The position numbers and the translations under genes were made by a program. The notes beneath the pieces are model-generated. The model did not search any database, was not told where the DNA came from, and worked only from the letters and a program-made list of their open reading frames with translations. A DNA stretch of 63,671 bases, the filler included, from Polymyxa betae A26-41 (lineage: Eukaryota; Protista; Endomyxa: Phytomyxea), in the NCBI GenBank assembly GCA_003693705.1. It is 6 parts of 6 records of this genome, joined end to end, with 100 filler letters (N's around TTAATTAATTAA, not from the genome) between each part and the next. Parts side by side here need not be neighbours in the genome. Positions count along the whole stretch, not along the records: positions 50,254 to 60,116 come from RBZT01000677.1; 5 more parts are not named here. One strand, 5' to 3'. Position 1 is the stretch's first letter. Every line of letters begins with the position of its first letter. Shown here in pieces: positions 1-63,671 of the stretch.

Positions 1-550
1 CTTCTTTGAATGCCTGATACGCGGCCGGGACACAAGTATCGATGCGATCAGGTAGAATTGATCGAATAGTTAACGCAGCATCCAATCAAACCACCCAGAT
101 TTCACAAAGAAGATTGGATGCTATAATTTTTAAATAAATAAAGTAAATTTATTGACAGTTCTATTGCAAATATAATGCAGGTCTGGATTTGCGGAAATTC
201 GCACCCTGATTTCATCAGGAATGCAGATTTTCGCTGCAGCCCATACATACGTTCACCAACCCTGCCGCGCAGTTCTAAGGATTCGCAGGGAAAAAGCAGC
301 CAGGATTCAAAAAGACAGGAAATGGCTGGAAACTCGCAGAAATCCGCTGGAAACGCATTCTAAGAGCCTGGTTCAAGGAGAAATTGCGTGAGCCGCAATT
401 CTTTTTCCAGCCAATCAATTTCGTCTCCGGAGAGTGCCGCAATTCCGAGGCGCTACCGCTATTCTTTCTACATACTGGCCTCATTATGCGTCCATCTGAG
501 CTGCTGTTGGCAGCTCTTCGGGGGCTATCGGGGCTTCTGTCACCGCGGTT

Positions 551-1702
551 ATGACATCGAGTGCTGCCGCTGCTATTGCTGCCCTCGAATGCCTGTCTAG
601 GGATGGACGTTCCTGCAGGCGACCTCCAGCAACTGGTCATTCTATACGTATTTCTCAATTTCCCATTGCAGATTCAGACTCGTGGTTCGAGGAAGGATGG
701 TTCCGGATCCATTTCCGGTGTAACAAATTATCCTTCGATAAAATTGTCGAAATCATTTCTGTATTCTGGGATACAGTAAATCCTCCGATAGGTCACAATG
801 CCCACTTCTTTCATAGTGAGCGTGTGGCAGTTTGCCTTCATTATCTGACTCATTCTGGATCTATTATTGATTCAGCAAAGGTTTTTGGGATGAGCAAGGC
901 ATCAGCTGTTCGGTACATTGACCAGGTAATTCATGTCATCATCAGATGTTTGGGAAAGAAGTTCATCCGTTTACCGAGAACTTCCGATGAATGGAATGAG
1001 CTTTCAACCGGATTCGAATCGATTTGCGGATTCCCAGATACTTGTTTGGCAGTCGATGGCTCTCTTTTTGAAATCGAGAGACCTGCAGATTACGAAGGGC
1101 GGTACTGTAGAAAAGGATATCCTGCCATCAATGCCCAAATCGTCGTTGATCACAAGAAAAGGATCCGATATTACTGTCTTCGGCCCGGATCTGAGAACGA
1201 CAAAGGTGTGTTCAATCGGTCTCGTTTTGGCCAAGAGATAGGAAGACTGTTGCCAGCACAGAAAATGATAATTGCTGATGCTGGATACCAGCTCTTAACT
1301 TACTGCATGATTCCGTATGAGATTTCGGAGAACATGCCGCGGAAAGAAAGAAATTATAATTATCTTCACTCACGAACCAGAATCACTGTGGAGGTGGCGA
1401 TCGGTTTACTCAAGGGCCGTTTTCGAATTTTCAAACGACCTTTGAATCATAAGGGGAACGTGAACAACGGCTACGACAACAGCACAGGTGGAAAGATCGG
1501 AGTGATTCAAATGGCTCGGTTGATCAGAGCCTGCTTCATTCTGCACAATGTCTTGATCGACCTCGGGAACGACACTGCGATTGATCTCGAAACTGACAGT
1601 AATGCCACAGAACTTGGTGACTTAGATGATGCCGAATCAGTTTCAGGCCAAGCAGCCAAGCAGAAACGTGATATGATTAGAGAAATGCTCTGGCAGTCAT
1701 AG
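551..1702 (+). CDS. Harbinger (HARBI1-like, DDE_Tnp_4) transposase nuclease
   Basis: Uninterrupted 383-aa ORF with CLAVDGS, PGSENDK, IADAGY, YNYLHSRTRITVEVAIGLLKGRF and ACFILHN motifs. Confidence 0.92.
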   Translation: MTSSAAAAIAALECLSRDGRSCRRPPATGHSIRISQFPIADSDSWFEEGWFRIHFRCNKLSFDKIVEIISVFWDTVNPPIGHNAHFFHSERVAVCLHYLTHSGSIIDSAKVFGMSKASAVRYIDQVIHVIIRCLGKKFIRLPRTSDEWNELSTGFESICGFPDTCLAVDGSLFEIERPADYEGRYCRKGYPAINAQIVVDHKKRIRYYCLRPGSENDKGVFNRSRFGQEIGRLLPAQKMIIADAGYQLLTYCMIPYEISENMPRKERNYNYLHSRTRITVEVAIGLLKGRFRIFKRPLNHKGNVNNGYDNSTGGKIGVIQMARLIRACFILHNVLIDLGNDTAIDLETDSNATELGDLDDAESVSGQAAKQKRDMIREMLWQS

Positions 1703-1713
1703 ACAATCAGGGT

Positions 1714-2564
1714 TTATTTATTGGATGACATCATCTGCTGCATAAATTGGAGCATTGCTTCCTGCACTGCTGCAGCGCGGTCGAGATGGGCCCCAACCCG
1801 TTCCATAGTTTCATTTGTTTTTTTCAGTGCCTCTCGATTTTCCAAAAGAAACGATTTGATTTCTACATCATTAGAACCGTTACCGGACAAGGATGAGGCA
1901 ATTGCTTTTAGCCCATCCGAAACCTCGGTGAAACCTCCATCAAAAGACTTGCCCAAAATCGCAATGCCTTCACCTGGCGTCACTGGCTTTCTCGGTTTTG
2001 GATCAAATTTCAGCTTCTTCACTTGATTTTCAGCTTCATCACAGGAACTATCGGAGAGACTTTCTGCGACCTGTTCAGATTCTTCGTGAACATTGTCAGT
2101 CGCTTCTCCCAAATAAGATCCACACCCTGGTTTTTTAGAAAAGTAGGGTAGGATTATAGCAAACTTCTCGTTTTCACGTCGTCGCCAGGATCTTGATTCC
2201 CAGTTTTCGTGGACTCCTTTCCATCCGGTTTATGGTCGCGCCACTTTTTCTGCAGCCTTCCATACTGCTGTCGACATCGATCGCCATCGACGATCGTTTT
2301 GCAAATTACCGAAACTCTGTAGGCAACCTTAGACCAGCCTTCCGAAATTTTGCGAGAATGCTTAGCATCTCGAAAAAGATCATCGTAGTCCTCGAATCTA
2401 GCCTTCATTATAGCCTCGACCATTTCGTTACTCCAGCGAACTTCGGTGCCGCCCGAGTCGCCTTTAGGTTTCCTGCCACGTTTTTTTGGAGTTGGCGTTA
2501 CCACCGACAAAACAGCAGCAGCGGGGGCGCCGTCAACTTCCGTCATTTCAGCAGCTGTAGTCAT
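1714..2564 (-). CDS. Harbinger Myb/SANT-like DNA-binding protein (probably 2 exons)
   Basis: VRWSNEMVEAIM...GWSKVA...RCRQQYGRLQKKW trihelix pattern, AT-hook-like KKRGRKPK, and an acidic/coiled-coil C-terminal ORF at 1714-2112. The intron near 2130-2177 is inferred. Confidence 0.8.
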
Positions 2565-3270
2565 GTCCAGATCTGCAATTAATGGCCAGCTCGGCGCAGC
2601 CTTTGACAAGTGCGCGCAGCCTTCTGCGCGGCCTCCACAAATTGCGGGACCGGAATTGCGCGTCCCGCTACTTGCAGCCAGATTTCTTTTATTCACGCTA
2701 TTCTTTCGCGCTATTTTTCTACTTGAACAAGGCTCTAAGGCAGCCTTACGCAGTTCCGGTGTACGTGACAACCAGCTTTAAAGCATGAAAAATATCGACA
2801 AACTGTTGAGATTTTTAGATTTATGAATGTTATGGCACTTAGCGAAGTTTTGGCAAAGTTCCCGTGCTTCAATTAGATTTCAAAAAGCCTGTCAATAAAA
2901 ATGTCACTACCTGAACAACGTATTTGCTTCTCCGCTTGGCATGAATCTTCCGCGTTGGGTACAAACCGCCACTAAGGCATAAATTGGAAGCTCGTTCAGT
3001 GATTAGCATGTTTTTAGATGTTAATGCAGAGGAAGAAGTGGTTCCCAAATCAAACAAGGTCCTTTGTAACGGCGGGTGTCACTGGATGATTTTTAATACT
3101 AATGCGGAAACCATGGTCATTTGTCGGAAAGCGCTTCGAAATTCTATGCTGTTTTATGTGAGAACTTTAAACGTTTTTCTTATTCGGTTCCGTTAGTTTC
3201 ATAAGAATAGCATTGCCATGGTCAAGAGCGGCAACCACTGGTAGTTTAGATGGAGGGATGTACGAATTCT

Positions 3271-3372
3271 TTCTCCTCTCCATCTCTCAAAGAGGTTGCC
3301 CAGATCTTAAAACGCAACACCGTGGAAGCCCATATAGTTATAGGGTCATCTAGATGCCTGTGTAGCAGGGTC
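3271..3372. repeat. ~100-bp dispersed repeat, copy 1 (copy 2 at 9302-9398)
   Basis: Both copies share AGAGGTTGC..GCAAC..CGTGGA.GCCCATATA..ATAGGG.CATCTAGATGCCTGTGTAGCAGGG. Confidence 0.8.
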
Positions 3373-3751
3373 GACACGAAAATGGGTACCATAAATATGG
3401 AAAACAGCAAGAAGTACCTGTGTTATCTCAGCAGCAAAAAGAGTTAGAGGACAACCTAGTGGATTGTTTGTGCACTCAATGACCCCACATCGAGTGGTTG
3501 ACCAGGCTCCTTTAAGAAAACTCCTGGAAAAATCCATCCAGGCTTTCAATGCCCATCATCAAGAACTAATGCCAGGCGAATACTAGAACTACATACGATT
3601 TTGCATCCAATTCTTGCGGACTCCATTTCCAAATTCCCGTTTGGTTACGCTATCGCCATTGATGGATGGACTAATATGCTTGTCAAGGTCAGCTGTTTCA
3701 GTTGAAAATATAATCAATGTTGATGAATTGCAGGGTTTCTGGCTTTGAACA

Positions 3752-4963
3752 ATGCACTGGATTGAAAGCGGTGCTGACAAGCGTCCGATCCTCAAACAAA
3801 TGCTGCTGAACGTTTTCTGTTCTGAACGCGGGACTGGTGTTCGACGTCGCATTGGACAAGAATTATTCCAGTTCTTAAAATCTCTTGGTCCTTCTTCAAT
3901 ATCTTCTTTGCAGGCCGTTGCCAGTGATATTGGCGCTGATGCTATTTCAGCCTGTAAATTTCTTCGTCGTCTTATTAATGCGGAAACTGGTCGAGAGGCT
4001 CTTTCAAAGAGCTATCGTGTCCATTGCTCGGATCACTCCGTTCAGCTTGGGGTCAAACAAGCGTTTCTGTTCATTCAGTCATCCATCGAAAATCTTCGCG
4101 AGCTTTTGAAGGCAATAAGGAGATCCAAAGTGATTCAAAAGATGTATCGCTCTGAAGCCTCGCTTCGTGAGCTCCTTTTTATTGAGCCACCTCCTCCCGA
4201 TAACGAGACCAGATGGAATTCCACCAATGTGTTGCCGCTCCGTGCTTGACTACATTTCAAATTCGGTTGATCTGCATCAGTACATATTATCAGGTCCTGA
4301 AAGTCTCGTATTCAGCACATAGTGGACATTTTGAATATTCCTCAGTCTGTAATGGAGGAGCTTGGAACGGATATAATTTTTACCATTAGTATGGTTGCGC
4401 CAACCTTTCAACTGCAAATGGAGCACACCGCCACCGCCAAAACTCTTTCCCATCTCAATGATATCGACCTTTTGAAGCCAGCTTCGAGAATGATGCTTGA
4501 AACATTCCTCGCATACAAACCAGTTCTGCTGTAAGAGCTCGCAATTCTGGGCACTATCTCGACCCCTGACTTCCCAAACCAACCGACTCTGATCAGATTC
4601 GCAAACTGAAAGATATGGTTCGCGGGTATCAATTTATCTATGCTCCTTTTCGTTTGTAATGATTTTTCCTCAGTGTTGTAGATACCTGTTATGGATATAG
4701 GGTCTCTCGCGACAATCACAACAACGAGACAATAACTGCCAGCCTCCTGAGCAAGGAAAATGGGGACTTCTGCGGAACTCGGGGTCGTAAGTAGCTCATC
4801 GTCGCTTGAGGATGTGGAACAATTTTGTACCCAGCTGACATCATCTGGTCCAGCACTGAATCTCCTAGAATGGTGGTACAGTCGCGGAGCAGAGTTTCCA
4901 TATCAGTACTTGTCTTTAACGATAGGAACTAGTGCGATTGCGGAGTTATTCTTTCGAAGATAA
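3752..4963 (+). pseudogene. Degenerate hAT transposase
   Basis: VHCSDHSVQLGV (CxxH), ETRWNST and a dimerisation-like LLEWWYSRGAEFPY segment, broken by stops and frameshifts. Confidence 0.8.
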
Positions 4964-5989
4964 ACATTCGCGGCGTCACCAGAGTTGCAATATACGATTG
5001 ACCCCGGTAAAATACAGCACGAATAACGCGGCACCGACTGTGGTTGCAGTCGAAAGAGGCTTGGAACCTTGGTTGAAATAGTTGGGGGACAAATGTAAGA
5101 GGAAGTTGCCCATTAGTGCGCTCAAGGACCTCTTTCGGAGCTTGTGGAAGTGGCGATGAAGTCGACTAGGCAGACCGAAAATCACAATATCGAGGACCTA
5201 GCTGATAGCGGATTACGATCACCACAATACGCGAGTATCCAACAGTTCAAAGCGATTAGTAATAGGTAATGAATCCCAAATAAGATAATTCCCGGTCTCA
5301 TCGCGACGGTGTTATCTGGACAGACTCGGGACCCACGATGTTTTACTCGCGGGTAATTTGCATTTTTTCTTCAGATACAACACGCTGTGCCTTGTTCTAA
5401 TGTGACCATACTTGTGCTCATGCAATTTAATCACCAGCTTCTCAGCCTTCGCTTTACTTGTTCGGATCCATTTTACAAGCAACGACCGTTGCCCTCGTCG
5501 GCAGGCTCTGCTTCGATTCCAAGACTGCACCCTTATTATAGGCGACGCTCCCAGGAAGAGGATTCTAATGATCCGCAATGGCGCGGTTTTGATCGCACGG
5601 GCTCAAGGACCAGACCAGGTTCTATCGATTTTCCAACATTTGGCTTCTCGAAATCATTTATTATACCGATGATAGAAAGAAGGTTGCGATGGCGTAAGAT
5701 GATCTGCTGTAGAGCGTAACGGTGGCACAAGCAATACTTATAGCTGGCCTCAATAAATATGGCACAGGCCATAATTACCATAAATACGCTAATTATGGCA
5801 TCCCGCAGAACTTAATTACGGCAAATTGGCAAAATCTCTGAGTTTTATCACAGCTTCATTAAAAGATTATATTGTTTGACTGGAAAACGCCTTCCAGGGC
5901 CAGATTTGTCATTGCGGTTCGGTTCGAGTTTTTTTCCAATTCAATATTTGAAAATCAGAATCTACCGATGTCGTATTTGCGAAAGTTGT

Positions 5990-7300
5990 GGCCAGTCCGC
6001 ATGCGAATGATCTCAAATACATGAACTGATCGTGCATGTCATCCCCAGAGTCGTTGAGCATCGTATACTGGTTATGCTTAATGATTGCTTTTTTAGTCTA
6101 CGAGTCTGGAGAATAGGAATCTTAAAAATTCGATGGAGTTGCATTCACCCCCTCCATCAACACGGAGTGCAATTATGCCTTTTCTATGCAAGTTCGTCAC
6201 TCTGTTGTGATAGATTTTGAAAAAATTGAGTGCTTCTGATTTTTATCTTAGGAAAATACTTCAGCATAGTGAGAGTACTGGTCCAGTATGATCATTGCGT
6301 ACAGTTCACCGTCAAATGCGGGAGTTTGGCGCATGGTTCCGCAAAGGTCCGTGGATACTCGTGCCAGTGTTTCGGTCGCTCTCGCATTCTTTGAATGCGT
6401 TCGGAAAGGAGTTCGGGTCCCTTTTCCGTGAATGCATGATTCGCAGCGGAAATCTTTCCGATTAGTTACTTTCATGCCGTTGGCCATGTTCTTTCGCCAG
6501 AGGACTTTCAAGCGATCTCTGCTAATGTGACCAAGGCGAGCATGCCAGATTGCTTCGGAAGCTGAATTCGCAGTCATGCAAGTTTTGTTTATTTGTTGTG
6601 ATTTTAGATTGATTAAAGTACCAGAAGGGTAATACAGATCATCTCGACGTTTGCCAACAGCTATGAGTTTATGTTCGACTGCTGTGAAGAGTAACACGTG
6701 ATCATATTGAAACATGCAGATTATGCCGCTGTCTGCAGCCGCCCTTACGGAAAAATAATTTCCGGAAAGTTGCGGAATATAATTTACGTTTTTCAAATTC
6801 AAAATAATTGAATCTGAGCTCTTCGAAGGCGCGGTTTTTATGGAGATCGTACCTGTTCCTTCTACTGATATTTCTGAGTTATCAGCCATTTGTACCCGGC
6901 GATTGCTGTCTTTGTAGGGAGTGAAACTGGAAAAGGCGTTTCGATCTCCTGTGGAATGACTAGTGCATCCGCTATCAACCAAAAATTCTACATTTGGAGT
7001 GAGATTTGGATAGGCGTCAAATTCGTTCAGTTTATTTTGAATTTCCTGCACCGGAATGTTGAAGGTCTGTCTCTTCCTGCGATTATAAGAGAAAAACTGA
7101 GCTTACAGCGCACATTCTTGCGTTCTGTCACCATTTTGCGTTTTCCTCTGCGTTTCTTACAAGGTGCGCAATAATTCTGTGAGGCGCCCCAGATTTTGTC
7201 GAAGTTTTGTTGATAGCTCTAGCCTTTTCTGGCGTTTTACTATCAGCGTTTGTCACAGCGTCTGAGTTTGTCTCCCATGAACTGATCGTTAGGGCATCAG
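5990..7300 (-). mobile_element. Ty1/copia gag-pol remnant (protease, GAG-pre-integrase, integrase start)
   Basis: ORF 6248-7051 has FLVDSGCTSH, IWHARLGHIS, CESCIHGK, VSTDLCG and MIILDQYSHY. Boundaries approximate. Confidence 0.88.
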
Positions 7301-7599
7301 TGGCACAGTCTCCGGCTGTTGAGCATCGGATCGCTAGGCCAAAGCGCGAGCCTAGCTAAATGCCAATGTGTACAGGATGTCCATTTCTGTTTATCAATCT
7401 TGTTTTCGTATTCCTTTTTTGGAACGTGATCAATGGCTCTTTGAGCTCCGAATAACTTGATGTTCTCATTTAAAGCAATTTTTGATTCCGCATGCAAAAT
7501 TTAAAGGTTTGTATTCAACATGGGTCTATATCATAACAAACATACGCTTGTTTATTATCATTAGGGTGGTCGAAGGGCATTTGCGACGTTAATCATCAA

Positions 7600-8980
7600 C
7601 ACGTCAAGTAGATGCAGCAACGCTCGCTCGTTTGGTGTTGTGGACGCTTTGGCCTGTTTTCAGCCCATTGCGATTGTTTTCACTTTTCTTCATTGATTGG
7701 CAGGAAAACCGCGTTTCAAGACTTTTGTGTAAATTGTGAATTGCTTTATTGAACTTTGGTGTCTATGATTGTGACACCATCACACATTCGTATGCTTATT
7801 GTTAATTAGGATTGGCTGTAAGAGCCTGGAACACCTTTTCGGGCTCCAACACACGAAGTTGGCCTTGTTCAGTCTCATTTATACTCTTATTTGAGTCATT
7901 GAGCGTTCTGGGTCCTTTTTCAGCCCATAGCCCGTTTTTCAATGTTTTAGCTTTGTCGATAGGGCTGAGCTGTCCCATTATGGTAATTTTTATTACTGAC
8001 ATGCTTTAGGATGGATGGGCTTTAGGATGGATGGGCAGAGTCTCAAGACTTTGGAAGTAAGTGAATGTTTTCATTTAGAATTTGCTTTTATGATTAAGAC
8101 ACCATCACACATCGCCAGCTTATTTATTTACAGAGTTGGCGGGGAGAGCCTGGAGCATCTCTCCGATCGCCAACAGGTGAAGTCCGACCAGTACATGTTC
8201 ATTCATACTCTTGTGTGAGGTACTGAGCGATCTTGGCCCCTCTTTTCAGCTCACACCTTTTTTCATTGTTTTATCTTTGTCGATAGGGCTGACAGGCTGC
8301 CCCATTTTGGTAACTTTTATTGCTGACAATCTTCTTGATGGATTGGCCGAATCTCATGACTTTTCGTATAATTTGTGGATGTTTTTATTTCTAATTTGCC
8401 TTTATGACTAACACATCAAAACATCGCAAGCATACACATTTATAGGGTTGGCGGGGAGAGCCTGCAGCGTCTCAAAGGGCGCCAGCACATGAAGTCGGAC
8501 CTGTACATGTTTACTCATATGTGTGGTACTGAGCGATCTTGGCCTCTTTTCACCTCGCACCAAGTTTTTCATTTTTCTTTTTGTCGATAGTGCTGACAGG
8601 CTATCCAATTTTGGTAACTTTTATTGTTGACAGTCTTTTTGATGGATTGACCGAGTCTCAAGACTTTTTGTGTAATTTGTTAATGTGTTTATTGAACTTT
8701 GGTGTCTATTATTGAGACATCATCACACATCGCAATCTTATCATTTTATAGGGTTGGCGGGACGAGCTTTGATCGTCTCATCGGGCTAGCTCCAGCACAT
8801 GAAATCGGACCTGTACACGCTCATTCATTCTCTTGCTTGAAGTACTGAACGATGATGGAACCTTTTCAATCCACATCCCAGTTTTCATTGCTTTCTTCTT
8901 TGTCGAGAAGGCAGAGATGCTGTCCAATTTTGGTAATTTTTATTGAAACTTTTCGTGAACTTTGTTAATGTTTTTATTTC
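7600..8980. repeat. Diverged tandem repeat, ~300-325-bp unit, ~4.5 copies
   Basis: Anchor TTGTCGA(T/G)A recurs at ~7953, 8278, 8581 and 8900. TGGTAA.TTTTATT and CATCACACAT-like blocks recur at the same period. Confidence 0.85.
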
Positions 8981-9301
8981 GTCCGGTACACAGAGAATTG
9001 TGGGATTAACGAGAGAATGAAAAAAACTAAATGCGCATGAGTCCGTGCGCACTCTCCGCTTCCAATCGAGAGTCCGAATTGGCCCAGCTCTCTTTCAACA
9101 GGATGATTCCAGATGACGTTAAATTTCGGAGGAACTTCAGTTTAAACGAAAGAAAGCAGAGAAAATTAGGCGCAATAAATTTTGACAAGTAACACCATTA
9201 CCAGAAAAGTGCTATGAACTTCCTGAACGAAAGGTAGTTCCTGTTCTCTCTCTCAGTTTGAGTGTCTCTCTTCTGTATCAGACACTCTCTATTCACCCTG
9301 C

Positions 9302-9398
9302 TTCTCCCTTTCTCTAAGAGGTTGCTCAGGTTTTAAATGCGCAACTCCGTGGATGCCCATATATTGATAGGGGCATCTAGATGCCTGTGTAGCAGGGA
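9302..9398. repeat. ~100-bp dispersed repeat, copy 2; probably part of an LTR ending TCATAACA at ~9451
   Basis: Matches 3271-3372 and lies just upstream of a gypsy integrase remnant. Confidence 0.7.
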
Positions 9399-9639
9399 CG
9401 TCGTTTTCGTGCTCTCACGGAGCACCGATCTGGATCTATAGTTTCATAACAAAGATATTTGTACCCAATGGTAGCAACATGGCTGGAAACGATTTCATCC
9501 TACAATCTTACTATGCTCTCAATGTCCTTCCCGATCACCTCTGATGCCTTCATCGCGCCTGCGTCCAATTTTTTTCTGGGCAACAATCACAACCCCACGC
9601 TCACCTGTCCGCTCACGGACAAGCTCCGCCTGCACAAAT

Positions 9640-10250
9640 CTTCCCTGATCAAGACCGCGCATCCCCGATCAAACGAGCGCACTTACTTGGTTTTTTGCTG
9701 TCAGTGCTACCTTGTCCACGCTTGTCCGCAAAAGCCACTTCTGGCCGCAATTACGAGGAGCTGTCGAGACTGCTCTGCAGCGTTGCATTTTATGCTACCG
9801 TTACACCATCGGTCGCCATGTATTCCATCCGACAACTCCTATATATAAGTTTAAACGGATGGACCATGACGCCATCGACACAGATCTCAGCTTTCCGACA
9901 AGTCGGCGTGGCAATCACACCCTTCTCGCTGTAATGTGTGCTCACACCAGATTCGGGCTTTTACTCGCACTTCCAAAAATTTCCGCTAGACCTGTTGCTG
10001 ATGCATTATTCTACACAATTACCGGCTTTGGCTTCCTACGTAACATCCATCACGATAACGGAACTGAATTTGTCAGTCGCCTCATTACTATTATGGATAT
10101 AGAGTGTGAGATCGACAATCGCCTGATAACATCTTACCATCCACGAGTCGACGGTCTCGCGTAGCGCAAAGTCTAGATTCCTACACGGGCCATCGAAGAG
10201 CTTCTAAAGGGAGAGGAAAGCGAACGGGATCGATACGAACCTACAATCTG
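9640..10250 (+). pseudogene. Ty3/gypsy integrase remnant
   Basis: DHDAIDT...AHTRF...IHHDNGTEFV...TSYHPRVDGLA in ORF 9712-10164. Confidence 0.85.
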
Positions 10251-12266
10251 ATAAAAACATTACGGTTAAACCTGTACTTCTTGCAGTCGCACTCAATTCG
10301 GACTACTACATCGTCGACCTCATTCTATGGAATAAAGGTCAGCCATCAATCCGCCGGTCTTTAGTTCGCAGGAGAAGCATAGGTCCTGACAACGATTCTT
10401 GGAAACCTAGCAATGTATCACGACACCGATTGTATCAATACTAAAACGTATTTGCTCGCGCAAAAGACACCGTTCTTCGCGTTTCTGGAGGAGCATTGTC
10501 ATGACCCAGAACTCCGGATCCACAATGGGGTCGAAATGATGACACAAGAGCAGCTCGCGCTCGATCCCAGATCCGGAAGCAGTTAGCCCCCTGCACAAGG
10601 TCGGCCGCCTCGTTGACAGCCAGCCCTGCTTGACATTGACTACGACATCATGATGAGCATTGAGTCACGACCGTGGTCTGGTCTCACCATTACACTTGGA
10701 GTATATCGATGAAAATTCTCATATACAAGGCCAAATTTTTGCAATGTGTCTGTGAATTCAGCTAAGAATTCACTCTTCTCAGTTGAATGTTGACGTGCTT
10801 TACATCTAAAAGGTTTACTACCATTAATTAAGTTTGTTTCCAACGGAGCAGCATTGGCTGGCTCATCAAATCCTAATGTTCTGCGAAAAACATTCTTTCT
10901 TTGCAGCAATAATTTCAATAATCTAAGTTCATACTGTCTAGGCATTCCATGCATTATACAATCCTGAACTTTAGTTCTAATGCTCTGAACGATATAATTG
11001 CTCATCTTTCCCAATCATAGGTGAGATCTTATCAATGACATCATCATGCAGCACCTGTTGATTATTTGCTTTTTGTTTCGTAACCAAAACATCCAATGCC
11101 TGTTTTGGGTCACATCCAATATGTTTCAGTAGACCCAAAAATATTTAATGTTTGACGGTTTGCCAAACTAAACACTTATATTCATGAATTATCAACTCAC
11201 CTGTTACAATTCGTAAGGTGATAGTAACAAATACATTGCCTTATCTATCTGACAGAGCTTATCAGCTATTGTTTTCGGAATGAAAGTTGCATCAGCACCA
11301 CTATCCAAGATTCCACTACATACAAGTTTTCCTTTTGCAAGACTAACCTCAACATTAGCTTCCTTTGGAGATAAGGTTTGCTCATTATTCGATATTGTCT
11401 GAACGATCAAAAAGGCAGACAACTTGTTTGTTTTATTATTCTGCGATTTCTATAAGACTTGGCGCTGCTTCAACAAGCGAGACTGCTCATCAGCCGACGG
11501 CTTCATAGGGCATTGCTTCATTTTGTGTCCGCGATGACAACACTTCAGGCACTCAACACCCTCAAGTCTTTGCTGTTTTTGCTGTTTATCCTCCAGCGAG
11601 TCCGCCGGTCGTTTTTTCGAAAACTTAGCCGGTTTGATGTTGATGTTTGTCCTCGGCATGGACACAATCCCCGTAACCTCTGACCCATACTAGTCGATAT
11701 CCACAAACAGCTGGGCCACAAACAGCAGCTGGTTATTCCGCAAATTCGTCTTGCGAACATCGATCCTATTAAACATATCATTCTTGAAATTGTATTACTG
11801 GAAAGATTCTGCCAGCCACCGTATCCAATTTTGAATCCCAATATCAGACTCCAAGAACGATTAACCCCGAACGGTATGCATGGTATATTATACCATCTAC
11901 GGGGTTTTAACGCAAATATCGCCTCCCATACTATTTTTCAATACATGGTATATTATACCATCTCTGACCTGAATTTGATCCTGTTCTTTGTCTTTCTTTT
12001 TGAGATCAATACTTGAGATAAATCAGATTATTTTTTTTCAACTAATACCTTGAAATAATCTTCTTTTTGCGTCATCAGTTCAAAAGTCCGTAAAAATTTC
12101 CTCACTCTCCTCATTGCAGTCCGCGCTGAATGTAACGTTATTGTAACGTTATTGTTGCGATAATTATCTGAGGCTCCTTTTCTTCCTGAGACTGCATGCA
12201 GATTAGGAACCGTACTGTTCGATCCTCCCTAGGTCCTTTTTATTCACGACTTTGAATTTGCTCGAG

Positions 12267-15200
12267 ATGGCGACTCTCCATGATTTCTTTGTTGAGGACT
12301 TCGACAGCGATGACAGCCTGGAAGATGACATTGATTTATCGGAAGAGCAGGAGTGGCAGTTTCTGACAACAGCCCAGATCCCGGAATTTTACTGTACCGA
12401 TCGCCCCCCGTTGATGGATAACTATTGACAGCCGCAGTGAACGAAATGAAACAAGTTTTCCTTAATGCCAAGCAAGTCGTATCCCCATCCGAACCCTTAG
12501 CTAATCTCAGCGAATATTCCAATTATTTTCTGGATAGCATCTGCTCCTATGTTTATGACGCTGCTCAGGCAGGAACAGCAGTTGAAGACCCAGTCACAGG
12601 CGTTGATCTGATCAATTTTATTCGCACGCTGGCAACTCTTTCTGTGTACCGATGCGCCCCAACGAAGTTGTTCGACATCAAAAACAGCCATCTTCCCGAT
12701 TGCACAGAAGCTTGACCATATCTCATTCAAGAAGACTTTGAAAGCCTTGAACAACCAACCAGCGCAATCTTCTGATTCTGCACGATAAAACTCGCGTATT
12801 GTTGCTAATGAGTGCATTCGACGCACTGAAAGGGCCTTTACCCAAGCGTCAACCCGCATTGCTTACGTTGCCGGTCAGAAAATAATCTCCTTGGATGACG
12901 ACCAATACCGAATACGATCTGCTCTTTCTGAGGCAATGGGCTTTGTTCGGATCAACAATCCTAAGAAAGACTTCGGGATTGTTTCTACAAATGCAGTTTC
13001 TTTGATAAGCTCAATGGTTATCGGAATGCTTTTGATCGGAAAAGGGGAAAGCTTTGACGATGTTGTTCGGATTATCTTAATGTGGATTCAAGGCGTTGAT
13101 CTGATATCCCAAGTTCGCGCATTGGGCGAGTTAATTTGCCTTGATCGAGGTTACCGAGGGCCATCTTTGATTGAGTTCCAAATGAATGCTGAGTTTTCAC
13201 TTATCGGTACTCACAAACGCGTCAATTATCCCTTCACTTTTGAAAACGCACGCAACCGAATGACTCAGCGGGTTGTCGAGAAAATTGGCTGCAAGAACAT
13301 TTATATCGCCAGGAAGAAGTTTGGTGACAAATTTCTCTACGCCATTGCATATAGATCTGGCAAGGGTCGTGTTGCCACACTTATCTGCACAAACCCCCGC
13401 TTAGGCTACATATTCACCTGAAAAGTTTAGATATTTCTTCTACTGTGTAGAGATTTGGGTGTATCGAGCGAAGCCCTCGAAAAACTTACATGATAGCGAC
13501 ATTCCTTTGGAGCTGGTTTACAACTCGTTGGGTCAGAACACTGCCGCGCTGACATCGTACCAGGGAGGCTTCGAGTGGCATGTCCGTGCTGGGGCATCTT
13601 TAATCGTTTCAACCGCAGCTCAGGAAGCTTTGATGTACTTCAAATCGAATGCTTCAGCGGAAGAAGCTCCCCAATTTTCCACTCTCGGCATGGACATATC
13701 CTCGTCATCTGTGGAATCAACAGCAGATTCAGCTTCTCTGCGGAACAAATCCTTGTCCCAGTTGAAAGCTCAGTTAAGGCAATTGGGTTTGCCGCTCACC
13801 GGCAACCAAGATGTGCTGTTTGATTGCTTATTGAGTGCTCGTGCTCGGTCTACTTACAGCGTTGTCAACAGGCTGATGAAGAAGAGGTTCATGAAGCCCC
13901 AAACAATTCTTTTCTCAAGTTAGGTAGTGCCAACGAGATAAAAATTTTGCATGCGCTACCAGCTTTCTTCGCACGGCGCGGCGAGGGATATATGCTCATT
14001 ATTGGCACACCGGAACAACGAGGTTTACTTCTACAGAAGACGCCTTCAACCAGTTCTCATCTTGGGACATCCATCGATGGCTGTGCTGTCTTCAAGGACA
14101 CGAACGCCAGTCCCGCAATCGATTTCGCAGTGATACTGGAATTTAAAACTGCGACAGCTTCTTCAACGCAATCTGAAGCGGCTGCTAAGGTAACGTTTGC
14201 CCAAGCAAGGACGCGACAGCCAAACAAAGTGGTATTTCGAACGCAATATGGAAGCGACATGTTTAAAGCCCTTGCTTGGACACCTCCATATCGGTCACAA
14301 ATCCTACATCACCTATCTGTCACAGGCGTGCGATGCTGTTGTTTGTTATTGACAGTTTGACCTCAATCGTTTATGCATTGTTTATTGATTCCCCCCCAGA
14401 AATGCCTCTGTTTTATTCCAACTTCCTTCAACGAATGTCGTACCGTGGAGGCATTTCTCAATGAGCCAGGGAACTTTCCAACTGCGGCCAACGATTTCGG
14501 ACACGCTGTTGACATCGAAACTCTACAAACATGGCAAACGTTGGCAATGGCAATAAGGAATGAACCTATCCGCTGTTGACATCGAAACTCTACAAACATG
14601 GCAAACGTTGGCAATGACAATAAGGAATGAACCTATCCGCTGCCCAGCATCTGATAAAACCCTAACCCTATTGCGTGTCGAAATGGAACCATTGCAAAGG
14701 GGGGAAGATGTCTGCTCCAGAATTCTGAAGAGCGTCATGGTTGATTTCCGAAAGTTACGACCGCGTGCATGCGTCTTCACCGCTTCCTCATGACTGCTTT
14801 GATGAACGCCCATATGCTGTTACGCCTGATTAAGATCGAACCCCATTTATGGCGATTTCAGTCATATCAAGAACTGACAGCAGCCCTGAATGACCGAAAG
14901 CGTTTTGGGAATTCCTGCGCGATTTCATTGGCAGTTGGGTTCCTTCACTGTCTTTGATTCGCAGAGAGTCGGACGTTGGTTCCGTCCGTCAAACTGCCAA
15001 AGATCCTGTAGCGAACATGAATCCCGGACTTGCTAGGACGCCTATGCGAAACATTCTCAGATGGCACCAATCTGATGAAGGCAGACGTCGCCGATTATCT
15101 GCGGAACAGCATCAACGTGGTTCCAGAAAGAAGCGCAACTGCCCGGTGTGCCATACGCACACCAGTGTTTACTGTAAGCGATGTGACATCAATGTTTGCG

Positions 15201-15331
15201 CCCAACTGGCATATGGAGCGAGAAAAACTTGTTGGGAGGTCCCCACAAGTCAAAATCTTCTTGTCATGGATAAACAGGTCCGATCCGGCGAGAAAGGACG
15301 GAGAGGACGCTCGAATTCACTTGATTCATAG
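12267..15331 (+). pseudogene. Disrupted piggyBac-type DDD transposase fused with YqaJ/lambda-exonuclease-like and SAP domains
   Basis: Acidic N-terminus; ISLDDD (D1 ~12894), NPKKDFGI, CLDRGY (D2 ~13143), LIGTHKR, WNHCKGG-EDV (D3 ~14707, frameshifted), ALMNAHML, and C-terminal CPVC..YCKRCDINVC. The insert at 13549-14330 has QGGFEWHVR, a SAP motif, GTSIDG, LEFKT and YRSQILHHLSVTG. Confidence 0.82.
14504..14642. repeat. 67-bp tandem duplication inside the transposase (frameshifting)
   Basis: CGCTGTTGACATCGAAACTC...GAACCTATC at 14504 and 14571, one mismatch. Confidence 0.95.
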
Positions 15332-16357
15332 ATGGAAGATACTACCATATAAGGTTTTTGATACGGGGTTCTCCCTATAAAAAGTCCTTGGAAATTTGTT
15401 CCGTTCTTATCGAAAAAATGACGTCAGAAGTAGTCAAAATACGGATATTTTTTTGTTTTTTGGAAAGTCAGTGACAAGAGCGAGAACGTTTTCTAAGAAA
15501 TTGTTTACTGAAAACCGCTCTGTCCCTATTGGTGGGGCTCCAAATCCTTGCATGGTATATTATACCCTCTACGGAGTCCGTTCGGGGTTAAGCGTTATGG
15601 TCATCGATAACCCGGTCCATCTGCGGCAGCAGATCCATCAACCGTGAGGACGGTGGCATCAGTTTTAGATCCATTTTGACTTGTTCCATGATGATCGAAT
15701 GAACTTGGCCAAGAGATGGCTCATCCTCTTTCTTAACTCGATCGAGGAATTCCATTATTTCTGCATCGGATACGAACGCCTTCAATCGAATTAAACAAAG
15801 CCGGCTCAATAAATGATGTAAACGATTTAGTCGTAATCTGGTCCCCGCTAACCGTTGGTTGTGACGCACCTTCTTGGCGTATTCCTGATACGACTTCTTC
15901 TAAACGTTGCAATTTCCCTAGACAACAACTGCCTAAGATTTGGCGGTTCAGGTATGCTGGACAGCAAACTGCTCAACCCAGCCCCAACGGGAATGTTGGA
16001 CCTCTGTCGCCCAAGATCAACTCCCGATCTGTTGACATTCCCGGAACTTTCCAGTCCTGAGTCATCATATACGGAACCATCGAGCCCCGTGGTGGATGGT
16101 CCTCCATCGTTTTCGTTTAACGTCATTCCTGATATCGACAAAGCCATATCAGGCTGTTCAGCTATAGCTTTACCCCCGCTCATTGCTCAATCAACAATGG
16201 GATATCTAGAACTAAAGATATCTTTAAAAGAACTATCCCATATCAAATAGTAAAAGTTATAGATTTTAACAGTGCGATCCACCATTAAATAGTCTTGAAT
16301 ATTCGGTGATCGGACTTTTCGGAACCTCGGACTTTCCGAAACCTCAGAGTAAATATG

Positions 16358-16540
16358 TCAACGGGTCGACCCGGGTTGAATCGGGTCGGGGTTTCACCAA
16401 ACGGGTCCGACCCGATTGAGAAAACTCTCATCGGGTCGTACCCGAGTTGAACTCGGGTTCGACCCGGGTCATCTCGGGTTTATCTCAGCTCGGGTTGACT
16501 CTGGTTGGACCCGATTTTGACCCGGGTACGACCCGTGGAG
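16358..16540. repeat. CGGGT/ACCCG-rich foldback (hAT-type subterminal region or MITE)
   Basis: More than 10 CGGGT/ACCCG motifs, with inverted ends CAACGGGTCGACCCGGG ... CCCGGGTACGACCCGTGG. Confidence 0.65.
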
Positions 16541-16813
16541 AGGTTTATGCCCGCGGACTTGATCAAACTGCGGCCGGAGGGCGGCGGCGGCGGCTAGTCG
16601 GGCAAGACATGTAGACATTCAAAACCGAAGATGACAGGTTCGAGCTCCGATGTCGAATGTGTTGAGATCGTCACGGCGACTCCAGATTCGAGCTCCGTTG
16701 CCAAAGCGGGCAGAAAGTGCACCTCCGATGTCTTCGATTATATTGGGTAGCTTGGTTCTGTCGACCATGTGCTTCGAGTGACAAATCGCAGCGGTGGAGC
16801 TCAAAAAGCATAA

Positions 16814-17077
16814 TTGTTCGTCGCCATCTCGATAAAGAACATGCAGACGTTTACACGCAAACAAGCTCAGCGTAACAAACAAAAATTAAACTTTTCTTCA
16901 ACAGTTCAGGGATGGCAGGCATCAAAGGCAATATCCGACCCAGTCCTGAGTTCACTCGCGCAGATAAGGAGTTTTGCAAATCGTAAACTAATTGATTGGA
17001 TAGTTAATCACTCCCAACCGTCTTCTGTCGTAGAACAAGATGACTTTAAAGATTTCTGCTCGCGGATACGGAAGTGA
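16814..17077 (+). pseudogene. hAT transposase N-terminal fragment
   Basis: LIDWIVNHSQPSSVVEQDDFKDF fits the hAT W-I-x-x-x-x-P-x-S-x-V-E-x-x-x-F block. Confidence 0.65.
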
Positions 17078-18394
17078 AGGATGGCGGAAGCCGAAGCGAA
17101 CATTTGCTGCTGCTGTCGTTTGAGCCTGGATGACGAGCTGCCAGATCAAGATGATTAGGTACATAGGTGATTCTTCAACTTTTTATTTCAATATTGTGAG
17201 GCGATTCGCTTGAGCCGGTAATTCTGTCTCATCGATCAGGGCGTTGGAATACCAGCAGATCGAGCTCTGCTTTAATTGCGTGCTTCGACCGACGCAACGC
17301 TTCTGGTTCGTCGATGGCAGTGATTGCCGCATTACGGCTTTGCATAAAAAGCATGACATTCAGATTGCGAGTGGAAGAATCTCTCCTGCAGAGCATTTAA
17401 GTTTACAACCTCCTCAGAAATTCTCTCAATTGCTGCTGTGCAACGAGAGCGACTCTCTTTACGACTCATGTCTAACTCGACTACTTCTCAGTATGATGTT
17501 TCTGCTGATTCATTCGCCTTCCGCTTCTTCGTGGGTGTAGCATGAACTTCGTGTATGGTTTGAAATCGTTTTTCTGCCATTTGATGAGAAGCGTAGTCGT
17601 CAGAAGATTTCAGTAGAGGGATAATATCAACCGGTTACAGCTCCGGTTTGGCATTATTTTCTCCATCGGCGGTCCCAGTTTTTTAATCTTTCAAAATCCG
17701 ACAAATCGCGCCCTTCGAAGAATTGAACCGAAATGTCCTTTTCAACCTTTTCGCAAGCTTTATTCGGAAGCTTTGATCAGGCCGTCACTTTGTTTCTAAT
17801 GTTTATGTTTAATTAAAATCTAAAGATATAAATAGACGATTGATATTACCCTTACAGACCACTTCGAAATGAGTCTGATAAGAAAGAGCCATAGCGTACA
17901 TAAAAGCAGGAGTTAATCGCTGGGCACGTGTTTTTTACAGCAGAAGCCTCCATCGATGTCGGGTTCCTTCAGCGCTGTAAGTGCAACTACTCTATACATC
18001 GCTTGCCCTTAACGTGTCTCCACCATTAAAGTTAATGGGGATGGGATCGTAAACTGGCATTGCATAAGAATCAGGGCTGCCGTTAGCCGATGAGAAATCA
18101 TGGCACCGGTTAAGTCCATAGACGTGGAAAACAAAAAGGTATCTCTTGAAAGAGAACCAGAGGAATCTTTTTGGAGCATTTTACCTTTTGCAAATGAGTC
18201 GTTAGCAGCTTCGGTTTTTTCAAGAAATAGATCCGCAGAAATTTGGTCCGAAGTTAACTTTCCAAATCTAAGGTATCTTTTACTCTTTTTACAAACAGCT
18301 CTATTAGTTCCATATCCCCAAGGGTCGAGCTGGAGACGAGTCATCCCGTGAACTGACCGGGGCCATGTTCCACGACCAGAATCAATGCCGCACC

Positions 18395-21300
18395 TCAGTC
18401 GATACTGTGCAGCCACGCCATCTGGCCCCCAATGTATGTATACAGCAAGCATCGCGTCGCGATCAGCTTGATGCCATGCTGTCGTAAGCGCTCGATTACC
18501 TTCCGTAACGATTGAATGACCTCTTCGCTAGATTGTGCTTTAACAAGGATATGGTCGGTCCATATCATGACCGATCGCACCCTGGCCCGAAAATGCCCAA
18601 CATCATCCGTATTCCCCTCAATTGTTAGGGATGGGCGCGGTTCCGGCTAACCAACCGCGTAGCCAGTTCGCAGGATTAAACCGCTAGCCGGCTGGGCAGT
18701 GCGTTGTAGCCGGCTAGCCGGTAAAAAGTGCGGAGGCTGGGTTTCGAATCGGTTTCACCAGACCTCATATTCGCCAACTCTCTCCTGCGGGCGTTGCGGC
18801 TATGACGACACCCGTAAGCGATTGGGTTGACGACGTGAATCTTGCGTATGACAGTTGCGATAGAGATGTGCTCAATGAACTGGTTTTTAACAGTGCCTGT
18901 CAAAGTGTTTGTCCCAGTTCTGAGCAGGCTGCATCACGATCGGGTCGGGAAACCAAAAATCGCAAGAAGATTTCATGGGTCTACAATCACTTCGCAGTCG
19001 ATGAACAAGGTAGACGCCGATGTACAGTTTCTAGATGCAGAACGTAATATTCTTCATCAAAGGCCACCGGTACGCTCTCGCTGCATCTGAAAAAGAAACA
19101 AAAGCTCTCGCCATTTGGCCTTGCAATTGACCCGAACCAAACTACATTCTCCGACGATGGAACCTTATTAGTGGTAACTCCTTGCCTTTTTAACTAGAAA
19201 TGATGGTTAATCTAAGAGCCTTCATACGCTCATAACAACCTGTGAACTGATGATAAAAGAGCTGAGATTTTCAAAGCACTGGATCATTGGATAGTGGTGA
19301 ACAAGCTTCCTTTATCTGTCGTTGAGTCTGAGACCTTTGTTTCCTTTTGCCGCAAGCAAAACGGAGAATATCCTGTTCCTTCAAGTCGTACAGTTACTCA
19401 TGGAATTCAGGATGGATATGCTGACGCAAATCAAAAGCTTAAGCGCTGTTTGATGATATTCCTGGCCGTGTTGCTCTGACAGCAGATCGGTGGTCTGCCC
19501 GTACAATGATTCCTCGTGACAATCCACTGGATCGGACAGACTGGAAGTTACATTCGTCTCTTTTGGATTTCGTATATCTTCCCCTCCACACTGGTCGACA
19601 GCGGAGCTGATTCTCGATATTCTGACGGAATTCAATGTTCATACCAAGGTTCGTGCCATCACTACCGACAGTGGCTCTGAAATGGCACCAGCTATGAATC
19701 ACATTAGAGCTGCGCTGAAAAAAACCGGTATAAATCTCGATGATGATTGGGATCTGCGGTGCATTTGCCACATTATGAATCGTGGAGTTAAGGATTGCGA
19801 AAAGCTGATGCAAAACGAACTGGGACTTCTTCGCTCCTTATTGAAGACAGTTAGAGCACCTACGGCAATGCGACAATTCAATACTATTTAAGTGCGGTAA
19901 GGCACTCGGAATATCTGCGAAGTTGCCATTCAAGACGTTGATACCAGATGGAATTCGACATCCTTGATGATCGCCAAATGCGATGGTAAACAAACACGCA
20001 AAAATCATTTGCTAATTTCATTCCAAAGAAATAGATTTATACGCAATACTCCTCACATCAGGAAAAATTGAAACCTCTGAATCCCTTTGACTGGCGGGTC
20101 TTAAAGTCAACTGAGGGACTTTTTGTAACCTGCATAGGAGCTCACTACCGCAGCAAGCGGGCAGGTTATACAACGCTATCTATGCCGCCACCGATTTACG
20201 AATCTCTTAACAGACATATCCTGGAAACAATCAATGCTTCTGCCCAGACTGGTAGAAATATCGATTCTGCTGGACGTTTGCGCTTTTTGGACTGAATTTG
20301 TTTGCCCAGGTTTTACTGTCCCATAGCCCAGGATGCATTGATGGATCCATCTATTGGATAACATTGAATCCGAGGTTCCAAGCTTAACGAAATTCATTCG
20401 AGGTATCTTAATTCGTGATTACGGATTTCGCCTTACGTCTGTTCAGGAGCCAGCGCAGTCAGTCAGTTTGCTAACAGCAGAGAAACTGGCTCGAGCTCCT
20501 GGTCTTTTATGTGGCAGTGAAGACGAGGTGGATGATGTTTTTGACTTTACCAAAAAAGCCGATTTATCTTGTGATGACCCCATCCAGTGTTGGGGATCAA
20601 TCGGCCACAATCGATTTCGTCTTATAACTTTGCTGGTTCGCGACGCTCGCATCGCTGTGAGTTCTGCCTACGATACTTAAAGAGGAATAAAGATATTATG
20701 AGCCGACTTACTCTGAATAAACTTAGGGCTTTTACCAGTCTATAGAAACCCTAACCTTAAACCGGCTAGTCGGCAGCTAGCCGGTTTTCTAAGCGGCTAG
20801 CCGGCTGGTTCTGATTTTCAAGCCAGCTAGCCGAAACCGGAACCGCGCCCATCAATATCAATTATTCTATCCGATGTGATCACTCCATCATGAGTCATAA
20901 ACGAAAGATATTCTTGGCAGCCTTCATCCACCGGAAACTGCAAATATCCAATGAACGCGTCCAGGACTGCGAAACGACCTCGAAAATAGGCATCTGCCAC
21001 GAGGATGGGATGGTAGTAGTTGCTTTCGACGCGCTTAAATCGACAATCATTCGATAGCCTCGATTCCCAGGATTCGCCACGACCAAGGCCGTTGACGAAC
21101 AACCTGAATTCGGATTACGTCTAACGATCACGTTGTGCTCTAACTCCGATACCATCTCAGAAAGAATCTCCCGATGATGCGGGGATAGCCCCTCGCTCGT
21201 GACCGCGGCAATTCGGCATCCTGCTTTATGCGAATCTTCATCGGCTTTAGACGTGCCGGCGAGTCTCTTCCGAGTTTCGTCCTGAAAATGTCGCGAGATT

Positions 21301-21930
21301 TCAAATTATCCAGTTGCTGCTGCACCCAATCTGGCTCATTAGCATCATCGCCAATTGCAACATGTTCTGCCGAGCCGATTCCAATTCCTTATCGTTCTGC
21401 TTTCGACAATTCGCAACCGATCCTCCCTAGGATCAAAGAATATGTCATTCTTATCGTCAACTGTTAGCTCCTGCATTTTCAAGTGCTGTCCTGATGAACT
21501 CGGATCGATCCCAAAAACACCAAGCTCCGGCATACAGATCAATTTCTAATCCATCGATGAGTGAACAATCAAACATTATCCTTGCACTAAATTTGATCTC
21601 AACTGGCAATGGTACAGTTGCCTTCATAATGCCTTCCGCTAAAGATTTTGTAGTTGTTCCGATCGCCGATCCAAGCTTGAGAGGCTGTTCGAGAGCCGTG
21701 TCATCCAATGGTAAAGCTTTAACAAATTCATTAAAGTTCTTAGAATAATAGTCTTATCATCATCTCAGTCGAATACCGCAAACGCAGCAATGTTTTCCAC
21801 ACTGACTTCGACTCGCTAAAAATTTCCCTTGACAGCATTAAGTCGTCTGGCTTTCTGGTTGTTTTGCCAGAACGCAACTTTCGCTCTGCCAATACCGTGG
21901 TCAACTCTGTTTGCTCCGTTTCAGGGTGTT
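18395..21930 (-). mobile_element. Degenerate Ty3/gypsy pol split by the hAT insertion
   Basis: RT YRMIVDL...FAVLDAFIGYLQFPVDEGCQEYLSFMTHDGVITSDRII (20858-21155) resumes as EGNTDDVGHF...MIWTDHILV..LRQHGIKL left of 18626. Confidence 0.85.
18626..20857 (+). mobile_element. hAT DNA transposon with degenerate BED-finger transposase
   Basis: TIRs TAGGGATGGGCGCGGTTCCGG and revcomp TATTGATGGGCGCGGTTCCGG. 8-bp TSD TCAATTGT/TCAATTAT. CTAGCCGG subterminal repeats. SWVYNHF..C..C, TTDSG, RCICHIMN and DTRWNST motifs. Confidence 0.92.
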
Positions 21931-21941
21931 TTGTGTGCAGC

Positions 21942-22044
21942 TGTATCGGTTTGGGAACCAACTAAGCAATCTAAGCGCTTAGATTGCTAAGTTGGTTCCC
22001 AAACCGATCGCTTAGATTGCTTAGTTGGTTCCCAAACCGATACA
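21942..22044. repeat. Near-perfect palindrome with a duplicated arm
   Basis: ATCGGTTTGGGAACCAACTAAGCAATCTAAGC|GCTTAGATTGCTAAGTTGGTTCCCAAACCGAT followed by a second copy of the right arm. Confidence 0.85.
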
Positions 22045-22221
22045 AAAATGTGTTCCGGCTCCTTTCGAGTCGTTCCTCAACATTCCCCAGGGCATCCTCA
22101 TATCCCCAGTATCTAAACGCTTCGTAGTGGTATCCCGAAAACCCCTCAAAAATCCTCAGTCATCAGCGTGACTCGAACCCCGGACCTCCGGAGACGAACA
22201 CATTTTTGTATCGGTTTGGGA
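22030..22221. mobile_element. MITE-like element with 26-bp perfect inverted termini
   Basis: TCCCAAACCGATACAAAAATGTGTTC (22030-22055) and GAACACATTTTTGTATCGGTTTGGGA (22196-22221). Confidence 0.7.
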
Positions 22222-22264
22222 GTTGCTACTGTCAAGACTTGACGCCAACATTGGAATACGCGAC

Positions 22265-22364
22265 NNNNNNNNNNNNNNNNNNNNNNNNNNNNNNNNNNNN
22301 NNNNNNNNTTAATTAATTAANNNNNNNNNNNNNNNNNNNNNNNNNNNNNNNNNNNNNNNNNNNN
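22265..22364. other. Assembly gap with six-frame-stop spacer (others at 42237-42336, 46507-46606, 50154-50253, 60117-60216)
   Basis: N44-TTAATTAATTAA-N44. Confidence 0.98.
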
Positions 22365-22586
22365 TTTCGCCACCACTCACATACAGTATCCATTGATTGC
22401 GCGATCCACAGTGACCCATACTGAAGAGTGACGTATATAACAGGGTTCCACAGTAGCAGTTTGGAAGGGTTTCTATCACATTGTTGATGGGGCGATGATG
22501 TCTAGTCCAAACTCTGCGCAACTCCTACAGTTGGACACGACCAGTTGCATTCCCCGCATTCATTCAGCTTTTTTACCTCTGTCTTG

Positions 22587-23374
22587 ATGAAGGCCTTCTT
22601 GATCGCCGCCCTGGTCCTACTGCCGGCCTGTTCGCTGGCCGCTTCCATCACTGACAACGGTAGCAGCGTCCTTGTGTTTCGTTACCGGTTTGTATTGATG
22701 GTATGACAGACTCGGATCCCGTCTCGCCATCGCAGTCCCTCCCGGTCAATGACAGCGACGATCTGGATGGTAAATAATTACATCCATTTAGTGTAATGTT
22801 ACTCAGTGATATTATTATAGACCACGAGCTCGAGTTCCCTCCTGGGTCTCTAGAACGTTTAGAAGAGCTTGTCGAAACTCTCTCCGATATCCTCTCTGAA
22901 TCCAGCTCCGATTCCGGCTTTGAGTTGTTCGATGACGATTTCGAATATTTCTTCGAATGCCTGGACGATCTGGAGGATTCCATGTACGGCTCGGAATCCG
23001 AATCTGAACAATCGGAGATGTCATCGGAAGAGTCGCAAAGCGATTCTGACGAATCCAGCGCTGATGCCGAGAATCCCTTCGATTCATGGTTCTTCAAAAG
23101 CATCATCGAAGCTTCCCACTTTCTTGATCAGGTGCAGCCTGGCTTAACTTGGGAAAAGGCGCTGGAGATGCCCTCTGCTGAACTTAAAACCTTACTCAAG
23201 AAACATCCGAACGAGTCGTCGTATGAAATCGTCACGCTACTCCTATCGGAAGATGCTCGTCAAGTATTGAATGAGATCAACATTGAGCTTCGCTCTGCAA
23301 TGAGTTATGCATTCGCTAAGAAATCGGCCAATAACTCGCCACGTCTGGCTGACGATCTTCTGATCCCGGCCTGA
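22587..23374 (+). CDS. Predicted secreted acidic protein, 3 exons (effector candidate)
   Basis: Signal peptide MKAFLIAALVLLPACSLA at 22587. Two GT-AG introns splice in frame into ORF 22796-23374, which is D/E/S-rich and then helical. Confidence 0.7.
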
Positions 23375-26005
23375 TTGGTCTTCTCGCTGAATGGGAAATA
23401 AACCCTATTCTCCATTGTCCTTACTGTTAAATTGTTGCCCATAATTCATCGGCCTTTTATGTGCTTGCTGTTGCTTCGTTAAAACATTTTGCATTTAAGC
23501 ATTGAGTGAACACCCTTCAGCAAAATGCTTTTGCGGATCTCGTTTATGCAGGTTTTTTCCGTCTCCCTAAAAGTTCCTTATTTGATATATTATACATTTT
23601 ATACAGAATTGGACTGAATTCTAGCTGTTTGTTGACATGTTTCCGCAGCACAAGACATGGGGGTTCTCTCTTTAATGATCATCAGGAGCTCCTACGTTCT
23701 TTCAAAGCTGACTGTATTTTACATATTTATGAAAGTTAGCTCTTATTGAGCGCTTTCGGTAGGACTTGAATGCTTCTCGAAAAATGTATAATAGACTCCC
23801 CGACCAATGCAACAGGGACCCGGTTTCCAATAGATTTCAGATTTCCCTGCTGGTTACCCAGCTTATTATTCTCCCTCGTTATGTGTATAGTCAGGGCATC
23901 TGTGTAAAGGAAGGCGGTATCAGACCATAAAAGGATCATCTGGATACGCACAGATTTCAATTTTTCTCAGACAAATATCGATGGCAAACTCACATTGCAA
24001 CACGATGTCGATTAGAGCTGAGAGATCCTACCAAACTTGCTTAAAACGGTTTATACATACAAACGATCCTGGGGCTGAAAACGATTTGATTTTTCCATTA
24101 TCCAGCCCTTGTTCGAGTTGCAATTTGATATTGCATAATTGATGATTCGGTAGTATGAAGCAAATGGCAACCGAGATACATCGAAGATCAAGATCTTTGC
24201 CACGGAAATGTAGAACAAATGGAAGAGAAAATCTGCTGCCTGCGGTTTGAAAAGAAGGTAATGAGATGAATTTCAGGATTGTTGAACACAGATGGTGGTG
24301 GATGACGATAGATGTAATCAATGGGCTGTAGATATTGTAATGGAAACCAAACAGTTCGTCTGACGCTGCGATGACGATTCGATCATATCCAGAGAAGGGA
24401 GAAGAGAGAATGAAGGTTGGATAAGCTCGACGCTATCAAATTTACGCGCAACAGCGAAAGAGCTTTAACTCTGAGCCAGCTTATGATGGTTATCGGCGGT
24501 TTTTTCCAAAGAGTTTAGATGGCGCTCAAAGTCTGACAAAGTAGGAATCATGAAGGAGGTAACGGCTGCGATGAACGTCGATTCAGCAACTATCAAAGAC
24601 CTTTCCGCTGTCAACAGCGTTGACGTCACCAGTTCGTTTCACAGCGGTTTGAACGATCAACTGAAATCTCATAGCATGAAATTGCATCCAATTCAAAATT
24701 CAAAATAAGTATTATAATAAGGTCTAAAAAATCCACTTCGAAAACATGAGTTCGTTGACCTCTCGTCTGCAGCTATCTCCACATCAACATTATTTCTACA
24801 AAGTGCGGATACTTTCAATGCCTTTTTGGGTTCGATGTTTCCAATGCAGTAGAGCTGCCTGAGCAGCGGTTAGATCGCCGATGCCTGTACATGGCTTCTG
24901 AACACAAATTCTCGAAGATTTCTGGGCTTTTCGGACTGGGTCGTAATGTGCCGGAGACGTTCGTACACAATGGTACACGGATTATAACGGTCTCAGCTCA
25001 TTCAAATGATTGTGTCCAAGGTCTGTTCCTCTTGGAGGACGTTCCGAGATGAGATTTTATTGCAAGACCTGAGGTACTGCTCCTATCATTGTGATTACCA
25101 GCTTTACACGAACAACCATCTTCTGAGCCGATTCGGTCTGTACGAAAAGCAGCAATTGGTTTGCTTAATGTTTACCATGATGTCTTTTTTATATTAGCTG
25201 TGAGAGCAGAATTGCTGTAGCCGAGCTGCATAGTAAAATCATTGCAAACTAAGAATTAACCCGTTTTTTGAAGAAATTTCAACAAAATGACAGATGATCG
25301 GAAATTGCCATAGCAGATTTCTGCCAGCTTGGTTGACTTGCACGAACAAGAGACAGACGAATTGTCAGCGATGGACAGAAACTTCACATTCTGGCACTGT
25401 ACGACCACCAGCGCTACTCATCCCATGTAGTTCGGGTGAATCGTCATCAATTCCAAATAGCTGTATTGTTCCATTGATAATCGGATTCACGTTCGTTCTG
25501 CTGCTTGAGAAGTTGCCTCGAATGATTCTGTTCATCGGCGTTCGTCGCATGTTTCACACACCATTGTTGCATTTCGAATTCATTTTTCCGTTGACGAGAT
25601 CACGGCAGCAATGCAGACGAACACGCTAATCGCCTGACAATGAGTAGCTCGCTATCAAACAGTATTCGGAGCGGCAACGATGGAGACGATCATTTGACCG
25701 GAATAGAAATACGATCCGCTCATGATCGACGGCATCGAATAATGCAACAGCTCGAGAATCTAGGCAAATTGACGGCTGAAATAAAACCAATTCGAAATTC
25801 CGCGTCCTCTGAATGCTTATTTCCTACTCATAAACATTCTCAATGATTGTAATCACTATTTTGGTGGACTTAGAAAATCACACAAGAATATGCAGCACCA
25901 TTATCTGAGAATGAATTATGTAGATCTATTAGTACAAAATTGATAAAAATTTTGAGAAAATGATAATTGTAATGTATTAGTAAGGAGATCTGGGAACAAA
26001 CATGA

Positions 26006-26848
26006 TTAACATCCTCGCAACCGAAGGACCAGCTGGAGAGTAGCCTCCTTCTGAATGGAATAGGAGGCAATAGTACGGCCCCATTCTAGTTGCCTTCCAG
26101 CAAATATAAGGCGCTGCAGTTCGACAGGAATACCTTCAACATCTTCCACGGATTGGAGGAGTTCCGTAACAAGAGCATTCGGCGGAACATCGATTACTCG
26201 AGTTTTGCCGGTCAACGTCTTAACAAACAGTTTCATCAAACCTGAAGACTTCAATTGGAGATGAGAGTCCAGTCTGGGCCACCAGATCGGAAGGGTTTTG
26301 GAACCTTCCGTAAGATTCGGATACATGGCCCGATATCGGGCGGACTTCTCCGATTCATTCAGATACGGGTTATATTCTAACTCGATCTTGTCCGAATTCG
26401 ACACTGAACAAATCAGCTGTCGATATCCTTTCGTATCGAGGATATGTGAGCGCCATATTAACTCGATTAAAGGTAAGGGATGAAATCGAGGCTGGAATTC
26501 TGGGACATCGTTCAAGATAATCTCAAGAAATCGCTCATACTCGCGTAGCCCTTCCAGCCAGAAATAAGCTGGGTTCCGATTTTTGGACTTCGACGGATAT
26601 GAGAATTGCAAATGATCAATAAGAGCTGCAACCTCGTTATCGGGGATATACTGGACCAGGTGCTGGTCATGTCTTGGACAGCTGCACCGAGACCAGACCA
26701 TCGTATTGGAGGTTTCAGGATCGTGTTGACAGGCGGATCTGTTCACCGCATACCACTGTATCAGGGTGATTTTTTCATCCGAAATCGGATGAAATTCAGC
26801 CGAGTCCGCATTCGGGATCGGAATCGGACGATGCGATTCTGTTATCAT
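26006..26848 (-). CDS. DUF1399/GRDP-like domain fused to a C-terminal ubiquitin-like domain
   Basis: [12 protein letters not shown]...[18 protein letters not shown]...[11 protein letters not shown]-stop. N-terminal LREYERFL...[15 protein letters not shown]. Confidence 0.85.
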
Positions 26849-29316
26849 TCCTTTTCACAGCAATTCAGTAAGGCGATTATCATAGAATGTAACGTTTACG
26901 TTTGGGATCTCTAGCAGCAGATCGGGTTGTTCTTCCTGTCGACATTGTAGATTTAAATAGTCGTGATTCAAGAGATTACAAAATCCAGAGAAACCGAAGA
27001 CCCAGATTCAATGACCCGAAAAAAAATAGCGCGACTTGCGCACTTTTTCGATCCATGTCATTCTGTGGCAAAAATTCCGTTCAAGTTTCTCTCTTTGAGT
27101 CTTTTTCGGTGACAGGAATCATATAGGACAAACCCGAAAAAGTGTCAATGATGACCAGTAAATAATTAGTCTGGGAATTCTCAACTTGAGAGCTTTCTCC
27201 AGTTGTAACATGAAGTCCAGGATTTTGGGTAATTTCCACCCACTCATTTTCTTTACACATTTTTGTCCAGTATTTTTATTAGATACATATTCATTCTGCT
27301 TTTTTTTAAAGATGTATGGCATTGTTATGGAGAAGATATCCAGATAGGATTGCTGCCAGGATTGATTCAGAGTAGTGCGATCGAGGACGTTCTGCAACGA
27401 TGATGATGCGATTGCATGACGAGCGCATTATGAGATTGGAGATCGGAAGTTGCGATCTTGTTCCGATTATTGATGGTGGAATCGGAAATACACGATCAGA
27501 AAATATTCGAAACGGGTTCAGCCATGATCAGGAATGATTGTTTGAAAGAGAGATTTCTTATAGCGTTGGTGACAGATAAGAAGCGATTCTGCTGATCTCG
27601 GCTCCATTTCATTATAACAATGATGGAGATTGAACGAAATTCGATGATGGCAGACAGGAAAGCGAATGCGGATTGTCCAGATGAAGAGGACCTTCAGATG
27701 AAGATGCGGCGGATCTGGTGCGGACAGAGCACGTGACCGTATCTCGAGTACTTATTGATCCATGAAACAAAAATTCACTTTGATTTAACCAATGCTGAGC
27801 TGTGAGATGCCAAGATAGCGAACATACTCGGCTCTCCAAGTCCGGAGCAGCAGCACGAAAAGATCCCGGGGTCGTACCGGCTCTCAAAGATCTGGGTTTT
27901 GTATCATGTCATGATATGGGCTTCTGGCGATCACGCAACGTACTTCGTCGTACTGTTCATCTCCATTAGCTGTTATCTGCTCCCTTCCGTGATTGAGGAT
28001 TGAATCAGACGTGTGCGACAAGGGTTTCGTATCTATATAGACCGTCAATGATCTCCGGAAAGCAACATCTCTCATCATTAACGTTCGGCCTTCGGAGCGT
28101 TATAACGAGGCCAATCTATTGCAGAGACAGCTCCATATTCCATCATAAACTGCAATTTCTTCTTCGGCAAATCCGATTTGCGGCGTTTTATGACAATCTC
28201 ATTATCTCGTGCAAATTCTGATCATGGTCCAGGCAAAGACGAATCACGTTCCTGTTTGATTATATTCCGAATCTTTCAACGAATTTGGAAACGGAATTGA
28301 CAAAGTCAGGGCACCTTTCCACTTTTTACGCTTTTGCAGTACAGAGATCCGACATGAAGGGCGACCATCTCGTCCGGAAGCTGCATGATTATGAGTATCT
28401 GTTCCAATAATAGAGCCCTCCCTCCTGGCAATAGTTTTAACCCAAAGGTAGCAGACCGTTTTCAGGAAAGGCGAAACGATGCCCTGCAATGAGCTGCTTT
28501 CGGAGACAGGATTTACAGCATTCAAAGGAGTACAATGAACAGTATCAAGAAGCTATTTCAAACTTTCAGTAGGCAATGATTAAACAATCTGCTGCATTCG
28601 GTTACCAGAATGGCGATGGTTTCTGATAGCTAAATCGGAGTTATCTGTAGGTTTAAAATCCTGATCCGGATATGCAAGAAATAAGGAATCAGGTCTGTAA
28701 ATTATTGCAGAATTATTATCGTGATCTTAGAGATCTTGCGATAGAGGTATAACTACAGAATAATCTGCTTAATGACGAGGTCATATCCTTGTATGAGCGT
28801 CACCTGATGGTGAGGATGCAGCCTCGCCACGATAGAGATAAGATCCGGTTACTGCCTGCATACAGATGTTCCCTATCAATGGTCTTAACATTAGACGCAA
28901 TTCTACAACCAGATAGTCGTCCAGCAATCATTAAGCGCTTTCCATAAACCCTTGGCCAGATAATCCCATTTTTTATGATCCCGATGGAGCTGTTCACGTC
29001 GAAAACCTGATCGTTTCGTCCCTACGAGAATACAGGTCTGACAATAGAAGGATTTAATGCTGTGAATGTGACCAAAGGTGATGATATCTGAGCCAGTTTA
29101 TTAATCAGATAGTGACCACATTGTATTCGAATCGCTTTCTGCGATTCATTGCAGTCAAACAGAGGTTGCCATTATATATGAATTATTTCCAACCTTCATA
29201 TACTTAATCAGTGAGATAAAGAGCATTTAGATATAATGATTAGATGGGTCGTGTGTCCAAAAGATATTGAAATATCCCCTTATACGGGGGGGTCGTCAGA
29301 CGTTATCTTTCGTGTA

Positions 29317-31475
29317 ATGTTCGCTGTTCTAATAGCAGCCAGTTTAGTGGCTCATATAGCTCGAGGTAGCAGCGTCATAGATCTATTCAAAGATCCATAC
29401 AGAACCCTAAGTCAGAGCACTGTCACAAACCCTACATTCAATAGTCAGACTGTTATCAGCTCTATAGCCATCTCATATCAAGGATTCGCGCAGGTCTCAT
29501 CACAATCATCGCCAACTCCGCACGTTCTCTTCGCAATCCGCCCCTCCCAAAGCGTCCAGTACGACCTCCCGAAAGTCTATGTTACAGGTCAGCGATATCT
29601 GGCTGCGAATATTTCCACGACAAATGGCACGGAGACGTTTATTGGTCCGAGCATCAATCTGGATATTTGGTTCGCATTCGGAGTATCGATTACTAATGGC
29701 GCCTCCTCGTCACGTTCTGTTCTATTGTATTATACGAACCTGACATCAGCATTAGCTACAACAGCGATGTTCTCTATGAAAGGGAATCTGCTGCCATCCA
29801 GTACAGCTGTTGCTATTGCACCAACTCTCACCACGGTCTTCTATCGAGTTTCATGAAAGCTCCTATCTGAATGTTGATCTCAGGATCCTGTGCCCGTCTA
29901 TCTATTGTACTTACGAGTATTTGATTGGGCTCTAACAGCTAAACAATTCGGTTTTTATAGCTGGTGGAGTCCACCTCCCAATCTTTCATGGCAGATTGGA
30001 TCCGAACTTCGCGTTTTTGGCTGCGAACAGAATTTCGCGGCCGCGAACGTCTCCTGTGCTGGAAACGCTCCCATAATTGATGTGAAAGCGGCTCATTGGG
30101 GACGCCCGATCGGTCTCTGGCCCAGTCTACAGAAAAATCCGGCCTGTGCTATCCCGTCAAATTTAACGTTGGATGTGGTTAAGAAGAAGTGCCTGAATAG
30201 GCGTTGGTGTATCATACCCCAAAGTAATGGAGCGTTTACTGGGGCAGATCCATGTTCATATCAAGTTAAATGGGTTGCTATTACATTCACATGTGCAACA
30301 TCAGCGGTTCGGGCCAGTATGACATCGCCATCTTCGTCAATGTAATCTATCATGTGTATATCTATTGATTTCCCTTTGAATGTTTTCAATTTTTTTGCAT
30401 TTGTTTTAGTTTCTTTCAAAGTTTTGAATCTTTTTGCAATTCTTTGGTTTCCTTTCAAAGTTTTGATTCCTTGTGCATTATTTTAGAATCCTCTCAAAGT
30501 TTGAATCTGTTTGCAATTTTTCGTGATTCTGCCTGCTTTTGTCATTGGTCAAGCTTTTCGCTTGATGGCCTTGAAGGCTTGTTTCGGCCAAATTTCCTGT
30601 TTGACCGAAGTCGGAACGCTTTGATTTCGGATATCACCAGGAAGGTTTCGATTCCGTGTGTCGTGATGCCTTTTGTCCTGCCATGCTCTAACGAAAACAT
30701 TGCCTTTAGGCCAGTATTCCCTTCGAAGTCCGCATCGAACACGAATGCCTGGCAGATATCACTGAATATCCATATGTTTGCTCTATATCTATCAGAATCA
30801 ACTATTACGTCATTGAAGTCGTACTTCATGCAAGATATGAGTGCGGCCCTATCGGCGCCTCTCACAAGATTCGCTCTCCCAGAGTTTCATAATCTTACCA
30901 CAACATCTACATTATTATCATTCGTGGTTCTACCGAACGCCTCCGACCCTGAAGGCACCAATCTTGTCGCTAAGTTCGCCGAACAGATTCAGATTCCAGG
31001 CAGTGTATTAAGATTAGGAAGTTTATTACTATTAGCAGATGATCCTCCTGTAAGCCTCACAATCATACCAGTCCGGGTCGTGCTCTGCGACTCCGGCTCA
31101 TATGTAATCAGCCCTAATCCATGTACGACCAGAAGCGCGTCGCCAATGTCCGAGGCCGGTACGCCCGCCTTTAGCAGGAACTGGTTATTGGGAGCTGCTG
31201 GTGCTGGTCTGATCGTCTTGATTGGTTTCGTGCATTATTGCTGTGCACGAAAAAGGCTGAAACATGTGGCATCTGTGACATCGGTAATGACGATGGCGAC
31301 GAGATCGGATGGTGTCGCAGTCGGCCTCAACAGTACACTACCGGAGGCAATCAACATCGATGATATTCTTGATGCGCGACGGTTGCGGCAGAAATCTTTC
31401 AGGGAGAGGCTGAATCAATCCAGGTTACCTGTTGATACGTATTCAAGTGAATCTGATATGCGGTCGCGCTTCTAA
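29317..31475 (+). CDS. Type-I membrane protein with beta-rich (LamG-like) and SUEL/galactose-binding lectin domains, multi-exon
   Basis: Signal peptide MFAVLIAASLVAHIARG. SUEL pattern CEQ..IIDVKAAHWGR..VKKKCLNRRWC..F.GADPC...KWVAITFTC. TM segment WLLGAAGAGLIVLIGFVHYCC followed by a basic tail. Confidence 0.72.
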
Positions 31476-31807
31476 GCTCAACCAAATTCATTCTAGCATG
31501 TTGGATGACTTCACGTTTGCTTCAATCGTCAATGGCACAGCAATCATGAGAACTCATCTACCATTAAATTGATAAACTTTTGATCATGTGTAATGATTCA
31601 AATTGGGGTGATTAGTGAAAGTTAGGTCATAACGTCCAACGTCACGAAAGTTGCAAATCAATCAAGATCTGCATTACGTTTGTGGTGCTGATTGAAATGA
31701 ATAGGAAATCAAATATGAAAGGTTCTGCCATGATTGTCGTGTACAGTCAAGTTCGAACAGAAATTGAGAACTATTTATGCTATGGAATATTATATACATA
31801 GTCGTTA

Positions 31808-33324
31808 TCATATACGATTTAGGTCAGGTCGATAGGCAAAGTCGTATTCAGTCTCATAATCACTCCATTTCAGGTTGACGTTCTTGCGCTCCTTCGGCAG
31901 CATCAATGGCAGGTCGATCAGCGACGAGCACTTCATGAGACGTGATTCGAGAAGTTGAAGCATGGGCCGAGGATGCTCAGCATAATCCATGGGTACTGAC
32001 CCACCAATGAAGAGTAACTCGGAAGCCAATGGCCATGGGCATTCGTGGCCTCGGAAATTGAATCCTTGCCTAAATCATAAACTCATCAGAAGATGAAAAA
32101 CTGCTTTAACATATAAGCGATGTCTCATTTAGTTAGAAACAAAAATACCAAAAAACAGAGAAGCTAAACAGAAATGATTTGCTGAAGAAGTTCCTGCCGA
32201 AACGAAATGACAATCCTTAGTATCTAGCAGCGTTCTGTGAAAATTAATCAACCTCTCTAGAGAACCAGAAAATAAAGGTTGAAGATTCTGAAATACGAAA
32301 GATACGATGGAACCAAAAAATCGGTATTACCCTTTCAGACGATCGGTGAGTTCGCGGTCTCCAAGATCGCAGACGTAGTTATCGTGAAGAAATCTTGCAT
32401 AATAGCGACTCAGTTCGCGCAAGATCTCCACAAATAGACAAAGCGAATTATTGAAAGTGGTTCGGCGATCGCGTTCGGCGTTCTCGGCATAAGCGTTGAT
32501 GTAAATACCGGTCATAGTTGACCAGCAATACAGACCGAAGACAGGTAGATGTACATACTCGATCTTCGGGCATCGGAAACTGATATGTTCGGGATTCCGA
32601 AACAAGTTTCGGAAGAAAACCTGGACGACCGGCTTTGTAATATATCGATAAGCTCCTTCTGCTATGCCAGGATCTGGTCTCTCAGCAGGTTCTGCTAAGC
32701 GAAACCGCCACAATCCACAAAAAACATCACGAACGATGTTAAAGTATCGCGATTTCGCTGCCAGAACCAATAGTGGAATCAGGATAAGGTAGAAGTTCTT
32801 GCTCGTTTCAGAAGAGTGGAAAAGAGTATTCAGAGACTAGAAAATGGTTGGTGTTTTGACAAATAGTGCCTTTAGACAAAATACTAAGCTAACCAAGAAA
32901 CGAAATTGAGAAAAGCAAATGCAGAAGTTTCAACAGCACAAACATAAACTGGAATGAAGAGGCAAATCATAAAAAACAGATTAGAATTCATGCTATAAAT
33001 ACAGATGGCATTGCCGATTCGATTAATATAAAACAGTGCAAAACCGTTCGAAAATTACAAAGAGAATGTAAAAGCAAATCAGAAAAAAAAAACTGTTTTT
33101 GAGATTACCTGAGACCCAGGAAAATCGGTAAGATCACGCCCATTAGCTTTAAGTCGACCTAGATATGTCTCCAATACGGGACGCCAGATAGCTTCACTTT
33201 CCTTATCGGTCCGAGCTCGGGCCAGCGCCGATAAAGGCACCTGCTCCACTATCCGATCGTAAGCGCAGGCCGGTGGCAGGGCCGACGCTGTCTTCCTGCA
33301 GCAGACATCAAAGTGTCCTGGCAT
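31808..33324 (-). CDS. Multi-exon hypothetical protein with a degenerate zincin-like motif
   Basis: Three coding-like ORFs (33079-33324, 32327-32770, 31808-32029) separated by AT-rich intron-like stretches; IYINA...LFVEILRELSRY. Confidence 0.45.
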
Positions 33325-33911
33325 GATGAATCCAAGTTTGGACCAGGCTGCCCTCGGCAGTGGTCAGAAACAACGCGCCGCCAAACATTCACCTCAATTG
33401 TTTGCCAGATAAGTAGTTTCCAGATATGACTTTAGAATCAGCATTGCGATTGGAAACCTGCCCGATACTAGTTGAAAGAGACACAGTTATGATGATGACG
33501 ACAATATGGATGAATGAGGATAGGGTCTGTTCTGTTACAGTGAAGGATGAGAGGGAGGCCACGCCATCATTATATCCCTATTGCGGTTTGATAACAGAAT
33601 AGGAACGTAACATTACCTGCAGAATTAATCTATTGATCATTCGGACAAGCTCTGTAGGGTCGTAAATACGAGATCTTGTCCGGGGATCATTTTATAGCCT
33701 TTTGATTCTATTGAATATGCGTTCCTCTAGTGGTATCATTCTCATAAAAGAAGTTTGGAATCATGCAAGTTTTACAATCATATTTTGTGCCGACATCAGA
33801 TTCTCGAAGTCAATTGTTGCTTCATTGCGGCGAGTAGAATGTTTTACGAGCCTGACTAGAATCAAAATTGTTGTTTTTTTGTTTTGAATCCATAATAAAG
33901 GTTTAGTAACT

Positions 33912-34544
33912 TTAGTTATATAATCTACGTTTGAATAACATGACGAGATAGGCTTCGATAATGACAGCAGCTGTACCAATAGACCAGATAAGACCTTTCA
34001 TTTGCAATGGCATCTCCAAGGCGAGCTTATCACAATATACGGTGACGAACGTGACAAATAGCGCGAACATGGCAGCTTGCAAACGTCCTGTAGGTAATCC
34101 ATCTTCTAATCGGTTCAAGAATATTGCCACGCAAAGTGTAAGGCTTGATAGACACAAATAAATTATCGTTGAGAATACAAGCGACTCAGGATCGCGAATT
34201 GCATCGACAATGGAATTTCCCATTAATGAGATCAGGCAGACCCAAATAGTGGCCGGAATTTTAAAAAATGTACGAGCAGTAATAGCCTCTTCCATTGAGG
34301 TCATAATTCGATTGTGGAATTGCAAACGATGATGCGATGTCTCGTAGTGGTCGGGAGGAGCCAACACGAGTGGATAATTGTTTGAAATGGAGGGCAGAGG
34401 GTCTTGGAGAGGGTCTTGGCTGTTGACGTTAATCATATGGAGGGATAGTAGAATAGATAGGGTAACAACCAAGAGAGGCATGATAAGAAAGAATTTGGAT
34501 CCAGGAAACAGGTGTTTGCCAGATTTCAATTTGAACCGGTGCAA
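33912..34544 (-). CDS. Hypothetical multi-pass membrane protein
   Basis: 210-aa ORF with an N-terminal hydrophobic segment and about 4 further TM-like helices. Confidence 0.55.
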   Translation of the reverse strand: MHRFKLKSGKHLFPGSKFFLIMPLLVVTLSILLSLHMINVNSQDPLQDPLPSISNNYPLVLAPPDHYETSHHRLQFHNRIMTSMEEAITARTFFKIPATIWVCLISLMGNSIVDAIRDPESLVFSTIIYLCLSSLTLCVAIFLNRLEDGLPTGRLQAAMFALFVTFVTVYCDKLALEMPLQMKGLIWSIGTAAVIIEAYLVMLFKRRLYN

Positions 34545-35189
34545 AACCCGCAGATAATCGTTAAGTTTAATTTACTAACTACGTAATCATAAAAATTAAC
34601 GATAAATATAACTGCGCCCGGTAACCTTGCACTTATTTGAATAAGGTTTCTTAAAGGCGCCCCGTGGTCCCTAGACCCCCCGAACCTCTGGATCTTCATT
34701 GAATGCGCCACGGACACCGAGCTCTAAGCCTAACTCAATTTCGTTTGCTTCTGTTGCAACTTCCTCCTAGAATCTCATTCAGACAGTCAGCGCCTGACGA
34801 TGATGAGTGAAGCGATGAGGAGATGGTCATTCAACTACTCATGAAAGACTCGTCTAGTCAAGAGGATGCGAATTTTGCTCTAACGCGCCGTCGGTTTAAC
34901 AAGAATCGTCGTCGGGTTTTTTATGATAAACTTCTTCATGAAGATCATTGGGGTATCAACCCGGTTTAAAGACGCGCAGGACTTTACATGGGCACTGCAA
35001 ATCTGTCACCAATACGGTCGTAGTAACTAGTAAGCATTGCTATCTGAATCGGTGCCTACAGCAGCGTGTAGAGTAACCTCTTTGTATGCAATCGTGATCT
35101 TGAGGTATTACGTAGGCTGGAAGTTTTTGGTTCCAGAAACCTTACCTTTTGGCTTGGCATTGGATTTGACTTCAGCATCAACTACCATG

Positions 35190-37990
35190 GAAATGAAAAG
35201 GACACAAGAAACAGGACAGGACAGAGCATGGGCTTAACAGAAGCAGCACTTACGGACAGGGTACCGGACCGGGCTCTTTAGCTGGTTGCGCTGCAGCGGC
35301 CTCTTCATCGGTTTTCGGAGGCTGCGCCTCTCGAGCTTCGAATGTTACGGTGGTAGGGTTTGTATGTGGCGTGGCACGACATTGCACTCCCCCAAAGTGG
35401 ACGGTGGCTGGGAAGAAGATGCGACGCCAATAATCACGAATGACTTGCTCGTCGTTAAAGCTGACACTGGGCTCACAGCAATCTTCCGAAACAAGTTGGC
35501 CTTTCCTCCAGACCAGGTAATGACGCTTGTTGCAGGGCCGCGATGACGGACGATATGGTCGACGACAAAACAAACTGATCTTGTGCAGGGTCTTTCAATA
35601 CGAACTTCATCTGAGCGGGAGCGGCAGAGCGGTGGTAGAGCTGTTGATCATGATCTAGGAGCAGGTAACTTCCGACGCGGGTCGGCAAAAAACCTTGTAA
35701 GGACCTTCATAAAACGGCTGCGTTTGCTAGAACGGGAGGGTCAATAACCATCGAATACGAACCAGGAGGATATTGAGCCTTTCAGAATACGTTTCGAGCA
35801 TGCAAACGTAGCGATGATCGATGGCGCAGGACACCTGGTCTAAAAGACGATTTTCGACTGCCAAAAGAGGCCGTCGCTCAGAAATTGCATTCTTACGCGA
35901 ACACGACGGTATGCATGTATAAGCTGCGACTCTTGATACATATGTTCGTTAGTAATCCTCCAGCGCAATGTTCAAAAGACGACCAAACATAACCTAAACG
36001 GTACCGATCCGTGAACAGCTGCGGATTTATCCTTCATGAACATCTGTACGACTGGGACGAATCGGCCCCAAAGACTATCGTCCCAGTCAAGTAGCTGGTG
36101 AATGGCGCGGCACGGAGTCTGAACAAACAGTTCGGCTAAACCATTTGCACGGGCGTGATACTTGATGACGAGGCGATGATCGATCCCTGCATGCTGTGTC
36201 ATATAATTGATCAATTGATTGACGAATTCGGTTCCATTGTCTGATTAAAACATTCGAGAACTGAAATCACAAACATAAGAACTGCGCATCAGTCACGGAC
36301 AATTCCGGTTCGTCTTGCAGAGAACGAGTTAAAGCGATGCGTGACTGATCGCAGACGATTACCAACATACCGGTGGGTTTGAGCTTCGTCCATCAATCGA
36401 TGCACATTCATTGCTATTTATGCTGACCGACAACGAAAATTTCGGCTCATAGCCGTCCGTCGCCTCGATGTCAACGGGTCAGTCAGAGAACGGATCCTTC
36501 TGCTCGAAGTGAGAGTTGGCTGCTGTCCGGTTCTGTGTCTGCGGGTAATGGATTTAGGAAGACAGACGCGATGTCAAACATCATATGGCAGCGATGAGAA
36601 CAAAATATTAACATTTTACAACAAAGACATGGAAGCGTCCGTACCTTTTGCACGCAGCAGATGACGGGGTTGGCGTGGACTATGCTAAAAGGATGAGCTA
36701 TCTGTCGCCTTAGAAGCTAAGCCGCGACCCTCGACGGTAGAATAGCTGCCTTGACCATGCCGTTCGTATTGCTTCAGTCCGCGACGCTTGTTATGTGGCA
36801 TGCTGAAGGATGGAGAAGCCTCAGACGACCCGGAATGCTCTTGTCGTGAGCGAGCCGATCTTTCAGCGGAGCAGTACAGAGTGAGCTGGGTGTTGTTCTG
36901 AAACTGTTCAGCCAGCGTACTGTCATCATGGGAAGCTGCTACATAAACACTATCCAATCTTGTCTGGATTACATCGAGCGCGTCTATTAGCCGTGAGATA
37001 TCGGTCACAAGTGATATAAATGAAAACAATTCAACAATATCACGTTATTGGAACCTTATAACGTGATATTTTTGAATTAGTTTTTCATTTATATGACTCT
37101 TAATTCTTGTTCGGTCGCGGACTGTTCGCCTTGGTTACGCTGGGACTGAACGAGATCTTGCTCGTCCAGGTGCTGCACTTCGTCGTCGACGAAGTGCTGG
37201 ATAAACCTGGTGCGGATCTCCTCCCATGGCAGACCTCTCTTAACCAGGTTTTCGCTGACCAGATCTCCCTCAGTCGAGTCTCAGCAGGCCGCGAGAGCAG
37301 CCGGATACATAACGACCAGATAGCTGTGAGCGCGTAAGCGTCAAACGAAGGAGATGAAATCGTCGGCAGGTCTAGACTCCTAAGCACTTGAGGCGTTTGA
37401 ATGGCGGCAGGCCCGCCTGGAGCCGTGCCAAGTACGACGGCGCCATCAGCGATTATCAGATCGTCCTCCTCGCGCACAAGAAGTCCTTCGATTTGGGCGA
37501 TGAGTGGAGGTCTAAGACGTGAGCGATCCACTGGGACGGACGCGGCGTCGTTTGGCCTGTCCTGGAGGCAGATGAACGGCGTTCGTATTCCGGCAGTGAG
37601 AACCTTCTTCTCCCGAATTATTCATTTCTAGCGTGGTTCGGACTCGCTTGAACAATATGATGATCACTCTAAAGGAAGTCGGCAGACAGAGGTCAAGCAG
37701 AATTGAACCTGCACTTTATTTCCAAAACGAATGAATATAGAAAGGGCGCAAGAAACAGGACAGGACAAGACTGGTCATGGGCTGCGCATTATGTACACGA
37801 GGGACTTACGCACTTGCTACGTGGCGTAATGGACAGCTGCTGGTCATTGCTGCTGTCTGAGCGGCCTCTTGACCTGGTTGCGCTGCAGCGGCCTCTTCAT
37901 CGGTTTTGGACCTTTTGGTGTTTTGGAAAAAGCTGCGCCTGATGAGCTTGGGAAGTTAGGGTTGTAGGGTTTGGGGTTTCGATGTCGACG
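35190..37990 (-). mobile_element. Degenerate chromovirus-type Ty3/gypsy LTR retrotransposon
   Basis: Diverged direct repeats (~35190-35381 and ~37660-37990) share CAAGAAACAGGACAGGACA and CTGGTTGCGCTGCAGCGGCCTCTTCATCGGTTTT. PPT-like GGGGGAG precedes the 3' LTR. Integrase NGTEFVN..YHARANGLAE and chromodomain HYLV...EP..F..EQVIRDYW. Confidence 0.8.
37014..37094. repeat. AT-rich hairpin (~35-bp arms, 9-nt loop)
   Basis: ATATAAATGAAAACAATTCAACAATATCACGTTAT-TGGAACCTT-ATAACGTGATATTTTTGAATTAGTTTTTCATTTATAT. Confidence 0.85.
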
Positions 37991-38886
37991 CCAGTTTCTG
38001 ATTTCGATCATCATCTGACTCGTAATCTAATTAATCGAACTGGTCCTAGATCACACTTCCCTCGCTGTCTTGACGTCGTGAATTTCTAGTTTCGAGCCAT
38101 GGACAGAATTGACTCTCTGCCGCGCGCCATGGTCGGTTAGATTGCCTGGCCGAACTCTTATCGGCCCCATCCAAACATCACAGTGCCGTACTGGACCCTT
38201 TTTTTCTGTAACTCAATATCAACACCTGTGTGTCCACGTCGGCAGTCGTGTCTCGACCGATCGTCGCTGATCTCGTCCGACACAATCAGTGACGCCTTCG
38301 ACCAAATGAGGGTTTTCTCTGTCTGGTGTTAGGCCCAGGTACCTGTCACAGCTTTCAAATTTCTTCAATGGGATATGAAACTTTGTATCAAATGAGAGAA
38401 ATCGGAGATCATGTCCAAAATAACAATTTCCATGAAATATGGCTGAACACCAAAAAACATGACAGCAGAAAAAAATCCGACATCGGTACCCGGAGGTCTG
38501 GATTCGAAATTGAGATTAGACTATGTGCGAAGTCTCTGCCCATCTTGCATCAATACGTACTACTAAATATCCTTATACAAGCAACACGAACAAAAATCCT
38601 TGTCATTACTCGGTGTCATATTAATTAGGGAACTCTGTCTTGAAATTAGTCATCAAATTGTCATTTGTATGAGCAAAATGTATGACCAAATAGCGATGAT
38701 GATGGATAGAGATTCCAATGAGACCGATGCAGGCAGGGACAGTACGGCTGGGGGCAGCCCGTAACCCCAACTGGGGCCAGTGGGCTGCACCCCTGGGTCG
38801 CGCCCACTGAGATCGACAGAACTTCGCGTGATTCTCGACCTACATGAGAGCTCATTGCAGAATCTCTTCTAGATAGGGTCGAATCA

Positions 38887-39427
38887 ATGCCCTATACAAT
38901 ACGAGAGATGGTCTCCTGGCAGCTAAATCGTTCCGGGGAGCGGAATGGGACTCTATCGATTCTCCATCTAAAGCCATCAACTAAGCTCAGGGCAGGCTCC
39001 TGGATAGCTCTCATCCGGGCAATTCTTTCGATATCATTTATCATCGCTCAGCTCGCTTTCTCCAATGAAACTCTCCCCATAATCAATCATAGTTTTTTGG
39101 AGAGAGTCACTCTCATGTGTGATGCGTTCTTTGCTATTTCTTATTTTATATTGGCATGGAAGGCATGCAGACGAAGATCTCCTCATGCTGTAAATCAACA
39201 TTTTCAAGCTGATCATGGTCGCTTTTACGACGATCCTCATCATGATTGTCATCGATGTGTTCAGAGAATTGAGCTCCCAAAGCTTTCTGATGTTCGTACT
39301 TGTAATATTCTGGCCATTTGATCTATTATTTGCGTATATTGCCAAAATAGAATTCGAGATTACAGCTCATGGGGACACTATGACATCAATTGGGATTCCA
39401 ACATATCATGTCCCATATTATGACTGA
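38887..39427 (+). CDS. Possible small multi-pass membrane protein (spliced or frameshifted)
   Basis: Hydrophobic helices in the overlapping ORFs 38887-39321 and 39215-39427. Confidence 0.35.
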
Positions 39428-39616
39428 AATATTCGACCTGTTTTTACAGAATACCAAAATCATTCCTGACCTCTGTTCGTCTAATCAAGAATCGGCAGCA
39501 ATATGTTCATTCACCATCGAACACGAAACCAAGTTTCTGGAGGAGTTTTGCAGAGGGTTCTCCTCATATCATGAAAATGTTAAAATACAAATTGTATTGT
39601 TACAGGATCGCGTTAC

Positions 39617-40924
39617 TCATGACACAAACACCGTCGTACTATCTCTAGCCCGAACATCATGTCGATCATCAAATTCGGTGGAATCTGTTGCTGTTCTTTT
39701 CGCAGCCCTATTCGAGATTTGGATGTGGCTATCGCTTTGATCGAATCCTGTAGCGATCTGTTTAGCAGCATTACCAGATGCCACCCCAGCTAATGCATCA
39801 ATAGCGGCTTCAGATGCCACATTTCCTTTAACCCAATCGGACTGCATATGACGTTCTACAGGAGCATCAAGAGCATGATATTCCTCCACGATGCCTTTGT
39901 GTACAGCCGCTTGATGGCTTCGGACATCTTCCAGAGCGCGATCGCGACCTGCAGCACCAAGCGGTGCGAACACGGCGCCGCTCTCAGCTGCTTTCGAAGA
40001 GGCGACGGCATTGACCACACGGTTCGCTTTGTCAACATGACGCTGATCAACGATGATGCCGGCGTCGGGGATCGTATTCACGAATCTGGATCTGTCCCGA
40101 GTAGCTGCAAAATCAGCAGAGCTGGAACCGGACGCCAGTCCACCTGCTATAATATTGGCTTGTGAGCCAGCGGCTTTGTTGGTTACCCCTCGATCATATC
40201 TAACAAAAAAAATCGTATCTCAGAGAGAATGGACTTTTTAGGTGAAAAATACAAAAAAAGAAGTAAAAAAAAACAATATAAAAAAATAAAAACGAATTGA
40301 AAAAAGAAATGAAATCAGTTGCTTACTGCTCTTCATCAAGCAGTTCAGCTCTAGCAAATTGATCAACATGTTCAGTATCCGCCATATCTTGATGACGATT
40401 AACGAAGTTTCGAGCGGATTTAGCTCCAGCTGATACAGCACCAGGGATCTTGGCGATTTCGGCCATACTACGCCTCTCTTCGTGCATATTGCCACTATCA
40501 ATACCGATCTGTGCCATATCACCAACTTGACGAATCTCTCTGGTTCTATTCACTGCCAACATTCCACGATCATATTCGCCCGATTTCCCAATCTGTTGTT
40601 CACCAGCGGCAACATATCCATCAGGACCTTTTCCATCATTAGGGTTTAGGGTTTATAAAATGCTTGAATGTTACCTGCAGCTATGTTTGCATCACGTTCT
40701 GCTATTTGTCCTGTTGCAGCACGATTAAACAACCGAGTAGATTCATCTAGATCAGTCTGTTCGACGGCATCTAGAAGACGTGATCGATACCCTTTCTGAA
40801 ACGCGTCGCCGGCGATGTTCTTCGAGCGGGCACGGCTGGCCAACGCCGGCAACGGAATACCCGCCCATGAGTTGGGAATCAGAACGGCTAGGGCAACGGC
40901 TACAACAACTATGAAGGTCGTCAT
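39617..40924 (-). CDS. Predicted secreted Ala/Asp/Arg-rich orphan protein, 3 exons (effector candidate)
   Basis: Signal peptide MTTFIVVVAVALAVLIPNSWAG. ORFs 40646-40924, 40323-40562 and 39617-40081 can be joined by GT-AG introns, one AT-rich and one containing AAACCCTAAACCCTAA. Confidence 0.72.
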
Positions 40925-41894
40925 AAACCTAATGATAAGATTATGAAAGTTGGGTTTCGGTCATTCTTGAGATACTTTCATGATGTTGAAGGTTACGTCG
41001 TTTATCGGCCATTTTTGTCCATAGATAAATATGGATAGAATTTCATGGCGTTATTGCAGGGCATTCATAAATTCGTTCAGCATTTTTACTGAACTCTTCA
41101 ATCTTGTCTTCAATCTTGTAATGACAAGAAGCATATCTAGGAAGCATTCGAGACAGTTTGACATTGTTCATGAAGAAACAGTCTTATGGAGAATCATATC
41201 AGCTACTATCGAAAGGTCCTATTCTGCAGTCCCCAAACACCGGAGCCAGATCTTGGCCAGGCAGCCTTAGCAGAAGCCAAATAAATTGGCGCGAATTTGC
41301 CGCATTGTGAGATCGGAGAGGATCCGACAACAGAATCCGGAAACGAGCTTCTGTTCAAGAGAAAATGAGGGCTTTAGAAATTGGAAAAAAATTCAAAACG
41401 ATAATATGATTTGAATGAAATGGCATGGAAAAACGATACGATAATGGACGAGTCATGATCTATATCTTCGGTATTACAACATATGAGTTCCACCAACGCT
41501 ATCGCCCTAAATGGATGAATATCAGTGCTTGCAAACGAAATTACACGGATATTGTGGGCCTTCGCCAATACAGTCGTAATTCAGGAAGACGGCGAAATGT
41601 CAGTTTGGAAAGGTCAAAATGGTCTCATAATCAGAAAATCCAGCCAACAACCGGTATTTTCCAAACGATATTCAGAATATCTTCATCCAATACATTTTTT
41701 GCAGCCTCAATATGCCAATTCATTAAAGTTTCTTAAAGAATTATTACATCTCCTGGCAATAAAATGTCTACCCGGAATGTACATAAAGCTATTGTATCTG
41801 AATAAAAAAACATTGGAGAATGGGGTATTCGAAACCCCGACCTCGTCGTTGCTAACGACGCGTGATGACCAACTACACCAATTCCCCAGATGAT

Positions 41895-42220
41895 CCATTT
41901 GTTAGCATATGAGCGCTGTTAGATCAATCTCGAGATATCAATAGCGTTGACTCACGCTAATTCAACCGGAAGCATTGTCTTCCGCTTGCATTCTAACAAA
42001 TAAAACACTTCTTCAAACACATTCCAGTTCAAAACCCTCTCCCGTCTAACACCATTTGTTAGCATATGAGCGCTGTTAAAGCAATCTCGAGATATCAATA
42101 GCGTTGACTCGCGCTTAGTCAACCGGAAACATTGCCTTCCGTTTACATTCTAAGAAATAAAACACTTCTTCAAACACATTCCAGTTCTAAACCCTCTTCC
42201 GTCTAACACTATTTGTTAGG
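41895..42220. repeat. 157-bp tandem repeat (2+ copies) at a contig end
   Basis: C(C/T)ATTTGTTAG at 41895, 42052 and 42209. Confidence 0.9.
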
Positions 42221-42336
42221 CGGCGTAGATTCTAAANNNNNNNNNNNNNNNNNNNNNNNNNNNNNNNNNNNNNNNNNNNNTTAATTAATTAANNNNNNNN
42301 NNNNNNNNNNNNNNNNNNNNNNNNNNNNNNNNNNNN

Positions 42337-43257
42337 GAAATGGTTTTTTGTTACCGAAGATGCTCAGCGATATTACCTACTGCCTGACGAAGATAACCCC
42401 GTGAGAACATGTCAAAACAAGAACTCCATTCAGAAAGTTATGTTTCTGGCAGCAGTCGCACGACCTGTATATGACAGTCAGGGAAACGTAATTTTTGATG
42501 GCAAATTGGGGATCTGGCCTTTTGTTACCAAGACAAAAGCGCAAAGGTCCAGTAAAAACCGTCCGGCAGGGACTTTGATAACTACAGATATCATCATAAA
42601 CAAGGAGACATACAGAAAATGCTTGATAGAGCAATTGCTTCCAGCAATTAGCAGAAAATGGCCTGTCGGTCACGATCTTAATCTCCCTGTCTCTATACAG
42701 CAGGATAATGCTAAGCCCCATATTCAAGTTGACGATGATGAATTCCTACAAGCTGCGTCTGCTTTGAGGGAGAATAATCTGGAGGTCCATCTACGTTTCC
42801 AGCCAGCCAACAGTCCAGACTTCAATGTCCTAGATTTGGGATTTTTCCGAGCCATTCAGAATGTGCAGCAAAAGAAGAAGTTTGTAAGCGTGGATGAGCT
42901 CATATCTGTAGTGCAGCACTCCTTTTTCGACATGCCAGATCAAGCGTTAAACTGCGTGTTCCTGACATTACAAACATGCATGCTGGGGTCAATGAAAAGA
43001 GAGGGGGGAAACGATTACAAAATTCCCCATCTGGGGAAGCAGAAGATGATCAGGGAGAACCGTCTTCCCTTGCAAATCAGTGTTGAACAGAACGTCATCA
43101 ATCAAGCATTGAGATGCTTAGAGACTGATGAAATAAAGCGAGATCTAATTGTTTCTAGAAGTGTACCTGTGACGGACTTATTGAGACAAAATTTGCGGCA
43201 CTTATTTTTGAATATTTTCCAAACCCATTTCCGACACTTATTTTTGAACGGAGGGAG
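42337..43257 (+). mobile_element. Plant-type (DD39D-like) mariner, 5' part lost in the gap
   Basis: EKWFF, KVMFLAAVARP, FDGKLGIWPF, QQDNAKPH, QPANSPDFNVLDLGFF and GGNDYKIPH motifs. 3' TIR ...GAACGGAGGGAG followed by TA (43258-43259). Confidence 0.93.
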
Positions 43258-44489
43258 TAATATACAATTCCTTGAATCCGTCTCAAGGCATGGGTGGGTT
43301 AAATGAAGGAACTCACTCACACCCACGACGACGCCAAAATTGGACGAATTTCGAAAAGCGCAGCTTTTCATTCTGTTATTCCCTTTATAAAAGAGATGTC
43401 AACCCAGCTCTCAATCTGAAAGCTCCCTCTCCGTATTCGAGGTCTTTGTGCTCTCCTGCAGATATTTGCCATTTGATCGAGACTGCTCATTTTGAGAGAG
43501 AATGTGAACACTCGAGGTTGATGTAGAAGGCCAGGAACCGGCTCATTCATTGATGTTATGTATAAATGTATAAAGCTGTCTCATGTTATTACACTTTAGA
43601 ATGAAGTTTTTTGCTCATCATTCATCAGCGATTCAGCAAAACTGACGTTCTGCCAATGGCAGGGAACTCAGAAACATTCTGACGAATGGGAGGCTCGCTC
43701 TGGAATTAGGAAGACAAGGAAGCTTTCACAATGAGGAGCATTCGGATCGTACGATCTGGAAAAAGCGTTTCAAGAGCTCTTGCACAGCAAATTGTGTAGC
43801 TGAATATTGTTCATTCAAGACTGAAAGGAGTAGGCGACCGATGTGAAATTGATACAATTCCAGCATGAGAAACCGGTGCTCGATTCTTGTCAGTGAATTC
43901 GTTGAAGAATCGGAGAATTGCTCATGTTTTTGGGACCCTCCAAAAATATCGCGAATTTTCGACATAGGTGAGCCAAACCATAATTTCAGTATAAACTCGC
44001 ATACATCGACTGAAATATGTTAACATTTCAGGATCCATTCATACCAGAACCGAATCTGCAGTATCATGTTCAAAATTGCGAAGCCAGGACGCAGAGGATT
44101 AACTGGGATCCGTTAGTTAGTGAAAAACACAAAAATACTTCATAAGCTGAATACTCTAAGAGAACAATAGCTATCCTGAAGAGTAACTGGTGGTGTAGCC
44201 TGATTATAATTCTTGTTTGAGCGACTACCACAAGATTCAGAAAATGTAATGAGTAGCGAACTTCAAATTTGCAATCACAATTCTCGAAAAATACGATTAA
44301 GGAATCAAATTGTAGTACGAGAGGGAGAGCGTTTTCGCTACAAAGGAATTTTGTTCGTAAAAAGACGGCAGACACAGAACAACTATCAGCAGCGAGGTCC
44401 TTTGTGACGACTTGCCGCAAATTAAAAGAAGCTTAAGCAGATTGATATATTGATACAGCGGGGAGAATTGAAAAATGAATTTGAGAAAG

Positions 44490-46048
44490 TTAGAGTGGGT
44501 TGTAGAGCTGCACGAAATGAGCGTTCGGATCGTGTTTCGACTTATAAGCAATAGATAAGAAGATCTGCTCCAGTGTGGCTTCTCCAACGATAGCATCCTG
44601 AACAGGAATATCACGGCCGTGTTCATGAACGAATGCGAACAAAGAAGCCAACGATTGCACTTGCGCTTTTGGAATCCAGAATCGCAGATGAGTTCCATCA
44701 GCTTCAACCAGGACGGAGCGAGGATACTGGTTTGAGAACCAGTTACGAATCTCACCAACATGTTCTCGAGCGGTGGCGTTCAGATCAATTTGGTAATGAT
44801 TACCAAATTTACGTGAGAGATGGCCGGCGCTTCCAGACAGACGATCTCTCCGTTGACCATGATTGAGATACGATCACAGACAGCTTCGGCTTCATCCAGC
44901 TGATGAGTAGTCAAGAGCAGACAGCGGCTAGGGTCGGCTTGAATTTCAGCGAACATTGCCCAAAATCGACGTCGACCGGCAGGATCCACACCGGTAGAAG
45001 GCTCATCCAGCAGCACCACGTTGCGCTTGATCATGAGGGCCAGAGCGACACACAGCTTATGCTTCATTCCGCCAGAATACGTTTCGCTTCGGCGATCAGC
45101 TGCCTTGTCAAGACCAACATTGAAAAGCATGTTGTCGACCAATTCAGATCGAATATCTTCCGGGACCCCCTGGAAAACGAATCAAAATTATGCAAAAAGC
45201 TAGAGAAAGAAATCAAATATCATAATAAAGATTGAGCTTAGGAACTTGAAAGGAAAATGCAAACATACTGCTAATCGATCGAAAAACGTCAACTGCTGCC
45301 TTCCAGTCATCTTTCCAATGAGAATTTTGTCATGCTGAGGGACAAAGCCAATTTGTTGACGAGCCGCCGACTCGTCCTCGTTAACATTGATGCCGGCAAC
45401 CTTGACATAACCACGAGATGGAGCAGAGATACCAAGCATGCACTGAATCGAGCTCGTTTTTCCACTTCCATTGATACCGAGGAAAGCCAAAGACTGCCCT
45501 CCGAGAACTCCCACATTGATTCCTCGAACAGCAACAGTCTTGTTGTAGGATTTCGCCAAATCCACAACCTGAAGAACATCATTTGCTCCTGACTTGATGC
45601 GGTTCGATTCCAACAGGACGTCTTCGTCAGATACGCGCCCAGTTTCCAGTCCAGTAAGAGGGCTGCTAAAAGAAGCCAGACGGTTTGGATGCAAGCGATG
45701 ATGCTCAGCAACAATGGCGAGAGCAAAGTAAGTAACTCCCATCACGATGAAAAGAATAATCACAGTAGACGGTGACATTACATCGTCACCGATACGTCGT
45801 CCAAAGAACAGGATAATCTGATGGATTTGGCAAGCTTGTGCAACGTATTTCAAGAAGGGCAGCCATATTGAGATCAGAGTCATAAGGTCAACAATCACCA
45901 CCGGGACCCAAGCGGCCTTGAAAGGACTGATGGAGTTTGAGGCCGATTGAATTCGGATGATTCGCCGCAGCTCGACGATCGTCAATTTCAGTACGCCATC
46001 GATAACGCCTTTCAAGCCTGCATTCGGATTCGAGACGATCCCTCTCAC
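44490..46048 (-). pseudogene. ABCA-family transporter C-terminal half (TM plus NBD), frameshifted
   Basis: Walker A GINGSGKTS, Q-loop GFVPQ, YSGGMKHKL, LLDEPSTGVDP and LTTH. A frameshift after IVCL gives GSAGHLSRKFG...TLEQIFL. Confidence 0.85.
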
Positions 46049-47158
46049 GGCGTTCTGAAATCGTTCATGTTAAACTGTATCTTCCGATACATTACAGAAT
46101 GCGATTTCTTGCCTCAGATCCTCGATGATTTTCAAATATTCTCCGATCAACAATTACTCGATCTAATACGGACACAATCGATGTTCCCGCGCTTTTTTAC
46201 GATACTCGACGAGATCCGCGACGACAATCTCGATCTGTATGAACGATTTCTGCGACTGTGAAGGTTCACCGAGTCGAGGCCGCGCCGAATCCGATCCGGA
46301 ATCCGCACGGATCTATGCAGGTCCGCCGCTGCGATGATCATAATGATTACGAGCTCTTCGAACGCCTGAGTTCGTGTTTCGAATATCGTTTTCCTTGACG
46401 ATTGATTTCGTGATTCTGTAGATGATGAGGGAGGCAGTACGACCGTATTTCGTGCCCGTTGTCAACGTGATCCCGCCCAACGACCCGTTGCCCTCAAGAT
46501 CCGAAANNNNNNNNNNNNNNNNNNNNNNNNNNNNNNNNNNNNNNNNNNNNTTAATTAATTAANNNNNNNNNNNNNNNNNNNNNNNNNNNNNNNNNNNNNN
46601 NNNNNNGAATGGAATGAGAGAATATGACAGTTGTACTGGAATTCGAAATCAGGCCCAAAACCTCGTTCAGGCCTGTCATGTGTAGTTCCGGACTTCCGGA
46701 CTCCGAAAGCGACTCACGCAGTCTCATCCGCCACTGGGCCACCAGTGGCGACGAGTCGGCTTGTTAAGGTTTTCCCCGTGTCATAGCCTCCACGGATACT
46801 TCCTTTCGATCAGTCCTCAGGATCAATCCGAATCTTTGAATGACCCTGCTTCCTATTAGTCTCGGTTGTGAGTGTGATGAGCCCTTACCAACGATTGCCT
46901 TACAAGGCGTCAAACACACTTGATCAACGCATGATTAGAACTAAGATATTTATAGAGTACTTTTTGATCCGACCGTTTGTTTGATGTCGATCGTACCGCA
47001 TGATAGCAGGTACACAGTGAGTGTAGAAATCCTAAGAACTCCGAGCTTCGAGATTTAGGGCAAAATCAATTCTGTATTCTCGCTCCCAGATCCAGACCGG
47101 ATATTCCGTTACGGAGTCAAATGAATCCACGGGCACGGCGGAGCTCGTCCTGAGTATA

Positions 47159-47540
47159 CCGTACCGGAAGTCTTAATCCTCATGTACTGCCAAATTGATT
47201 TCCAAAATGCGTACGCATTTTTCCGAAATACCATCATTTTTCAGAAGGCGTGACTGCGCAAATCACTTTTTTATCACTTTCGAACAGTGCGCTTGGATAT
47301 TATATACTGCGTGTGAGTTTTCTCTACAATCCCCCATACAGCTGCCAAAATACATTTTTTTTTCACTAAAACTCGGCAAATCATTAATATTTTTTACAAA
47401 ATAATTCTATAATCTTGTTCGGGACGATGAGATCTATCGATTTATAGAGTGTTTGGTGGCCGATGGGTCTTGGGCTCGGAGGCTTAGGGATATATGCGAT
47501 TTTGTATGGGCGCAGATGAGGATTAAGACTTCCGGTACGG
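47159..47540. mobile_element. Tc1/mariner-pogo type MITE
   Basis: Perfect 25-bp TIRs CCGTACCGGAAGTCTTAATCCTCAT. TA TSD at 47157-47158 and 47541-47542. Confidence 0.92.
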
Positions 47541-48617
47541 TAGGGATGCTTTATATATAGTAAAATATAGTATTTTTTCTGGGAATATTCAGGAAATAAT
47601 TGACACCCTCCCCTCATCGAAAAACTTATCTGGCTCTTGAATCGTTCTCATAAATCACATAAACTTCTCTATTAAGGTTTAGGGTTTTAGGGTTTGAACA
47701 GTGCCTGTCTTTGAAACACATTTTGAAAATTCTAACACCTTTCTACATCGTTGTGCCTCTGTGTGTGAAGGGCTCCGGTTCAGGCCACTATGGGACCTCA
47801 GCAATTTGATCTCAGCTGGTTCAGACTTCACCCGATGACATGGATTTTTCTTTCGGCATCGAATGGTCAAACCGATGTGGTGAGCGCGCGCAGCGGCTGG
47901 TTCAAATGCAGGTAGATGCGAAAATAGTTCAATTGAGAGACAATTCGGTCAGACTCGCTAAAGTTGATTCTCCCAAATGTCAAGATGCTCTCAAAGAATT
48001 CGAACCGAGTTCAAGGCATTTCAAGCTGAAGTGATTTGCAGCAACTTCACCTTACGCACTCTTCGAATTCATAAAAATATCTCGCAAAACTGACATATCG
48101 ATTTGGACCTGTAGTAAAACGTCAAAAATCTTGAAAGCTTAAAATGTTTGAAAAAATTCTTTAATGTTTGAACATGCTGAAGAGCCTAAGCAGATTTTCT
48201 GATATGACATAGTTGGATCCTTGTTGAGTGTGGATTCCATCACGAGCATTTGCAGGTCGTCAAATGCCGTACTGCCCCCAGCTGCACGGGAAACGTCTAC
48301 TGACACCAAGTCCAGAGGCCGCTTTTGCGGACTCCCACGACGCTTTGTTAGCCTGACTTCGGATGTCTTTTAATGACGCACTACTACTCGATCGATCTGT
48401 GTCACGACCTTTCTCCTTTCCATAAAAGACCCAGATTCCATCGCCCTTCATCTGCCGGTTTCTCTTTCAGTTATTGAGAGCCTGGCTGTCGCTATGTCGA
48501 GCCACGATTCAAATTTCGATCAAACATAGGCTACAGAACACAGATTTTGACTGAACCATTTCGAAAGTGTATGACATCGACTACCTGGGCATTGTTTTCA
48601 TGTCAAAAGACCAACTA

Positions 48618-50050
48618 CCGTATAGTGCGGGACTTTGTACCCCCCAAATATACATGATTCTGGATGGAGGGGTACAAAGTCCCGGACAATGTCCGCGCGC
48701 GCAATTTAATTTCTACCTATATAACAGCCTACCGAGCTCATTCCAATCGATATCTGATATCATGCCTCAACGGAAGACGTATACCGCGGCTCAAAAGCTC
48801 GATATATTGAGAGCAATAGACGAACGCGAACCTGGCATGTCCGCCAAGGCTGTTTGCGCCAATCTCAGCGTCCAACAAGGCCAAGTGTCTCGCTGGAGGA
48901 AAAATATCGAGCAAATAAAATCTGTTCGACGTTCGGCTAAAAGTATTTGCATTGGTGCACCCTCCATTTTGGACGTCTACCAAGAAGACATTTTAAGCTA
49001 CATTTTCAAAAGACGGGAATGCGGATTTGGTAACTTTGCCTCTATCATTTTAATTTTTTAAAAACTTTAAATAATTGTGTAAAACAGCGGTTTCGAAGCG
49101 GATGGTCGATTCCTACGCGAAGTCCCTTGACAGGGACTTTAAGGAAAAATCCGAAGAGGCTAGAATTGCAACCGTCCTCCGGTTTTTGAAAAAACATCGT
49201 TATGGAATCAGAGTTGGGACACATGTGGCCCAGCAAAATCCTGCCGAAACCCGTGAATTGGCTGTGGACTTCATTCAATCTGTCCGAAAGCAACTGCCTT
49301 GGTTTCCGGAGCAGAGTTTAATTCTTAACATGGATCATACTCCTGTATTCTTTTCCATGGAACCCCGCATTACATTGAATCGTATTGGAGAACGAACGGT
49401 TAACATTCGCTCAAGTACAGATTCGACTTTACGCGTTACGGTTGGCGTCACTGTGACAGCGAATGGCAACATTCTTCCTCCAATGATAATTTTCAAGGGC
49501 AAATCTTCTGGTTTAATTGCTCGGTCCTTCTCTTCGTTTCCAGAAGGTGCAGTCTATGCTTGCCAGGATAAGGCCTGGATGGACGAAAAGATGATGATCA
49601 AATGGATCGAAAAGGTAAAAAAGACAATTGTGCTCCTGGTTTCTATCATGATTGTTCGACAGGTGTTGGAACCTTACATTCGGGCTAACAACCCAAATCA
49701 AGAAAGAGCTGTGCTCTTACTTGACTGGTACCGTTGCCATTTGATGGCATCTATCGTTACCAGAATTCAAGACCTCGGAATTCAGGTTGAGCATATACCA
49801 GGTGGATGTACAGGCCTCAAACAGCCAATCGATGTAGGAATTGGCAAGCCTTTGAAAACGCGAATGCGTCACCGATTTGAGGAATGGCTGGATACCCAAG
49901 ATCGATCGCAAAAATCAAGCCGCCGTCAAGAGAGCTCTTATCCGAATGGCTTATTGCCTCACTTAAAGAATTAATAGTGAAACGGCTCGTAATTCATGGC
50001 GCCGTCAAGAGTTTAATTACTTCGACGATTGAACTGGCTCTGGTTCATCG
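48618..50050 (+). mobile_element. pogo/CENP-B-like DNA transposon, no 3' TIR seen
   Basis: TA-CCGTATAGTGCGGGACTTTGTACCCC left end with an inverted subterminal copy at ~48669. HTH from ATG 48762 (YTAAQKL..VSRWRK). DDE_1 motifs LNMDHTP, LPPMIIFKG, AWMD, LLLDWYRCH and QPIDVGIGKPLK. Confidence 0.9.
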
Positions 50051-50253
50051 GCTTTGTTTATTTTTAATACAGTTGATCTAGAAGTAGCACCGTGCGTAGC
50101 TGTCCACAATTCCGGTTGGAATTTGCTCGGTCAGCTTTTAAATCGGAGACCGANNNNNNNNNNNNNNNNNNNNNNNNNNNNNNNNNNNNNNNNNNNNTTA
50201 ATTAATTAANNNNNNNNNNNNNNNNNNNNNNNNNNNNNNNNNNNNNNNNNNNN

Positions 50254-51238
50254 AGTACGACCTGGGATTTCCGCTTCGATTTCTGAGACGGTTTCGATGA
50301 TGTTGGAAGGGCGGCGTTCATGGTCGGGATGGCGGCAGTTGTTGTTGTGCGGGCGGATTCCGTGGCGGACTGATCGAGGTCGAGAGCCGCGAATCGGTTG
50401 AGCCCGTTGTAGACCGGGACGGATTCGGAGGCGCGGCGGACCTGAGGTTTGGCCGTGCGGGATTTCGTCACCAGGTGGAACACATCGGGACGTTTCCTGT
50501 CTGCCGGGACCACGGACCGTACTGGACCCTGATCATCACCGGTAACCGAACTAACAAGGTATCAGCGCATCAGTGACATGGACAGGTTACGTTACCGGTC
50601 GATGCGAGCAGCGTCTTGATCCGGACCGAGATCCGCATCTGCAGAGGAAGGCGTCGCTGTAGAAGCGTCGTCATGGGCGGCGTCAATAGAGGAAAGTTGA
50701 GTGAGATCAGGTTCAGATTGGGATATTTCTGTCATAATGAAGGAGATGTCTTCCGGCGCATCTCGATGAAGATCCTCCTCTGTAGAGGGAGGAGTCTCAG
50801 GGATGTCATCAGCCGCCTCAGCCAGGTCAGGTTCCGAATCGCAGATTTCCGTGACGGTCGTCGTCGATTCGATCCGAATCCTGCGTGTTACGTTTCAGGA
50901 GGTCGAGACCAATGGAAACTGACAAGGCGGTCACGTTACATATTGTGATGGTCGGCGTCCGTGACGGAAGGTGACGGAGGCATTTCCAGGAGTCCACCGG
51001 CTGAGCTGCATTCGCATTCGGCATTGTCGGAGTCCGGATCGTACACGGACCCGCCAGACGATACATCGCCTGGGCCTCTCCATCCGATGCGATGATCCGG
51101 GGGCAGTACGACGACCTCTGGACGATGAAGGCCGGAACAGTGACAGGTCGGATTGCGCATGAAATGGTTCCAGCAGGTATCCAAGGGGACGTACGGCGTC
51201 GAGAACGACGACGACGAGGAGGTCGGCGGCGGCGCAGC
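50254..51238 (-). CDS. Gene A, 5' exons (CWNHFxRNPxCxC motif, acidic/Ser-Thr low complexity); continues at 60116
   Basis: In-frame GT-AG introns at ~50939-50881 and ~50595-50551. The last exon ends ...KSKRKSQ at 50262, followed by donor GTCGTA. Confidence 0.7.
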
Positions 51239-51536
51239 CTGTTGGGCATATTCAGCCAACCAGGGTAACGCTAAGCGGAAACGAAAGCGACATGAAACGA
51301 AACGTTGTCTGAATGATACAAAAATATATGGACATAATACAGCCCTGTATATGTCGGGAAATGTGTCGTACTGACCCAGTTGGTAACCGGAGCATATTGG
51401 TAGACGGCGCGGCCCAGTACTGTGCCTGAAGATGATTCGTTATGTGACGGGTCTAATAGTAGGGTTAGGGTTAGGGTTTTCGTAATCATACCGATCTATG
51501 ATAGAAGTTGTGATTGATAGCAGGATTTATAATATA

Positions 51537-51818
51537 CTATAGACAGATGAACATGATAGAGAGAGAGACCGGTAATACAGGACTTACAGCTGTAGGTGCG
51601 GCATAATACCAGACGGGGCCAGTATGACGATGATTCTGTTCGAAAACGAGACACTGGACGGAGTCGTGTTCGAATGAGCCTGATACCGGGTTAGGGTTAG
51701 GGTCTGGTCTGTAGTAGGTGGTCTCTGTATGATCTGAAGGAGGATCATAGGCATGACTGCCTGTACAGATCACAGCCAACACAATGCTGATCGACACGCA
51801 GGCAGTCAATATCATCAT
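51537..51818 (-). CDS. Signal-peptide-bearing exon: small secreted protein or true first exon of gene A
   Basis: MMILTACVSISIVLAVICTGSHA; GTAAGT donor after APTA; CTGAA..CAG acceptor just before the gene A exon at 51238. Confidence 0.55.
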   Translation of the reverse strand: MMILTACVSISIVLAVICTGSHAYDPPSDHTETTYYRPDPNPNPVSGSFEHDSVQCLVFEQNHRHTGPVWYYAAPTAVSPVLPVSLSIMFICL

Positions 51819-52239
51819 CGTCTTCTGGAAGCGATTCTCTGATAGTGATGGAGACGAGGCGGTGGTCTACGCAGTCCGTGATTCCAAACTGCGCCTTGGT
51901 CAAGCCTGCTTTAATCACTTTTCGGTTTTTTAGTCATTTTTCTTTTTTTTTTCTGGCAACGCGTTTGATGGATGTTTGGCGTTCTTTTGTTGTATTTTAA
52001 AGTCTACGCATGTTTTATATCAGTATGGGAACGAACCGCGTTTGAAACCCGGACAAAAAGCTACTTAATAAAGAGCTTCGTTACTGTCGCCATTTTGCAG
52101 TCGTTTGCACTTGAACCGGTGCGTTTTTAGCGGCTTTTCGAAATTTTTACATTTAATCAGGTGTTACTGTATGGTTTCCCGATAACCGTGACAGTATCGG
52201 CAACTTTCTTCGGGTTCTTTTCCACCCTCAATTGAGACC

Positions 52240-52410
52240 TGTATGTCCAGATCTCACTTTCTTCCGTCTGTATGAGGATACTACTTGCTGGAACCATTTC
52301 GTTCGCAATCCGAGATGTGATTGCTGTGAGGTCGAGATGATCCCTCCTCGCTCGTCAAGCCCTACCAGATCTCCCTGTTGGATTGGAGCGGGTGCGTCTC
52401 CTACCTGATC
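52240..52410 (+). pseudogene. Inverted degenerate copy of the gene A N-terminal motif
   Basis: TTCWNHFVRNPRCDC on + versus DTCWNHFMRNPTCHC on - at ~51135-51180. Confidence 0.6.
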
Positions 52411-52680
52411 GCTGCTCTCTTAAATCCTGCTGAGATGGCTGATTGTAACAAAGGCTCGAATTACTCGCATAACAAGGATCAAACCACATTCACGGAATAA
52501 CACGATACCCTGACGTTACCAAACCCTGACAATGTAACGCAGATGGTAACGTATTGCTGTACGAATCTAGCACAGTATTACCAGATAATCTACGAACATT
52601 TGCTAGAATACAGAAACGCCATACGAGGAGGAGTACGCCCTTCAGTAAGCTGAAATTTGAATTTAATTGCAGATCCCAAT

Positions 52681-53031
52681 GACTTAATGTCGTACTAGCC
52701 CTGTTTATCATCATACTGGCAGAATACCTTTACTGTAACGATTAAATCCGTTTAAGTTTACAGAAATAAGAATTTCCACTCCGTTCAATTTGAACATTTC
52801 CTTTAAAGTACATAATATATGTCAAACATAAAAAAAATGATTAAGGTTTTGGATAAAAGGAGGAACTTCTGCAAACTTGATAAAGCCCTAATTGAAAAGT
52901 ACAAAGTGTGGATAGCGGGAGTATATTGACTTAATGTAGTACTAGCCCTGATTGTCGTCAGACTGGCAGAATACATTTACTGTAACTTGTTAAGCCCTAA
53001 TTAAGAAGTACAAAATGTGGATGGCAGGAGA
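52681..53031. repeat. Short diverged direct repeats
   Basis: GACTTAATGT.GTACTAGCCCTG...ACTGTAAC at 52681 and 52929; AAGCCCTAATT.A.AAGTACAAA.TGTGGAT at ~52883 and ~52992. Confidence 0.75.
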
Positions 53032-53071
53032 TTGGTTTATACAGATATGTAACGGGAAAGGGTAGGGAACA

Positions 53072-54188
53072 CTAAAGCCCTAATCGGCGCAGGTTGGAAT
53101 GCGGACAGAGAATGGGATCGGCCCGGGAGTCGATGCGGCCTCCCCAGGCGTCGCAGAACTTGCGCACATCATCATGACAGTGATTACGCAGACACCAGAG
53201 CAGAGGCCACACCATCTGCAGGAACGATTTATTCATAAGACGAGGAATCGTCTCAAGTTGATTTCCGCCCAGTTTCAGATCGAGCGAGACCGCACAGATC
53301 AGCTGATCCAAGGTCGTCGTCGCCGAATGGAAATACTCGAACTCGGTGATGTCGACGTGCTGGCCCAGCGACGCCAACCAGAACGTCCGGCGTCTGCCGA
53401 ACAGCAGACGCGGCGCGAAATACGCGTGCAGGTCGAGGCCGCGGACGTACTCGACCAGCGACGCGTACACGTTGACGACGCCGAGATCCAGGTCCGTACG
53501 GGGCTCGTGCGCCCAGCCCTACGTTACATTACGATACCAACACACGAAACCGTTACAGATAGATAAAAAGGTGGACTGACGAAAAGGTTGGGTGACACGA
53601 CGGGTTCCGGTACAGTCTCCTGGCGGGGCGAGTCAGTAACATAACGGACGTGCATTACGTTACAGAAGTAATGTTACCAGCTGGGAGATCAGATCGTAGG
53701 TTGGAACGCAAGATAGACGAAGATCTAGATCCATGTCGATGTCGTCATCATCCTGATCGAACTGAAACGTTACCGGTTTGTTCGGCTCCGTGCAACTCGA
53801 CTGTACCCGACACGTTACCAATCGGTGACAGTCAAAAAGCGAAAAAAAACCAACGTTACACACCGATGGCAACGAGCTCTCGCCGACGCTAAGTGCCCCG
53901 TGATGAGCAGTATGATCACAAGCCTGTAACGTAACGTTGAGCAGTGAACACCAGCAGTAACGTAATCTCCGAACCAGTGACAGGCGTAGATCCAGATCGC
54001 TATGAGGCTGCAGTTCCGCAGCTTCATTTAGAGTCTGATCGTGTTTCAAGATCAGCGCAACAGAACGGTAACGTAACCATGTGGCGGACCTGAGAGAGCG
54101 GACTGCGTGTAGTGAATGTGGCATTGGCGTGGAGCGCCGTCAGAGTCGCCAGGCACAGGAGGCCGGCCAGAGAGGAGGTCGTCGTCAT
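53072..54188 (-). CDS. Predicted secreted protein with multiple EAR-like (LxLxL) motifs, ~6 exons
   Basis: Signal peptide MTTTSSLAGLLCLATLTALHANA. Five phase-0 GT-AG introns give a continuous frame. Motifs DLDLRLSL, MDLDLRLS and SLDLKLG. Confidence 0.68.
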
Positions 54189-54505
54189 GGGCGAAGCGAT
54201 TTTTTTTCCGAATGACGGAACGACGGAGGATCACGCAGTTTCGGCTCCGTGAGGGACCTGGGCCGCGATCCCGGGTCGGCTGTTCTCACAATCGGGGGCC
54301 GCCATCAGCCTGTCTATCACGGCTTTTGCCTGGTTACGGGACTGGATTCTGTCCATACCGTTAGGGTTTAGGGTTTCTCTACAACAATGAACCATACTGG
54401 AACCGTTCGCTCTAACAGACAGAGCGCTGTTTAGAAAAGGCGATCTTCGGAGATACCTAATTAACAATTAAAAAAAAAGCAAATCTACAAAACTACTGTA
54501 GATGG

Positions 54506-55000
54506 TGTTGGGGTGCTGGGTGCGAAGTCCTAGACGATGGATGCGATAAACTCAAACAACACAATCTCACACTCGGTGTGTATAGCTACTCTGATTTATT
54601 CGATATGTTTGTCGCACTTATAAAGTCCGCAGAATGTTCCACGCATGTTTCCACTGGAGCGGGGTGCGGCCATCTTACTCATTAGAATGATCCGAACACT
54701 CCAACAGCCCTCCCGATGGCCAAAACTCGCTCAGCAACTTATTGAACTTGAGGGGTCCCAGCGGTTTCGTCATTAAATCCGCTAGTTGAAATTCAGATGG
54801 TAGATATTTTAACTCGATCACCTTATTTTCCACCAGATTCTGCAAAAAATGAAATTTCGTGTAGATATGATTCGTCCGACTCGATAATTTCGGCTTGATA
54901 CACCATGAGATACAGGTTTGATTATCTTCAAATACTGGAACAGGAGCCGGGCAATATTGTAGCATGCCGAACTCGTCCATTAAGTTCTGAATCCATATTA
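54506..55000 (-). mobile_element. Ty1/copia 3' remnant: RNase H, PPT and 201-bp LTR
   Basis: VFEDNQ..RTNHI..FHFL..QLADLMTKPL. LTR TGTTG...CAACA at 54506-54706, with GGGAGGGC PPT on -. Confidence 0.9.
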
Positions 55001-55002
55001 GA

Positions 55003-55394
55003 AGAAGATGGCTCTGTCGTTCACGTTCACCATGGGCCTGCGTCTTAAGACGCTCTGTCAAAAGACCATCGACGCTATTCACAATCTCGATTTGACGACC
55101 GTCACCTCCCTCGATTTGAAAAACTTTTTACAACCGAACCTGTTGGAGACCTGCAAGACGATGATGACGATGTACAAGAACGAGGACCCAGAAGAAGATA
55201 ACGATCTCGTTCAATCCTGCATGCTGGCAGCCTTGCCTTTGCATTTGTTTTACGACCTCCATTTCCTCCTTGGAATGGGAACTGTCAATATCGGGAACTT
55301 GAAAGCTCCCGGAAAGCCGCTGGAGATTGTCGAGGTGATTGATGTCGATGGGAATGTGGAAGCCGCGGACGAGCAGCTGGAAATTGTTGACTAA
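55003..55394 (+). pseudogene. 5'-truncated inverted paralog of the gene A C-terminus
   Basis: LSFTFTMGLRLKTLCQKTIDA...GNLKAPGKPLEIVEVIDV matches 58032-58400 on -. Similarity extends ~150 bp into the 3' flank (55395-55540 vs 57890-58031). Confidence 0.88.
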
Positions 55395-56759
55395 ATGTCA
55401 CCAATTTCGTGGCAACTATATTTCACGTTACACATTTGACAAGACGATTTTTCTTGAAAAATAAAACATTCTCGATTTCGAAGACCAACCTTAAGTCGAT
55501 GCCAGAAAACTTGATCGTTCATGATCTGTCTGTAGAAGGCTGCGCATGAAACCCTTTCCCCGTAAATAGAGTTCTGATACGAAAAGTCGAAAACCTGGCT
55601 AATCTTAAATCATTATGGGTGTGTTTATCAGATCGCAAACCAATGTACGTCTTTATATTATATGTTAGTACAACATTCAGGTAGATCGGCAGAGAGTGCA
55701 GGGTTGAACCCTAACCCCCAACCCAATCAGGGAATACGTCGCCTTTGTGGTAGGGGATAGCGGCCGTTATTGATGTCCCAATCTCAGACAGCTCTTTCAA
55801 TAAGAGCGCCTTCTCATATATGAGCGGATCCTGGAATCTGTAAAAGCATCGCTGAGCTCATGAACGCCATTCAATGAAAATTAGAAGCAAACTCACCAAA
55901 CAAAGATGCCAAATTGTTTTACAAAGTTGAACTTCTACAAATGCAACCTTTGAGCAATTTGCAGCTTTTTGAAAAAATGAATATTTGTTTTCAGAATGGA
56001 AAAAGTTTTGCAAAATTTGATCAAGTTGATCGCATTCAAATTGTTGTTTGAACTAAACACGAAATTTTAAATTATTTACAGAATTAAAACCCTATTAAAA
56101 AGTGAAACACAAATATGAAACAGCTTTTCACAGAATGGGCTGGAAGTTTTTTACAACTTTTTTTAGCCCAAACTTGCAAGCGATCCGCCTTACATTGCAA
56201 GAATACAGGCCTTAGATCTGGCCGAACATCGGGCGAACAAACATTCCGACATTGGGCCCAGTATCGATCTCAATGCAAAATGCACTTCGATTCGATTCTG
56301 TTCGTCGACTTCTGTGAACAGGAGTTATATTCCAGCGCTACAAGACATCAGAAACCAGCCGACCGCGTCCGGACAGGGTCAGTACGACCGCCCGACCCGC
56401 CATCAGCGCACTGGATGATAGACGGCGAAAGGCGACCGCCTCCAGGCGCCTCAGAGGCCGTTCTTGATGATACGTGAAATACGATACGAACTCGATCTAG
56501 GAGTTGGAGCAATGTCAGCAGAGGTAACATAGCTAAAACAGGACCAACGTTACATGAAAACGTCAATAAATGGCGAATTAACGTAACATGAAAACGACAA
56601 TAAAAGGCGAAATCTTCATCAGCTGCAAACAGGTGATGGAGAGAGAGAGAGAGAGAGCAAAAATGTGTAACGTAATACTGTGAAATTACTCTTGGTGGAA
56701 ACGTAAAACCAGCGCGACCTCGATTTCGGGCCCAAGAATAAATATAATGCGAGAAACGA

Positions 56760-57206
56760 AATCAAGTAACGTGATACAGCAATGCTACAGTGCTATGGAA
56801 ATGTAAACCGGGCTCGACCTTGGATAGGGTTTGGGTCGAGTCGAGCTTGAGCTCGGCCACGGTCGCCTGAACGGCCTCGTCGGACACAACTATGATAGCG
56901 TTACATCGCAGTCACTGACAGCCGAGCCGATAACGTTACCAGGGGGCCGCCCCAGACCCTGACAGAGATCACATAAAAACCTAACGACAGTCAGTAACGC
57001 GGCCGTGCCGACATCTGTTTACGATACCGTCGCAGATCTTCGAACTGCCACTGATCCGTAAAGTAGTCGCCGGCTGCGAACAGGTCGAGCGCGTCCAACT
57101 CCGAAACGGTCGCGTCCGCCAGCGAGTGGATCAGAGCGACACGCGGCGAGGACGTTCTCATCAACAGTGAGTTTCCAACTGACAGAAACTGCGTCACTGC
57201 AGCCAA
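56760..57206 (-). CDS. Possible multi-exon hypothetical gene
   Basis: GC-rich coding-like segments (ORF 56991-57206; VSDEAVQATVAELKLD) separated by GT...AG intron-like stretches. Confidence 0.3.
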
Positions 57207-58031
57207 GTCACTATCACTATCGGCGACTGGCGCAGTTTTTGTGGCTCGGAGAACTGCTCTTCATGGTCGGATCGGCCATCCGCCGAGAGCCATTAACATT
57301 TGTGGTAAGTGGCGTGGCCCCAACTGAAGCTGAGAGATCTTAGAGCAGGCGAAGCGAAGCCAATCAACGTAATGTTACGAAGAGTCTTCATGAGAGGTGA
57401 TGCGGCGCTAAAAAACATGAAAAGTAATATAAAAAACAAAGACAAAAGAAACTAAGAAATAACAGTCTAAAAAACAAAATTAAAAATAATGTTGCAAGAA
57501 TTGATTGCAGGCAGATTCATAGGGAAATTTTCTCAGAGAAGATATCGTTCGGCGATTAAAACGACGGTCTTTCAGAGGCAGCAGTTAGATGCAGCCAAGA
57601 GATTATCGCTTTTCAAAGATCCGAGAAATGCACGCCTCTTAGATCTGTGTATCTAACTGGAATGTTCCTATATAGGAATCAAATCATTCGGATTTTTTTT
57701 TAAGTTTCACCTGGCTTAAACAACATCACAACATCGTTACATCATTGATGGATCGCGACTGAAATTGAATGCTTCAGGGCCAAATGTATTTCATACACGC
57801 AATCCAAGTGATGGAGAACGGGAAACTAAAACGAGGAAGACGGAACCCTACGATAATTGATAACCACGACCAGAATTCGCTCATTAAACTTCTCTACAGA
57901 CGGATCGTGAACGATCAAGTTTTCTGGCATGGTAAGGCAGGTCTGCGAAATCGAAAATGTTTTTTATTCAAAAAAAAATCGTCTTGTCAAAAGTGTAATG
58001 TGAAATATCTTTGCCACGATAAAGGTGACTT

Positions 58032-60116
58032 TTAGTCAGCAATTTCCAGCTGCATCTCAGCGGCTTCCACATTCCCTTCAACATCAATTACCTCAACAAT
58101 TTCCAGCGGCTTTCCAGGAGCTTTCAAATTCCCGACACTGACAGTAACCATGTCGAGGAGGAAAATGACGTCGTATAAGGCTGCCAGCATGCAGGAATGA
58201 ACGAGATCTTCACCATCCTCGGGCTTCTCGTACATCGTCATGATAGTCTTGCAGGTCGCCAACAGCGACGGTCGTAAAAAATTCTTCAAATCGACGAAAC
58301 GGACGTTCGTCACAGCCAAACGTTCAAAAGCGTCGATGGTCTTTTGGCAGAGCGTCTTAAGACGCAGGCCCATGGTGAACGTGTACGACAGAACCAACTT
58401 CTTCTTCAGCGCCTGAACACACCGCAAAGTTTGGTTGAGGAAGACTGCGGCGACACCCGCGAACCGATCGCCGTCGTACTCGGCGTACTTGACCTTGAGA
58501 CGTTCGGTGATCAGGTCTCGCATCTGGTCGAGCCATTCGTCCTGTTTCTGAAGGAGGATTTGGACAACAATGTTCATATCGGCACGAAGTGCAACCGAGA
58601 GCTGCTTCGTCCACGATTTCGTCAATAGCTCAAGCATGAGCGAATCCGGAGACAGGAAGGAAGGCGGGAGACCGACAGCGGAGCCATTCAAAACTATAGA
58701 ATCGACATTAGCAGGCGTTCTGTAAATCAGCAAAACTGACTTCATAAATTTGAAAATATTTCTCTTCTAAAACCCGATTAGCGGGGTTTCTTGTAAAATC
58801 AGCAAAAAAAAAGGAAAAATGTCTTGTTAAAATCTAGATTTGTTCTTTTACAACCCGATTACAATTCAGGGAAAAATACTGTAAAAAAAGCAGAAAACTG
58901 AGCACATACTTTCATTGATATTTCTGGGCATCTCCTCAAACAAGCAGAATAACGCGAGATCTTCCGAATCCTTTCACAACCTCAATCTCAAACATCATCA
59001 GATCGCAGAACAGGTTTTACCAGATCTTCTTCTGATCCAGGACGAAATCGTGATGCATTCCCATCCATACACAGATTAATATAAGGAATATAAGGGCGTT
59101 CATCAATAAGAGCGTCTTCAAGACGCTGTCGCAGATCCTCAATAATCGCCTCGTGCATCTCCTCATCCAGCAGAACCAACTCCCGCGACGCCTCCCCAAC
59201 TGCTAAGATCCGTACGGCGTCCGTCACGATATTGATGAAATCGCCAATCGTTCCCGCCTCGTCTTCAAGGCCGCATTCCTTCTGCAGATCGCAGCGCAGA
59301 CAGGTCGTGATGATCCCGATCTGGGCCATGGCCGTCTCCAGCGCGCTGGCAGCTTCCCGGATGGGCCAGTACGCCCCCGGGGCCGCCCGGTAATGCGGCA
59401 AACGCATCGTGAACGAGCTTCGGAGCATTTCTAGCGCGTTCGAGGCCGTTTGCGTGGCGATGACGTTGTCGATGACGTCCAGATCGACGCCGTCGATGGC
59501 GGCGGCGTATCGGTCCAGCGAATCGTACAGAGCGACGACGGAGTCGTGGCGGAAGGCGTCGACCAGGTCGCGAATCGGTCCGTCATCAATGACGAAGCCG
59601 CGGACCGAATACGACAGACAGATCAGGTCGTGGAACGCGAACGTGTCCGGATCATCCGACGACGTCTCATACGGCAGCTCTGTCAGAGCAGTCAGAACAT
59701 CCCGGAAGCAAAAAAACCCCGTGGGCGGCGGGTCGTACTGTCCAGACGAGCCTTGTGCAGGTCGAGCAGGAGGCGGTGCAGCGCCGTGATCGGCTTAGCC
59801 TACGACGAACAGTCAGGGAGAGGCCGTCGACGAGGGGCGGGTACGACCTCGACCATGCGACGGACGTGATCGAATAAGGTGTCGATCATGCGGCGGGATC
59901 GGGCCCGGTGGGCGGCGTCGCGATCGTCGTCGGGGGCGGGCGTGACGGCGACGACGATCTCGGAAGGCGACGTTGTCGTCGTCGCTCGGACAGATGCAGA
60001 GCTGCTCGATCTCCGGACTTTGCCGTGACCAGGTTTCTTCTTCGACAAATTCCAAAGTCAGCGGTGTCCGGTAGGGTCCGGTCCGGGGGGGGGCGAGTAC
60101 GACCTGGGATTTCCGC
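58032..60116 (-). CDS. Gene A, 3' exons (helical orphan domain; ends in acidic SIM-like EIVEVIDVE)
   Basis: Acceptor at 60040 (branch CTGAC at 60061-60057) gives KKPGHGKVRR... Further in-frame introns lead into ORF 58988-59428 and, by inferred splicing, into ORF 58032-58745. Confidence 0.7.
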
Positions 60117-60216
60117 NNNNNNNNNNNNNNNNNNNNNNNNNNNNNNNNNNNNNNNNNNNNTTAATTAATTAANNNNNNNNNNNNNNNNNNNNNNNNNNNN
60201 NNNNNNNNNNNNNNNN

Positions 60217-61533
60217 CCCGCAAGGGTTCGAATAGCTTCTCGGGGCAGACTGGTTAAATAGCAGTTTTCCATAGCTTGTTTATTCCACCGTCCCAGGCGT
60301 CGTATCTGGTCTTCGGAAGCTCCTGCCAGTTCAGCCATCCGAGCACCCGAGCCCCTAGCTGCGTGTGTTTTGGCTTTTGAAGCAAGACCAATTTGCTGAA
60401 AAGCCGAATCAATGGATGCTTTGTGAGTCTTATAATCGATCGACTTTGTCGGATCTTTACCACTTTTCAGAAATTTCATTTCAAACCAATCCCGGCTTGT
60501 AACGAAACTAGGGAAAGCCTCGTTCTCAATGTGGAAACGCCAAAAAAGATAAAAGGCACAAACCCCGAACGGACAGATCCGAACCTCCTTCGATCTTATA
60601 AAAGCACCAAAGTCGTTGCGGCCAAACTGGTTCATCTTTCCTTGACGTAATACAAATACGCAGGCATAGCATTGCGAAATGCCTTCGTTCTCCAGCAAAA
60701 CGGAATGCATATCAGAGAGATCCAACTGTCTAACAGTCTCGCCTCGAAGCAGAGCGTAATGTGAAACAAAAAACGCGCATAGATTTCTAAGATGTTGTCC
60801 CTGATCTCTCGTCTTCGACCAGAACGCATGAGCAATTTTTGTTGGAAGCACCGGCGCATTGGCCACGGACAAAGGCAAGGGCACTTCACCTGCAGCCAGT
60901 TCCTCCTCTCCTGAGACAACTGCGCGCATGAACTAGCCTAGCCTAGTTGGAAATGCAAGTAGTCCCCTTCTTATCAAATATACAATCATTCCGTTATTGT
61001 CCCCATCTGAGAGTTTGTCATCTTTCGTAGACTCGCGCCTCAACAATTTTTACTATTTGCTCGGCTGTGGTGTATCCGTCAATCAGTGTTCCGATCCCAC
61101 GATCGACAAAATTGACTCTCCGATGATGCTGTGTTTCATATTCCGTGTTCTTAAGCAGAAGCTTAACGTTTGAGTCTCTAGGATTGGGATGCGAATTCAT
61201 TCCCATTGCGACCTGTTGGCGCCACAGATCGACAACAGCAGCTGTGTAACCGTACACAGTTGATTTTCCAACTTGTCTAGGAGTGATATTGCCGTCCCGT
61301 AGACGTTTCTTCGATGCCCTTCCGATCACTTGTTGTTCCAGGAAAAGATGAAGCTTATCTCCTCTAACAGTTGCACCGTCAGCAAAGCTGTTCTGGAAGC
61401 ACCATTGCCTGAAATCATCCTGACGAGCGGAGTATGCTTTGGAAGTGCTATGAGGCCGAATATCGATGCTTCGAGAATGTGTTCTAAGAATGGATTCTTG
61501 CATCACGACGGTCATCAAAGCGGTTGGATTCAT
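60217..61533 (-). mobile_element. Crypton-like tyrosine recombinase, copy 2 (interrupted by a solo LTR, truncated at the gap)
   Basis: AYSARQDDFRQWC, AVVDLWRQQ, DRGIGTLIDGY, LLRGE, QGKMNQFG, HAARG, LGRW and CYLTSLP. Removing 60840-61050 restores the frame. Confidence 0.9.
60840..61045. mobile_element. Solo LTR (206 bp)
   Basis: TGTTG...CAACA termini with a 5-bp ATTTT TSD (60835-60839 and 61046-61050). Confidence 0.9.
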
Positions 61534-62083
61534 AGCACTAGCTACCTCCTGGCACAAAGACCCTTCAGAAGGCGATGTACAGCTGGTTGTCATCAGGCGG
61601 CAGCACAGCTGGTCCGGTAACCCAAATAAGGCAGCCAAGGCAGACAAGGAACAAGCTGTGGAGACCACAAGGACCAATCTCCCAAATAACTTGTCGTTAA
61701 GAGAGGACCTGGACCCAGGTCCCACGCAATTCTAGGACCTGAATGAAATAATAAAGTGCGTGCCCTGAAGCGCTCCGCTCCATTAGATTTTAGAATGACC
61801 ATTTCTCCCATGTCTAATTCAGTGATAAGCTGGAGTACCTCAGGCCTTATGCTATGGATACAGCACCGCCCGTTGAATCTCAACAAACTAGTCGCATCCA
61901 ATCCAATCATCCCATGTCTAAACGAAAAAAGCAAGTCTTTAGCATTGCAGGCATGCACAATTTCACAGCAACTGTCTATCGCAGCCAGGCATTTATCCTC
62001 GGCTTACTCAGGGATAAGTTCATGGTAGTGGACTCGATCTTTTATTTTTGAAATTTAGGGATTTTCCATAATGTCAGCTAGGA

Positions 62084-63671
62084 TCACGACAAAGAATCAG
62101 TATTCTTTGAGAGCCAATCCAACGATTTGTTTTTCGTCTGGCGAATCCGCTCAATAATACAATCAGCAGAACAGCAATTGTCTACAGTGACACCCCCTGG
62201 CATGGATCCTGCAAGGGTTTCTATAGCTTCGATAATCTTTTTTCTCCTGTTATAAAAACGTCTCTCATTGGCTTCGCACCATTTCGAGCCCCATTTACGT
62301 TCCAAATCTCTTACTGCTGTCCATTCTTTCCAGAGTTCAGGTACAGATTGGATTCCTCGGGCCATTTTGTAATTCGATGGCATCGTGGAAAGAGGAACAG
62401 GTTCGCGATCGACATCCACGGCGTTAAAAGACGGACCTTGGACAGCATTTTCAAGGGTTACTCTTGACCCGAAGTCAGCGTTCAGAGAAATCGAAACCTT
62501 TCCTGAGAAAACGTCTGAAATTTGCCCTTGTAAACTGTATAGGCATTGTGCCAGTGGCCCAACAGCAGTCAGTATCGTAGCTTTCAAATCAGAATGCACA
62601 GCGCTGAGCTTTTCTGATAACATCGGCATCGCTCTCTGTAAAAGACTCTCGGTTGGATCAGAATCCGTGGACATGGTTCGACGTAGATCCTGTTCAAATT
62701 GACAATACGTCTCTGTCGAAAAAATACTGTGCTTCCATACTGGATGATCAGGATGCTCGACTCTGAGCATAACCGAGTCTTGGAGAAATACTGTCCGAAG
62801 CAGTTTCAGGAGATCTAAGAAACCTCTGGCAGCAATTGAATGTTGGTAACTACCATCGGACAGCTTTCGCAGGATTCCTTCGATCTGAGGAAAGATCATG
62901 CCTTTCAAGTTCACAGGAGGATCTATAGCAGCGCGGCTCAAATAAAGGCTGCCGCGTTGTGGAGGAAAACCAGCCAGTGTTCGCATAGCTTCACGAGGCA
63001 GGCTCGTTAGATAACAATTATCGAGCGCCTGATTGTTCCAGCGTCCTAGCCGCCGTATCTGGTCCTCAGAGGCCCCGGCAAGTTCTGCCATTCTTGCAGC
63101 TGACCCTCGCCCAGCATGCGTTTTGGCCTTGCAAAAAAGACCGATTTCTTTGAATACAGATTCAATAGAAGACTTATGCATCCTGTAATCAAGTGCTTTC
63201 GTAGGATTGGACCCGCTTTTCAATAGCTTCAAGTTAAACCAGCGTTCGCTGGTTTCGAAGCAGGGAAAAGGTTCACATTCAACATGAAAGCGCCAGAACA
63301 AGTAGATGGCTATTGATCCAAAAGGGCATATCCTGACGTCTTTACTTCTCATGAAAGCGCCGAATTCATTTCTTCCAAATTGATTGGTCTTTCCTTGACG
63401 CAGCACAAAAACAAGGGCGTGACATGGACTGAGACCTTCATTCTCTAAGAGAACAGAATGCATGTCTGAAAATTCCAGTTGTCTGACAGATTCGCCTCGA
63501 AGTAATGCATAATGGGATATAAAGAACGCCGTCATATTACGAAGATTTGGCCCAAAATCCCTGGATTTTTGCCAATACATTCTGCGATTTTGACCATTTG
63601 CTCCAATGTTGTATAACCGTCGATTAGAGTGCCTACACCGCGATCATTAAAATTATTTCTTCGATTTTGGT
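62084..63671 (-). mobile_element. Crypton (CryptonF-like) tyrosine recombinase with NDC10-II-like and GCR1_C domains, copy 1; runs off the window
   Basis: Open frame with R (LLRGE), K (QGKTNQ), HAGR, LGRW and Y (NCYL). C-terminal YKMARGIQSVPELWKEW..LERKWGSKW..RRFYNRRKKII. Confidence 0.92.

What the first reader, a model, noticed from the sequence alone, without database searches (positions are those of the whole stretch)
50254..60116. A ~9.84-kb circular or tandemly amplified gene cassette: contig ends overlap by 21 nt and a spliced gene reads through the junction
Seen in sequence: the first and last 21 nt of this contig are identical. Joining them on the - strand gives exon ...KSKRKSQ, then a 64-nt intron (GTCGTA...CTGAC...AAG), then exon KKPGHGKVRR in frame, so gene A is circularly permuted. 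No other complete contig in the window shows such an overlap. The unit has no recognisable transposase, integrase or replicase; it carries secreted or orphan intron-containing genes, telomere-like motifs and a copia remnant. Inference: a collapsed head-to-tail array (effector copy-number amplification) or extrachromosomal circular DNA. The old copia insertion favours a chromosomal origin.
Basis: partly seen in the sequence, partly recalled or inferred. Interest (0 to 1): 0.8.

Follow-up and report, generated by a model that had tools for sequence, protein, structure and literature searches.

The report
Pseudo-circular contig between two gene copies
The contig really does begin and end with the same 21 bases, but they sit exactly where a second copy of the same orphan gene joins the assembly graph and read depth shows no extra copies, so this is most likely an ordinary single-copy chromosomal stretch, not a circle or an amplified array.

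Summary
The first and last 21 nt are identical, and exactly 21 nt. Joining them gives an in-frame exon, a 64-nt GT..AG intron, then another exon. The joined gene ("gene A", about 3 kb, - strand) is collinear with a distant homologue.

The interpretation (collapsed amplified array or eccDNA) is not supported.
- In an independent k=31 assembly of the best-matching run (X1), the contig over the right end stops 30 nt into the 21-mer. This is the signature of a graph branch at its first base.
- A second sequence ("form 2") enters the same 21-mer. It is a gene-A copy that lacks exon 2.
- Form 1 and form 2 have equal depth (267-280 vs 292). The rest of the unit is not deeper (161-204).
- A second strain (X2) has the backbone at 100% identity and single depth. 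It lacks 58433-60084, the segment that would close the circle, and carries only form 2.

Most likely reading (0.6): a single-copy segment whose two ends lie in two copies of a multi-copy orphan gene family, cut at a shared k-mer.

One thing remains intriguing. The only full-length relative found (metagenome contig L001) sits on a clean 7,071-nt cyclic contig, seen in two independent data sets.

The parts
50254..50274 (.). Terminal 21-mer, left copy. On the - strand it holds the last 13 nt of a gene-A exon and the donor GTCGTACT.
60096..60116 (.). Terminal 21-mer, right copy. The k=31 graph of run X1 branches at its first base, and two different upstream sequences (form 1 and form 2) merge here.
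   Evidence: record 8 covers 59856-60116 plus 9 nt, so it ends at 60096+29. The form-2 contig aligns from 60085 and runs over the end. The depth of bin 59917-60116 (314.1) equals exactly these two contigs.
50262..51259 (-). Gene A, 5' half. The exons are ..51259-50940 (conserved motif YVPLDTCWNHFMRNPTCHC), 50880-50596 and 50550-50262 (ends KSKRKSQ). Predicted introns are 50939-50881 and 50595-50551. The start codon was not settled.
   Evidence: The motif matches L001 (79% over 19 aa). NRFAAL.. is also conserved.
60040..60103 (-). The 64-nt intron that follows the KSKRKSQ exon if the ends are joined (GTCGTA..CTGAC..AAG). It lies entirely at the right end of the piece, next to a G9 run at 60085-60093.
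   Evidence: Not confirmed by RNA.
59848..60039 (-). Gene A exon 2 (192 nt, 64 codons, KKPGHGKV..VRRMVE). It is present in form 1 and absent from form 2. Its counterpart in L001 lies in one ORF with no intron on either side of it.
   Evidence: (joint 59808>60085 with 26 other letters)
58910..59799 (-). Gene A exons 3-5: 59799-59739, 59679-59021 and 58970-58910. Introns are 59847-59800, 59738-59680 and 59020-58971. An all-helical orphan domain.
   Evidence: RNA joints 59679>59739 (X3, X7) and 58969>59020 (X3). (three weak relatives)..
58032..58745 (-). ORF P2 (237 aa). It is probably the 3' part of gene A, because the homologue P0003 carries both domains in one ORF. Its C-terminal half forms one arm of the inverted repeat. 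Strain X2 departs from the window at 58432, inside this ORF.
55000..55536 (+). Inverted copy (81-84% identity) of 57893-58405. It is a P-family fragment (P1, C-terminal 128 aa) cut off at 55000, where the copia remnant begins.
54360..55000 (-). 5'-truncated Ty1/copia remnant (Pol C-terminal tail plus downstream sequence), a high-copy repeat.
   Evidence: depth up to 2316 in X1 and 214 in X2, and other copies run on past 54360 and 55000.
55415..57197 (-). Transcribed multi-exon gene M between the inverted-repeat arms. RNA contigs define introns 55599-55648, 55838-56193, 56312-56363, 56497-56818, 56890-56939 and 56979-57025.
   Evidence: (X3 and X7, all CT..AC on the + strand)
53716..54535 (-). 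Transcribed region downstream of the copia remnant, with an intron at 54349-54397. It includes ORF 53660-54124.
   Evidence: (X3 record 17)
52157..52405 (+). Divergently oriented open frame carrying a second copy of the TCWNHFxRNPxCxC motif (inverted repeat with 51138-51179). TTAGGG runs lie in the spacer between the two.

Best explanation
The piece is a single-copy chromosomal segment, not a circle and not a collapsed array. Its two ends lie in two copies of one multi-copy orphan gene family (gene A). The left end holds the 5' half of one copy. The right end holds exon 2 onward of another copy (form 1). The copies share an identical stretch that begins at the last codons of the KSKRKSQ exon and its splice donor. 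The short-k assembler reached the same k-mer vertex from both sides, which left the same 21 nt on both ends.

Shown: a branch at the first base of the 21-mer, a second sequence entering it, equal depth of the two forms, and a strain without the closing segment.

Inferred: the second copy has its own 5' half beyond the contig end, so the copies are tandem neighbours about 9.8 kb apart, or the contig hops between family members. In a second strain the 5' half is partnered by form 2.
For: 1. One search, run X1 (0.97 of the words, k=31 contigs). Record 8 covers 59856-60116 and stops 9 nt further on, at 60096+29. A unitig ends there when a second predecessor joins at 60096. That is the first base of the 21-mer, so the break is not an arbitrary cut of a free cycle.
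2. One search, joints and table 5c. In X1 and X2 a contig runs 59732-59808, then 26 other letters, then 60085 and past the end. Read on the - strand, this is the same donor followed by a single intron of about 54 nt that splices onto exon 3. It is a gene-A copy without exon 2 (form 2).
3. Depth in X1. Form 1-specific contigs are at 267 and 280, form 2 at 292. The other form 1-side contig (58530-58976) is at 204, against 187-201 for its paralogous contigs. The backbone is at 161-183. An array or circle of N units predicts form 1 = N x form 2 and backbone = form 1.
4. Run X2 (another sample and study). The backbone 54117-54535 and 55386-58206 shows 0 differences at depth 12-14, and form 2 is at 13.4. 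Depth over 59317-59716 is 0, and a loose end leaves the window at 58432. That strain cannot close the same circle.
5. The family is multi-copy. There are inverted P1/P2 copies, a third P variant at 92% in X2, X3 and X7, and a 55000-to-58925 opposite-strand RNA joint.
6. Exon 2 is 192 nt and the introns on both sides are phase 0. Any family member's 5' half therefore reads in frame across the join, so the in-frame reading does not argue for a circle.
Against: - I therefore did not see whether a second, divergent 5' half exists, nor whether 50254 onward has double depth.
- Depths are contig means of k-mer counts, and no genome-wide baseline is available. The 1.7-fold spread inside the unit has to be put down to GC bias (GC 0.44 against 0.60).
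- The only full-length homologue found (L001) lies on a clean 7,071-nt cyclic contig in two data sets. Cyclic or tandem organisation may therefore be a real trait of this family.
- The assembler and its k are not known to me.
Confidence: 0.6

Rival explanations
1. A real head-to-tail duplication in the X1 strain. Two or a few near-identical 9.84-kb units stand in tandem, for instance made by unequal crossing-over between two gene-A copies. Form 2 would be the entry from the left flank.
For: - The contig closes on itself with no other break and reads as one coherent gene, collinear with L001's gene across the join.
- A graph in which one extra edge enters a loop is what a tandem duplication gives.
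- X1 and X2 are identical in the backbone but differ structurally at 58433-60095, which suggests recent recombination here.
- A related gene sits on a cyclic contig.
Against: - Two units predict form 1: form 2 = 2:1 and backbone = form 1. Observed values are 0.92-0.96: 1, and the backbone is lower than form 1.
- There are no variant bubbles in the backbone.
- X2 shows everything at 1x.
Confidence: 0.2
2. The contig is a chimera. The assembler hopped between two family members inside the multi-copy stretch around 58366-58530. The right 1.6 kb would then belong to another locus, and both pieces happen to end at the shared 21-mer.
For: - In X1 the bin 58317-58516 has depth 723, so several family members share it.
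- The k=31 contigs break at 58206-58366 and 58530.
- X2 leaves the window at 58432.
Against: - The 237-aa ORF stays open through the spot.
- X1 holds 58530-58976 at 100% identity.
- No loose end at 58432 is listed for X1, although only 6 rows per run were shown.
Confidence: 0.12
3. An extrachromosomal circular DNA (eccDNA or plasmid-like episome) of 9,842 bp.
For: - Terminal identity.
- A homologous gene on a 7,071-nt cyclic contig assembled in two unrelated samples, which suggests a high-copy element there.
Against: - The cycle is not isolated in the graph, since form 2 enters it.
- There is no depth excess.
- No replication or partition gene was found.
- The backbone occurs in X2 in a different context.
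- The ratio of unit depth to copia-family depth is the same in both strains (about 14 and 16), as expected for a stable chromosomal copy.
Confidence: 0.05

Closest known systems
Repeat-bounded ('loop edge') contigs of de Bruijn-graph assemblers (own knowledge of how such graphs work)
   Same: Both ends carry the same k-mer, of exactly one word length. An independent assembly branches at that k-mer, and a second path enters it.
   Different: The repeat is not a transposon or rDNA. It is a short identical stretch at an exon/intron boundary shared by copies of an orphan gene.
Clusters of tandem or inverted paralogous genes in TE-associated, strain-variable regions of filamentous eukaryotic microbes (own knowledge)
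   Same: Orphan intron-bearing genes, inverted and direct paralogues, a copia fragment at a rearrangement breakpoint, and presence/absence differences between strains whose flanks are otherwise identical.
   Different: No signal for secretion or for any function was tested. The family has almost no relatives: 3 among 1.84 billion representatives.
eccDNA and collapsed tandem amplifications
   Same: Self-overlapping contig ends and no replicase.
   Different: No depth excess, the cycle is not isolated, and the closing segment is missing in a second strain.
Metagenome contig L001 (JGI 3300043413, Ga0451711_0001755), a 7,071-nt cycle
   Same: It carries a collinear homologue of gene A: the CWNHF exon, an exon-2-like part, the helical domain and the KYxxYDGDRF part. 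It also has short intron-like gaps and no Pfam domains.
   Different: Its cycle is clean. The overlap is 121 nt, and a second assembly (Logan, SRR35185531) is permuted, with its break elsewhere. The cargo differs, protein identity is only 27-40%, and the organism is unknown.

Membership tests
Extrachromosomal circular DNA / plasmid | Isolated cycle in the assembly graph (no other path enters or leaves) | tested here: not met
   the form-2 contig enters the 21-mer, and the X1 k=31 contig ends at 60096+29.
Extrachromosomal circular DNA / plasmid | Copy number that differs from chromosomal relatives | tested here: not met
   form 1 at 267-280 against form 2 at 292, backbone at 161-204, and in X2 everything at 12-14.
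Extrachromosomal circular DNA / plasmid | Replication or maintenance gene | tested here: not met
   no Pfam family reached its curated cut-off on any of the 20 frames.
Extrachromosomal circular DNA / plasmid | Junction resistant to exonuclease; reads that close the circle | not testable with these tools
   Only contigs were held for these runs, the single read-laying run covered the right 6 kb, and the junction partner lies outside it.
Collapsed tandem array of identical units | Unit depth is a multiple of that of single-copy relatives | tested here: not met
   same figures as above. No genome-wide baseline was available, so the comparison is with paralogous contigs only.
Collapsed tandem array of identical units | Unit-to-unit junction present in other isolates | tested here: not met
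   X2 lacks 58433-60084 and has only form 2 in front of the 21-mer.
Repeat-bounded contig (assembly artefact) | Terminal identity of exactly one k-mer, with a graph branch at that k-mer in an independent assembly | tested here: met
Repeat-bounded contig (assembly artefact) | A second, different continuation beyond the shared stretch (the other copy's own 5' half) | not tested
Ty1/copia retrotransposon (remnant at 54360-55000) | Pol C-terminal (RNase H tail) similarity | tested here: met
   score 0.95, with 30 of 30 nearest clusters named Pol polyprotein TNT 1-94.
Ty1/copia retrotransposon (remnant at 54360-55000) | Multi-copy in the genome | tested here: met
   depth 1901-2316 in X1 against 161-290 beside it.
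Ty1/copia retrotransposon (remnant at 54360-55000) | RT, integrase, gag and paired LTRs | tested here: not met
   Searches found no RVT_2/rve. The element stops at 55000, so it is a fragment and not an element.

The most novel reading that the evidence does not exclude
Gene A marks a so far undescribed kind of 7-10 kb cyclic gene unit (a high-copy tandem repeat or a nuclear episome) in a poorly sampled eukaryotic lineage. The unit would carry one conserved multi-exon orphan gene plus variable cargo. L001 would be a homogeneous member. The window's unit would be one period of a heterogeneous, strain-variable array whose periods recombine at the conserved exon-1/intron-1 boundary. L001's own contig ends also fall at that homologous spot.
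Probability: 0.2. Interest if true: 0.65.

Novelty: not a real feature. Interest (0 to 1): 0.3.

Why it matters
If the circle or array were real, it would be a rare documented case of gene amplification or eccDNA carrying orphan genes in a eukaryotic microbe. The evidence points the other way, and the case has practical value. A self-overlap of exactly one k-mer on a short-read contig is not evidence of circularity when the k-mer lies in a gene family.

Three real features remain:
- a strain-variable cluster of an almost relative-less, transcribed gene family
- a rearrangement breakpoint marked by a copia fragment
- a distant homologue on a truly cyclic 7-kb contig, which deserves its own look

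Tried and rejected
- Exact-product look-ups for six ORFs of the piece found nothing on record, so no other assembly of the locus could be fetched.
- Word-based homologue searches were blank for the 237-aa ORF, gene A exon 4 and the copia fragment.
- The exhaustive search with exon 4 gave only three weak relatives.
- A junction-side 38-mer was absent from the JGI metagenome contigs.
- Profile scans failed. A1 had no stretch conserved enough to search with. The CWNHF profile matched 14 stretches, but none passed tblastn. P0003 found nothing in viral contigs.
- The AlphaFold model of exon 4 was poor (pLDDT 47, all helical), so I ran no fold search.
- The Atlas search with exon 4 gave no usable hit.
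- A kinase-like impression of L001's - strand gene was not borne out by Pfam, and I dropped it.
- A literature search on circular-contig artefacts gave nothing specific.
- The organism was not identified. RNA runs labelled with other organisms hold its transcripts at 100% identity, which would fit a parasite or symbiont, but that is a guess.
Searches were done exon by exon, by reference.
Full report
**1. The observation**

The piece is 9,863 nt long (50254-60116). Its first and last 21 nt are identical. The identity stops at 21, and no third copy exists even with three mismatches.

Read on the - strand, the 21-mer is GCGGAAATCCCAG|GTCGTACT. It holds the last 13 nt of an exon (...KSKRKSQ) and a splice donor. 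If the ends are joined, a 64-nt intron follows (donor at 50261 = 60103, CTGAC branch, acceptor AAG at 60040). Exon 2 then starts at 60039 with KKPGHGKVRR, in frame.

- Pfam found no family above its curated cut-off on 20 frames.
- Rfam and tRNA scans were blank.
- TTAGGG runs occur at 51459-51478 and 51688-51703, with 3 matches against 0.02 expected.
- The copia fragment at 54360-55000 is the C-terminal tail of Pol (Atlas score 0.95, 30 of 30 nearest clusters). It is a high-copy repeat.

**2. Anatomy**

| Part | Coordinates | Support |
|---|---|---|
| Exon with motif YVPLDTCWNHFMRNPTCHC | ..51259-50940 | |
| Intron | 50939-50881 | predicted |
| Exon | 50880-50596 | |
| Intron | 50595-50551 | predicted |
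| Exon (ends KSKRKSQ) | 50550-50262 | |
| Junction intron (64 nt) | 50261 (= 60103) to 60040 | predicted |
| Exon 2 (192 nt) | 60039-59848 | |
| Intron | 59847-59800 | roughly matched by an X7 RNA joint |
| Exon 3 | 59799-59739 | |
| Intron | 59738-59680 | RNA joints in X3 and X7 |
| Exon 4 | 59679-59021 | |
| Intron | 59020-58971 | RNA joint in X3 |
| Exon 5 | 58970-58910 | another donor follows at 58909 |

The 237-aa ORF P2 (58745-58032) probably belongs to the same gene. The homologue P0003 carries both the exon-4 domain and the KYxxYDGDRF part of P2 in one ORF.

The rest of the unit holds:
- a divergent frame with a second CWNHF motif (52157-52405)
- a transcribed region at 53716-54535
- the copia fragment
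- a truncated inverted P copy (55000-55536, 81-84% identical to 57893-58405)
- between the inverted arms, a spliced - strand gene M with six RNA-defined introns

**3. The public runs**

All holders are kept as k=31 contigs, so depth is a mean per contig and no raw read can be followed. X1 (0.97 of the words) and X2 (0.80, another study) behave as DNA. X3 and X7 carry more than ten canonical GT..AG skips, so they are RNA. I laid the right-hand 6 kb (54117-60116).

Four results bear on the claim.

(a) X1's contig over the right end (record 8, 270 nt) covers 59856-60116 and stops 9 nt further on, at 60096+29. In a k=31 graph a contig ends there when the k-mer starting at 60096 has two predecessors. 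The first base of the 21-mer is therefore a branch point, not an arbitrary cut of a free cycle.

(b) The second predecessor is visible. In X1 and X2 a contig runs 59732-59808, then 26 other letters, then 60085 onward and over the end. On the - strand this reads as the same donor followed by one intron of about 54 nt that splices straight onto exon 3. It is a gene-A copy without exon 2 ("form 2"). The depth of the last bin (314.1) is exactly record 8 plus the 32 nt of this contig, so only these two forms meet there.

(c) Depths in X1:

| Sequence | Depth |
|---|---|
| Form 1-specific contigs | 267 and 280 |
| Form 2 | 292 |
| 58530-58976 | 204 |
| Its paralogous contigs | 187-201 |
| Backbone | 161-183 |

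An array or circle of N units demands form 1 = N x form 2 and backbone = form 1. The figures give N = 1. The 1.7-fold spread tracks GC content (0.44 against 0.60).

(d) X2 has the backbone with zero differences (54117-54535 and 55386-58206) at depth 12-14, and form 2 at 13.4. It has nothing at 59317-59716, and it leaves the window at 58432. That strain cannot close this circle, and its 5' half of gene A is partnered by form 2. The ratio of the copia family to the unit is about 14 in X1 and 16 in X2, as expected for a stable chromosomal copy.

**4. Reading**

Exon 2 is 192 nt and the introns on both sides are phase 0. The 5' half of any family member therefore reads in frame across the join, and the in-frame reading does not discriminate between the models.

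The most economical model has two gene-A copies sharing an identical stretch from the end of the KSKRKSQ exon into the donor. The contig runs from that stretch in one copy, through about 7.7 kb of neighbours, to the same stretch in the next copy. The assembler (short k, with repeat resolution, since it passed through the copia repeat) stopped at the shared vertex on both sides.

I could not see the first 3.9 kb in the runs. The other copy's own 5' half is therefore inferred, not shown. I put this reading at 0.6, a true 2-copy tandem duplication at 0.2, a chimeric contig at 0.12 and an episome at 0.05.

**5. Relatives**

The family is almost without relatives. The word-based searches were blank. 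The exhaustive search of 1.84 billion representatives with exon 4 gave three hits:
- Two are partial 'Beta vulgaris' hypothetical proteins on contigs of 632 and 719 nt. These look like foreign DNA in that assembly.
- The third is P0003, on a JGI metagenome contig (L001).

L001 is notable in three ways:
- It has a 121-nt terminal overlap, giving a unit of 7,071 nt.
- A Logan contig of an unrelated run (SRR35185531, 7,093 nt) carries the same genes in circularly permuted order, with its break about 2.5 kb away. That cycle is therefore clean and reproducible.
- Its gene-A homologue is collinear with the window's gene across the window's junction: the CWNHF exon, NRFAAL.., an exon-2-like stretch, the helical domain and the YDGDRF part.

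This shows that form 1's exon 2 is ancestral and that the joined architecture is the family's normal one. It also keeps alive the idea that tandem or cyclic organisation is a trait of the family. L001's overlap also ends at the codons homologous to the window's 21-mer (...TKRK| against ...KRKSQ|). The chance of that is about 2%, and I cannot explain it.

**6. What was left out**

**7. Verdict**

The interpretation as an amplified array or eccDNA is not supported. The most likely reading is a pseudo-circular contig bounded by two copies of an orphan gene. Interest is 0.3. The residual novel reading (a family of cyclic gene units) gets 0.2.

Noticed in passing
L001:1-7192 (JGI 3300043413 Ga0451711_0001755): A metagenome contig of 7,192 nt with a 121-nt terminal overlap (unit 7,071 nt). 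A Logan contig of SRR35185531 (7,093 nt) holds the same genes in permuted order. It carries the only full-length homologue of gene A found, and none of its ORFs reaches a Pfam cut-off. It is either a real cyclic or high-copy tandem element of an unknown eukaryote.
   Followed up: partly
L001:100-125 against window 50254-50274: L001's terminal overlap ends at the codons (..ATKRK|) homologous to the window's 21-mer (..KRKSQ|donor). Both cyclic contigs are cut at the same spot of the gene. The chance of this is about 2%, and it is unexplained.
   Followed up: no
window 51137-51193 (-) and 52283-52342 (+); L001:6472-6528: The motif YVPL.TCWNHFxRNPxCxC is invariant in three copies. It is 84-90% identical at the DNA level between the window and L001, although the proteins are otherwise about 27% identical. 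In the window the two copies face each other head to head, 1.1 kb apart.
   Followed up: partly
window 51459-51478 and 51688-51703: Two TTAGGG runs (3 matches against 0.02 expected) lie in the spacer between the two divergent CWNHF-motif genes. They are interstitial, not terminal, and may be a promoter element.
   Followed up: no
window 58432: Strain X2 is identical to the window up to 58432, inside ORF P2. It then continues with other sequence that, on the - strand, supplies an ATG (MARKLEVR..). This is a presence/absence or replacement polymorphism of 58433-60084 in an otherwise identical background.
   Followed up: partly
window 55000 and 58925: RNA contigs of X3 and X7 join 58970-58925 (- strand) directly to 55000 onward (+ strand), in frame (..FEEMP|KKKMALSF..). 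They come from a further family member in which the gene-A 3' exon is fused to a P domain. A third P variant (92% identical to 55000-55395) is present in X2, X3 and X7 but not in X1.
   Followed up: no
runs X3-X7 and X9-X17: Runs labelled with four other organisms hold parts of the unit, and the RNA runs hold its exons at 100% identity. The source organism may therefore live in or on other organisms. It was not identified.
   Followed up: no
P0001, P0002: Two 'Beta vulgaris' hypothetical partial proteins on contigs of 632 and 719 nt are gene-A relatives (28-41% identity). They are probably foreign DNA in that plant assembly.
   Followed up: no
window 60085-60093: A G9 homopolymer lies two bases before the 21-mer. 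Form 1 and form 2 agree from this run onward by alignment, but their k-mers merge only at 60096, so they differ at 60095.
   Followed up: no
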